Shown in pieces: positions 1 to 64,000 of a stretch of 64,000 nt of DNA; position 1 is the stretch's first letter, and each line of letters opens with the position of its first letter. The stretch comes from Octopus vulgaris (Eukaryota). A program made the position numbers and the translations under genes. The notes under the pieces were generated by a model. That model saw only the letters and a list, made by a program, of their open reading frames with translations, searched no databases and was not told where the DNA came from. The stretch spans positions 14,508,001 to 14,572,000 of the forward strand of contig OX597817.1 of NCBI GenBank assembly GCA_951406725.2. Reading direction: 5' to 3'.

Positions 1-40
<40 letters not shown>

Positions 41-275
41 GTATATATATATATATCTGTCTGTCTGTCTATCTATCTATATACTAAGTAATTAAGGGTT
101 TAGCAACGAATTGCCTCACCAACACACCGAATTTAGAAATAGCAGTCAAAGAGATATAGCTATTCCTTCTACTAAAAGGGGGATCTCAGTAAAAACACAG
201 CACCTGAAAGGCAAACACAGACAGGTAAGAAAGAAAGAATGAAATGACGGCAATCTATCATACAATTTTAAGTTA

Positions 276-367
276 CCTACGGACGTACGTTTCGAAATCA
301 AGTTTTAGGAAAGCATAAGAATTAGAAAATTCTACCTTACCCAAACTTCTTTTCTCATCGGCGCAGG
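276..367 (-). ncRNA. Second, inverted copy of the same hammerhead ribozyme
   Basis: Reverse complement of 778-869. Confidence 0.75.
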
Positions 368-777
368 ATACTACAATTATGAATAATTGTATATTAAATT
401 TTGAGATACTAGAAGGCATTATCTCAACTCAGTGTCAGAGCGAGCCAAAGCATGACCAGAACCACGAAATTCAAAGTATGAATGAAAGTTTGTGTCACCA
501 GCCCCCTTCCACCCGCGTGTAGCCAAGACAAAATGCTGTGGTCATTTACTGGGATAAAATATGGTTATCAGTAATAATAAAGGGTGAAATTAATTAATTT
601 GGAATAATTATCAATTACACCAAGTAGATTTCGGCATGTAAAAGCCCCATTCGAGGAAAATTTTCATACTTTGAATTTCGTGGTACTGGTCATGCTTTGG
701 CTCGCTCTGACACTGAGTTGAGATAATGCCTTCTAGTATCTCAAAATTTAATATACAATTATTCATAATTGTAGTAT

Positions 778-869
778 CCTGCGCCGATGAGAAAAGAAGT
801 TTGGGTAAGGTAGAATTTTCTAATTCTTATGCTTTCCTAAAACTTGATTTCGAAACGTACGTCCGTAGG
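778..869 (+). ncRNA. Hammerhead ribozyme, type I, with U4C core variant and extended stem II
   Basis: Stem I CCTGCG/CGTAGG. Core CCGATGA (784-790). Stem II GAAA...TTTC encloses an imperfect hairpin of about 60 nt. GAAA at 852-855. Stem III C-GTAC-G lies within the palindrome ACGTACGT. Cleavage triplet GTC ends at 863. Confidence 0.75.
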
Positions 870-1219
870 TAACTTAAAATTGTATGATAGATTGCCGTCA
901 TTTCATTCTTTCTTTCTTACCTGTCTGTGTTTGCCTTTCAGGTGCTGTGTTTTTACTGAGATCCCCCTTTTAGTAGAAGGAATAGCTATATCTCTTTGAC
1001 TGCTATTTCTAAATTCGGTGGGTTGGTGAGGCAATTCGTTGCTAAACCCTTAATTACTTAGTATTACTTAAATTTTCCTCGAATGGGGCTTTTACATGCC
1101 GAAATCTACTTGGTGTAATTGATAATTATTCCAAATTAATTAATTTCACCCTTTATTATTACTGATAACCATATTTTATCCCAGTAAATGACCACAGCAT
1201 TTTGTCTTTCCTAAAACTT

Positions 1220-1223
<4 letters not shown>

Positions 1224-1281
<58 letters not shown>

Positions 1282-1286
1282 GTCTG

Positions 1287-1345
<59 letters not shown>

Positions 1346-1374
1346 GTCTATCTATCTATCTATCTATCTGTCTG

Positions 1375-1407
<33 letters not shown>

Positions 1408-1458
1408 ACATACATACATACATACATACATACATACATACATACATACATACATACA

Positions 1459-1488
<30 letters not shown>
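1224..1488. repeat. Compound microsatellite (TA)n(TATC)n(TACA)n
   Basis: Read directly. Confidence 0.95.
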
Positions 1489-1489
<1 letters not shown>

Positions 1490-1762
1490 GCTTCTCGACG
1501 ACTTGAAGTGCAGGCTCTCTTGAACTCGACCGCTACATAACATCACACTTTGAAGTCTATGTGTTTGAAAGCCAAGAGCAAGACATTGCTACAAAATACC
1601 AACAAAGAAACAGTGAAGCCCTTGGAATCCCGAGACGCAACCGAAAATGTCAATTATGTCACATTTCTGTAAGGTATTTTCTGCATGTGATCATGAACTG
1701 TCTCAAAATATCATAAGGTACTACCTTCCAATGCGACACGACGTTGTCGCGAAAACAATACA

Positions 1763-2535
1763 CAGGGTGATCCGAAAATCTTGTTGCCCCCTACATATTG
1801 TTTATTATTGTCATTATTATCATTATTTTTTTGTTTTAGTAATATAATATGTGCCCCAGCCCACTATGATACCACTGTCAAGGAGTACCTAAATAAAGTT
1901 TTTAGGGATAGATGGATAGGGCGAGGATCATGATAACTTCCAGCACCTGTCGATTGGCCTCCCTGAAGTTTAGACTTCACATCTTGCGTTAATGCTCTTT
2001 GGGATATTATCAAGGGGAGAGTTTCACATTAACGATACCAGAATACCTATTTCTTTATTACCCACAAGGGGCTAAACACAGAGGGGACAAACAAGGACAG
2101 ACATAGGTATTAAGTCGATTACATCGGCCCCAGTGCGTAACTGGTACTTAATTTATCGACCCCGAAAGGATGAAAGGCAAAGTCGACCTCGGCGGAATTC
2201 GAACTCACAACGTAACGCAGACGAAATACCGCTAAGCATTTCGCCCGGCGTGCTAACGTTTCTGCCAGAATACCCATTAGTTGAAGGACCCTGTTCGGAG
2301 AGCCTTTGCAACAACCACCAAAGCACAGCTTCGAAAAATATTACACAGGACATGGCGTCACATCATTTGTGCCACGAAAACGCTGGCTTTCATATAGACC
2401 TTCTCGATGTGTGACAGCGTCAATGAAAGTGAGTAAACGAAATCCAGTTCGTACTTTGGATTATTGCATTACTTGTTCTTCTAATGTTCTCATTACTTTT
2501 TGGTAGAGGGGTAACAAGACTTTCGGACCACCCTG
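1763..2535 (+). mobile_element. Non-autonomous Tc1/mariner-superfamily element
   Basis: 28-bp TIRs CAGGGTGATCCGAAAATCTTGTTGCCCC / GGGGTAACAAGACTTTCGGACCACCCTG, followed by TA. An internal remnant WPP*SLDFTSC..LW resembles the WPPRSPDLTP transposase motif. Confidence 0.8.
2046..2268 (-). mobile_element. tRNA-derived SINE family B (Nin/Deu-like central domain)
   Basis: Matches other copies in the window. CCAGAATACC occurs at both ends as a likely target-site duplication. Confidence 0.85.
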
Positions 2536-2729
2536 TACAATATCATCCGAAAAAAAGACTATTCTGGGATAAATATAGAAAATTCCCTAATTATTGAATA
2601 CATACATAAACATCAACCCAGGGAATATTGGTGAAACATACCCATAAAAATTTCTAAGTGCAAACATAACTACATAACTAGACGGATATCATCGTTAGGG
2701 ACTGACAAGAAAGAGTATGTACCGGGTAG

Positions 2730-3210
2730 GGGTCAGCTGCTCTGCTAATGTGAAGCCGCTTGACAAAGATTGACCTTCAACTCTGCTGTGTATGCACACT
2801 AAGTTTTAACGTTCTAGCTCGCTTCCGCTGTATACAGCAGTGCTTGGAAGGAAGGTGTGTAGCGTGTGATCGTCGCATTGACCATGACAAAGTCGTCATG
2901 GCGATCCCTGCTCAAAGGCCTACGCAATGTTGCAGAAAGTGTATGGAGGAGAGTGTATGAACCGCACACAAGTGTACAAGTGGTTCAGAAGTTTCTAAGA
3001 TGGCCGATAAAATGTCGGTAGTGACGAACGTTCTGGAAAACCCGCAACCAGCAGAACTGAGAAAAATATTGCAATGAGTTAGAACATCAAAGGCTAGTGT
3101 GCATGCGCAGCAGAGTCCAAGGTCAATCTGTACCCAGCGGCTTTACTCTGCGTGCATCATTTTCGTTACTATAGCAACAGTCTGGATGCTTTATTGATCA
3201 GACCATGTAT
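2730..3210 (+). mobile_element. Mariner transposase remnant (N-terminal HTH region)
   Basis: Translates to AYAMLQKVYGGECMNRTQVYKWFRSF*DGR*NVGSDERSGKPATSRTEKNI, with in-frame stops. Confidence 0.8.
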
Positions 3211-3224
3211 ATGCATATGTGTGT

Positions 3225-3386
<162 letters not shown>

Positions 3387-3388
3387 GT

Positions 3389-3622
3389 AGGCGGCGAGCT
3401 GGCTGAAACGTTAGCACGCCGGGCGAAATGCGTAGCCGTATTTCGTCTGTCGTTACGTTCTGAGTTCAAATTCCGCCGAGGTCGACTTTGCCTTTCATCC
3501 TTTCGGGGTCGATAAATTAAGTAGCATTTACGCACTGAGGTCGATGTAATCGACTTAATCCGTTTGTCTGTCCTTGTTTTTCCCTTCTATGTTTAGCCCC
3601 TTGTAGGTAGTAAAGAAATAGA
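3389..3622 (+). mobile_element. SINE family B, full length
   Basis: GGCGGCGAGCTGG head, B-box-like GAGTTCAAATTCC, core GTCGACTTTGCCTTTCATCCTTTCGGGGTCGATAAA, tail TAAAGAAATAG. Confidence 0.88.
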
Positions 3623-3719
3623 TAGATATGTAGGTAGGTAGGAAGGTAGGTAGGTAGGTAGGTAGGTAGGTAGGTATGTATGTAGGTAGATAGGTAGGTA
3701 GGTAGGTAGGTAGATAGAC

Positions 3720-3764
<45 letters not shown>

Positions 3765-3765
3765 C

Positions 3766-3845
<80 letters not shown>

Positions 3846-3852
3846 GTAGATG
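3618..3852. repeat. (GGTA)n(GACA)n(GATA)n microsatellite
   Basis: Read directly. Confidence 0.95.
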
Positions 3853-4202
3853 AATGTATAAACATACATATATGCATGCATGCTTGCATATACAAATGTG
3901 AGTGCAGAACGGACGAGTTTCACCCGGTTATTGCCTACTCATCAAGTGTGTTTATTCTGTCTAGTCTACGCACGCGTGCGTACACACATGCAGAAGGAGA
4001 GAGAGAGAGAGGGAGAGAGATGCGAACGATCACTAATGGAAACGGCAATGAGTGACAAGCACTTCCTTTTTGCATATCAATACAGTCGTTGGTGCCGCAT
4101 ATCATTTCACTTAATTTACTGTAACAATGTCTTTGTGAATAAGTTGCAAATTAATTTACGTACGTTCGCTTTAATAAACCTACAAGCGAGACAGCTGAGG
4201 AA

Positions 4203-4252
<50 letters not shown>

Positions 4253-4395
4253 TATTCTTCTTTTAAAATACTGTTGCATTTTGAATTACCAACACAAGCC
4301 TACATAGCAATGCCTGACACATACAGCTTGCCAATATTGGCAGCAGATTCTTCTGCAAATCAGTAGCAATATTACTGATTTCTTTGAAGTTTGCA

Positions 4396-4426
<31 letters not shown>

Positions 4427-4515
4427 AGTGTGTGTGTGTGTGTGTAAAGCTTGTATCGAAAACGGAATCGGTACATAATAGAAAATTAATATGATTTTGT
4501 ATTTTTATTAGGAGG

Positions 4516-5423
<908 letters not shown>

Positions 5424-5579
5424 AATTCTTCCTGCTTTTCTTTTTGTTTTTTTTTTTTCTATTTTGATAGGTTACCCTTTTTGAGTGACGATAAATGTCA
5501 TATAATGCAACAGAAAAATCGGGCTGCTGCGTATGAAATATTGGATTTTTCAAGCATTTATTATTCTCAACACACACAC

Positions 5580-5640
<61 letters not shown>

Positions 5641-5645
5641 CAAGT

Positions 5646-5691
<46 letters not shown>

Positions 5692-6280
5692 TTATTAAGC
5701 GTTATCGTTTTATTGGAAAAGGAAAAAAAAAAAAAAACCCGAGTTCAAAAAGGTTTCAAGGGAAGTAACTCCTACAAAGTATAAAGGATTATTTATCTTA
5801 ATTTACGTCTACAAATAGTTTATCACTTTCATTACCTATTTGGAAAGCTAATCCTTACAATGACCATATGGTTAATAACTAATATTATTAAATATATAAA
5901 TACGAACAGAGCAATTTGCTTATGATGATATTATTGATTTCTTCTTGTCGCATAAGACGACAAATTTGCGATGTAGAAATATAGTCGATTAAATCAATCC
6001 TGCTTGCTTAGCTGTTACTCTAATTTATCAAGCCCTGAAGGATGAAAGGCAAAATATATCTCGACGCGACGTGAACTCAGAATGCCAAGGGTTCATAACT
6101 AAATGACACAAGACATTATTATGCTCAATGAAATGCTCTAACGATTCTACCAGTTCGCATTCATATGATTACTGTTAACGGGTGAGGGTAGTTTTAATTA
6201 TTGCTTTCAAATTTTGACACAAGGCCAGCAATTTCGAGGATTGGACGACCCCCAGTGCTCAACAGGTACCTATTTTATCG

Positions 6281-6752
6281 ACGAGCTGGCAGAAACGTTA
6301 GCACACCGGGCGAAATGTGTAGCCGTATTTCGTCTGCCATTACATTCTGAGTTCAAATTCCGCCGAGGTCGACTTTGCCTTTCATCCTTTCGGTGTCGAT
6401 AAATTAAGTACCAGTTACGCACTGGATCGATGTAATCGACTTAATACCTATGTCTGTCCTTGTTTGTCCCCTCTGTGTTTAGCCCCTTGTGGGTAATAAA
6501 GAAATAGGTACCTATTTTATCGACGAGCTGGCAGAAATGTTAGCACACCGGCCGAAATGCGTAGCCGTATTTCGTCTGCCATTACGTTCTGAGTTCAAAT
6601 TCCGCCGAGGTCGACTTTGCCTTTCATCCTTTCGGGGTCGATTAAGTAAGTACCAGTTACGCACTGGGGTCGATGTAATCGACTTAATCCGTTTGTCTGT
6701 CATTGTTTGTCCCCTCTGTGTTTAGCCCCTTGTGGGTAGTAAAGAAATAGGT
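6281..6752 (+). mobile_element. Head-to-tail pair of SINE B copies inserted into an older antisense SINE B-related copy (about 6200-6890)
   Basis: Two copies of about 230 bp. AGGTACCTATTTTATCGAC occurs before, between and after them. Confidence 0.85.
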
Positions 6753-7549
6753 ACCTATTTTATCGACCCTCGAAAGGATGAAAGGCAAAGTCGACCTCAG
6801 CAAAATTCGAACTCAGAACGTAAAGACGGACGAAATACTGCTCAGCATTTTGCCAGATGAGCTAACGATTCTGCTAGCTTGCTGCCTGAGTTCAAATTCT
6901 GAGTTCAATTGTCAACTTTGCCTTTCATCCATTCGGGATCGATAACAGCAGTACCACTCGAACACAGGAGTCGATGAAATCGACTTACCCGCTCCCCCAA
7001 TATTTCTGAACTTATGCCAAAATTTGAAACCAACATGTAGAATTAATAACGAACACTGCAGAGAAGCAGTAATTATGTTTTTGGAAAACATATGTATTAT
7101 CTCAAATCTTCTTTCTCGTTCTATCGTTCCTAGAAAACTTCTATGCGGTCCCTCGACCCAATGGAAATTGTAAAATCTCCCTGAATTTACACCTTGCCAT
7201 CGTACATAATGAAGTCCTAGAAACGTTGTAGCACAAGATGGAACACATTTGATCTGAGGATCGCTCAACAAGGAACTAAAACTGGAATTAAGCAACAACA
7301 ATGACAACAACTCAAGTATTTTATCGGCACCAGCATCGCAGAATCATTTCCACCAGGAGAGTCTAAGAGAGTATGATATAGCAGCAGCTTTAATCAAGAC
7401 CAGAACCTGTTCAACAAAGTGAGGACTGGCCAAGAAGCAAACCTATAGATAGAAATAGCAGCCAAATCTCCCAAAAAGTATACTCTGCTATTTTATAAAA
7501 AGAGTGGACACGTTGGATTAACGCAGTCCAAGAAACACTTTTATAACTG

Positions 7550-7831
7550 TCATCATCATCATTTGATGTCCACTTTTCCAGGTTTACTTGATGTCCACTT
7601 TTCCAGGTGGAATTTGTTGAGGAAGATTTTTCTTAGTAGGATGCCCTTCCTCTCACCAACTTGTTTCCAAACGAATTTTTTCATGGAAATTTAGCTAGAC
7701 AAATTTTTTATCACAGAAGACTGGAAACAAGTAACTTTGTTTATATCATGATGATGCTTATGTAATTTCTAGATAAGGGTACACACACATTCGTACACAC
7801 TCACACACATACATATAATAGCATGTATGAG

Positions 7832-7865
<34 letters not shown>

Positions 7866-8070
7866 CACACACACACATACACACACTCACATAAAACATA
7901 TATACACCAGGCTTCTTCCAGTTTCCATCAACCAAGTCCACTAATAAGGCTTTGGTCAACCTGAGGCTATGATACAAGACACCTGCCCAAGGTGCCATGC
8001 AGTGGGACTGAACCCAAGACCACATGGATGGGAAGCAAGCTTCTTGACCACATAGCCACACCTGCACCTA
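7550..8070 (-). mobile_element. SINE family C (family A head plus RTE-derived 3' tail)
   Basis: Head GGTGCAGGTGTGGCTATGTGG, internal (TG)n, tail GGAAGGGCATCC...TGGACATCAAATGATGATG. Confidence 0.75.
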
Positions 8071-8429
8071 TGTCCAAAAAACAGAATGATTACAGCTGGA
8101 ATACCTTCATATTTTCTACCTGACTGGTGCATTACAAGTGATATCTACAGGCTGATTTGTACCAACCAGCACTGCATATTTTTTCTTAAAAATAAAAGAC
8201 ATACAGCAAATTTCCTTGACCATAAACTGTATATATTGCAGTATCCGTGATAGCTTATGAACCACTCATTATCCTGGACCCGGTCAACAAGGCCATCTAT
8301 ACTTTCCCATGGACTATACTAAACTTCTTGAACCTTGGTAAATGAAATGGATTTTTTGAAGGGGGAGATCAATTTTAGAAATATCATATTGAAAAGGTTG
8401 CAAGACGCATGAAAATTTTAGGAAAATAA

Positions 8430-9080
8430 AAATGAGACCATAACCTTGTGGCCTATGCCAGGGGTGTAACCAGTCCACTTATGCGTGCCATTCCTTCATT
8501 GGACACTAAACTCTGCTTGCGAAGACCTGTTGGGGCAAGTGAAATCGAAATCAAACTTGATTGCAAAGACCTGTTGAGGCAAGCGAAATCAAAATTGAAA
8601 TCAAACTCGGTGACTTGCATCCGTTGATAGTGGAGCGCTAAGAGTACCATATGAGTGAGATCGTTGCCAGAGCAACAAGCTGGCCTTTGTGGCGATGGCA
8701 TGTTAAGCACACCATTCGAGCATGATCATTACCTGCATCGCCTTACTAGCACTTGTGTTGGTGGCACGTGAAAAAACATTTGAGCGAGGTCGTTGCCAGT
8801 GCCGCTAGACTGGCTCCTGTTCAGGTAGCACATAAAAAGCACCATTTGAGCATGGCCGTTGCCAGTACCAACTAACTGGCCCTCATGCCGGTGGCATGTA
8901 AAAGCACTCACTACATTCTCGGAGTGGTTGGCGTTAGGAAAGGCATCCAGTTGTAGAAACTCAGCCAGATCAGATTGGAGTCTGGAGCAGCCATCTCGTT
9001 CGCCAGACCTCAATCAAATCGTCCAACCCATGCTAGCATAGAAAGTGGACATTAAACGATGATGATAATGATGATGATGA
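8430..9080 (+). mobile_element. RTE LINE 3' UTR fragment with internal subrepeats and (GAT)n tail
   Basis: Collinear with 44152-44740, which is contiguous with an RTE reverse transcriptase remnant. Confidence 0.8.
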
Positions 9081-9354
9081 AGGGGACATTTTACCAGTGA
9101 ATGTGTTAAATCATAAGGCACAAAAAGAAAATTACTCTCCTCAGACACAATAGAATAAAACTCATTTGGTGTAAAAAAATAAAAGCATTTGGTGTTTGAA
9201 TATGATCAGCTTGTATTTATTTCTGTTTTTGTTTATCCCACCACTACCATCACCACCAGGTGAGCTCTAATAAAGCAAGCCTATGATCAAAGCTTTTCCA
9301 ACCTGTATCTTTTCAGAATAATGTAACCAAGACTACATTATCCAAAGATAAACT

Positions 9355-10041
9355 GCACTTGTAAAGACCTGTTGAATCAAGTGAAGTAATTGTTGTGGCC
9401 AACGACAGTACCTATTTCTTTATTACCCACAAGGGGCTAAACACAGAGGGGACAAACAAGGACAGACAAACGGATTAAGTCGATGATATCGACTCCAGTG
9501 CGTAACTGGTACTTAATTTATCGACCCCGAAAGGATGAAAGGCAAAGTCGACCTCAGCGGAATTTGAACTCAGAACGCAGCGGCAGACGAAATACCACAA
9601 AGCATTTCACCCGGCGTGCTAACAATTCTGCCAGCTCGCCACCGCCTGACTGGTACCAGTGGCATGTAAAAAGCACATTTCGAGCATGGTCAATATCAGT
9701 GCTAGCTGACTGGTTCCATGTCAGTGGCATGTAAAAAGCACTATTCAAGCGTGATTGTTGCCAGTGCCACCTTGACTGACTCCTGTGCTGGTGACATGTA
9801 AAAAGCACCATTCAAGCATGGTTCGATGCCAGTACCGCCTGACTGGCCCTCGTGCTGGTGGCACATAAAAAGCATCCACCACTCTCTCAGAATGGTTCAC
9901 ATTAGGAAGAGCATCCAGCTGTAGAAACATTGCCAGATCGGATTGGAGGTTGGTACAGCCTTCTGGCTTGCCAGTCCTCAGTCAAACTGTCCAACCCATG
10001 CTAGCATGGAAAGCGGATGTTAAACAACGATGATGATGATG
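9355..10041 (+). mobile_element. RTE 3' UTR fragment containing a nested antisense SINE B (9409-9645)
   Basis: Same 3' UTR motifs. SINE B is recognisable inside it. Confidence 0.8.
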
Positions 10042-10070
10042 GTATGTGTGTGTGTGTGTGTATGTGTGTG

Positions 10071-10308
10071 TGCTGGCATGGGTTGGATGGTTTGACTGGG
10101 GACTGGCAAGCCAGAAGGCTGTACCAACCTCCAATCCGATCTGGCAATGTTTCTACGGCTGGATGCTCTTCCTAATGTGAACCATTCTGAGAGAGTGGTG
10201 GATGCTTTTTATGTGTCACTGGTACGAGGGCCAGTCAGGTGGTACTTGCATTGACCATGCTTGAATGGTGCTTTTTACATGCCGCCAGCACAGGAGTCAG
10301 TCAAGGTG
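10071..10308 (-). repeat. Inverted duplicate of 9768-10006
   Basis: Shares private variants with the neighbouring copy (AATGGTTCACATTAGGAAGAGC, GGAGGTTGGTACAGCC). Confidence 0.85.
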
Positions 10309-10620
10309 TGTAAGAGGAGCTGATACTCCAGTATGGCCTTAACTGTGATGGTTAAAAACAAAGTAAAGATGAAGGTTAAATGTAAATGAAGCCGGCAATG
10401 TAGATCAAGTGAGAGAGAGAGAGAGAGAGAGAGAGATAGAAGGAGAGAGAAGTGAATGGGTGTTTGTATGAGACTAATGCAAATGATTGTAGCTGGATGT
10501 AATGGAAGTGTTTATGTGATGCAGTCAGTGTTTATTCAAATACAAAATTAGAAGTGGAAAGACAAGACAAGCACATCATTGGAAATTACACAGACGTTCC
10601 AGTGAAGCAAGGATAGGGAT

Positions 10621-12179
<1,559 letters not shown>

Positions 12180-12588
12180 TGATACTGTTGCTTACCTCTA
12201 GATCAGCCCTGATTCAGCAGACTTATGACCAAAGACATTCCAGCTGTGGAAACCCTGTTCTAATTTTTTATATTTTTCAGTCTACAGTGACCTTCCTATT
12301 TTAAGACCGTGTATGGTATGAAGAAATTTGGCTACTATTACTGGCAAGTCAAAGGACCACATAGTTCCCACCTTTGGTTCATCTAGAAGAAGAAGAAGAA
12401 GAAGAAACAGTAACAGTCTAGCAGAAGATTGGCTCTGACTGATGAAGCATGTGATCAAGGACATTCCAATCATGACCATCTCTGTTAATACAGTGTTTTC
12501 TTCTTAAAGATGTAAGTAATTTGTGGTAGATTTGATTGCTATTTTTAGTAGATTGGGTAAGCACATAGAGGCATCCGTTTTAGAGGTA

Positions 12589-12626
<38 letters not shown>

Positions 12627-12699
12627 GGATGATGATGATGGGGGGGATGTGAAAGTATTGTATCAGGAGGCAATCATATAAAATAAATTGAAATATGTA

Positions 12700-13089
12700 G
12701 GCTCAGGAGTGGCTGTGTGGTAAGTAGCTTGCTAACCAACCACATGGTTCCGGGTTCAGTCCCACTGCGTAGCATCTTGGGCAAGTGTCTTCTGCTATAG
12801 CCCTGGGCCGACCAATGCCTTGTGAGTGGATTTGGTAGACGGAAACTGAAAAAATCCTGTCATATATATGTATATATATATATATGTGTGTGTGTTTGTG
12901 TTTGTCCCCCTAGTATTGCTTGACAACCGATGCTGGTGTGTTTACGTCCCCGTCACTTAGCGGTTCAGCAAAAGAGACCGATAGAATAAGTACTGGGCTT
13001 ACAAAGAATAAGTCCCGGGGTAGATTTGCTCGACTAAAGGCGGTGCTCCAGCATAGCCACAGTCAAATGACTGAAACAAGTAAAAGAGG
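12700..13089 (+). mobile_element. tRNA-derived SINE family A, full length
   Basis: GGCTCAGGAGTGGCTGTGTGGTAAG A-box, GGTTCAGTCCC B-box, internal (TA)n(TG)n, tail GAAACAAGTAAAAGAG. Confidence 0.88.
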
Positions 13090-13139
13090 AAAAAAAGAAA
13101 AGAGAGAGTATGTCCCTAAGACACAGAAATCAAACTAAA

Positions 13140-13640
13140 AAAGAAATGGAAGGGAACTACACGAGGTATCTAAAGGGATGCTGAATGTCAGGATGTGTTG
13201 CTTGGAGAAAAGTGAAACACAAGGGGGTTAGCCAATATTCTAAAACATGAGGATTAGAGACATGAAGTATCATGGATTGAAAAGCAGTTGGGAGAATGAA
13301 TTAGGATGGCAGAAGAGGAACAAAAGATGCAGAAATGGTACAAGAGGTTGGTAAATGAGGAAACTGCTTGGAGGGAAGAAAACCTACCCCCAAGTAGACC
13401 CAAGTAGAGGGTGCAGTTCTTGGAATTGATAGCTGTAGGGTTAAAATGGCTCTTTAGGATAGGAAGGTAAGGAAAGTAGTTGTGGCATCAGAGATAGTTG
13501 CTAAGATGCATAGAATGTTCTGTGAAGGAGGTTGTGCATTGGTCATTTAGACCATTAATTAAGTAGTACAACAGATATGAGATATTTTGGCATTGCCATT
13601 TTGGTACTCCTTATTTGGCATCATTGATTTGATGCTGATT
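13140..13640 (-). mobile_element. Highly degenerate LINE reverse-transcriptase fragment
   Basis: GGAGTACCA (GVP) motif region and downstream YLG-like remnants, frameshifted. Confidence 0.35.
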
Positions 13641-13664
13641 TATTTGACATCAGATGTTGTAATG

Positions 13665-13682
13665 TTTCTCTCATTCTCTTTC

Positions 13683-13754
<72 letters not shown>

Positions 13755-14262
13755 ACTCTTTCTGTTTATGTGTGTGAGCATATTTCTATTTATGTGTATG
13801 AAGAGAGAAAAAGTGTTTACATCACTTGTGTTCAATTAATAAATTGTAATGTCTCTTTTTCTCTCCCTCTTTCCTTGTGTCTCTCTCTCCTTCCTTCCTT
13901 CTCTCCCACTCTCTCTCTCTCCCCCTCCCGCTCCCTCCTTCCTTCTCTCACAGTCTCTCTCCCTCCTTCCTTCTCCCTCTCTCTCTCCATCCTTCCTTCT
14001 CCCTCTCTCTCCCTCCTTCCTTCTCCTCCACTCTCTCTCCTTTCTTCTCCCCCACTTTTCCTTGCTCCTTCCTTCTCCCCCTCTCTCTCTCCTTCCTTCC
14101 ATCTCCCCTCTCTCTCCCCTCTTCCTTCTTCCCCACTCTCTCTCCCTCTTTCCTTATTACCCACTCTCTCTCTCTCTCTCTCTCAATCTGCATGTGTATA
14201 TTTCTGTACATGCATGTGGCATGTGTGTGTATGTATGTGTGTGCACACGTGTGTGTGTGTGT
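13665..14262. repeat. (CT)n and pyrimidine-rich low-complexity tract
   Basis: Read directly. Confidence 0.9.
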
Positions 14263-14324
14263 TTACCTCCAGTGCGAAAATGCACTGTGACCAAAACAGG
14301 TTGAACATTCAGTCAGTCGTGCCA

Positions 14325-14495
14325 AATCATCAGCATCTGATCAACTGCACCCAATCATCTCATGATGTTGTCCAGGAGGAAGCCATCCCCAATGACTTGT
14401 GTAGCAACATCATCCTCAATAGTTACAACGACAAATGAGAAAGAACCAACTACAGAAGCATCCAGCTAATGGACCAAACCAAGTTATGAAGGTAA
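14325..14495 (+). mobile_element. RTE LINE fragment from the region upstream of the RT core
   Basis: VVQEEAIPNDLCSNIILNSYNDK*..ERTNYRSIQLMDQ resembles RTE IPxDWxxSIIVxxYKGKG...NYRGIKL. Confidence 0.7.
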
Positions 14496-14928
14496 CGGAA
14501 AGGGTATAGGGGCAGGTATGGGCTGGTTAGTAAGAAGCTTGCTTCCCAATCACATGGGTCTAGGTTCAGTCCCACTGCATGACACTTTGGGCAAATAAAG
14601 TATCTTCTATAGCCTTTTACAAGGCTTAGAAAAACTGAGGGACTGCTGCAATAAATGTGTGAATGTGAGGGGGGGGGGATATGTAGAATAAAATCATAAT
14701 TAACTGACACTCCTGCATTTTCTTTTACTCAAAGCCAGGAACTTTGCAGTATCTCTTGTACATATTTGCAAAAATATACACTCACTCATGAATACAAGAT
14801 ATGCACCTGCACATCTACAAACTTTCAGCTGCATAGGTCTTTAAGAACTTTTCTTGTAACTGTTTCACTAGGAAGATTGGCATTTGTAGTAGACCCCTTC
14901 CTTAGCTCAAACCTAAGCTGTACCTCAT

Positions 14929-15160
14929 TTAACGCTTTAGCATTCACATTATTCTGTTGAATATAATGCTTATTTATTCACATTGTTTTGAATTTATCAT
15001 GCATTACCTGATAGCTTTGATATTTTGATGAGGTAACTGTTAATTTTTAGAATGATATTGTAGGGCTGGTGTGAGAGGCTAGAACTGGCCAGCTTCAACA
15101 TAGTTTGAACAGGTTGAATAATTTGGCTGGACATGGTTGGTTTAAATGCTAAAGGGTTAA
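14929..15160 (-). mobile_element. piggyBac-like MITE (TTAA-flanked)
   Basis: TTAA|CGCTTTAGCATT ... AATGCTAAAGGG|TTAA. Same family as 19958-20186 and 62841-63068. Confidence 0.75.
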
Positions 15161-15532
15161 GTTAATTTCCTTCTCAGTTTATTGTTTTATAACTTTTATC
15201 AATATTTTTTACTTGCTTCTGTCATTAGACTGTGGCCATGTTGGAGCATCACCTTGAGGAATTTTTAATTTAATGAAGTGCTAACAGTACTCGTATTTTT
15301 TGAAGTCTGGTACTCATTCTCTTTTGTTGAATCCCTTAACTTCTGGGAACATAAACACACCAATACTGGTCGTCAAGCAGTGGTGGGGAACAAACACACA
15401 CAGACATATATATGATGAGCTTTCAGTTGTCACCTACCAAATCCACTCACAAAGCTTCGGTTCTTAAAGAACTATGCAGCTGAAAGTTTGTAGATGTGTA
15501 TTCATGAGTGAGTGTATATTTTTGCAAATATG

Positions 15533-15755
15533 TACAAGAGATACTGCAAAGTTCCTGGCTTTGAGTAAAAGAAAATACAGGAAGATCAGTTAATTGTGAT
15601 TTTATTCAACATATTCCACCCTCTCACATTCACATATTTATTGCAGCAGTCCTTCAGCTTTTCTAAGCCTTGTAAAAGAACTCGGAAGCTTGGGCTTCCA
15701 ACCATCCATAATACGCAATACCTTTAAAGCCAAGAACTTTTCGGCACTCCCCCAT
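15533..15755. mobile_element. Mariner-like MITE
   Basis: Imperfect TIRs TACAAGAGATACTGCAAAGTTCCTGGCTTT / AAAGCCAAGAACTTTTCGGCACTCCCCCATA. Confidence 0.65.
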
Positions 15756-15774
15756 ATATGTTGATGTGGATTCT

Positions 15775-16552
15775 TTTTCTTATTTGTTTCAGTCATTTGA
15801 CTGCAGCCATGCTGGAGCACAGCCTTTAGGCAAGCAAATCGACCCCAGGACTTATTCTTTGTAAGCCTAGTACTTATTCTATCAGTCTCTTTTGCCGAAC
15901 TGCTAAGTTACAGGGATGTAAACACACCAACATCAGTTGTCAAGCAATGGCAGAGGGACAAACACAGATACACAAACATATACATATATATATATATACT
16001 TTATTTTAAGCAGCAGAAAATTCAACAAAATCTGTTACTCTGAGTTTCTCGTTGCCGTTCATCAGACAGTTTTTGCTAGATTCTACCACTGGTATTTGAG
16101 TACTCTTTTTTCCACCTTGTTTCACATTTATGTGTTTACTCCGGTATATATATATATATATATATATGATGGAGTGGTTGGCATTATATATATATATATA
16201 CGCGGAGTGGTTGGCGTTATATATATATATATACGCGGAGTGGTTGGCGTTAGGAAGGGCATCCAGCTGTAGAAACACTGCCAGATCAGACTGGAGCCTG
16301 GTGCAGCCCCTAGCTTCCCAGACCCCAGTCGAACCGTCCAACCCGTGCTAGCACGGAAAACAGACGTTAAACGATGATGATGATGATGATGATGGGCTTC
16401 TTTCAGTTTCCATCTACCAAATCCACTCACAAGGCATTGGTCGGCCCGAGGCTATAGTAGAAGACACTTGTCCAAGGTGCCGCACAGTGGGACTGAACCC
16501 AGAACCATGTGGTTGGTAAGCAAGCTAGTTACCACACAGCCACTCCTGCACC
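15775..16552 (-). mobile_element. SINE A with two nested insertions in its internal (TA)n: a hammerhead-bearing repeat (15997-16145) and an RTE tail (16234-16393)
   Basis: The SINE A tail half (15775-15990) and head half (16394-16552) are collinear around the inserts. Confidence 0.8.
16032..16069 (-). ncRNA. Minimal type I hammerhead ribozyme motif
   Basis: CTGT-CTGATGA-ACG GCAA CGA-GAAA-CTC A GAG-TA-ACAG. Canonical core, GNRA-capped stem II with one mismatch, GTA cleavage triplet. Confidence 0.75.
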
Positions 16553-16724
16553 TGTATAATATATATTTCCATTGTTATCATTTTATGCCCATTTTTCTAG
16601 GCAGGTATGTATTGGCTGTTTCTTTTTTTTTTTCTTTTTTAAAGGTGTCATTTATTTCTAGATGCCTTCCATGTGACCAATTCTTTCTGTCACCTATCAC
16701 AGGTAAAGACATGCTTTTTTGCCT

Positions 16725-16934
16725 TTTATGCCTTTTGCTTGTTTCAGTCATTTGACTGCAGCCATGCTGGAGCACTGCCTTAAAGAGTTTTAGTTGAATA
16801 AATCGACCCCAGGACTTATTCTTTGTAAGCCTAGTACTTATTCTATTGGTCTCTTTTGCCGAATCACTAAGCTATGGGGATGTAAACACACCAACATCAA
16901 TTGTGGTGGGGGACAACAGACCAAACATACACAT

Positions 16935-16973
<39 letters not shown>

Positions 16974-17131
16974 CATATTTTAACGTGTATAAGGAACCCT
17001 TTTTTGTCAAAAATTAGGTTTGAAAAATATGGAAATTTCTTATACATGGATAGTATTATAATCCCTTACAAACCCCATTTTCCAAATTTTAAGCCCCCCC
17101 AAATTAGGGGGTTCCTTATACATGTTAAAAT

Positions 17132-17170
<39 letters not shown>

Positions 17171-17281
17171 ACATATATGTTTGAATGTATATTAAATAGT
17201 CTATTGACTATTTTTTCTTGCTCACTTGACCGCTGGTAGTGGAGAATTTTTCTAGAATTTTTTGCTACCCTAAAATTTATT

Positions 17282-17315
<34 letters not shown>

Positions 17316-17482
17316 CACACAATGGGCTTCTTTCAGTTTCTGTCTACCGAATCCTCTCACAAGGCTTTGGTCGACCCTAGACTATAATAGAAGACACTTG
17401 CCCAAGGTGTCATGCAGTGGGAGTGAACCTGGAACCATGTGGTTGGAAAACAAGTTCCTTACCACACAGCCATGCCTGCACC
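16725..17482 (-). mobile_element. SINE A with a nested MITE
   Basis: Tail half 16725-16930 and head half 17322-17482. Confidence 0.75.
16973..17135. mobile_element. Tc1/mariner (pogo/Tigger-like) MITE in a (TA)n tract
   Basis: TIRs TATTTTAACGTGTATAAGGAACCC / GGGTTCCTTATACATGTTAAAATA. Confidence 0.75.
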
Positions 17483-17582
17483 TATGCACACATAATGTAT
17501 CCATTCTAACTAGGATACACCTGGCATGTACAATAAAAGTATTTCTATAGAATGTGAACGTAAATATATTTTTATAGTATCG

Positions 17583-17830
17583 TCTTCATCATCATTGTTT
17601 TAACATCTATTTTTCTACGCTTGCATGGATTGGACAGAGTTTATTAGGACAGATTATCTACTGACAGATAAGCTTCCTCTTGACAACCCTCACCTGTTTC
17701 CAAATAAGGTAATATTTTCCTAAGACTAGATATGTTTGCAAGGAAGATTGGAATTGATGGACACCACTTGGATATTGGTGATATTCATTTACAACTACCA
17801 TGATATCAAGGCAAGGAGACAGTAACACAT
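17583..17830 (-). mobile_element. SINE C, 3' half
   Basis: Similar to 62345-62570. Confidence 0.65.
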
Positions 17831-17972
17831 ACAGACTCACACACATGCATACACCCATGCACAAACATGTATACACATACATTCATACACATGCATATAT
17901 TCAGATACATATTATATATACACACACACATATACATGCATACATTTATATATACATACATACATACATTTT

Positions 17973-18390
17973 TCTTTTACTCTTTTACTCTTTTACTTGT
18001 TTCAGTCATTTGACTGCGGCCATGCTGGAGCACCGCTTTGAGTCGAGCAAATCAACCCCGGGACTTATTCTTTGTAGGCCCAGTACTTATTCTATCGGTC
18101 TCTTTGGCCGAACCGCTAAGTGACGGGGACGTAAACACACCAGCATCGGTTGTCAAGCAATGCTAGGGGGACAAACACAGACACACAAACACATACATAC
18201 ACATATATATATATATATACATATATATGACAGGCTTCTTTCAGTTTCCGTCTACCAAATCCACTCACAAGGTATTGGTCGGCCCGGGGCTATAGCAGAA
18301 GACACTTGCCCAAGATGCCACGCAGTGGGACTGAACCCGGAACCATGTGGTTGGTAAGCAAGCTACTTACCACACAGCCACTCCTGCGCC
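17973..18390 (-). mobile_element. SINE A, full length and young
   Basis: Near-identical to 51070-51498 and 52366-52760. CpGs are retained. Confidence 0.9.
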
Positions 18391-18404
18391 TATTTATTTA
18401 TTTA

Positions 18405-19275
18405 TTTATTCATATACAAGAAGGTTGTTGACAGTAAATTCAAAGTTTTGGTCAACTAAGCCGTCATCAGACTGTGAAGCATTAGCCTTGCCTTTATACA
18501 GTCTTTGTTGAATTGAAATCATCTTTGGGTGTGTGGGTTTGAGAGGGGTAGTAATGAGGTTTTTCTGGTTGGTTGTTATGGGAGGTGTTTTGGAAAAATT
18601 TTAATTGATTATATTTGGGATCATATTATGTTTTAGAATGTATTCATGAATGTAGAACTTTGTAAACAAGCTTCTAGGTGTTTCTCTTTTGTTAAGCAAG
18701 CACAAGGTGTGATAGTATTTTTGTTGCTTTTGGTATTATCGCATTTAATTCTTTTGCTTTGACTGGCCTCCGTGCTGGTGGCATGTAACAAACACCATCC
18801 GATCGTGGCCGTGCCAGCCTCGCCTGGCCTCTGTGCTGGTGGCATATAAAAAACACCATCCGAGCCTGGCCATTCGCCAGCCTCGTCGAGCACCTGTGTC
18901 CGTGGTACATAAAAAAAACACCATCTGAGCGTGGCCATTCGCCAGCCTCGTCTGGCACCTGTGCCGGTGGCACATAAAAAGCACCCACTACACTCACGGA
19001 GTGGTTGGCGTTAGGAAGGGCATCCAGCTGTAGAAACACTGCCAGATCTGACTGGCCTGGTGCAGCCTTTGGGCTTCCCAGACCCCAGTTGAACCGTCCA
19101 ACCCATGCTAGCATGGAAAGCGGACGTTAAACGATGATGATGATGATGATGAATGTAAAGGCCAAAGTTGCAAAGTCCAATATTTAAGGCCTTAGTAATT
19201 TGGTGTGTTAATTTTATTTCCCAAAAGGATGTAGACAGGTGGTAAGTTGTCCATTGTTCTCTAAGCACCATCCTC
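18405..19275 (-). mobile_element. Penelope-like element 3' remnant (end of the GIY-YIG region plus a decayed hammerhead at 18431-18475), split by an RTE tail
   Basis: HLSTSFWEIK...ALNIGLCNFGL remnant, and ACAGT-CTGATGA-CGG...CC-AAAAC...TT-ACTGT. Confidence 0.5.
18760..19152 (+). mobile_element. RTE 3' UTR fragment
   Basis: Subrepeats, GGAGTGGTTGGCGTTAGGAAGGGCATCCAGCTG and (GAT)n tail. Confidence 0.85.
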
Positions 19276-19384
19276 TGTGCTCAGCTGATATTTATTTTAA
19301 TGAATCCTGAAAGTATGAAAAGCAAAGTCAACCTCAGTAAAATTTGAACTCAGGATGTAAAGTTGGACAAAATGTCACTAAGCA

Positions 19385-19832
19385 TTTTGTCCACTATACC
19401 AACAATTTTGTCTACTGTACTAACAATTTTGTCCACTGTACCAACAATTTTGTCCACTGTACCAACAATTTTGTCCACTGTACTAACAATTTTGTCCACT
19501 GTACCAACAATTTTGTCCACCGTACCAACAATTTTGTCCACCGTACTATCAATTTTGTCCACTGTACCAACAATTTTGTCCACCGTACTAACAATTTTGT
19601 CCACCGTACCAACAATTTTGTCCACTGTACCAACAATTTTGTCCACTGTACCAACAATTTTGTCCACTGTACTAACAATTTTGTCCACTGTACCAACAAT
19701 TTTGTCCACTGTACCAACAATTTTGTCCACTGTACTAACAATTTTGTCCACTGTACTAACAATTTTGTCCACTGTACCAACAATTTTGTCCACTGTACCA
19801 ACAATTTTGTCCACTGTACCAACAATTTTGTC
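19385..19832. repeat. 21-bp minisatellite TTTTGTCCACTGTACCAACAA, about 21 copies, inside an old antisense SINE B
   Basis: Read directly. SINE sequence continues on both sides. Confidence 0.95.
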
Positions 19833-19957
19833 ATCTCGCCACCTTAATAATAATAATGATGGACTCTCCCATCGAAGACAACATATGAGTGTTCAGCTTT
19901 TACTGAATGGCCAGCACAAATGATTTGTTTCTAGGGAGCAAATGCATGTGCTGTATA

Positions 19958-20186
19958 TTAACCCTTTAGTGTTTAAACCGGGCCATACCAGGACAAAATT
20001 GTCTTCCTGTTATATGCTCAAACCAGCCAGCTCTGACCTCTCACACCTACCCTACAAAGTCATTCTAAATATAAACAGGGACATCATCAAAATCCCAGAG
20101 TTACAAGATGCTGTACAATTAATTTAAAACAATGTAATTAAACAGGCTTTACATTTGACAGAGTAATCTGAATGCTAATGGGTTAA
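19958..20186 (+). mobile_element. piggyBac-like MITE
   Basis: TTAA|CCCTTTAGTGTT ... AATGCTAATGGG|TTAA. Confidence 0.75.
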
Positions 20187-20269
20187 CTCACTTCTTCCAT
20201 CAAATCAATGTTGTCTGAACAAGTGCAGTGTATCACACACATTGTGCTCCCAGAATCTCTGTTTCACTT

Positions 20270-20790
20270 AGATGAATGGGTCTTCTTGAAAACCACATAC
20301 TGCCAGTCATTCTAGTCCCTGATCATTTCCTCCATGAGGTTCCATGTCCCAAGATCAGCCTTCACCACTTCATCCTATGTCTTCCTGGGTCTACCTCTTC
20401 TGAAAGCTTCATCTTCATTAAGTGAGGGCCACTTCTTCATACAGCTGTTCTTATCCGTATGCTTCACACATCCATGCCAGTGCAATCATTTTTCTTGTAC
20501 ACTACATCTGATTCTTCTTATGCCCAGTTTTCCTCTTAATGTATTTATACTATACTGTTCATGCACATCCAACAAGGCACATATCTCATTACTATACAGT
20601 ATTGCAGTCCTAATACAAGCATTATACAATTTGTTCTTCACTCTGAAGGAAAGTACCTTTGTTTCTAATAGCTGTAGAAGCTCCCTGAACTTTTTCCAAT
20701 ATGCTCTGACTCTAGCTACTACATTTGCAGATCAATCACCTTCCTTGTTAATTCCATCTCTTAGTAAAAGCTATTGACTACTTGTGGTGA
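20270..20790 (-). mobile_element. Degenerate RTE LINE ORF C-terminus
   Basis: GRPRKT*DEVVKAD and KKFRELLQLL remnants, similar to 44780-45290. Confidence 0.65.
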
Positions 20791-23700
20791 ACCATCTAGG
20801 TATTTAAGAGAATTCGTTTCTTGCATGTTCGTTGTCATTAACAATTCAAATTGTATAGCATCATTAATTTGACACAATTAGCCAGCTCCAGTCCAATGCA
20901 AAAGTTGAATCCTTTCAGTTTGGCTAAGACATTGAAACTGAATATTAAGAGCAACATTAGATAAACAGTAATACTTGTTTATGACAATTTTATTTCAAAA
21001 TGAGTGTATATTTCAAATCACTTATTAAACACTGACAGAATTTCATCTTAAAAAACAAAACAAAAGAAATATTGTGGAATTTAAATTTTAATGTCTATAG
21101 AAGGAAGACAACAACAACAAAAAAGTCACTGAGCAAGATTGGTAAAATCCTTGGAATAAAACAAGATCTAAAAACATTTATTTTATATACAAAATGTTTT
21201 TTTTTTTCATATCAACAAACACAGGCTTAATAAAGTGTAAAATTTATATGAAATGATGTTTTTGCACATAAAGAACATCAAACATAGAACCGATAAAAGA
21301 AGAAGAAATTTAAGAAAACAGAGCAATCACAGTTATCTAAATGGTAGCTGTGTGGTAGATTACAGGTAATAGAATTTCCATTTTAATAAATAAGTTTAAA
21401 AAATGAGAATGACTATTTCTACAGTCTGGGAAGAGAATTCTTTTCTCATTCACGCTACATATTAAACAGAGTAACATTTAGGAGAATCTATTAAAGTCAT
21501 ATACAGAGATGTCTTTGATGACAGAAATTTTAAAATAAAAGAAAATTGACATTTATTTTTAAGAAGAGTTGATGTCATAAGCTGAATTTGTCGCCCTTAC
21601 AAGTGAGGCCTTTTGATGAGAGATGGCTTCCAGTACATGTTGGAAGCACACCAGTTAATTCGTTGTCCCTACAATGAGGCCTGTGAGTAAGAGATAACTT
21701 ACTATAATTTTGGGGACTATAGCCATTAATTCGTTGTCCCTATTAAAGTGCTTATGAATGTTATCACTTATTTAATTCCAAATGAATTTTACTATACACA
21801 TATATATATATACATATATATATATATGTAAGTTTGTAAATTTTCTTCTTGATTCATTTCATCTATATTATGTATTAACTACTTAAACCGCAATAAGACT
21901 GTTCTTGCAAATTAATGGCAAGACAGGGCTTTGGTTTTAAAATATTCTTTCAGAAATTGCCATATTTCAGAGAATAAATCTTTATATTTTAATATGTTTT
22001 TCAGTTAAACCAATGATATCATTTAGAGGAAGATTTTTCATGAATTCTCCGCTCTTACAATATCTTTCTGCAAATCTTTAAAATAGATTTAAAAAAATAA
22101 AATTAGAAAAGTATCTAATTTAAACTATTCTTTTGTCTTTCCATTTTTTTTTTTTAAATATTTTATTATAAGAAAAGAAAGGACTGGTTTTGTTAAGATG
22201 AAATCTTTATTGAAATATCACACTAGAAGCTGTGCACACAAACTTTAGAACAGAACATTTTATAAGCAATTAAAAAAAAATAACAGATATGAAAAGAAAC
22301 CCCACTGATACAAATAAGTCAAAGTTAAGAATTACCAAAACAAGCTGCTACCACATGCACAGTTGGTAGAAGCATACTTTCGGGCTATTGTATATGAGCA
22401 TGTTTTTGTATATAGATATATACATATACATCTGTATATACAAAGCCTTCTTTATTATTTTTATTATTATTATTATTATTATGATTATTGTTGTTGTTAT
22501 AAGTAATAGGACGATAAATATGTTTTCAGGAAAAAAAAAAGCAGTTTCATGGCATTTGAAATATAATAGATATACAAATCATGTTTTCCAATGTGTGACT
22601 CTATATACATATAAAGAAGCAAAAAAAAATAAAATAAAATAAAAAAAAAAACAAAAGTACAAGGGTTGAATTATTTGAATGCATCTTAAATTAAAATGCA
22701 CCTTAGCCACAAAAGATAAATTATGCAAATTTATACTTAGAATAATTTAACCCTGATTTAATTAATTAAAACCCCAAATTTTCAAACCACATTTTGTACT
22801 GAATATACAAAAAAAAGATATGTTTTTCAAAGAAATCAACATTAGCCAGCATTTAATTAACTATTAAGAACATCAAATATTTTGACAAGTTGTCGTTGAG
22901 TATCATAAGTTTACTCTGCTTGAGCAAATCTACAGTAGAGATTTTGACAGGTTTTTATTGGATGGCAGCTAAATTTGAATGGAAAATGAAATCAAACAAG
23001 AACAAAAATAGCTTAGATAAATCTATTTTGTTATTTACAAAAGAAAAATGGTAAGATGCTTCATTGAACTTCTATTTAAATTATGCTTTATCACTAATAA
23101 ATAAGAGTATTCTTAGATATTTTTAAAATAGACATAAATTTATTTTCAGTTTTTAATGAAATCTCTCTAATAATAATAATGAAAATAATTAGCACCAAGG
23201 ACGAACAGTTGCTGGAGTTTTTTCATCATATACAAAATAATAAAATAATCTAATGAGCATTTATTATTAGATTAGTATTTTCTTTTCGTAGTAATGGAGA
23301 TAATGTCAGTCAGTAATAAGTTATAGATTATAAATTTAAAATTATATGGAGTTTGAAATATGAATGACAAGGAGTTGAAAATATATCATTACTATTACTC
23401 AATTTTTATTATAATATAACTTAAGAGTAAATAAATATAATAATTAACATAAAAATAGAAATTTCAATGAAGAAAATCTGATCAAAATTAAAAATATGAT
23501 TCAGCAAATTTGAAACAATTGCATAAAAAGAAGCAGTTAAATGTATTCACTAATAAATCTCTCTATTTAAAATATTTATTTTGTCTACTATCTAAAATTA
23601 TAATTTAGCAATTAGAAAGCATTTTAGAAAATATTTAGTGACTTATATGGGTAAAGATTGAATTTTCTTTAAAGAATGATTGCTAAAAGAAAGATATATC

Positions 23701-24533
23701 ACAAAAATTATGCTTTGAAAGACACTTGCAAAGAAGAGAAACATTATCTAGCATCATTGAATAGTAATAAATTAATACACCATCTGTCAGAGGAACACAT
23801 TGGAAAAATATAAATGTTCCAATAAGTTTATTGGCTAAAAAAAAAAAAAAAAAAGAAAAAAGGGTTCAGCAGTAATGTCTGGATAACCATCAGAGAGGCA
23901 GAGACCACCAGGCCCCAAGCCAGGCCCCACAAAAAATTACAGCCCTTCAGTCAAATGAAAATATAGGGAAGGAATGATTAGCAAATGGGACACATTCTAC
24001 AACAGTGTCATTAAAACATTTTTGATAAAAGTCTTTTTATTTCTTCTTTTCAATAAACTGATTGTATTGTTTTGTTTTGTTTTGTTTGTTTTGTTTTTTA
24101 ACAGAAATACCAATACACAAATATTATTTCTGAAAAATAGACAGAATAATAAAAGTGCAGCACAACCAAAGCCTTCTGTTTAAACATTAGTGACCTATGG
24201 GTAAAAAAATACAATGCAGCTTATTGTCAGATGTCAGACAGTTGCCTCCAACTGTTAAATATAGATATTATTTGTTGAAAACTTCAACCATATTAACGCA
24301 TCTTTTTTTATAAATTTTAATCACATCCCATTATAAATTCCAGTAGAAATCTATAATATCAATCAATCATTATAAATCAAAATATTCATTTTCAATAGGA
24401 AATTTTGAAAGAAAGAAAATAATTTTCCGTAAAACAATATAAGAAATATTATCGTACAAATATTCATCATTAATTTCATAAATGTGGTAAAATGACAATG
24501 TTGGACACACATACACACACACACACATATATG

Positions 24534-24575
<42 letters not shown>

Positions 24576-25160
24576 TATATACACACTCAAACAAATTCAT
24601 ACACAAACATGCACTCACACATACATATATGGTATTGACAACAGAAACCAGGGGCTACAATACTGATTTATGTTAAAGGTAAGATTTAGGGTAGGGTAAA
24701 GCAGTGGTCAATCCGGATACTGCTTTAAGTGGCTTATTTCACAGACTGAGGGGTGCAAGGCACATTATGCAGCTCCCATTAATTGGAAAGTAGGGTTTCT
24801 GCTCCTATGTAATGATTTCTCGTCAAAATAAAGTTAAACCTAAACTAAGAGCATTCCTTGGCAGCTGGTAAAATTGGTTTTATTGCAGAAATAAAATATC
24901 AAACATCAATGAACAGAGAAGGCAATGGCTAGAGTAACATTAAAAGATATACATATATTTCATCTCCAATTAAATTAAAGTGTATATATAAATGGTGTAA
25001 CATTTTATACATACATAATCGCATTAGTATATGATGTATGTATAGATTAAATAATACATACACACACACATTATACACACAAATTTAAGCATATGTATAT
25101 ACATGCACACGCATATATTTATATGGGTGTGTGTACATGTGTGTGTTTGTGTGTGTATGC

Positions 25161-25203
<43 letters not shown>

Positions 25204-27029
25204 TATATACATATATATGTATATTCATATGTACACACACATATATATTTATTTTTGTGTATGTACATACACACATATTCATACATGTATATAAATGTGT
25301 GTGTTTATGTGTGAGCGTGCTTGTGTAGTGTGTGTGTGTGTGCATGTGTGTGTATCATGTATATCTATACATAAAGCTGACACTTTCTCCATTGCTATGA
25401 AATAGTTTTCAAATCTAAGTTTACTAGTAATGATTAATTTTTCTTCATATATGATAGTTTAAATTAACACATGATTTCAGACCAGAAAAACTTCAGCAAA
25501 TCAAAGACAAGACAGAACTCTAGTGGCATAGAAACATATCTACGCACAAATTTAAATGGTTATCTGCTGCCACTACCATTAAAATACATTGGAAACAAAG
25601 GTTGACAAGAGCCACATTATTTAGTGTTTGTTCTGGAATTAGGCACAAGAAAAAAGGTTTGAAAAAAAACATTTAAAAAATTGTTTAGGATTAGATACTT
25701 TGCAAATCAATATCACAAAAATATTTTTATATAATTGCATATGTGTCTGTTTGCATGTGTGTGTGTGTGTGTTGCCATGTGAGTGTATGAATGTGTGCAC
25801 GTATATGTGTGTGTGTGGCCATGTGAGTGTATGAATGTGTGTGTGTGTGTGCACATGTGAGTAGCTTGTACTTTCTGTTAATAAATTAAAGTTTCACTTA
25901 AGAAACAAAAACAAGAATTTTTTTGGCACACAGTAGAACAATATTAAGAGAAAAAAAATTAAGTATTTAGCAGATAAAAGAGAAAAAAATGCACACACAT
26001 ACATACATACATACATACATACATACACATACATACACAAATACTAATTCGTGTTATAGATTTGATCACCACTACAGAAATATTTAAGAAAATAAAATAT
26101 AGAAAGTTACTAAAGAAATAAACCACATTGGAACTGTGAGAACTAGTGGAAAAATAAACTCATTCAACATGAGAATACGGAGCATAGGATTACGTCTCAA
26201 AACTAATTGTTGAAAAAATATTATTACTAATTATTATCTTCAGAAACGGTAAATAATATTCTTAATAGTGATACATCAGCAGCATTGGTTCAGTCTAAAT
26301 TAATAGAATTGGAATCTCAGACATGTTTTCTGAAATACACAGCTTTTTTTTATGAGGGATGGGGGAGCGTTTTTTTTTTTAATTAGTCCTTTAGTAATTT
26401 TTTTTTTTTTTAAATTAAAGACTTCATGGACCACTTGGAGGTATTAAGGATAACTGGGTGAAATTAGTGCATGGTTGATGTTTAATTTTTAATTGTTTGA
26501 AAGTTGGCAATTAAATGGAAAAACATATTCAGGAAGGCAATTCCAGAGTGACAGAGTTCTGTGGAGGGAGAGAGTACGGAGTTTTTATCTCTTGTTTTTG
26601 TTTTTTTTTTTTTTGGTTTGTTTTGGTTTTTTTTTTATTTTTGTTGTTACAAATGTTATTAAAGATGAGGTTTTTGTGGGCTGAGTTATGGTAAGAATAA
26701 TGGAAGGAGATATGGGTTACATCATGAGGGTTCTAATCAATCACAGATAAAACAAAAATAGAAATACAAAGATATCAATCGACAAAAAAAATAATTTCAA
26801 TTTATCTACCATTGTGGTGTTGTGTATGAATGTCAGTGTATGTAAGTGTACGAGTGCCAGTGTATGAAAGTGTATGAGAGAGAGAGAGAGAGAGAGAGTA
26901 TATAGGTGTCAGTGTATTTATGTGTATGGTTGTGAGTGTATGCTAAAAAAATACCTTCAAATAAGAAAAAAAAATACTTATAACAATGCTAAAACGAAAA
27001 GGAAAAGAAGCCTGAAATTCCTGAAGAAG

Positions 27030-27050
27030 TATTATTATTATTATTATTAT

Positions 27051-27113
<63 letters not shown>

Positions 27114-27117
27114 CAGC

Positions 27118-27167
<50 letters not shown>

Positions 27168-27174
27168 CAGCAGC

Positions 27175-27209
<35 letters not shown>

Positions 27210-27262
27210 CAGTAGTAGTAGTAGCAGTAGTAGTAGTAGTAATGGTGATGATGATGAGGATG
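27030..27262. repeat. (ATT)n(AGT)n microsatellite
   Basis: Read directly. Confidence 0.95.
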
Positions 27263-27429
27263 ATATAGCTATTATCGTTTCTCATAGAGACAGTCTCTGA
27301 ATTCTAGAGAAGAAAGAGCTAATTGTAAGAGCCAGGCTTTTCCAAGGTTATTTGCAATGTTGCTGGACCAACTTGAGCAGGAAATACACACAGGCTTGCA
27401 GAGTTGCTTCATTTGCATAAATGCAATGA

Positions 27430-27950
27430 GTTTCGTGGGAGTGTGTAGTTGAGTAAATCAACCCCAGTGTTTGACTGATAGTTCTTTTATCAACCTCAAA
27501 AGCCTGCTTTGAGTCTCAATATGTAACTTAAATACTGCTCAGCATTTTACCCACTGCTGTAATACTTTGAGCACTACAATAATAATAATGATGATGGTTT
27601 CAAATTTTTGGCCGTAAAGTCAGCAGTTTCAGAGGAGAGGGTAAGGTTGATTACATCAACTCCAGTGTTCTTATTTTATCGACCCCGAAAGGATTAAGGA
27701 CAAAGTCAACCTTGGCAGAAATTGAGCTTAGAACATTAAGATGAAATGTTACTAAACATTTCGTCCAGAATGCTAACAATTGTGCCAGCTCACTGTCTTC
27801 TGCTTCTTGATAACAACAATAATAATAATAGTTTCAAATTTTGACACAAGGCCAGCAATTTAGGGGAAGGAGTTAGTCAATTACATTGACCCCAGTATCC
27901 AACTGATAATTATTTTATCAACCCTGGAGGGATGGAAAAGCATGAATGCC
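27430..27950 (-). mobile_element. Cluster of three old SINE B-related copies separated by (AAT)n
   Basis: Repeated CCCCAGTG...TTTTATCRACCC...AAAGTCAACC motifs. Confidence 0.65.
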
Positions 27951-28473
27951 CTCAGAAGGATAATGAAAATAATGATTTTCTTTTTGCTACAAGTGAAATA
28001 ATAATAATATTTGTAAGTACCTATGTAGACATGTTGATTTTGTGAAAAAGTTTTGATGCATTATATTAATGATGATGATAGAGGTCAGTTCTAGAATTCT
28101 TACCCAATAGGCAAATGGAGGTAAGGATCTTATCTAAGAACAGAATGCAATAGCTGCAGATAACTACAAGCACTGTCCAGTGAAAGGAATTCAAGAACTT
28201 ATTCAATCGCCAATTTTACCCATCAATATCTGCTTTACTCATCAACAGATTTCTCCTAATTCTTTAGTTAAAAAATAATAATGTCTGAGTGATCCAACGA
28301 AAAAGATCCAAATGAAATACATTTTGTTATAATAATGAAATATTTTCATTTAACAGATGTCATTCAAATAAAAGACAAATTAAATATAAGCCATATCATC
28401 GTCGCCATCATCACTAAGAATTAATAATACACCCTTTTCTGTATGCATGCATCTGTGTGCAAGAGAGATAGAG

Positions 28474-28508
<35 letters not shown>

Positions 28509-31500
28509 ATTTGTATGCAGTCAAAAATCATCTTTAATTACAAGTAATACTATCAAATGGTTAATGTCAAAATTAGCCTGTCCCAAATTTTTTTTAAATA
28601 AATCATCATCTAGTTATTGTTACTGAAAAGGCTTCTTCTTGAAGACATGTATTGTGTGTGTGTTTGTGTGTGTGCAGTATGAGTGTGTGTGTGTGCATAT
28701 GTGAATCCTTAAATCTCAATCTAAAATAAAAGCTACCCTCCATGCTCTGTGTTTATTTTCCTATTCAGTAGTTATTTTTATTTTCATTTTTCCTTCTTCA
28801 ATATCTGGCTACAGGATTTATATGATATTTTGTACATCAAAACATAACTCGTTAAAGGATATCTAAATTAAGCAATATAGTGATGATGTCGGGTGTGTGA
28901 TTTCAAGGAAACAACAGTAATTATTGTGAAATGTTAAAACATTATTTAACAGTAGATGTATTCGTTCATTTATCCATTTTTTAAATATAATTACATGTTC
29001 ACTAATTTTCTTCTCTTTTTGTTTTTTGTAGGGTACCCCCACCATACTTTATACTTTGATATTTTAAGATATAATAAATATAAATTCTTAGGAAGCAAAG
29101 ATAAAAACAAAGTATAAGAATTAGTTCAATGTTTAATAAAATCTATGGAGCATGTACTAAAAACTTGATTAATTTCACTATAGGTAAGAAATAAATACGC
29201 TTTTCTGATATGTTTTATAACTGAAGTACAATGTGATGCATTCATTGTAGATATGAATATTGAATATATAAGATGTAATCAGAAAGAAAAACAGATGATG
29301 ATACTTGTTTTCTTTCTAAGTATTCATTTAGATTCAATGTATAGAAATTATTTCTTTGAACAACTTGTATCTAATAATAAATTAATAATTTATAACTTCA
29401 CTATAGAAATAATGACTTCTCAAAATATTCTTAGAATAAACAAACAAAAATTAAAATAAGTTTTCATTGGCTGATAATTAAAGACACGCTTTTTAATGAT
29501 TTTTCTTTTTAAAATCATAATTCATTACTATTTAAAGAACACTTACTATGGAAGCATAGTATACAAAAGAATAATATTAAATCGTACAATATATATTTAA
29601 GCTAAAATCTACCAAATATTCTATCAGATGCTAATAACTCAGAACATAATTAATATAGACTGAAGCTTTTTCTGGTCTATCAATCAAACCTATTTTAGTA
29701 ATAATTCTGGCATTTCAAAACAGAAATATGTCCATCTGCTAGAAACATTCATAATAAGTTTGTGTTTTTCATATATGGGAATTTTATATAGGAAGAATTT
29801 AATTCAAAGATTCTTTTAATAGACTAAATTAAGGCAAATCACATCCAAATAGGACTGTGATATATACAAATTATTTTGATATTTAATCTCATTTGGAAAA
29901 TTGGTCTTTTGCTAAAATATAAAAGAGGAATCAGTTTTTGATTTGATATTGCACAAGAGTGTGATATCAAATTTCTGAAATTTTAAAAGTCAGTTGATAA
30001 AATTCTAATAGAATTACTTGCAAATATGCCATCAAGTAGAAAAGTCTTAGTGTTCATGCTTGGTCAAAATAAACCTGCCTTTTATTTAGAAATAAGAACA
30101 CGAAAGAGAGAATAGATCTGTAACTCATACTTCAGGTAATATTTAGCATTATATATATATACTAAAAATGGTAAACACAGATATGAAATAAAGGAAGTTA
30201 TTTTCATATTTAGAAACAAATAATACTGAAGAATACTTACTTTGTTCAATCAAACGGGTAACTAACTAAAATCAAATTCCATTTATCTAAAATTATCTAA
30301 TTTACTTTCATTAATAATCCTAATTTAAATTTCTACATGTTTTTTGATGACTACATCAAAGGAAGTCCTTTTTTCCCTAAATTATTTCTAACATAATCAA
30401 CAAGTTAATTTAATTTTATTAAATTACCAGTTTATTTACTGTAAAACAAACCAAATTTAAATGTGAAGACACAATATGTTGTTATGCAAAGGTATTATAA
30501 ATCTTCCAGTAAAAAATTTAGTATCAAATATATTAGCAAACTTTAAAAAAAAGCTGTATCTAAAGAATAGTGTACTTCTACAAATACAGTTAGATACCAC
30601 AAAACTAAGCAGACAACCATGAGAGTAAAAGACATTTCTAACCTAAAGCACACCCGTAAAATATAGAAAAAGTTTTCACTGAAAACTATGTAGTTGGCTA
30701 AATGTTATTACAAGTTTTGCTTGCTAGCTTTAATATAGTATAGATAGTATAAAACTTTTAAGCAGTCTGAGATAAAATCAATAACAAGGCATAAGCTGGA
30801 ATTATCAAAAAGGTAAATATTAGATGTTCCAATAGAAAATTTTAATAACCTTTAGACTATGTCATGCAAAATTGCTTGAAGAATTTTTTTAGCCTACTAC
30901 CATAGAAAAATGGAAATTCCCCAAAAAAACGAAAAAAGAAAGATGAACAACATCAATCAAAGCACACAATCACAATACTGTCGATATATGAATCCAAGGA
31001 AATAATCAGATGAAATTCAGATGTTAAAAAAAAAAAAAAAAAATTAGGAAGAAAAATGTCTGTGTTTGTTCCTCCTGGCAGAATCCATTATGAAATGGCT
31101 TCCAATAAACCTAATGTTATACAGTGTGACAAATATTTGTCTCAAGGACATTTTAAACTGGTTCTTTTTATTTTCTTTAAAAATAACAACTTTGATATTT
31201 TAAAAATATGTAATGTTAATTCTATGTCGTATTAAATTTTTTATGAGAATAGCTCTTCAATAAGTAATTTAATTTTAGAGGGGCTGTTTTTATTGTTTTT
31301 TTTTTGTTTGTTTTTGTTTTTTTTATCAGAATCTCTAAAGAAACGGTTTTGTTTATAAAGATCATTCTTCTTATAACTGAAATATATTTGCTCATTTTAC
31401 TTATTTTTTACTGGAATCAGTTAGGCTACAATTGAAAAGTCTTTTAAAGTAGTTTTGTCATTAATTGAAATTATCACATAATAATAATAATAATAATAAT

Positions 31501-34500
31501 CTGTTTGAAATGAGTTTCAAAAAAAATAATTTGCTTTAAGTCATGTAACAGTTGTGAGACATTAAATGAATAAGAAAAGAGTTTGCCATAGCAGGAAACT
31601 CATCTTAGAACAGATAAGAAGATCTTAGTCTTCTAGTTTTAAATAGTTTTGTCACATTTAAAACTATAACAGAAAACTAACTTTTTTATTTTCATTTGTA
31701 CTTCTTTACCTCTAACTGGAATAGAATTTTCTCTTATCGCTTATTCACTATAATATAATTTAGTTAAAGTAAAAGGCTTTTCTTTCTTTTTTCCAGATGC
31801 TAAAATTAATAAAGAACAATTTCGCAATTTTTCTCTAAGACTGATTTTTTCTTTTACATCCAAAATTTTTTTACCTAAACTACAACTATTTTTTTATGAA
31901 ATTCAAATAACGAGTCATTTTTTTTTATGTTTAAATTGTTTTTACTGAAGTAGGAATATATATATTTTTTATGTCTAAATTGTTTTTACTAAAGTAAGAA
32001 TATATCACTATTTACTGTAACATAATGTTATGTAGATTTAAACAATATTAAAAAATTGGTATTTTTACCTTGACACAAACCATAGATTTTTAGAGAATTA
32101 TAAATGATGTAACCAACATTTAATTTATTACTGGTACTTATTTTATTGACCCCAGCAGAATTTTAATTCAGTCTGTAAAGGGACGTAACTAAACATCGGA
32201 CGGTATTTAGTCAGGCACTCTACTAATTCTGCCATTCACTGTCCTAAATAAAACTTAAAACATTGTCATCAGACGAATCTGAAGCAAATATCTCAGATTT
32301 TTGTTTTCTCCCCTACCATAATTTTGGCATCACTTTTAACAAAATTCCAGAGAAATAGTTATCACCTGTGATACTTGTATCAGTTTACTACTAAGTTAAA
32401 AATAATATTATTTTCATTTTCATAAAACTAAAACTTCAAATTAGTCTTATTCGAAAGTTTAATATCTTAGAAATTTTTAAAAGATATTTTATCTTGGTTG
32501 TATTAAACGAAATCAGTTCAGAACTTTGGATGCTCTCTATGTACTTTAAAGAACGTATTACATTGTGAAAATTATTTAGGGTATATTTGTTAATTTCTTC
32601 AACAGAAGTAATCTTATTTTGTCATTAATACTTAAGATGAATGCTAGCCATTATCTTTATTGTTGTATTCATGATAAAAAGTACAACACTGTAAAAGTCT
32701 TAAATTCGTTTTGTACCAACTAACAAGCTAAATTGCTCTTCTTGTTTTATCCAAAAATCATTTTCAGAACACTAATACGATATAATCTATATTTTTGTTA
32801 TTGTATAAGAAACTTGAGGCATCTTGTTTTTAATTAATTAAATTTAATCTTTTCTAGTACTTTTGAATTAAATTCAGACATTGAATAATTTAGGTTTAAA
32901 TGCAATTTAATTATGTTTACATTTCATAGACAGAAGAAAATGGAAAAATAGATTGGAAAGAAAAACTCTATGGACCAAGTTTTGTTTTGTTTTGTTTGGA
33001 AAATGAGATGAGTAAAAATCAAAGAAATAAAATTTTTTTAAAGTAATTTTCAATGTTTTTATTCCAGAATAATAATTTTAAAAGAAGCCAGCAATTTTGT
33101 TGTATAAAATTAGTACATTTTCTTATTGAAACATCTATGAAAAAAAAAAGTTATTTCTCTATCTAAAAGCAGCTTGTTTTTTCATTTTTTGTTTTTTGGA
33201 AAATTACTAATGGATATTGATACTTTTTAAAAGGAATAAATACTTTAAACTAAATAACCAAATATTATTTCTGAGATTTTGCAGGCCAACATACATACAT
33301 CATATACAATCATACATACTCAAGTAAATAATAATTTTTTTAAAAATTTAAATTTGTATTTTTTTCTTTTTGTCACAAGTCTTAGAATATTTAATTCATA
33401 TCATTTATATAAAGACAGACATGTGCATGTGATTGTATATAGCATGTTCATGCATGCATCTGTATGTTTATATGTGTATGAATGTGTGTTTGTATGTGTG
33501 TGTGGACACGTGCATGTGTGTGCGAGTGTATACACAATGATTTAAACTCCCATTCTAGAGTGTATATTTATATGCACTTTCTTGGAACAATTTCATTCAA
33601 ATCAAAAATAGCTATATGAAGGAAATGACAACCATTGTTTCGTATTATTCCTCATCTACAGAGCTATGTCTCTTATAAATAGAAATATAATATCCGGAAG
33701 TTTGAGAGGATAATTAAGCAAGGCATTAACATGCAGGCACTTATTCATTATCTATTCTGAGTTCATGAGATTAAATGGGAAACCTAATATGTCATACAAA
33801 ATTGCTTTGGTCTAAATAGTTTACAATAAATCACCTGGAGAGAAATGGGCTCAGCTTGGTTGTGAAACCCATAAAATATCACCTCAGCAGAGGATGCAGT
33901 AACCATCTAATAAACAAAAAGGGAAAAAAAAAGTCCAATATTGTAATTCTTTTTTTTTGATTCTATATTAATAGTCTTGCAGAGATTTTGAAGGTTGCAG
34001 TACGCATCATTAAAATCAGCTGTAAATGGTTAATGATTGCTCACTTTCACAAACTGTTCTGATCTCTGTGTAAATTAAAGCCTAAAATCCTAACTAATGA
34101 GTTGAAGAGAAAGAAAAGGAGAAATGAAGGGGGAAAAAAAGGGGAGAGTAAAAATGTCCACAGTCAGTACAACAAATCAATAATGGCATACAGAATATTC
34201 CTATTAAAATGCACTAACCATTTCAGTTTTAAGAGAAGTGTTTCAATGTATTATGTCAACATTGATTTCAGTAAGGAATGAATATCTGTATTGATAGAAG
34301 AAGAAGAAGAAAAAAAAGAGGAAATTTCATCTATGAATGTCAGCTGTCAATATTGTAGGGAATGATTATATAGAAGTGAAAAGGGGAAGGGTAGATTTTA
34401 CATCATGAATGTTCACATTACCAGTCCTTGTCATTAAAAAAAAGTGGCTAAAAAAATTTAGTAATTATAAAGAACTGAAGAAAGAAAAACGAATAAATGT

Positions 34501-36395
34501 TTATTATTATTATTATTATTATTATTATTTTGCTTTTTAACTTTGAAATAGTAATTTCTTTTTATCTAGGCACATTGCCAATTTGAGAAAAGGGAAGGGG
34601 TAATTAATAGACCAACCAATGTATTCACAGTATGTGACTGGTACTTATTTTAATGAACCCTGGAGAGATGAAAGGCAATGTCGACCCCAGCAGGATTTGA
34701 AACCAGAAATCAGAGGAACAAAACTAAACACTGAAAGGCTTTACTATTTCTACCAAATCCTGCCCTTGTAACGTTTAAATACTGAAACCAGTTAATAGAA
34801 TTAATCTAATAAAATGGTTTAGAAATTTTTTTTAAATATCAACTTATAATTAAACTTGATCAAATTGGTTTTATCCAAGTTAGAAGTAGAATATTTCCCC
34901 CAAAATATCAATAGAGAATCATACAAAAAAATAATAGATACCAAAGAAGAGTATATAAGAATTTAGGACTGTAAAGCAAGGGTTAGCAGAAGAATTAAAC
35001 CACAATTTAGCTATATTATATAGAACCCATCGATGTAGAATGATAAATGGAGACAGACAAAAGAGTACAAAGTACAATTAAAAGATACAACCATTTTCAG
35101 AAGAATAGTATTAAAAAAGGTAGCTTGTGCAAAACTTCCATTGCTACAAATACTAATTTTAAAAAAACATAGGGAAGACAAGATTGGAAAATTATGGTAA
35201 ATTAGAAAATTTTAAATCATAAAAAGTGTAGAAAAATCTAATTTGTTTTTCTTTCTTTGATTTTTTTCATTTTTTGCAGAAATGTATTCTAAAGACACTT
35301 AATGGTAATATTCAAAGTCTAAATAAGGATCTACAAAAAGTAATTAAATTTCAGTTTCCTAATACAGATGTGATTAAAAGAAAAAGAAGAAATATAAAAA
35401 TGAAACCCTCAAACTATTACAAAGACAAAATGTCTGAATTAAGATGCCTGGCGTAGCTACCAATATGTATACACTTTGTGTGCATTTATATCTGAAGCCT
35501 AAGAAAACAGTAAACTTTGAATAGCAATTTGACTTTGTATTTTTTTTAAAAAAAAGCTTTCCTTAACCTGAACAAGAAAAAAAATGGCTTATGTATTGAC
35601 TAAACCAAGCTGGTTGATGCGATCACAAAAATAAATTAGTGTCACATTGTTGAACATTCAATTTAGGAGAAAAATACAACACTCTGAATAAATTTTATCA
35701 AAATCTTGTAAAAATTTGAAGTAGTCTAAGTGTTGTAGACAAGAATTTAATATATGGAGTTAATTTCCAAAGTTCTTTAACAGTTACTATCTAATCAGTA
35801 AAAGTAAAATAAAACAAGGCTTTCAAACAACTATTTACTCAATGATCCCTTTTTTCCACTAAAAATTATATATATAGATAGATGTATACATATACATAGA
35901 ACTGTTATTTTGCCATTTTCCTATAGCATTTTCTCAAGCAAGAAACAAACCAATTGAAATTGCTTTTTTATTTTCAAATTACTTTATTGGAACAATTTCT
36001 TTGACATCTAAGTTTTATTTATATTATAATATGCATAACTATTATCCTTTTCCTTATTGTTACATTATTATATTACCTTAGACATCAGTAGTTAAATAAA
36101 CAAAAACAAAATCATTAAATATAACAAAGAAAATTTTTCATATGAGAATGGAGAAAAAGATTTTTTTAAAGTGTAGAGGCCACCATATATGTTGAATATT
36201 TCGATATAATCATGATTTTTTTGGCTAATAATAGAATAAAATATTTATTATAATGTTAGCCATTATTTCACAGACAAAAGAAAAGTTTTTAATTAATATT
36301 TCATGATTTTCTTTTTTAATTTGTGCTAACAACTTTATCTATTTGTAAAGAAGAAGATAAAGAGGCAATTCTGGGAATGGTAACATAGTTATAGG

Positions 36396-36525
36396 CTACT
36401 TCTTACGCATGAAGATATTAGGAATGTGAGCCTTTGAAGTTGTATCTTTGATTTTGCTCATTACTCTTGCTCTGACATCCTCAGTATTTCCACCAGGGGT
36501 CGGAGATACTGACTGACTAGGACTC
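36396..36525 (-). CDS. RELCH: RELCH terminal coding exon: SPSQSVSPTPGGNTEDVRARVMSKIKDTTSKAHIPNIFMRKK*
   Basis: Long polypyrimidine tract then ttttag|G. 130 nt ending in TAG at 36396-36398. The C-terminus NIFMRKK resembles RELCH NVFQRKK. Confidence 0.9.
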
Positions 36526-36821
36526 CTAAAACAAAAAGAAAAGAGAAAAAAGGAAAAAAGAAAAAATTACATATTTTCCTACATTTGAAATACCTTTCAA
36601 CAAAACTCAAAATTGAATTAAGTCAGATTATCTTTATGTGAAAGTAATAACTTCTTTGCAAATTACAGCTTTTCTGTTGTTGTATTTTAGCAATAGAAAA
36701 TCAAAATAAATAAATTAGTTAAAAAAAAAAAACTTTGGATATTCAATAGAATGCTTTGAACATTTAAAGCCAGCAGAATGTTTTAGCAGTTGCAAGTTTT
36801 TTTATACATAGGTTTAGCAAC

Positions 36822-36930
36822 CACAATAATACATTTATAACACAATCATACATTTATAACACAATAATACATTTATAACACAATAATACATTTATAACAC
36901 AATCATACATTTATAACACAATCATACATT
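36822..36930. repeat. 19-bp tandem repeat CACAATMATACATTTATAA, about 5.7 copies, in the last RELCH intron
   Basis: Read directly. Confidence 0.9.
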
Positions 36931-37512
36931 TTGGGTGGATAACTGATAAAACAAAATTAATTTTCCAAAAGTATAAAACAAAATTACAAAGTAACTAAAT
37001 GATTGAAGATTGAAAAAGGTTCTAATAAAATATAAACTGATAAATTAGTACCTCCTAACACAGAAGAATGTCAAACAAAAGAAAAGAAAAAGCTATGAGT
37101 ATCAGTAAGCAAACTAGTAAATATGTTGTTACATACAGAAAGCTACAGAAAGTTCAATCATAATTTTATTGTTTTTATTAAGAATTAATAGTATGAGTAT
37201 GATTGTTAAGAAAGGTAGCCTCTAGTAATGATTGTGAAAGTTAGAAAAGGATCAAGAGAAAAATCAAACTACAATGCAACTAGATGAAAGTATTTTATTA
37301 GCATATGTAAAGTACCTCACAATCACCAGTTTTTAACCTAATGTGATAGATAATCAATTTATTCCTTTTATGTATTCAAAGGGATATGTGTTCAATTGAC
37401 TTCAATGGAAGGATACATGAGAGTTGTACCATCCAAATCTTTCTCAAACAGTGACATAATTGAAGTACAATTATTCCAGTTATTAATCAAGAATAAATAA
37501 CATGAAATATAG

Positions 37513-37674
37513 GAGCAGGCATGGTTGTGTGGCAAGAAGCTTGCTTCACAACCACATGGTTCTGAGTTCAGTTCCACTGCATGAAACATTGGGCAAGTGT
37601 CTTCTACTATAGCCTTGGGCTGACCAAAGCCACGTTAGTGGATTTGGTACACAGAAACTGAAAGAAGCCTGTCG

Positions 37675-37709
<35 letters not shown>

Positions 37710-37940
37710 ATGAATGTGTTTGTCTTTGTTTATCCCCCCATCACCACTTGACAACCAGTGTTGGTGTGTTTACATCCCCATAACTTGGCCAAAGAGACAG
37801 ATAGAATAAGTACTAAGCTTTAAAAAGAAAAAAAAAACAAGTAAGTTCTGGGGTTGATTTGTTCAACTAAAAAAAAAAAAACTCTACGAGGCAGTGCTCC
37901 AGTATGGCCACAATCAAATGACTGAAACAAATAAAAGAAT
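37513..37940 (+). mobile_element. SINE A, older copy in a RELCH intron
   Basis: Head, internal (TG)n and tail are all recognisable. Confidence 0.8.
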
Positions 37941-38864
37941 CAAAAAATAAAATATATAAAATCTTTGAAAAAACTTGTTCATCCATAATAAAAACATTAA
38001 TGAGTATGTCAAAAAAAAAAAAAGGAAAAAAAAAACACGTATAATGAGTATATAATGAGAGAAAGTAAGTAAATTCTGCTATATAGAGACCAAAAGTTAA
38101 CAATGGAAGACTATTCCTCCTACCAAAATGGCACATCTCTTTCAGTCATTGATTTTCTCCACTATATCCAAAATAACACTATTCTCTTTGCAAGCAAACT
38201 GTCTCTAACTGATAAGCTCTGGTTCCTAACAAGTCATGTCTTCTTGTTCATATTTCCAACATATACCATAATGGTTACTGATCTGTAAAACATTCTGGCT
38301 TCATTTTAGCCACAGAGATCACGCAGCACATATTGTTTCACTTACCATTAAATCTATATTTTATCTCCTACAGAACTTATTCAAGTAAACACTCTTTACT
38401 TACACATGGCTTCCTTCCAAAACTAAGATCACAAACGTTCATTCAAACAATACTTCTGACCATATTACACTAACCCAGCTCTATTGTAATACTTCACTAT
38501 CCTAGCATTCATAGAAAGATCTCCAAAATACTAAGAAATTAGCTGGCTGCAGCTGCAAGAATATATTTGTATCAAATCAAAAAATGTTCTTATAATTGCC
38601 TTGTTATCGAGCTATTGTGATCTCTCTCTCACACACACACACCCAATACTCGCTTTGACTTTATTATTTATAATAACAATATTACATATGATTAGATATC
38701 AAAATTTTCCAGTGTACAACTACAAACTGATTATTAACACTTTACTCCATTACATATGATAAAGTCAATTGTTGGCCAGCTCTTATAGAAGACTATATTT
38801 TCAAGAAATACAACACATGAAAACATTGGAATTGTGACAACATAGATTATGACATAACACTTAC

Positions 38865-39018
38865 CTTTCTAAAGATTTTGATGCATCTAGCTTTGCTTCA
38901 TATTCTTTGATCATAGAACTCATCACCTCCTCTCTCTCGGGAGCAAGCTGTGATAAGTCTTGGCGAAGGTACCGTAATCCAGGTAGCATGGCTTCCTGCA
39001 CCAACTGATCATTGATGA
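38865..39018 (-). CDS. RELCH: RELCH coding exon, penultimate: (F)INDQLVQEAMLPGLRYLRQDLSQLAPEREEVMSSMIKEYEAKLDASKSLE(R)
   Basis: 154 nt. Phase is compatible with both neighbours (T|TC = Phe, AG|G = Arg). Donor AG|GTAAGT. Resembles RELCH FISEDLMVNHFLPGLRCLRTDMEHLSPEHEVILSSMIKE. Confidence 0.93.
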
Positions 39019-39905
39019 CTAGTTTGTAATTAAGGATTTAATAGACATTATTAAATTCATGGAGATTTTCAACAATCCTCAATCCTTCTATATCTCACAC
39101 ATATTGAACATTTTCTTTTAACATCTAAGCATAAAAGCCAACAAACGCCTGATGTCACAGATCTTTTTATTTGTTTCTTTATTTCTGCGATTTTACTACT
39201 AAGGAACACATCTAGAGACTATGAAAATAAGAAATGTATACTACTTGAAAACCCTATAATGCCAGTCTAATTTACAATGCAATCAGAGACCACATAGTGA
39301 TCTCTAACTGCATATAATAATAATATCTTACACTTGATAAAAGTCCAGAAATTTGTAAAAACATGGTTTAATAGATTAAACTAATTTTAATACATGCTAA
39401 TTTTAAATTAATTTTAATACATTTAGTATTTATTTTCTTGATTTCAGACAGATAAAAAGATAAGGCCAACCACAGCAGGATTTGAACTCAGAATACAGAG
39501 GAGCAAGACTAAATAGTATAAATAATGATTATTAATGACAGAAGCAGTATTAATACCAAAAGTTAATATTTATCCCCACTTAAAAGTGGATGTTGTGTTA
39601 GAACACAGAATACTGTGATAGTTACCATGAGAGAACCTCTCATATGGTCTTTTGGTGCATATAAGCACTCTTGAGTATATTGCTAGTGATAAACAAGAGT
39701 GCTTTAGATGCACTTTTAAGTAGGGATAAATATTAACTTTTAATATAAGTAATTTAGTCTGATGTTTTGCAGTTTTTGTGAAACTACTAGCTTAATATTA
39801 TAAAAGCAACAACAATAAGAAACATAAAAACAACAACAGTATTTTTTTCATAAAACAATAGGTGATGGTCATTATATTAAGAAATCATAAACAAAGAAAG
39901 GATAC
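39019..39905 (-). other. U12-type (minor spliceosome) GT-AG intron of RELCH, 887 nt
   Basis: 5' splice site GTATCCTTT is the U12 consensus. Branch site TCCTTAAT at 39036-39029 ends 10 nt before the exon. There is no polypyrimidine tract. Confidence 0.9.
39558..39741. mobile_element. Unclassified MITE-like foldback inside the U12 intron
   Basis: TIRs of about 31 bp: AAAAGTTAATATTTATCCCCACTTAAAAGTG / CACTTTTAAGTAGGGATAAATATTAACTTTT. Confidence 0.75.
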
Positions 39906-40022
39906 AGCAACAAGACATGGCGCTGTAGGCCTCAAAAAGCTGCAGAGCAACATCGGTCTTTTTGATTTCGTTAGTTAAACTGTTATTAGCAAGAGCCATG
40001 GCAGCCAGGCGTGGGAGCACAA
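39906..40022 (-). CDS. RELCH: RELCH/KIAA1468 coding exon, third from last: (F)VLPRLAAMALANNSLTNEIKKTDVALQLFEAYSAMSCC
   Basis: Acceptor ctttctttccag|TT at 40023/40022. 117 nt open, phase 1 to phase 1. Peptide resembles vertebrate RELCH ...VIPHLHKLALVNN...DIATHLFEAYSALSCC (recalled, not searched). Donor is GTATCCTTT. Confidence 0.93.
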
Positions 40023-40106
40023 CTGGAAAGAAAGAAAGAGAGACAGCGATATAAAGAAGATGCTTCAATTTAAAATATCTTTTGACACTGAATTAAAACT
40101 GATTAA

Positions 40107-40326
40107 CCCTTTCGTTACCAACCCAACTGAAACCGGCTCTGGTTCTGAGTACAAATGTCTTGTTTTCATAAGTTTTCAGTTAAAATCTTCCACAAAACCT
40201 TGGTCACAATTTATGTTCCTAACATTAGCTTAATGATAACTAAGTTATTTTACTAAAGTCTTTGTTATATTTAAAGTAATTGAAAGAAACACAGAACATC
40301 TCAAAATAAATACAGTAACGAAAGGG
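40107..40326. mobile_element. piggyBac-like MITE, 220 bp
   Basis: Perfect 12-bp TIRs CCCTTTCGTTAC / GTAACGAAAGGG with TTAA on both sides. Confidence 0.88.
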
Positions 40327-40607
40327 TTAACATCTCTAACAACATACCACGTAAAATGTAAAGTATGCCACCCCACATGACTTAACATTAATTTCAGTCA
40401 GATATAGAGCATACCTTTAACAATATTATTTATGTGTGGGTGTGTGTACATATATACATACACATACATATACACATATAAATATGCACATACATATATA
40501 CGCAAAAAAAAAAAATATATATATATAGATAGACAGACAGACAGACACACACACACACACACATGCACACACACATGCACACACACACACATATATATGT
40601 ATATATA

Positions 40608-40820
40608 TAAAGTTAATCCATACATGAAAACACAAAGAGAAAAGACAACAACGCGAGGACGTGGAACAAGTATAGTGTTATTGGACACTCAGGAAAGGAA
40701 AGAAAGAAGGAGGATTTAACGTTTCAAGCGGAGCTCTTCGTCAGAAACATAGGAAAAGGAAAGATCCAAGGAAGGGAAGATGGAAGAAGAAAATCGCCAA
40801 CGATACACACACGGTCACAT
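40608..40820 (-). mobile_element. Short (TA)n-flanked Penelope-like repeat with a hammerhead-variant motif at 40714-40748
   Basis: TTT-CTGACGAA-GAGC TCC GCTT-GAAA-CG-TT-AAA. Confidence 0.6.
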
Positions 40821-41534
40821 ATATATATGTGTGTGTGTGTTTATTATGTAGCATACAGAATTTCTTTATACGATAAAAAGAATATTCATAGAAAAAAGAA
40901 TTATATATCACTTTTTCTTCATTTCCTGCATATCAACAGAAAATAGACCTCTTCCGGTCTTGTTGGTATAATAATTCAATAGCATATAGGTATTACATGG
41001 TTTGCAAGTACAGGTCACAAAAACCCGAAAATGAAAAATAACTATTTGATTACATGATTTTAATAGAAATTTGTCTGTGCATTATGTATTGAGAGAATGT
41101 TCGTAAATATTTTCTTCTTTCGCAAGGTCAGTTGAATAATTTGTATTGTAGAAAGTGTCCATAAATATTTTATTTTTCTTATTTATAAGGTCAATGTATA
41201 GAAATAGATACTGGTCAGTAGTAAACAGGAAAAGCAGATAATGTGTTTCTGAACAAGCAGAAATAACAATCACCAAATGACTTTTCATCCAACTTAACAT
41301 GTTATAGGATTTAAGCTAGCCAATTCTATTCTATTGAAGCACAACCAAAGAGGAGCTGAGTAGAGAAAGAGAGACAGAGACAGAGAGACACAGAGAGATA
41401 TTATATAGCTTATTCATGGATGCAAAGTAAAAGCTTGGTGATAGAAGAGAGACAAAACAGTTCAACTTCTATTTAAATAGCTAAAATGGATGATGTACCA
41501 CTGTTTGTCATTGGACAAACCAATGCAAGAAAAC

Positions 41535-41800
41535 ATCACCATCATCATCATCATCATCATCATTTTAATGTCCACTTTTCCATTCTCACATAGGTCAGAT
41601 GGAATTTGCTAAAGGAGATTTTCTATGGCAAGACACCCTCAACGACTTCCAAATAAGGCAATATTTCCCAAATATCAGACATGTTTTCACAGAAGATTGG
41701 AAATGAAGGACATCACTTGCATGACGGTGACACTCATTGACACACACACACACAAATAAACAAGGCGCTGGTCAACCCTGGGGACATGGTAGAAGACACT
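41535..41800 (-). mobile_element. SINE C fragment
   Basis: (GAT)n tail and GTGGACATTAAA end. Confidence 0.6.
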
Positions 41801-41818
41801 TATGCACATGTGTGTGCA

Positions 41819-41866
<48 letters not shown>

Positions 41867-42214
41867 CATGTGGGTGAGTTTAACAACTCACATATACTTC
41901 AGACATGTTTCTGTACATGAGACTGAGAGAGAGGGGGAGGAGGAGGGTGGTACAGAGAATGAGACATTAAATAGATATACATGTATACCAACACATGTAT
42001 ATCTATAAAAAGGGTGTCTGGCACTTTATCACCACTACCTACTTCACTTCTCTTGTTCCACCCCAATTACTCCTTATAGCCATGTATCTTCTCTATTGCA
42101 AGGAACCTGTTCCTGCCCTTCAGTCATAATTGAACTTCTCAACATCCAACATAAACTGCCTTCTCCTTTTCTCGTATACTCCCACTTAGTTGAGGAGGGG
42201 TTAATCTTATAGGT

Positions 42215-42612
42215 TACTAGCTGTATCGCCCGGCGTTGCTCGGGTTTGTTTCGACCCTTAAGAATTGGAATTTTTGCAAAGTAAAAATTTTGCATTATGT
42301 AGCTTGTTATTCTCTTTAAGTAAACATTTTTCTGGTTGAAATACACCGAAAAATTGCGACCCAGCAGTCAAAAAATCGTAAAAAATACGGATTTTCATAG
42401 AAAAAAAGCACCTTTTTGATGTAAATAATTTTTGATGTTAACATGGTTCGATTTGAATTTTTTCTTCTACAGAAAGAAAAGCAAGCCTTCTTCTATGATA
42501 CTCTCAATTTTGGTCAACTTGTACCGCAGGGTCTCAGAGGAGATAGTGTTAGTTGAAGGCTACCAAGCCTGCCACACACACAAACACAGACAACTTCAGC
42601 TTTATATATATA
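42215..42612 (+). mobile_element. Helitron/Helentron-derived non-autonomous element (DINE/HINE-like)
   Basis: Begins ACTAG..CCCGGCGTTGCTCGGG (hairpin) and ends (CA)n..CAGCTTTTATATATAT. This layout is typical of such elements. Confidence 0.6.
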
Positions 42613-43032
42613 TAATATATATGTATATATATTTGACTAATTCAATTGTGCTGATGCTATGAAAAATAGCAACCAGTATATTCTGGGAATCTAGTCACAG
42701 AAACCATGCCAAAATGGACATTGGAGTTTAATACAATCTTCCAAGTCAAACCCTGAGTCATCCAACATATGTAAGCAAGGGTTAAATGATAGTGATGATC
42801 ATCATCATAATTGTGATCATGAGGAGGATGAGGATGCATAATTATATGTAGATGCAATATGACTGATTGGTAAAGAAATCTATTTAGCAATAAGGGGATC
42901 CTGGATTTGATCCCACCACATAGCATCATGGGCAAATATCATTTGCTATAGCCTGAGGTCAACCAAAACTTCAGAGTGAAATTAAATAGACAGGAATGTG
43001 CAAAAGCTTATCATATATATATATATATATAG

Positions 43033-43290
43033 GTATATAGGGAGAATTCACAACAAAAACAAAAGACAAAGACAGGTGGTGTAAACAACAAACAGATTTA
43101 TTAGTATAACGCTTGGGAAGTGAAAAAGTCTTTAACGTTTCAAGCCTACACTTTTCCACAGAAAGAAACAAGTAGAGAAAATAAATAATGTGTAGTGGTT
43201 AGTGATCTATCATGGCGAATGCCAGACAGAAGGGTCACACAGGAGAGCTAGAGAGAAGGGGGTGATAATAAAGTAGTGGTGATCCCAAAA
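43033..43290 (-). mobile_element. Short (TA)n-flanked Penelope-like repeat with a hammerhead-variant motif at 43130-43165
   Basis: CTTT-CTGTGGAA-AAGT GTAG GCTT-GAAA-CG-TT-AAAG. Homologous to 57735-57930. Confidence 0.6.
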
Positions 43291-43297
43291 CGAAGAA

Positions 43298-43614
43298 TCT
43301 TTTACTTGTTTCAGCTACTGAACTGCAACCATGCTGGAGCACCACCCTAAAGAGTTTAGTTAAACAAATCAACTTGAATACTAATTCTATGAGATACTTT
43401 GCTAAACCAACACTGGTTGTCCAGCAGTGATGGAGGCCAAACACAAACAGACACACATACATGATGGGCTTTTACACAGTTTCTCTCTACCAAATTCACT
43501 TACAAGGCATTGGTTGGCCTGGGGCTATAATAGAAGACACTTGCCCAAGGTGCCACACAGTGGGGCTGAACCTGGAACCATGTGTTTGGGAAGCAACCTT
43601 CTTACCATACAGTC
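43298..43614 (-). mobile_element. SINE A, internally deleted
   Basis: Head and tail motifs. Confidence 0.7.
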
Positions 43615-43651
43615 AGTTATATATAATATGATATAACATATATATAAATCG

Positions 43652-44060
43652 TCATCATCATCATCATTATCATCGTTTAATATCCGTTTTCCATGCTAGC
43701 ATGGGTTAGACGGTTCAACTGGGGTCTGGGAAGCCAGGAGGCTGCACCAGGCTCCAGTCTGATCTGGCAGTGTTTCTACAGCTGGATGCCCTTCCTAACG
43801 CCAACCACTCCATGAGTGTAGTGGATGCTCTTTACATGCTACCGGCACAGGGGCCAGAGGGAGCTGCAAACAGCCACGATCGGTTGGTGCATTTTATGCG
43901 CCAATGGCACAGAAGCCAGTCAAGGCTGCGCTGGCATCAGCCACGTTCGGATGGCGCTTTTTACATGCCACCAGCATAGGTATCGTAACTACAATTTCCA
44001 TTTGATTTTCATATTGATGTTGATGTACTTGACTCAATAAGTCTCCTCAAGCACAGCAGG
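43652..44060 (-). mobile_element. RTE 3' UTR fragment
   Basis: Family motifs and (GAT)n tail. Confidence 0.8.
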
Positions 44061-44151
44061 TCACCCTACGATCCAAGGTACTTTGGAATGGGCTGGGGCT
44101 GGTTATACAAAACTGGTGTAGGATACAGCTATGAACTAACATTATATATAT

Positions 44152-45800
44152 ATCATCATCATCATCATCGTCTAACGTCTGCTTTCCATGCTGGCATGAA
44201 TTGGACGATTTGACTGAGGACTGGCAAACCAGATGGCTGCACCAGGCTTCAATCTGATCTTGCAGAGTTTCTACAGCTGGATGCCCTTCCTAACGCCAAC
44301 CACTCTGAGAGTGCAGTGGGTGCTTTTACATACTACTGGCACGAGGGCCAGTCAAGCAGTACTGGCAATGGCCATGCTTAAACAGCGTTTTTTATGTGCC
44401 ACCTACACAGGAGCCAGTCCAGTGGCACCGGCAACGACCTCGCTCAAATATTTTTCACGTGTCAGTAAGGCAATGCTAGTAACAATCATGCTCAAATGGT
44501 GCTTTTTACATACCACCAACATGGAAGCCAGTCAGCTGCTCTGGCAACGATCATGCTCGGATGGTGCTCTTAGCACTCCACTAGCACAGATGCCAGTCAT
44601 TGAATTTGATTTCGATTTTGATTTCACTTGCATCAACAGTTTCTTCGCAAGCCAAGTTTAGTGTCCAATGAAGGAAAGGTACGCATAAGTTGGCTGGTTA
44701 CACCCCTGGGATAGACCATGGGTTATGGTCTCACTTGGCTTGCCAGGTCTTCTCAAGCACACCATATTTCCAAAAGTCTCGGTCACTAGTCATTTCCTTG
44801 GTGAGGCCTATTGTTCGAAGGTCGTGCGTCACCACCTCATCCCAGGTCTTCTGGGTCTACCTCTTCCACAGGTTACCTCAACCGCTAGGGTGTGACACTT
44901 TTTCACACAGCTATCCTCATCCATTCTCGCCACATGACCATACCAGCACAGTTGTCTCTCTTGCACACCACATCTGATGCTTCTTAGGTCCAACTTTTCT
45001 CTCAAGGTACTTACACTCTGTCAAATATGCACACTGACATTATGCATCCAGCAGAGTATACTGGCTTCATTCCTTGCAAGCTTACGAATGTCCTCAGCAG
45101 TCATGGCCCTTGTTTCACTGCCATGGCTGTTCATACATGTGTCATACGGTCTACCTTTTACTCTGAGCAAGAGGCCCTTTGTCACCAGCAGAGGTAGAAG
45201 CTCTCTGAACTTTGCCCAGGCTATTCTTATTCTAGCTGCTACACTCTCAGAGCATCCACCCCTGCTGCTGAGTTGGTCACCTAGGTAATGGAAGCTATCA
45301 ACTACTTGTAGTTTTTTCCCCTGGAATGTGACAGAAGCTGTTTTCTGCACATTTTCAGTGTTTATTGACCCTGAGCATTTGGCACACACAAAAACTATCT
45401 TCCCAGTTAGCCTTCCTTTGATATTGCTGCACCGCTTATTGTGTCTATAGCTTACACCGGGTACATCTTATGGAGTTTCTACCTACGCCTTTTCTACAGA
45501 TCGAAGAGGGACATCTACCTAAAGGTATTTGTGGTTTGTCTGCCTTCCTAATTATTAAGACTGGTTTTTGCCAGATTGACACTGAGGCCATTCGATTCTA
45601 GACTTTGCTTCCCCACAGGCGTCTCTGTACATGGCTTGCACAGCTCTCACTAACCATTCATCTATCCTTAGTTTCCTCATTGACAACCAGATAAGGGATT
45701 GGGGGACCCTGTCAAAAGCTTTCTCCATGTCAACGAAAGTCAGGTACAGAGGTTTATCTTTGGCTAGGTATTTCTCCTGCAGCTGTCTTACCAGAATAAT
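44152..45800 (-). mobile_element. 5'-truncated RTE-clade LINE (RT remnant, ORF end and complete 3' UTR)
   Basis: LVRQLQEKYLAKDKPLYLTFVDMEKAFDRVP; VVDSFHYLGDQLSSRGGCSESVAARIRIAWAKFRELLPLL; GRPRRPG. Internal deletion and frameshifts. Confidence 0.9.
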
Positions 45801-45829
45801 GAAATGATTGGGGAGGAGGAGAGTCTTAA

Positions 45830-46375
45830 TGCAATACAAGTCTGTGGCTGTCATGACTTCTGATCTTAACTGACCGAAGTGTTAACATGTACATGTTTTG
45901 CCTTGGTGAAAAAGATGTGCTTCAGCAAAAAGTTTGCAAAAAATAATGCACATTTGCTAGTCAGTCATTTGACCTTAATCAGATGAGCATGTCCCTTAGT
46001 GGCTGACAATATGTGATCTCTAATCATGAGCAGTAGTAGTAAGGGAATATCATAGCCATGTGTTGAGAAGAATTCTTTAAGGTTTGAATAATTCACTTCT
46101 TGAAACATGGGCGTTTCATTCATGATCCTTAAACAACTTTTATTCAATGACATTTTGAGCAGAATGAACAACTCGACCTGAAGAAAATTCTAACAAGGCC
46201 CTCCCTGCAAGGTCATGTGCAGTTTATATTGATATGAGGTCACCACGTCATACACATATGGTTGTGATGCATGTGCCTGGTGTACCCTTATCAAAAGGGT
46301 AGTCATGATGGGTATATTGGGTTTTGTATATTTGTACCCCAGTATCACCTTGATGACATAAGCTGTTCTCTTACT
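45830..46375 (-). repeat. Unclassified probable interspersed repeat adjoining (AGT)n/(AAT)n
   Basis: Compositionally distinct block abutting a microsatellite. No second copy occurs in this window. Confidence 0.3.
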
Positions 46376-46407
46376 AAGTAGTAGTAGTAGTAGTAGTAGT
46401 AATAATG

Positions 46408-46441
<34 letters not shown>

Positions 46442-46614
46442 TAATTTTTAACATAAGCAAGCACAAGCCCATAATATTTTTGTGTATTTTTAGATACTCC
46501 ACTAATACTTATTTTATGAACCTGAAATGAGAAAATGCAAATTAAACCTAAGAGTGGATAGAGACCTAACTAAATACTGCAAGACATTCAACATGCCACT
46601 CTACTGATTCTATC

Positions 46615-46840
46615 ATCATAAGGGGGTCAAGAAACTGTCAAAGTATGGGATCTTGAAATGAAAGTGTGAAGGATACAAGATATGAAAGGTAAAACAAATA
46701 ACTGGAGCACTAGTTATGAAGAAAATAGCACAAATAACAAAACATAAAAAATTATAGTAACCAGAAATAGTAACTAAGTACAGTCAAAAAAATATAGCCC
46801 TGCTAGATGAAGCCCACATCCTACTCAAAACACTTTAAAT
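46615..46840 (+). mobile_element. RLE-type LINE C-terminal (restriction-like endonuclease) remnant
   Basis: KLSKY.DLE..V...TGAL...QKNIALLDEAHILLKTL*. Confidence 0.6.
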
Positions 46841-47315
46841 TCAATAGCAACACAAACTGTAGACTCACAGTACATTGCGTACAACACATACTCTCTTCAA
46901 TCATCACATAATAAAATGACATTACACACCGTCAATGGAATCACCACTGAATAATGTATATACAACCCACACAGCATATATTCTACATAATACAATGCAT
47001 ATGCTTACATAATCAGCACATAATATTAGAAAACCTCCCACACACACACACCAACAACAACTCATACAATTCACATTCTATACCAGTGCCACCCACACAC
47101 CCACATATGCTGCACAGTTGTCACCCAGTCTTATAACACATAACACAATTCACACACATTTGAAACACTACCAACCACCATCCAGAAACGTTTTTAAATA
47201 AGCAAGAAAAACTTACAAGAATGTATTGTATCCAACAGACTAAACACGAAAATAACACAAGACACAACAAGTCAAACCAAACAACAGAGTAACAATCAGA
47301 TATAGCATGCATGCT

Positions 47316-47778
47316 GAACAAAACAAACAGTTGAACTCCAATCCAAAATGATTTCCAAAGAACTAGGTAAAAATAAAATAGAAATCAATGTAGTACCACC
47401 AGAAAGAGATGTAAAATAACCTGGAAGTGGATGAGTATATACAGCAGAACATCGCCAAAGATGTCGATGTACGTACGTACGTACGTACGTACATACATAC
47501 ATACATACATACATACATACATGCGTACATACATACATACGTACATGCGTACATACATACATACAAACATGCATGCATACATACATACATACATACATAC
47601 GTACATACATACATACATACATACGTACATTCATACATACATACATACGTACATGCGTACATACATACATACATACATACATACATGTGTACATACATAC
47701 ATACATACGTACATATACACATACATACATACATACATACACACACATACATACATACATACATACATACATACATAC

Positions 47779-47809
<31 letters not shown>

Positions 47810-47834
47810 TACATACACACACACACACATACAT

Positions 47835-47867
<33 letters not shown>

Positions 47868-47956
47868 TACATACATACATACATGCATACATACATACAT
47901 GCATGCATGCATACATACATACACACATACATACATACATATACACATACATACAT

Positions 47957-47993
<37 letters not shown>

Positions 47994-48648
47994 TACATAC
48001 ATGCATACATACATACATGCATGCATACATACATACATACATACATACATACACACATACATACATACATACATACACACATACATACACACATACATTC
48101 ATACATACATACATACATACATATACACATACATACATACATGCATACATACATACATACACACACATACATACATACATACATACATACATACTTATGT
48201 AAGAGACAAAACAACACAGACGCAGTGTGGTGCAGTAGAAGCTTGCATGAAATGGTTGAAAGCATAATAATTTTAATAAGTAAACATCATGGAAAAACAA
48301 ACATATGAAGGAAGATGGAAAATGAAAGAAAGATCTCTCAGCAGAATGACAGAAACGAATAAAAAAGAGAGCAGAAAGACAAATAATACAGAAACGTAAC
48401 CGACAAAAAAGAAGCACCAAAATCCAAAAACATCTAAAACTATAGTTTCTTGCTAAATTGCAAAAATAATTCATTGTTACAATAACCTTCCGAACAAAAC
48501 AAACAGTTGAACTCCAATCCAAAATGATTTCCAAAGAACTAGGTAAAAATAAAATAGAAATCAATGTAGTACCACCAGAAAGAGATGTAAGATAACTTGG
48601 TCGTGGATGAGTATATACAGCAAAACATCGCCAAAGATGTCGATGTAC
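47316..48648. repeat. 157-bp direct repeats (47316-47472 and 48492-48648) enclosing a (TACA)n array of about 720 bp and about 300 bp of unique sequence
   Basis: The two copies differ at only a few positions. Confidence 0.9.
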
Positions 48649-48681
48649 AAAAGAACAAGCACACTTGTAGTATATAAAGCC

Positions 48682-49020
48682 TCATCATCATCATTTAGCG
48701 TCCGCTTTCCATGCTAGCATGGGTTGGACGGTTTAACTGGGGTCTGTGAAGCCAGAAGGCTGCATCAGGCCCAGTCTGATCTGGCAGTGTTTCTACGGCT
48801 GGATGCCCTTCCTAACGCCAACCACTCCGCGAGTGTAGTGGGTGCTTTTTACGAGCTGGCAAATGGCCACAAACGGATGGTGCTTTTACGTACCACCGGC
48901 ACGGGGGCCAGGCGAGGCTGGCAACGGACACAAACGGATGGTGCTTTTACGTGCCACCGGCACGGAGGCCGTTCGGGGCGGCGCTGGCAAGGGCCACGAA
49001 CGGATGGTGCTTTTTACGCC
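48682..49020 (-). mobile_element. RTE 3' UTR fragment
   Basis: Family motifs. Confidence 0.8.
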
Positions 49021-49302
49021 TCACTATCAATAATATTGTAGTGGATAAGTATCTGTAAAAAAAACTTGTTTTCAGAAGAAGAGAAAGGATGTTGCAAAAC
49101 CTCATGAGGTTGAAAAAGATCAATTACTGATCAACAACCAAAACTGAAGAAACTGAGCATGTCTTGGATTGAGAACCAGAAAGCATTTGATAGAATTCCT
49201 TGGCTGTGGAGTCTTGGAAACATTAGCCATAAGTAAGACAGCAACAACAATAAGAAGCTGCAGTAAACAGGTCATGAATAAACAGCAAATAATTCAGAAG
49301 CT

Positions 49303-49972
49303 TGAAGAAGAAGAAGAAGAAGAAGAAGAAGAAGAAGAAGGTGAAGAAGAAGAAGAAGGTGAAGAAGAAGAAGAAGAAGGTGAAGAAGAAGAAGAAGAAG
49401 AAGAAGAAGAAGAAGAAGAAGAAGAAGAAGAAGAAGAAGAAGAAGAAGAAGAAGAAGAAGAAGAAGAAGAAGAAGAAGAAGAAGAAGAAGAAGAAGAAGA
49501 AGAAGAAGAAGAAGGTGAAGAAGAAGAAGAAGAAGAAGGTGAAGAAGGTGAAGAAGAAGAAGAAGAAGAAGAAGAAGAAGAAGAAGAAGAAGAAGAAGAA
49601 GAAGAAGAAGAAGAAGAAGAAGAAGAAGAAGAAGAAGAAGGTGAAGAAGAAGAAGAAGAAGAAGAAGAAGAAGAAGAAGAAGAAGAAGAAGAAGAAGAAG
49701 AAGAAGAAGAAGAAGAAGAAGAAGAAGAAGAAGAAGAAGAAGAAGAAGAAGAAGAAGAAGGTGAAGAAGAAGAAGAAGAAGAAGAAGAAGAAGAAGAAGA
49801 AGAAGAAGAAGAAGAAGAAGAAGAAGAAGAAGAAGGTGAAGAAGAAGAAGAAGAAGAAGAAGAAGAAGAAGAAGAAGAAGAAGGTGAAGAAGAAGAAGAA
49901 GAAGAAGAAGAAGGTGAAGAAGAAGAAGAAGAAGGTGAAGAAGGTGAAGAAGAAGAAGAAGAAGAAGAAGAA
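49303..49972. repeat. About 670-bp (GAA)n array with GGT interruptions
   Basis: Read directly. It explains the poly-E, poly-K and poly-L ORFs. Confidence 0.97.
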
Positions 49973-50321
49973 AGCTCTTCCCTATTGAAAGAGGATTATT
50001 CCAAGGAGACTGCCTTTTCCACTCATTTCTTGCCAAGCATTTACACCTTCACTGACATGCTAAGTCAATCTAATCTCAGCTATGAGTGTTATTTTGCGTA
50101 AGGATGACCTCAAATTGTCTACTGTAGATGATAAACAACTGGAGACGATGCTGCAGACAGCACATGGCCTCAAAGGAGAATTGTATTTGCAATTTGGATT
50201 AGGAAAATGTACTTTTGCAATTCTGAATATAGGAAAATTAACAAAAGCCACTGCTACTGTGTTAGACAATGAAGCAGGGACAGGAAAATTAGAGCAAGCA
50301 GGCAAAAATTCTTAGGAATTA

Positions 50322-50706
50322 ATAGCTTGCTTACCAACCACATGGTTCCGGGTTCAGTCCCACTGTGTGGCACCTTGGGCAAGTGTCTTCTACTATAGCC
50401 TCGGGCTGACCAAAGCCTTGTGAGTGGATTTGGTAGACGGAAACTGAAAGAAGCCTGTCATATATATGTATATATATATATATGTATATATGTGTGTGTG
50501 TTTGTCCCCCCCAACATCGCTTGACAACCGATGCTGGTGTGCTTACGTCCCTGTAACTTAGCGGTTCGGCAAAAGAGACCGATAGAATAAGTACGAGGCT
50601 TACAAAGAATAAGTCCTGGGGTCGATTTACTCAGCTAAAGGTGGTGCTCGAGCATGGCCGCAGTCAAATGACTGAAACAAGTAAAAGAGTAAAAGAGTAA
50701 AAGAGT
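50322..50706 (+). mobile_element. SINE A, slightly 5'-truncated
   Basis: Family match with (GTAAAAGA)n tail. Confidence 0.88.
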
Positions 50707-51069
50707 TACAAATCACATGCATGAATGAGAGAAAAAGTAAAGCATGAACAATATAAAGCACATTAGATTAATATCTAAAAGAGAATTGAATAAAGTAACG
50801 GAGCTAAATAAAGTAACAGAACTGAATGAGATAAAAGAACGAAATAAGGTGGAAAAAATAAGGCAATAAATATCAATAATCTAGCTTTTCTAGTAATAAA
50901 CTATAATTGTAATATTCACAACTGGACAAGAAAAATAATGACTACCTTTAGAAAACACCATCTAAAATCCAACTCAGAAAACTTATATTTATCATAAATA
51001 AAGAGAGGTCTTCTGCAACTAAAAAATTATTAAATATCAACTGTGGAACTACAAAAATATTTGGTAATA

Positions 51070-51230
51070 GGCGCAGGAGTGGCTGTGTGGTAAGTAGCTT
51101 GCTAACCAACCACATGGTTCCGGGTTCAGTCCCACTGCGTGGCATCTTGGGCAAGTGTCTTCTGCTATAGCCCCGGGCCAACCAATGCCTTGTGAGTGGA
51201 TTTGGTAGATGGAAACTGAAAGAAGCCTGT

Positions 51231-51272
<42 letters not shown>

Positions 51273-51498
51273 TGTGTGTGTATATGTTTGTGTGTCTGTG
51301 TTTGTCCCTCTAGCATTGCTTGACAACTGATGCTGGTGTGTTTACGTTCCCGTCACTTAGCGGTTCGGCAAAAGAGAACGATAGAATAAGTACTGGGCTT
51401 ACAAAGAATAAGTCCCGGGGTCGATTTGCTTGACTAAAGGCGGTGCTTCAGCATGACCGCAGTCAAATGACTGAAACAAGTAAAAGAGTAAAAGAGTA
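51070..51498 (+). mobile_element. SINE A, full length
   Basis: Family match with (GTAAAAGA)n tail. Confidence 0.9.
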
Positions 51499-52365
51499 AT
51501 ATATCTAGTAGAAAATATCTTGTGAAAAAACTAAAGAGAAACTAATAGAAATAGCTTCAAAACACAGACAACAAATAAAATCTTTTCCATCTTCAAGGAG
51601 CCAACAAAACAATAAAACACAAGCTAAAGTGACAGACAGATGATAGGAAAATGGAGAAACAACATAAATTATTAAAGAAAAAAAAACCCAAAAGAATAAA
51701 AAAAAAAAAAGAAACTGAAAATAAGCTTACAAAATGTCATATTAAGAGGTTAGTAAGAAAATTTGCTATATGGCCAATATCTGACAAGTCTGAACAATAT
51801 GGAAGAGAGAGAAGGAAAAAACTCAGCACACGCTGAAAAAGTGTGCAAAACAAAAACTCCTGAAGCCAAAAGTTTTTTGGGGTTTTTTTTTTGGTTTTTT
51901 TTCATATTGCTACACAAACAAAATTCTTCTTAGCAGAAACTAATAAAAATATAATGAAGTAAAATACAGAAAGTAACTGAACAATGTGTAGAATTGAAGA
52001 AACAAAACAATCGATCACATTTGTTTCTAGCTGCTCAGTCTTAGCTAAAAGTGTGCACGCGTGCACACAAGCACGCATGTGTGTGAGTGTTTACTGTATC
52101 AAAAGGTGACAATCTCACCTCAGGCTGAGTTGTTCACAACTATCCTGAACAACCCAGCCCAGAGCGAGCATGAGCACACAAGCATGCATACTTACACATA
52201 CCTTTACCTTCAAAGGCAAAAACATACAACGGCTACAGCAGATGCCCTTATAACTGCCAATGTAAGAAGAAGGCTTCAATTCTGTCAAGCTTATACTTAC
52301 ATATATACATACATGCTCATGCATGCACATATGCACATATATATATATATTTCTTTCTTTCTTTT

Positions 52366-52760
52366 CTTTTATTTGTTTCAGTCATTTGACTGCGGTCATG
52401 CTGGAGCACCGCCTTTGGTCGAGCAAATCGACCCCCAGGACTTATTCTTTGTAAGCCCAGTACTTATTCTATCGGTCTCTTTTGCCGAACCGCTAAGTGA
52501 CGGGGACGTAAACACACCAGCATCGGTTGTCAAGCAATGCTAGGGGGACAAACACAGACACACAAACACACACATACATACATATACATATATATACATA
52601 TATACGACAGGCTTCTATCAGTTTCCGTCTACCAAATCCACTCACAAGGCATTGGTCGGCCCAGGGCTATAGCAGAAGACACTTGCCCAAGATGCCATGC
52701 AGTGGGACTGAACCCGGAACTATGTGGTTGGTTAGCAAGCTACTTACCACACAGCCACTC
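52366..52760 (-). mobile_element. SINE A
   Basis: Family match. Confidence 0.88.
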
Positions 52761-52774
52761 ATGCATACATTGCT

Positions 52775-53290
52775 GACAAAACATGAGTTTTCTGGGAATA
52801 ATGGCAGTAACTACAACAGCCATTGCACATCTTTGCCTTTGCAACAATAGTCCACATTATTATAGTACTGATCTTTCCTGTTCTTTAAAAGTCCAATGTA
52901 TTTCGAAAGTGCTGTTACCCTGCACTTGCTCCTAAGACTAAATGAATGAATGGGTTGTGTGCATCTAATTTTAAAAGTATTCCAATTTAACCCAATATAC
53001 GTCTTTATCATGCTCTCTGATTCTACAAGTGCTCTGTATACAATTTTTGCTGACAGGTATTTTTCTATTTTAACCATATTTCTACAATAACATTTAAAGT
53101 GGGTTTATTGTCTGTTCGGTGTTCATAGACTTTTAGTTGCGGTTTTAGAGATTTGTGGATATACATTTCTAAGACAACTCTAGATAGCCTTACTGAATAT
53201 TTTCTTTAAGATTCTGTGATATTTGTATGAAATGGAAACAATCATTTTCTAGAGAGCTATTGTCCAGAGGGCAATTGTCAGGAATTAGTA
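52775..53290 (-). mobile_element. Penelope-like element GIY-YIG endonuclease remnant
   Basis: NCPLDNS..., IVYRALVESESMIKTYIGLNWNTFKIR...HSFSLRSK..TALSKYI. This is the VY...YIG...R layout of the PLE GIY-YIG domain. Confidence 0.8.
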
Positions 53291-53568
53291 GTCCTGATAT
53301 CCAACCCACCTGGCTATGTCAGCTTCCACTCTGCTCCTAACAATTCATACACTCCAAACAAACTCATCAGCCTTATTATAAGATCCTTTCCTTCCTAACA
53401 AAACACTTTATGCACTCTTGGTTGTATTTTGGAGAAACAAGATTCATAATAATGCCTGCCCAGTTAGGAGAGCAATAACACTAAATAAATATCTGTATAG
53501 AGATGTAGATCCTACAAGGAGGGTTGACTAAGAGTTAATGCTCTCTAAACTGTTTTACGAGAACAATA

Positions 53569-54008
53569 CATCATCATCATTTAAAGTCCGTTCTCCATGC
53601 TAGCATGGGTTGGACGGTTCGACCGGGGATCTGGGAAGCCAGAAGGCTGCACCAGGCTCCGGTCTTATCTGGCAATGATTCTACAGCTGGATGCCCTTCC
53701 TAACGCCAACCACTCCGTGAGTGTTGTGGGTGCTTTTTACGTGCCACCTGCACTGGTGCCAGGCGAGGCTGGCATCAGCCACGGTCGGATTGGTGCATTT
53801 TACGTGCCACCAGCACGGAAGCCAGTCGAGGCGGCACTGGCTTCGGCCACGATTCGGATGGTGCATTTTACGTGCCACTGACACGGAAGCCAGTCGAGGC
53901 GGCGCTGGCATCGGCCACGATTCGGATAGCGCTTTTTACGTATCTCCAGTCCAGGGATCCTGGCATCTGTCGGGTGCCAGTCATAGGATTGGTTCAATTT
54001 CGATTCCG
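53569..54008 (-). mobile_element. RTE 3' UTR fragment
   Basis: Family motifs and four subrepeats. Confidence 0.85.
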
Positions 54009-55309
54009 ATACCTTTGAATAAAAAGTTTACTCAGTCTAGAAGAGATACTTTAATCCTGACAGACAACCTCACTTGTGAAGGATGTATTATAATATAGAC
54101 CAAGTCAAGAAACTGTGCCAAAATCATGACAGTCACAAATAGAATGAAAAATTCCAACTTCATATACTTGACTAACACTTAAATACTTGCACAGCAGTGA
54201 GATGGATAGGCAGAAATAACCAGCCATTTGTGAAGACTCCCTTGAATATCTTTAAGATTCACATAAACTCTCTTCCAGATGCCAAAAATACAGGTAATGA
54301 GCACTGCAAAAAAAACAAAAAAAACCTTTCTTCTTCACATGTAGAAAACTTCAGGGCTACCAACATCAATGATGGATAGATCTTGAATGAAGTTTTGAGC
54401 AGAGACAAATAAATGTGTACTGAATAAAAGAGGTAATATTTAGGGGTAGCTCAGTGAGACTCCTCTTGACCATGCAACACAGATACATATACTTCAGGGT
54501 AGGTATTGGCACCAGTGTGGGGAGTAGGCATAATGTTGGTAGAGAAATGGATAAAGTAAGTAAAGTAGCAAGAGTATGGATGGTATAATTAAGTTTAGAC
54601 TAGTCGTAGGACAACACAATAGCAATAGTGATCTCTGAATATATACCACAACCAAGATTGGTAGATGAACAAAAGGAACATTTCTATGAGGCTCTCTTGC
54701 AGACTATCACAAGAACAAATGACAGTGACTTTGTTATCATAACTGATAACTTTAATGAACATGTTTGACAACACTATGATTGGCATATATGGTAGTAATA
54801 GGTATGGTATAAGAAATAAGGAAAGATTAAATTTCCTTGAGTTCTGTGATACAAATAATGAAACCATTTATGTGTCAAACTGCAAGAAAGCAGCCAGCCA
54901 CTTAATTACCAACTAACCAGGTGAACACACAAGCCAGATAGATGTGATACTTATTGTAAAATTGAACAGAGTCTTTCCTAGTGAAGAATGTACCATGCAA
55001 CATAAACTAGTGATTAGTAACAACAGATTAAGAGCTAAACGGATCCAGAAACACAAGACAATCTGAAGACAGAAAGTATGGAGGCTGAAAGAATTTTACT
55101 GAAAGTAGCATCAGACAGTTCTAGTTGAAGTGTATGTCATGGAGGAGACAGAGACATTTCCTCTCTATAACAAGGAGCTTCTATGAGACATCTTACTCAG
55201 AGTCACAGACCAGGTTTATTGTTGGAGCATGCCACAAGATCCCATAGTGGTAAAACTGTACAGTGGATAGAGCTATTAAAGCTAAGTGACAAGCTTGGTC
55301 AGGTTAGAA

Positions 55310-55542
55310 CAGTGGTTTTCAACCAGGGTTCCGCGGAAAGGTTCCGCGGAACCTTAGGGTTCCGCCAGTAAAGTGCAGGGGTTTCCGCAAGGAGTTACAA
55401 AACTGCTAAAATCGGCAGTAATTTTTAAGTCTCCTGTGCAGATATGTGTGCATAAGACTATTAAATTATTGCATAGGGGTTCCTCGAGCCAGTGGAATGT
55501 TTCTTTGGGGTTCCGCTCCAGCAAAAATGTTGAAAAGCACTG
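55310..55542. mobile_element. hAT (Charlie-like) MITE, 233 bp
   Basis: TIRs CAGTGGTTTTCAA / TTGAAAAGCACTG. Perfect 8-bp target-site duplication GGTTAGAA (55302-55309 and 55543-55550). Confidence 0.9.
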
Positions 55543-56894
55543 GGTTAGAAGAACGGGGGGGGGGGGGATGACAGCAAGCAGTAACAGATAACCAGAAGAG
55601 AAGCTAGATATTAGGTATACATGGCAAAGAAATAAGCTGGGAAAATAAGGGTTTGCCAATGCATTGTAATGAGAGGACCAGAAAAGATACTGTTGAGGGG
55701 AAAATGTGTGCAGGATTAGTGTGGCACATTTATCTTGAATAATGCCAAAAATAGGCTTGGAAATACTACTACAAGGTTTTTCTGAATGTAGAGAATGCAT
55801 AGGACAAAGAGGAACAACAAGTAGAACTAAAAGAAATACCATCTAATTATGTTAACAATTATATAATTGAAAATGTAATTAAGGATATTAAGACAGAGGA
55901 AATAATTGAATAATCAGAAGTGATTGTTGAGACACTGAACACATCCTGTTAAAAAGAGTTCAATCTACTCAGTTGTATATCAACCAGGGAGATTCCTAAA
56001 CAGTAACAGGTGGAGCATTCATCAAGTACTATAAAGGTAAATTGCCAACAACAGGTACCAAATTGATTGATCAAGTTATAAAAGTAGCAGGAGTTTTAGA
56101 ACAATTGGTCAGTGATAAAATTAGTTTTGATAAAATTTGGTTTTGGTTATACCAGGTCAGATTACCATTGATGTCCTTTTGCTAGTAAGACAATTGCAAA
56201 AGAGGTGCTCAGCTTAGAGCAAGCAACTATACCTAGCATTTGTCAACCTGGGAAAAGACCTTTGATAAAGTACCACATTCTGTTGTTTGGTAGTTGTTAA
56301 GAGAACTAAATGTAAGTGAATGGCTGTGAGCGCTATGCAGACCATGTACAGAGATGCCATCAACAAGATGAGAGTTAACATTGAGTCCAATGAAGAATTT
56401 TATGTGCAAGTAGACATCCATTGAGACTTGTTTCTTAGCTTCCACTTGTTTATTATATACAATAAAATCTCCATAAACTAGAAAATCCTGAACAAGTATT
56501 AATCTTACCAGAATTAGAATCTAAATGAAAGACAATTAATGCAATGGTAAAATACAGACAAAAAAAACACACCATAAACCAAGATAACAAAAAAAACTGT
56601 AAATAAGTTTAACTCTACAAGAACTGGAATTTCAATGAAGAACAACTTAGAACCACAAGAACACAAGATACGAAAGGTTCACAGTAAATAAACACATCAA
56701 ATGTACACATTCATTTTTGGCTGCCTAAAGGATGTCATTATAGATCTGACCTGGGCAGTACCATTCAATCTAGCAGTATCAACAGTATGAAAAACATGAA
56801 CATTGTTCACCAGGCCAAAATAAAAATAAAAAGCTTAAGAACATTTATCCTTCAGAGATTTTATATGTCAATTATCTAGTGCTCATAGCTGAAT

Positions 56895-57123
56895 CATCAT
56901 CAGCATCATTATCATTGTTTAACGTCCGCTTTCCATGCTAGCATGGGTTGGACGGTTCAACTGGGGTCTGGGAAGCCCAAAGGTTGCACCAAGCCAGTCA
57001 GATCTGGCGGTGTTTCTACAGCTGGATGCCCTTCCTAACGCCAACCACTCCGTGAGTGTAGTGGGTGCTTTTTATGTGCCACCGACACAGGTGCCAGACG
57101 AGGCTGGCGAACGGCCACGCTCA
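56895..57123 (-). mobile_element. RTE 3' UTR fragment
   Basis: Near-identical to the 3' part of 18760-19152. Confidence 0.85.
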
Positions 57124-57573
57124 GAATTTAAAAACAAACTTTTAATGTTGAAGCAAAGTTGAGAACTAAGAGGTTTCCAGGTAAATCTAAAACAATCTAA
57201 AACAATAAGTTTTAGATAGTAGAAAAAAAGACAGCATTGTACTTGCTATCTGGGGAGTGTCCATGCTCAATACAAATAAAATGAGCAAGCAGGAATGCTA
57301 TGTATCCAATGTGAATCCTAGATGTACAAGAGCATAGTGGAATCATTCGTAGAGTGAGAGAGGGAAGACTTCATATGTGGCAGACATGCAAGAGTAGTTA
57401 GCAGTAAGTACAACCAATGAAATATATTGTTCCAAATGTTTAGAAGATTCACTTTGATAGTTTCCATTAACTAGGTGACCTAATAAACAGCAGTCAGTTA
57501 ATTAGGTTCTCTGAAAGTATAGCAGCCAGAGTAAAAACAGGAGAGAGTTATTACCTCAGGTAGCAACAAGGAT

Positions 57574-57660
<87 letters not shown>

Positions 57661-57734
57661 TATCCTTTGAGAGAGAGAGAGAGAGAAGAGAGAGATCCTT
57701 TGTTGTGTATATGTATATATATATTATATATATA

Positions 57735-57930
57735 GTCGCCATGACAGATCTTTAGCCACTACACACATTTTTTTCTCTCCTTATTTTTTCTGTGTCCCTT
57801 TCTGTAGAAGAGTGTATGCTCGAAACGTAAAAGAATTTTTCTATTCCTGAGCGTTATACCAATACATCTGTTTGTTTTGTACACCACCTGTCTTTGTCTT
57901 TTGTTTATTTTCGTAAACTCTCCCTATATA
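57735..57930 (+). mobile_element. Short (TA)n-flanked Penelope-like repeat with a hammerhead-variant motif at 57798-57833
   Basis: CTTT-CTGTAGAA-GAGT GTAT GCTC-GAAA-CG-TA-AAAG. Confidence 0.6.
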
Positions 57931-58577
57931 CATATATCAAATGTCACTCTTTCGAATTTAAGGGTAGATTATATCATACTTGTGTACAAAGCATATTGCT
58001 TAACATTAAGTATTGAAGGCAAAGGCTAGACAGGATAGAGTTGAACATACTCTGCTGGATGCCTACATAATGTAAGTACACAGCCAGCATATTGGGTATA
58101 AGACAAATCAGATTTAGTATGCAAGAGAGGAGATTGTTGGTATGAATACATATTGATAGAGGTATTTTGGTAGAAAAGAGTCAGGTAATTCAAATGGGTG
58201 TGAGCCTTTAGAGAAGAGAACTGAAGAAGACAGAGGAAAGAAGTTGTGGAAGATAATTTCAAGACACTGAATTTTGTGAAGATGATGAGTGACCACAACT
58301 TGTGGCATGATGATAATGATAACAATAATGGTGATGACAACAGTGATAACAATAACAACAAGGACAATAATGGTGGCAATGTTAGTGCTAATGGCTGTAG
58401 CAGTTTGCCATTCCAAGTTCATTAGTGAAGTTTTATACTGAATTCCCAATTCCTTCATTGGGTGGTGCACCAGATTATGTCCACTTTCAAAGTATGACCA
58501 CATTTTACACTTAATTGTTCCCACTGTTTATCCAACCAAGTTTTAAAATATTCTAGATGCAGGCATGGAATAGGCAT

Positions 58578-59255
58578 GGACACAGGTGTGGCTGTATGGT
58601 TAAGTCCACTTCTCAACCACCTGGTTTTGGGCTCAGTTCCACTGCATGGCACCTTGGACAAGTGTCTTCTACTAAAGCCCAAGACTAACCAAAGCCTCCA
58701 GAGTTGATTTTGTAGATGGATAGAAGTATGAGGTGTGTATGTGCAGGAGTTCCTCCTTATCTTATAAACTAGTGTCACCATCATATAAGTGGTGTTCTTC
58801 ATTGCCAATCTTCCATGTGAACTTGTCTACCCTTGGAGAAATATTACATTTATTTCTTTATTGCTCACAAGGGGCTAAACATAGAGGGGACAAACAAGGA
58901 CAGACAAAGGGATTAAGTCAATTACATCGACCCCAGTGCGTAACTGGTACTTAATTTATCGACTCCGAAAGGATGAAAGGCAAAGTCGACCTCGGCAGAA
59001 TTTGAACTCAGAACATAATGGCAGACAAAATACCACTAAGCATTTTGCCCAGCATGCTAATGTTTCTACCAGCTTGTCACCTTCAATATTACATTTTATT
59101 ACATTATTACATTTATTACAAGAGATATTACATTTCTTGAAAACAAGAAAGAGCTGGTGACAGGAAGGGCATCAAGCCACTGAAAATTCACCATAGCAAA
59201 CTACATCTAACCCTTACAAGCCTGGCAAAGTGGTCATTATAATGATGTTGGTGAT
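58578..59255 (+). mobile_element. SINE C containing a nested antisense SINE B (58848-59085)
   Basis: The SINE C body resumes at about 59120. ATATTACATTT-like duplications flank the insert. Confidence 0.75.
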
Positions 59256-59269
59256 TAATGTTTTCAGCT

Positions 59270-61500
59270 GCTACCAGTTCTGTCAAATTATTCAACATTT
59301 TTCCTATTAGCCAAATATCTCTTAACCTTATTTCTGTTTAATGTTCTCCAATATGATAGTATTTCTGAGCCCTTTTGTTCTAGATTCACTTGAGTGTTCC
59401 CTTCTGAAATAAAACTGCATAAATCTTCTTCATAGAGTCCATTTACCATCTAGTATATTTCCAGCATTTTCACTCAGACTGTTCTTTCACAAGCTTGGGA
59501 ATTTGAGCTTTTTTTAACCCCTTTGTTTTCATTAGATTTTCCAAGCCAGGTTATTTGGTTAGTAGCCCTTCTTAGTATTGATGCTATTTTATCCATGAGT
59601 TCTTTGTTATAAGGAACTCAAACTAAAGTTTCGACTGGCTTCTGTGCCGGTGGCACATAAAAAGCACCATCTGAACGTGGCCGATACCAGCGCCGCCTTG
59701 GCTGGCTTCCGTGCCGGTGGCACGTTAAAAACACCAACCGATCGTGGCCGATGCCAGACTTCTCTAGCACCTGTGCCGGTGGCACGTAAAAAGCACCCAC
59801 TACACTCGCGGAGTGGTTGGCGTTAGGAAGGGCATCCAGCTGTAGAAACACTGCCAGATCAGACTGGAGCCTGGTGCAGCCTTCTGGCTTCCCAAACTCT
59901 GGTCGAACCGTCCAACCCATGCTAGCACGGAAAACGGACGTTAAGCGATAATGATTGTATCATACATTTAGAAAGTAGTTTAAGTATTACATTTACCATC
60001 ATATTTGTCTTCTTTTTCTACTATATGTTCTTTGCCTTTCAATTTTTTTTTTTTCTATTATAATACCTAAATCTATTCTTTCATTCACTTTCTGAATTAC
60101 AGTTTGGCACATTTGATATCTTTTTCCTCACAGATCTCTTTTCTTATATAAAGGTGTTTGCATTTATCTTGAAGGAAAAGTAACAACTCTGTATTACTCC
60201 AGTTTTCCATTTTCTGGAGATCTTAGTTTAGCATAGTCTTCCTATATAGTTGCAGTACATAAAATTTCAGCATCATCAAAAAAAGTATAGATGTGTGATA
60301 ACATTTTCTTGTAAATTCTTGACATATATTAGAAAATGAAACGAATCCCAGAACTGATCCTTGAAATATTTTCAATGTTACACTGTGCTCTGTTGATTTA
60401 CTCCCCTTCATTCTTACTTGTTACCTCTTGTCCCTGATGAAGTCTTCAATCCAGTTTTATATCTAAACATTTGTACTATATGCTTTTAACTCATTTGTAA
60501 GTCTCAAATATAGTACTTAACCAATTGTCTTTTGAAAAGTTAAGAAAATGCACCATTCCTTCATCATTTTCAACAACTACAATGCAGTTGACTTGCCAAA
60601 TTTTAAAAAATAATAATTTCTTTACTAACTTTCCAGTTAGTAAAATTTTAGTAAAATCAGTGTTAGGTTCTGTTGTGTGGACATCCCCAGATGATGAAGT
60701 AGGCTAGCCCAATACGTAGATATAGAAGGAGAAGTCTAGACATCGAGAGTTGAGTAGAGGTCATCGGAATGTGCGATACAACAGTGGCAATGAGGATTTC
60801 ATAGCTCACACAGCCACTGTGAAGTATTGCGATATAACAGGTTCACATCTCAGTAAGTTTTCTTCTTCCCTATAACATTAATCTTTGCATTTTTTTACGC
60901 CTGGAAACTGGTCCCGGACTATTGGCTGTTTGAGGCTTTGCAATATTCTTTGCCATGATGTTCAGAAATCTAGAATGTTCTGGTGACTTGTCTAGCAATA
61001 AATCTTTAATTTCCTCTAACCCTAATGTATTTCACAGCATGTCTAAATTTATCATCTCAGTAAAGAATATCATCTATATCCTCCTTATTATGCAAATTAT
61101 TCTTGTCTTCATAAAGATAACCTATATCACTATCAATTCTTGATATTGCTTTTATAAATCTTAATATTTCTTTGGATTTTCCTTTGATTTCTTTGATAAA
61201 TTTTTCTCAAATAACTTTCTTCACTTCTTTGTCACACATTATCTTGTATTGTGTTCTTTTTTATGGATTTCTTAAAGAGTTTCCACCCAATGCATGTCTC
61301 CTTTTCAAAAGTTCCCATAAGGTATTTGAATACCATATTCGTTTCTATCAATGAAGTTCACAGAATTGTTTTGTATATTTTCCACTTTCTATTTTCGGTA
61401 TAACCTCAGAGCATTTCTTCTAATTTATATTAAAATTTATATTAGAGCCATTAAGAACATCACTTCATTCTGCTCAAAAATCAGCCAGTTTTATGAGCTT
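59270..61500 (-). mobile_element. Very old CR1/L2-like LINE remnant
   Basis: IFQGSVLGFVSF resembles the GVPQGSVLGP RT motif at about 60330-60370. The minus strand is A-rich. Boundaries are uncertain. Confidence 0.45.
59632..59955 (+). mobile_element. RTE 3' UTR fragment
   Basis: Family motifs. Confidence 0.85.
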
Positions 61501-61513
61501 TGATACATTATGA

Positions 61514-61830
61514 AGTTAGTTAGTTAGTTAGTTAATTTTTTGGTTCAAAAGCAAAAAGCAAGGCCATGTAGGGGGACATGGAGTTAAGTACAGGGTGGTG
61601 TTCATGTAAAGAGTTCAGGCCACTTGAGGTCAAGGGAGACTTTGAACAAAGCGGTCGTTGGCATCTTCACCATCTCATCTGGCAGCTTGTTCCACGGATC
61701 TGCAACCCGGACGGAGAAAGCTCCTCTCCTTCGATTGAGATGAAATCGTCGCAAGTAGAGCTTTTTGGAATGACCCCGCAGTTTGCTGCTGTTTCCAGGT
61801 GGTCCTTGACAGTCAGTTTCATACATCATT
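61514..61830 (-). mobile_element. CR1-clade LINE 3' end with (TAAC)n tail
   Basis: KLRGHSKKLYLRRFHLNRRRGAFSVRVADPWNKLP...FKVSLD is the typical CR1 ORF2 C-terminus. Confidence 0.85.
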
Positions 61831-62166
61831 CAGTTTAATTTGTGAATATCATATCCAAGATGTAATCTTCAGTTTCTCTCCAAGTTGGTATATTGATGAA
61901 AGTTATGTTCCTTGCTGGCAACCCAAAAATAATATTTTCATGAGATTCAGGGATAATCATTTGTTATCATTTTCTATTATATAATTCTTGTGTAATTAAA
62001 ACCTTTGATAATTAGCAGCTTCATTATTCTTCATAATCTTTCATTTTTTTTTCCAATATCTTTTTTTTTGTCTTTTGATTCACTGCAGTTGACCTGTAAA
62101 TTAGGTGTGTCAACAAAATAAATCAGTATTTGAGAGATTAATTTTAATTGTATGTGTGTGCATTAC

Positions 62167-62572
62167 AGGCATGGCTGTGTGGTAAGAAGCTTGCTTCCCA
62201 TCCAGATGATTCCAGGTCCAGCCCTACTGCATAGTGCCTTGAACAAGGGTCTTCTACTATAGCCTAAGGTCAATCTGCAATGTCTGTGTGTGTGTAGTTA
62301 TATGTGAATGTGTATGTATATATGTGAACGTCTGTGTGTATGTTTATGTCTCCTTGTCTTGACATTGAATGATAGCTCTAAATGGGTATCACTGTCAAAG
62401 CAGTGTTGTTCATTTCTAATATTCTGCAAGAACATGTCCACCTATGATGAAATATTATCTTGCTTGGAAACAGGGAAGTGTTGGCAATGGGAAGAGCATC
62501 CAGCTGTAGAATATCTGCCCTAATAAACTCTTTCTAAGCATGGAAAAGTGGGCAATTAAAATGATGATAACA
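62167..62572 (+). mobile_element. SINE C, full length and old
   Basis: Family A-type head, (TG)n, then GGAAGAGCATCCAGCTGTAGAA...GCATGGAAAAGTGG..TTAAAATGATGAT. Confidence 0.75.
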
Positions 62573-62840
62573 TTATTCTTCTTCATTTGACCTCCACAAT
62601 ATTGTTGGAAAAGACTTCATAGCCTGCTGCTTCATTTATCAAAAATTCTGCTAAAACCACTTAAAATTTCATGTTCTTTGGTCTTGCTTTAGAAATACCA
62701 ATGACTTGTGGCTTGGAGTTTGTGGCTTCTAACCTTCAATTCATTCATCTTATTAGTAAATTGATCATTATTAAATCTTTTGATATCAACCTGCCTGAGA
62801 CCACTCCTTGTTTTATGACATAAACTTGTGTTAAAATGAT

Positions 62841-63068
62841 TTAACCCTTTAGTGTTTAAACCGGCCATATCTGGCCCAAATATTCTATATGTTTTATATT
62901 CAAACAGGCTAGATCTGGCCTCTCACACCTAACCTACATTGACATTCTAAAAATAAACAATCACATCATTGAAACCTCAAAGCTATAACATAATGCATGA
63001 TTAACTCAAAACAATTTGAGTGAGAAAGTATTACATTTAACAGAGTAATCTGAACACTAAAGGGTCAA
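62841..63068 (+). mobile_element. piggyBac-like MITE nested at a TTAA of an older MITE (about 62770-63212) related to 40107-40326
   Basis: TTAA|CCCTTTAGTGTT ... AACACTAAAGGG|TCAA. Confidence 0.7.
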
Positions 63069-64000
63069 ATTAAAACCTTCCATTGAAATTCCAAGTTAAT
63101 TCATGTCCCAAACACCAGCTTAGCTATTTTACTAAATTCTTCATTCTTTTCAAAATTAACTGAAGCAATGTTGGTGTATTTCAACAGAAATATGGCAACA
63201 GAAGTGTTAATATGCAAACATATAATTCTATTTTTCTGTTCAGATGTATTGCATGCCTTTTTTTTTATATATATATAATATTTCTTAACTATTTCCTTGA
63301 TTTTTATCATTCTCACTACCCTTCTTTCTTATGGTGATCCTCTCACTTTCAATTCTCCATTTTACCTGAATCTGTCAAATTCTTTGTTTTCTCCCCAACT
63401 GTATTCTGTTTTCTCTCTGTTTCTTGTTAAGATGATTTTGTATATTTATGCTTTTTAAAATATCCAGCTGATATGCTGGATGTTTTCTAACAGCCACAGT
63501 TTTATTTCTAATTTTGCAAAACTCACCTGTATAGATTTCTTTTAAATTAAATCATTAAATCTACCAAGTCACTTAATTACAAGTAAACCAAGTGTTACTC
63601 TACAAATTTCCAATATCTCCTCTCAAATTTTTGGTTCTATCATAATCAACTCTTTACTGCCAATTCCCTAGTTAAATACTTTCATACTAAAACAGTAATG
63701 TTGTTCTCATTTGCTTTCCTTTCATTCATTTCATCTAAGATTTTATACTGTATTATAGCCATTAAATATTGTGACTTCATTAAATCAGTTTGTCTGATTT
63801 GCATAATTAGTGCCAAAACTTTGAAATATATATTAAAGTACACCTTATACTGCCTATAAAAATACAGCTTAATGTATACTTCAAAGTATTAAACATATAG
63901 ATTCATAATTAAAAACATACTATTTAGTTAATATATAAACATTGTTAATTAATTAGAACTGTTAATGAGCATAAGAACAAAGAGAAAGGGGAAAAACTTT

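What the first reader, a model, noticed from the sequence alone, without database searches (positions are those of the whole stretch)
81..1208. Interleaved inverted and circularly permuted A-s-B-A'-B' element: footprint of a tandem or circular ribozyme-bearing RNA
Seen: the right half, read on the minus strand, is B-A joined by a 5-nt linker. The left half reads A-s-B, a permutation of the same unit of about 590 nt, and the copies are nearly identical. A short patch after B' (TTTCCTAAAACTT, about 1207-1219) re-copies 833-845, which suggests a template jump. No ORF is present. Inference: a non-coding retrozyme or Penelope pseudo-LTR was reverse-transcribed from a multimeric or circular RNA with an inversion, and inserted recently into a microsatellite. 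A transcript could form two alternative long duplexes.
Basis: partly seen in the sequence, partly recalled or inferred. Interest (0 to 1): 0.72.

Follow-up and report, generated by a model that had tools for sequence, protein, structure and literature searches.

The report
Hammerhead retrozyme pasted from both ends
This is one young copy of a dispersed, non-coding 588-base repeat with a predicted self-cutting hammerhead RNA fold; its mirror-image copies end at two fixed points inside TA microsatellites, as do protein-coding Penelope-type jumping genes in the same genome, so such an enzyme likely copied one RNA onto both sides of a DNA break.

Summary
Observation confirmed: arms 81-482/663-1064 (2 mismatches) and 525-663/1070-1208 (exact), 5-nt linker, 14-nt patch, no ORF. 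The unit is 588 nt and has over 100 near-identical dispersed copies, many tandem. It carries a type I hammerhead fold (778-869; predicted cut after 863) with a palindromic stem III and a U4C core; Rfam misses it.

The 'interleaved permutation' is two back-to-back, 5'-truncated arms pointing outward. Of 81 insertions, 45 have this shape. In 32 of 34 scoreable ones, one arm ends at site A and the other at site B about 100 nt further on (p=3e-8). Autonomous Penelope-like families here follow the same rule (16 of 16). Arms and tandem units of one insertion are more alike than copies from other loci.

Best reading: a non-autonomous Penelope-type retrozyme, copied from one longer-than-unit RNA by priming at both ends of a break in (TA)n. 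Circle versus linear multimer, self-cleavage, expression and the partner enzyme are unshown. The class is known, and this scan already noted the same pattern in other families of this genome. This window's right end is atypical (template-jump patch).

The parts
1..80 (.). Left target microsatellite (CTAT)n-(TA)n-(CTGT)n-(CTAT)n. 42-80 recurs at 1265-1299 with one CTGT fewer: a possible target-site duplication of about 35-40 nt, not provable in a microsatellite
81..663 (-). Left arm: 583 of the 588-nt unit (s6-s588; s = position on the hammerhead strand), 5'-truncated at 663, 3' end at 81 = fixed end site A
276..367 (-). Hammerhead fold, left copy; predicted cut between 282 and 281
   Evidence: mirror of 778-869
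483..524 (-). 'Spacer' s (s145-s186): ordinary unit sequence, present only in the left arm
663..663 (.). Head-to-head junction of the two 5'-truncated arms (s6 / s187), 1-nt overlap
663..1208 (+). Right arm: s187-s588, then s1-s144 (546 nt); runs through the hammerhead site and on into the next unit
778..869 (+). Type I hammerhead fold: stem I 778-783/864-869, core CCGAUGA 784-790 (U4C), long stem II 791-851, GAAA 852-855, palindromic stem III ACGUACGU 855-862, predicted cut after GUC 861-863
   Evidence: sequence
1051..1073 (+). End site A (s575-s9), here internal to the right arm; includes the 5-nt 'linker' 1065-1069
1157..1174 (+). End site B (s93-s110): the usual end of the second arm in other copies; not used in this copy
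1206..1219 (+). 14-nt patch identical to 832-845 (s356-s369), joined through a CTT overlap; likely the first-primed piece before a template jump
   Evidence: the jump is inferred
1223..1489 (.). Right target microsatellite (TA)n-(CTGT)n-(CTAT)n-(TACA)n

Best explanation
The element is one young insertion of a dispersed non-coding 588-nt repeat with a predicted type I hammerhead, made of two 5'-truncated arms that point outward into a microsatellite, and it was likely written by a Penelope-like retrotransposon enzyme priming from both ends of one DNA break on a single longer-than-unit RNA. Steps: (1) A tandem copy is transcribed into multimeric RNA, which may self-cleave and close into a 588-nt circle (inferred from known retrozymes; untested). 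(2) A Penelope RT/GIY-YIG protein, probably a dimer, binds near the conserved A-B segment and cuts both strands of a TA-rich repeat (inferred from Frangieh 2024 and from the flanks). (3) One DNA end is extended from site A and the other from site B about 100 nt downstream (the A+B pairing of ends is shown; the priming is inferred). (4) Both cDNAs run through the hammerhead site, stop at variable points and are joined head to head with little or no overlap (end pattern shown). In this copy the right side appears to have started at s369, copied 14 nt and jumped to s144 (inferred).
For: Family: 144 matches from 40 scored of 2125 candidates, full-length ones 97-100% identical (one 93%), period 588; 148 exact copies of a 26-nt hammerhead word, 0 for the reversed control. 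Shape: of 81 insertions in 79 loci, 45 are divergent two-armed, 35 one-orientation, 1 complex and none a simple convergent pair. 32 of 34 scoreable two-armed insertions pair A with B (2 A+A, 0 B+B; expected share 0.50; p=3e-8). 118 of 125 3' ends abut TA-rich DNA. Both end sites reappear as junctions to (TA)n in contigs of other runs (loose ends at 1064 and 1167). Autonomous RT elements in this genome show the same rule: 9 of 9 two-armed loci (753-aa family, ends about 50 nt apart) and 7 of 7 (727-aa family, about 69 nt apart), counted by eye. One template: arm-to-arm difference 119/15170, unit-to-unit 85/15181, between loci 2.2% (pairs not independent); in 19 of 20 loci the arms are closer than the median of other loci; 13 locus-private substitutions are shared by all overlapping copies, in 9 loci. 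The window's two arms share the rare variants s191T and s465G. Hammerhead: 6 of 12 pairs change on both sides across related families, 0 of 500 shuffles as high; the hammerhead strand folds at z -3.8 as a circle against -1.0 for the other strand (25 shuffles). Literature: partial tandems, inverted 5'-truncated copy, tail at one end, (TA)n targets (PMC8557442); two internal start sites, both strands cut and extended, predicted dimer, uncut RNA as main template (PMC11167929); animal retrozymes as non-autonomous PLE derivatives (bioRxiv 2026.07.22.740005).
Against: No autonomous partner with a related pLTR was found among loci of three young and one older PLE-like family; similarity of the end sites to two of them was not significant (best p=0.06 of 8 tests). 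11 of 45 two-armed insertions, this one included, have at least one end outside A or B. In L038, L056 and L071 the retrozyme arm is joined head to head to a different repeat, so both arms need not come from one RNA. L004's array mixes three unit haplotypes, which a single monomer circle would not give. The core has U4C, reported to lower cleavage in vitro (PMC3088659). The covariation rests on few lineages, on a structure taken from the window copy, and the first pair of stem II is broken in 2 of 11 rows. The 79 loci were picked by likeness to this copy, from contigs C1-C11 for the pattern set, so they favour young copies.
Confidence: 0.72

Rival explanations
1. Same enzyme, but each side of the break is primed on its own RNA molecule; the arms look alike only because few source loci are active or because of later conversion between arms.
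For: Head-to-head joints with other repeats: L071 (5'-truncated 727-aa PLE-like copy, 3-nt overlap), L038 (another hammerhead-bearing repeat), L056 (SINE-like). For most of the 20 loci tested, some copy elsewhere is as close as the partner arm.
Against: Independent RNAs do not by themselves explain 32 A+B of 34. Locus-private variants are shared by both arms, e.g. three in L030. The mixed joints can also arise by a 5' junction that deletes target DNA into an older neighbour.
Confidence: 0.12
2. The unit is only the pseudo-LTR of an autonomous Penelope element whose ORF-bearing copies I did not find; these loci are its truncated ends.
For: pLTR-like anatomy (hammerhead about 200-300 nt upstream of the 3' ends; a possible GT-AG intron just after it). 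Only 100 of 148 pattern matches were listed, and the PLE families sampled are few among more than 20,000 candidates.
Against: Head-to-tail arrays of up to 3.7 whole units contain no ORF. No PLE ORF follows a sense arm in 79 loci or in 30 loci of the older family. Related families are also ORF-free tandems.
Confidence: 0.07
3. A single-armed copy was duplicated and inverted at the DNA level (fold-back or replication template switch), with no second priming.
For: Some loci have perfect hairpin centres (L004 171/171, L050 230/230, L059 258/258, L081 268/268), and arms are nearly identical.
Against: In the window each arm holds sequence the other lacks (s145-186 left only; s1-5 and the unit joint right only). 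In L083 the arms do not overlap at all. Fold-back would not end at a second fixed site.
Confidence: 0.06
4. Assembly chimera of repeat copies.
For: The junctions at 663 and 1208-1219 could not be confirmed independently.
Against: 45 insertions share the architecture, each with its own junction; arms carry shared rare and separate private variants; autonomous elements show the same rule.
Confidence: 0.02

Closest known systems
Metazoan non-LTR retrozymes (Cervera and de la Pena 2020, PMC7229834; Li, Clavereau and Pollet 2026, bioRxiv 10.64898/2026.07.22.740005)
   Same: Non-coding tandem unit with one type I hammerhead, low GC, dispersed monomers and multimers, no ORF, co-occurring with PLEs; 588 nt lies within the 51-972 bp range of Li et al.
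   Different: Longer than the 170-400 nt RNAs of Cervera et al.; U4C core and a stem II of about 60 nt. The passages and parts I read do not describe mirror-image arms or paired fixed ends ('inverted' 0 times in PMC7229834). Cleavage and circles are untested here.
Insertions of EN+ Penelope-like elements (Neptune, Hydra, Naiad, Penelope/Poseidon; Craig et al. 2021, PMC8557442; Frangieh et al. 2024, PMC11167929)
   Same: Partial tandems, inverted 5'-truncated copy, tail at one end only, (TA)n targets, two start sites, copies that run through the hammerhead site.
   Different: No ORF; the tail is about 100 nt rather than 30-40; no sequence link to a given autonomous family was found.
PLE minimal hammerheads (Cervera and de la Pena 2014, PMC4209133)
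   Same: Type I, very short stem III with a palindromic loop suited to a dimer fold, enlarged stem II.
   Different: Stem II is much longer; U4C is not among the variants in the part I read.
L1 twin priming (recalled, no call)
   Same: Two primers from one target site give an inverted 5' part.
   Different: L1 starts at a poly(A) end plus a variable internal site with little overlap; here both sites are fixed and internal, and the arms overlap by hundreds of bases.

Membership tests
Non-LTR retrozyme | Tandem repeat with a type I hammerhead in each unit (at least two consecutive units) | tested here: met
   Four consecutive hammerhead words 588 nt apart at C4:155901051-155902815. This window itself has one per arm.
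Non-LTR retrozyme | Non-coding, low GC, no LTR retroelement ORF | tested here: met
   Longest frame 71 aa; GC 0.34 over 1-2000.
Non-LTR retrozyme | Hammerhead stems and core conserved | tested here: met
   97.7% of cells paired, 6 of 12 pairs with double changes. Core departs from consensus at U4C in 62 of 70 loci. No Rfam match.
Non-LTR retrozyme | Self-cleavage of the transcript | not testable with these tools
   Needs in vitro transcription. 5' ends are not enriched at the cut site: 4 of 125 against 3.8 expected.
Non-LTR retrozyme | Expressed as linear and circular RNA | not testable with these tools
   Only contigs were available, which cannot show strand, ends or circles; tandem DNA already holds every junction.
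Non-LTR retrozyme | Target-site duplication longer than 4 bp when present | tested here: inconclusive
   42-80 resembles 1265-1299 but lies in a microsatellite.
Penelope-like element (insertion signature) | Partial tandems, inverted 5'-truncated copy, tail at one end, (TA)n target | tested here: met
Penelope-like element (autonomous) | RT plus GIY-YIG ORF | tested here: not met
   None in the element or in sense behind it in 79 loci.
Non-autonomous derivative of a particular PLE | Homology to the pLTR of an autonomous family | tested here: inconclusive
   None in the families sampled; most PLE families of the genome were not sampled.

The most novel reading that the evidence does not exclude
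A Penelope enzyme dimer grips one RNA ring between two fixed start sites and rolls round it from both ends of a cut microsatellite at once, which is the general origin of PLE 'tails' and inverted ends. The youngest, expanding subfamily has weakened its own ribozyme (U4C, and G-U in stem I) because uncut multimers or stable rings are better templates.
Probability: 0.25. Interest if true: 0.68.

Novelty: new member of a known kind. Interest (0 to 1): 0.4.

Why it matters
Which enzyme moves animal retrozymes, and how Penelope elements integrate, are open questions in the papers read. A short, very young, ORF-free family with a strict A+B end rule, shared with autonomous elements in the same genome, gives a countable footprint and a ready test substrate. 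The class, and the tail at one end, are already in print, and this scan has noted the same rule in other families of this genome, so this family adds weight rather than a new kind.

Tried and rejected
Rfam found no hammerhead; the motif was read by eye. No RNA holder listed. Contigs of four runs only guessed to be RNA cover the unit but cannot show expression, cleavage or splicing; no joint matched the possible intron s393-466. In four other runs no listed contig bridged the window's own junctions; a hole there proves nothing. Partner search: no homology of the unit to the 753-aa, 727-aa or 784-aa families, to an older relative, or to PLE fragments beside retrozyme loci; end-site likeness not significant. 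An 18-nt retrozyme word inside a PLE-like pLTR at L072 is unique in the genome, so it is a one-off patch and not a shared motif. A cleaved linear monomer as template is rejected: 117 of 213 unit segments span the cut site and 5' ends do not pile up there. A function for the alternative duplexes has no support. A Pfam family that I recalled for PLE thumb domains is not in the library. The scan's look-up by sequence returned nothing.

Full report
Observation. The anatomy is as described. A/A' (81-482, 663-1064) differ at 2 of 402 positions, B/B' (525-663, 1070-1208) are exact, and 1206-1219 repeats 832-845. Joining 81-663 to the reverse complement of 1065-1069 gives 588 nt, the period of tandem copies elsewhere in the genome. 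There is no ORF over 71 aa. I number the unit s1-s588 on the hammerhead strand. The left arm is s6-s588 reading leftward; the right arm is s187-s588-s144 reading rightward. Both point outward and meet head to head at 663. Together they need 727 contiguous bases of a 588-base unit, so the template was longer than one unit or circular.

Ribozyme. At 778-869 lies a type I hammerhead fold: stem I of 6 bp, core CCGAUGA, a long stem II, GAAA, the palindrome ACGUACGU as stem III, and GUC at 861-863. Rfam does not detect it. Across 11 chosen copies from this family and its relatives, 97.7% of cells pair and 6 of 12 pairs change on both sides. These are few independent events, the structure came from the window copy, and 2 rows break the first pair of stem II. 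The core has C at position 4 in 62 loci and U in 8, mostly more diverged, loci; the older related family has U. U4C is reported to lower activity in vitro while still allowing viroid infectivity (PMC3088659, passages). A short palindromic stem III suits the dimer fold described for PLE hammerheads (PMC4209133, part 1 of 4). Cleavage is untested.

Family. The genome (2.8 Gb; probably an octopus by recalled repeat types and the scan's notes, not tested) holds 148 exact copies of a 26-nt hammerhead word and 2125 first-look candidates. I analysed 79 loci: 21 of the 30 (9 overlapping windows dropped) and 58 of 60 stretches fetched around the first 100 pattern matches (2 dropped as copies of an 8-kb segmental repeat). 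Matches under 84% identity and groups under 150 nt were left out. Of 81 insertions, 45 are divergent two-armed, 35 one-orientation and 1 complex. The 3' ends cluster at site A (s575-s9) and site B (s93-s110). Among two-armed insertions 32 are A+B, 2 A+A, 0 B+B, and 11 have an end elsewhere (p=3e-8 on the 34 scoreable). 118 of 125 3' ends abut TA-rich DNA. 5' ends are scattered and not enriched at the cut site. The window copy is one of the 11 exceptions: its left end is A, its right end is s144 plus the 14-nt patch. Similar small patches occur at L025, L045, L059 and L067. Two related families exist, one about 80% identical with the same ends and one of 545 nt; the A-B segment looks well conserved among them by eye.

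One template or two. Arms differ by 0.78%, tandem units by 0.56%, and different loci by 2.2% (pairs not independent). Per locus, 19 of 20 arm pairs are closer than the median of other loci. Of locus-private substitutions at sites covered twice or more, 13 are in all copies, 78 in one copy and 2 in some. L030 has three private changes in all four unit copies of both arms, and L051 has a roughly 20-nt deletion in all three units: both fit repeated copying of one unit, as on a ring. L004 mixes three haplotypes, which fits a linear or mixed multimer. Circle and linear multimer therefore both remain possible. Three loci join a retrozyme arm head to head to another repeat, which keeps a two-RNA route open.

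The enzyme. Three young RT families with many near-identical copies lie in the genome: 753 aa (Pfam RVT_1), 727 aa (no Pfam hit; its C-terminus resembles GIY-YIG clusters) and 784 aa. I call the first and third Neptune-like and the second Hydra-like from recalled motifs; no tree was built. The first two end in (TA)n at two fixed sites about 50 and 69 nt apart, and every two-armed locus in which both ends were seen pairs a short with a long end (9 of 9 and 7 of 7, counted by eye). None shares detectable sequence with the unit, so the partner is unidentified.

Comparison with print. Craig et al. describe partial tandems, an inverted 5'-truncated copy, a 30-40 bp tail often at one end only, and (TA)n targets (PMC8557442, passages). 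Frangieh et al. show two internal start sites that match the tail, cutting and extension of both strands, a predicted dimer, and uncut RNA as the main template (PMC11167929, parts 1-2 of 4). Cervera and de la Pena define animal non-LTR retrozymes and name PLEs as the likely movers (PMC7229834, passages). Li et al. link them to pLTRs; only 1 of 9 tested dimers cleaved (bioRxiv, parts 1-3 of 5). An octopus repeat annotation has no mention of ribozymes or retrozymes in its main text (PMC13282606, passages). Five searches showed no paper on this family or a count of paired ends. I opened no supplements, and repeat databases were not available, so the family may already be catalogued. The scan's own notes report the same pattern for 355-363 and 490-495 nt families of this genome; I had reached my reading before that look-up, and those notes are not independent support.

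Verdict. A real, young, non-autonomous Penelope-type retrozyme insertion: a new member of a known kind. Shown: anatomy, family, hammerhead fold, end rule, shared template lineage. Inferred: PLE enzyme, double-ended priming, template jump. Untested: cleavage, expression, circle. Interest 0.4.

Noticed in passing
L085:273-2100 (G000:C10:83.738 Mb); also C1:71597092-71603639: A related 545-nt tandem family with a CUGAAGA hammerhead and the same stem III palindrome, 98-100% identical copies, inverted arms, arrays of up to 12 or more units.
   Followed up: partly
L171-L200: An older relative, about 80% identical to the window unit, with a U4 core and the same A and B ends.
   Followed up: partly
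L134:1-612: An unrelated tandem repeat of about 320 nt whose hammerhead also has the CCGAUGA (U4C) core.
   Followed up: no
L121-L140, L141-L170, L247-L276: Three very young PLE-like families with intact ORFs (753 aa preceded by a 367-aa ORF; 727 aa with a hammerhead in the pLTR; 784 aa). No canonical hammerhead was seen for the 753-aa family in a strict scan.
   Followed up: partly
L071:3393; L038:3368; L056:3343: Retrozyme arm joined head to head to a 5'-truncated 727-aa PLE-like copy, to another hammerhead-bearing repeat, and to a SINE-like repeat.
   Followed up: partly
L072:3345-3368: An 18-nt retrozyme word replaces the 3' half of the hammerhead in a neighbouring PLE-like pLTR; unique in the genome and absent from the adjacent arm.
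   Followed up: partly
window 869-942 (+), s393-s466: A possible GT-AG intron with a pyrimidine tract right after the hammerhead, like the 5' UTR intron of Penelope; retained in all copies examined except one partial deletion.
   Followed up: partly
G000:C8:79.05-79.08 Mb (L075-L077): The same retrozyme insertion recurs about every 8 kb (four pattern matches): a segmental tandem duplication.
   Followed up: no
window 2044-2217 and 3451-3624: Two inverted copies, 91% alike, of a SINE-like repeat (label recalled).
   Followed up: no
window 8777-8907, 9657-9874, 18772-18985, 48855-49014, 53729-53941; 19384-19832: Dispersed short arrays of similar-looking 61-68 nt units, and a 21-nt array of 21 copies at 95% match.
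   Followed up: no
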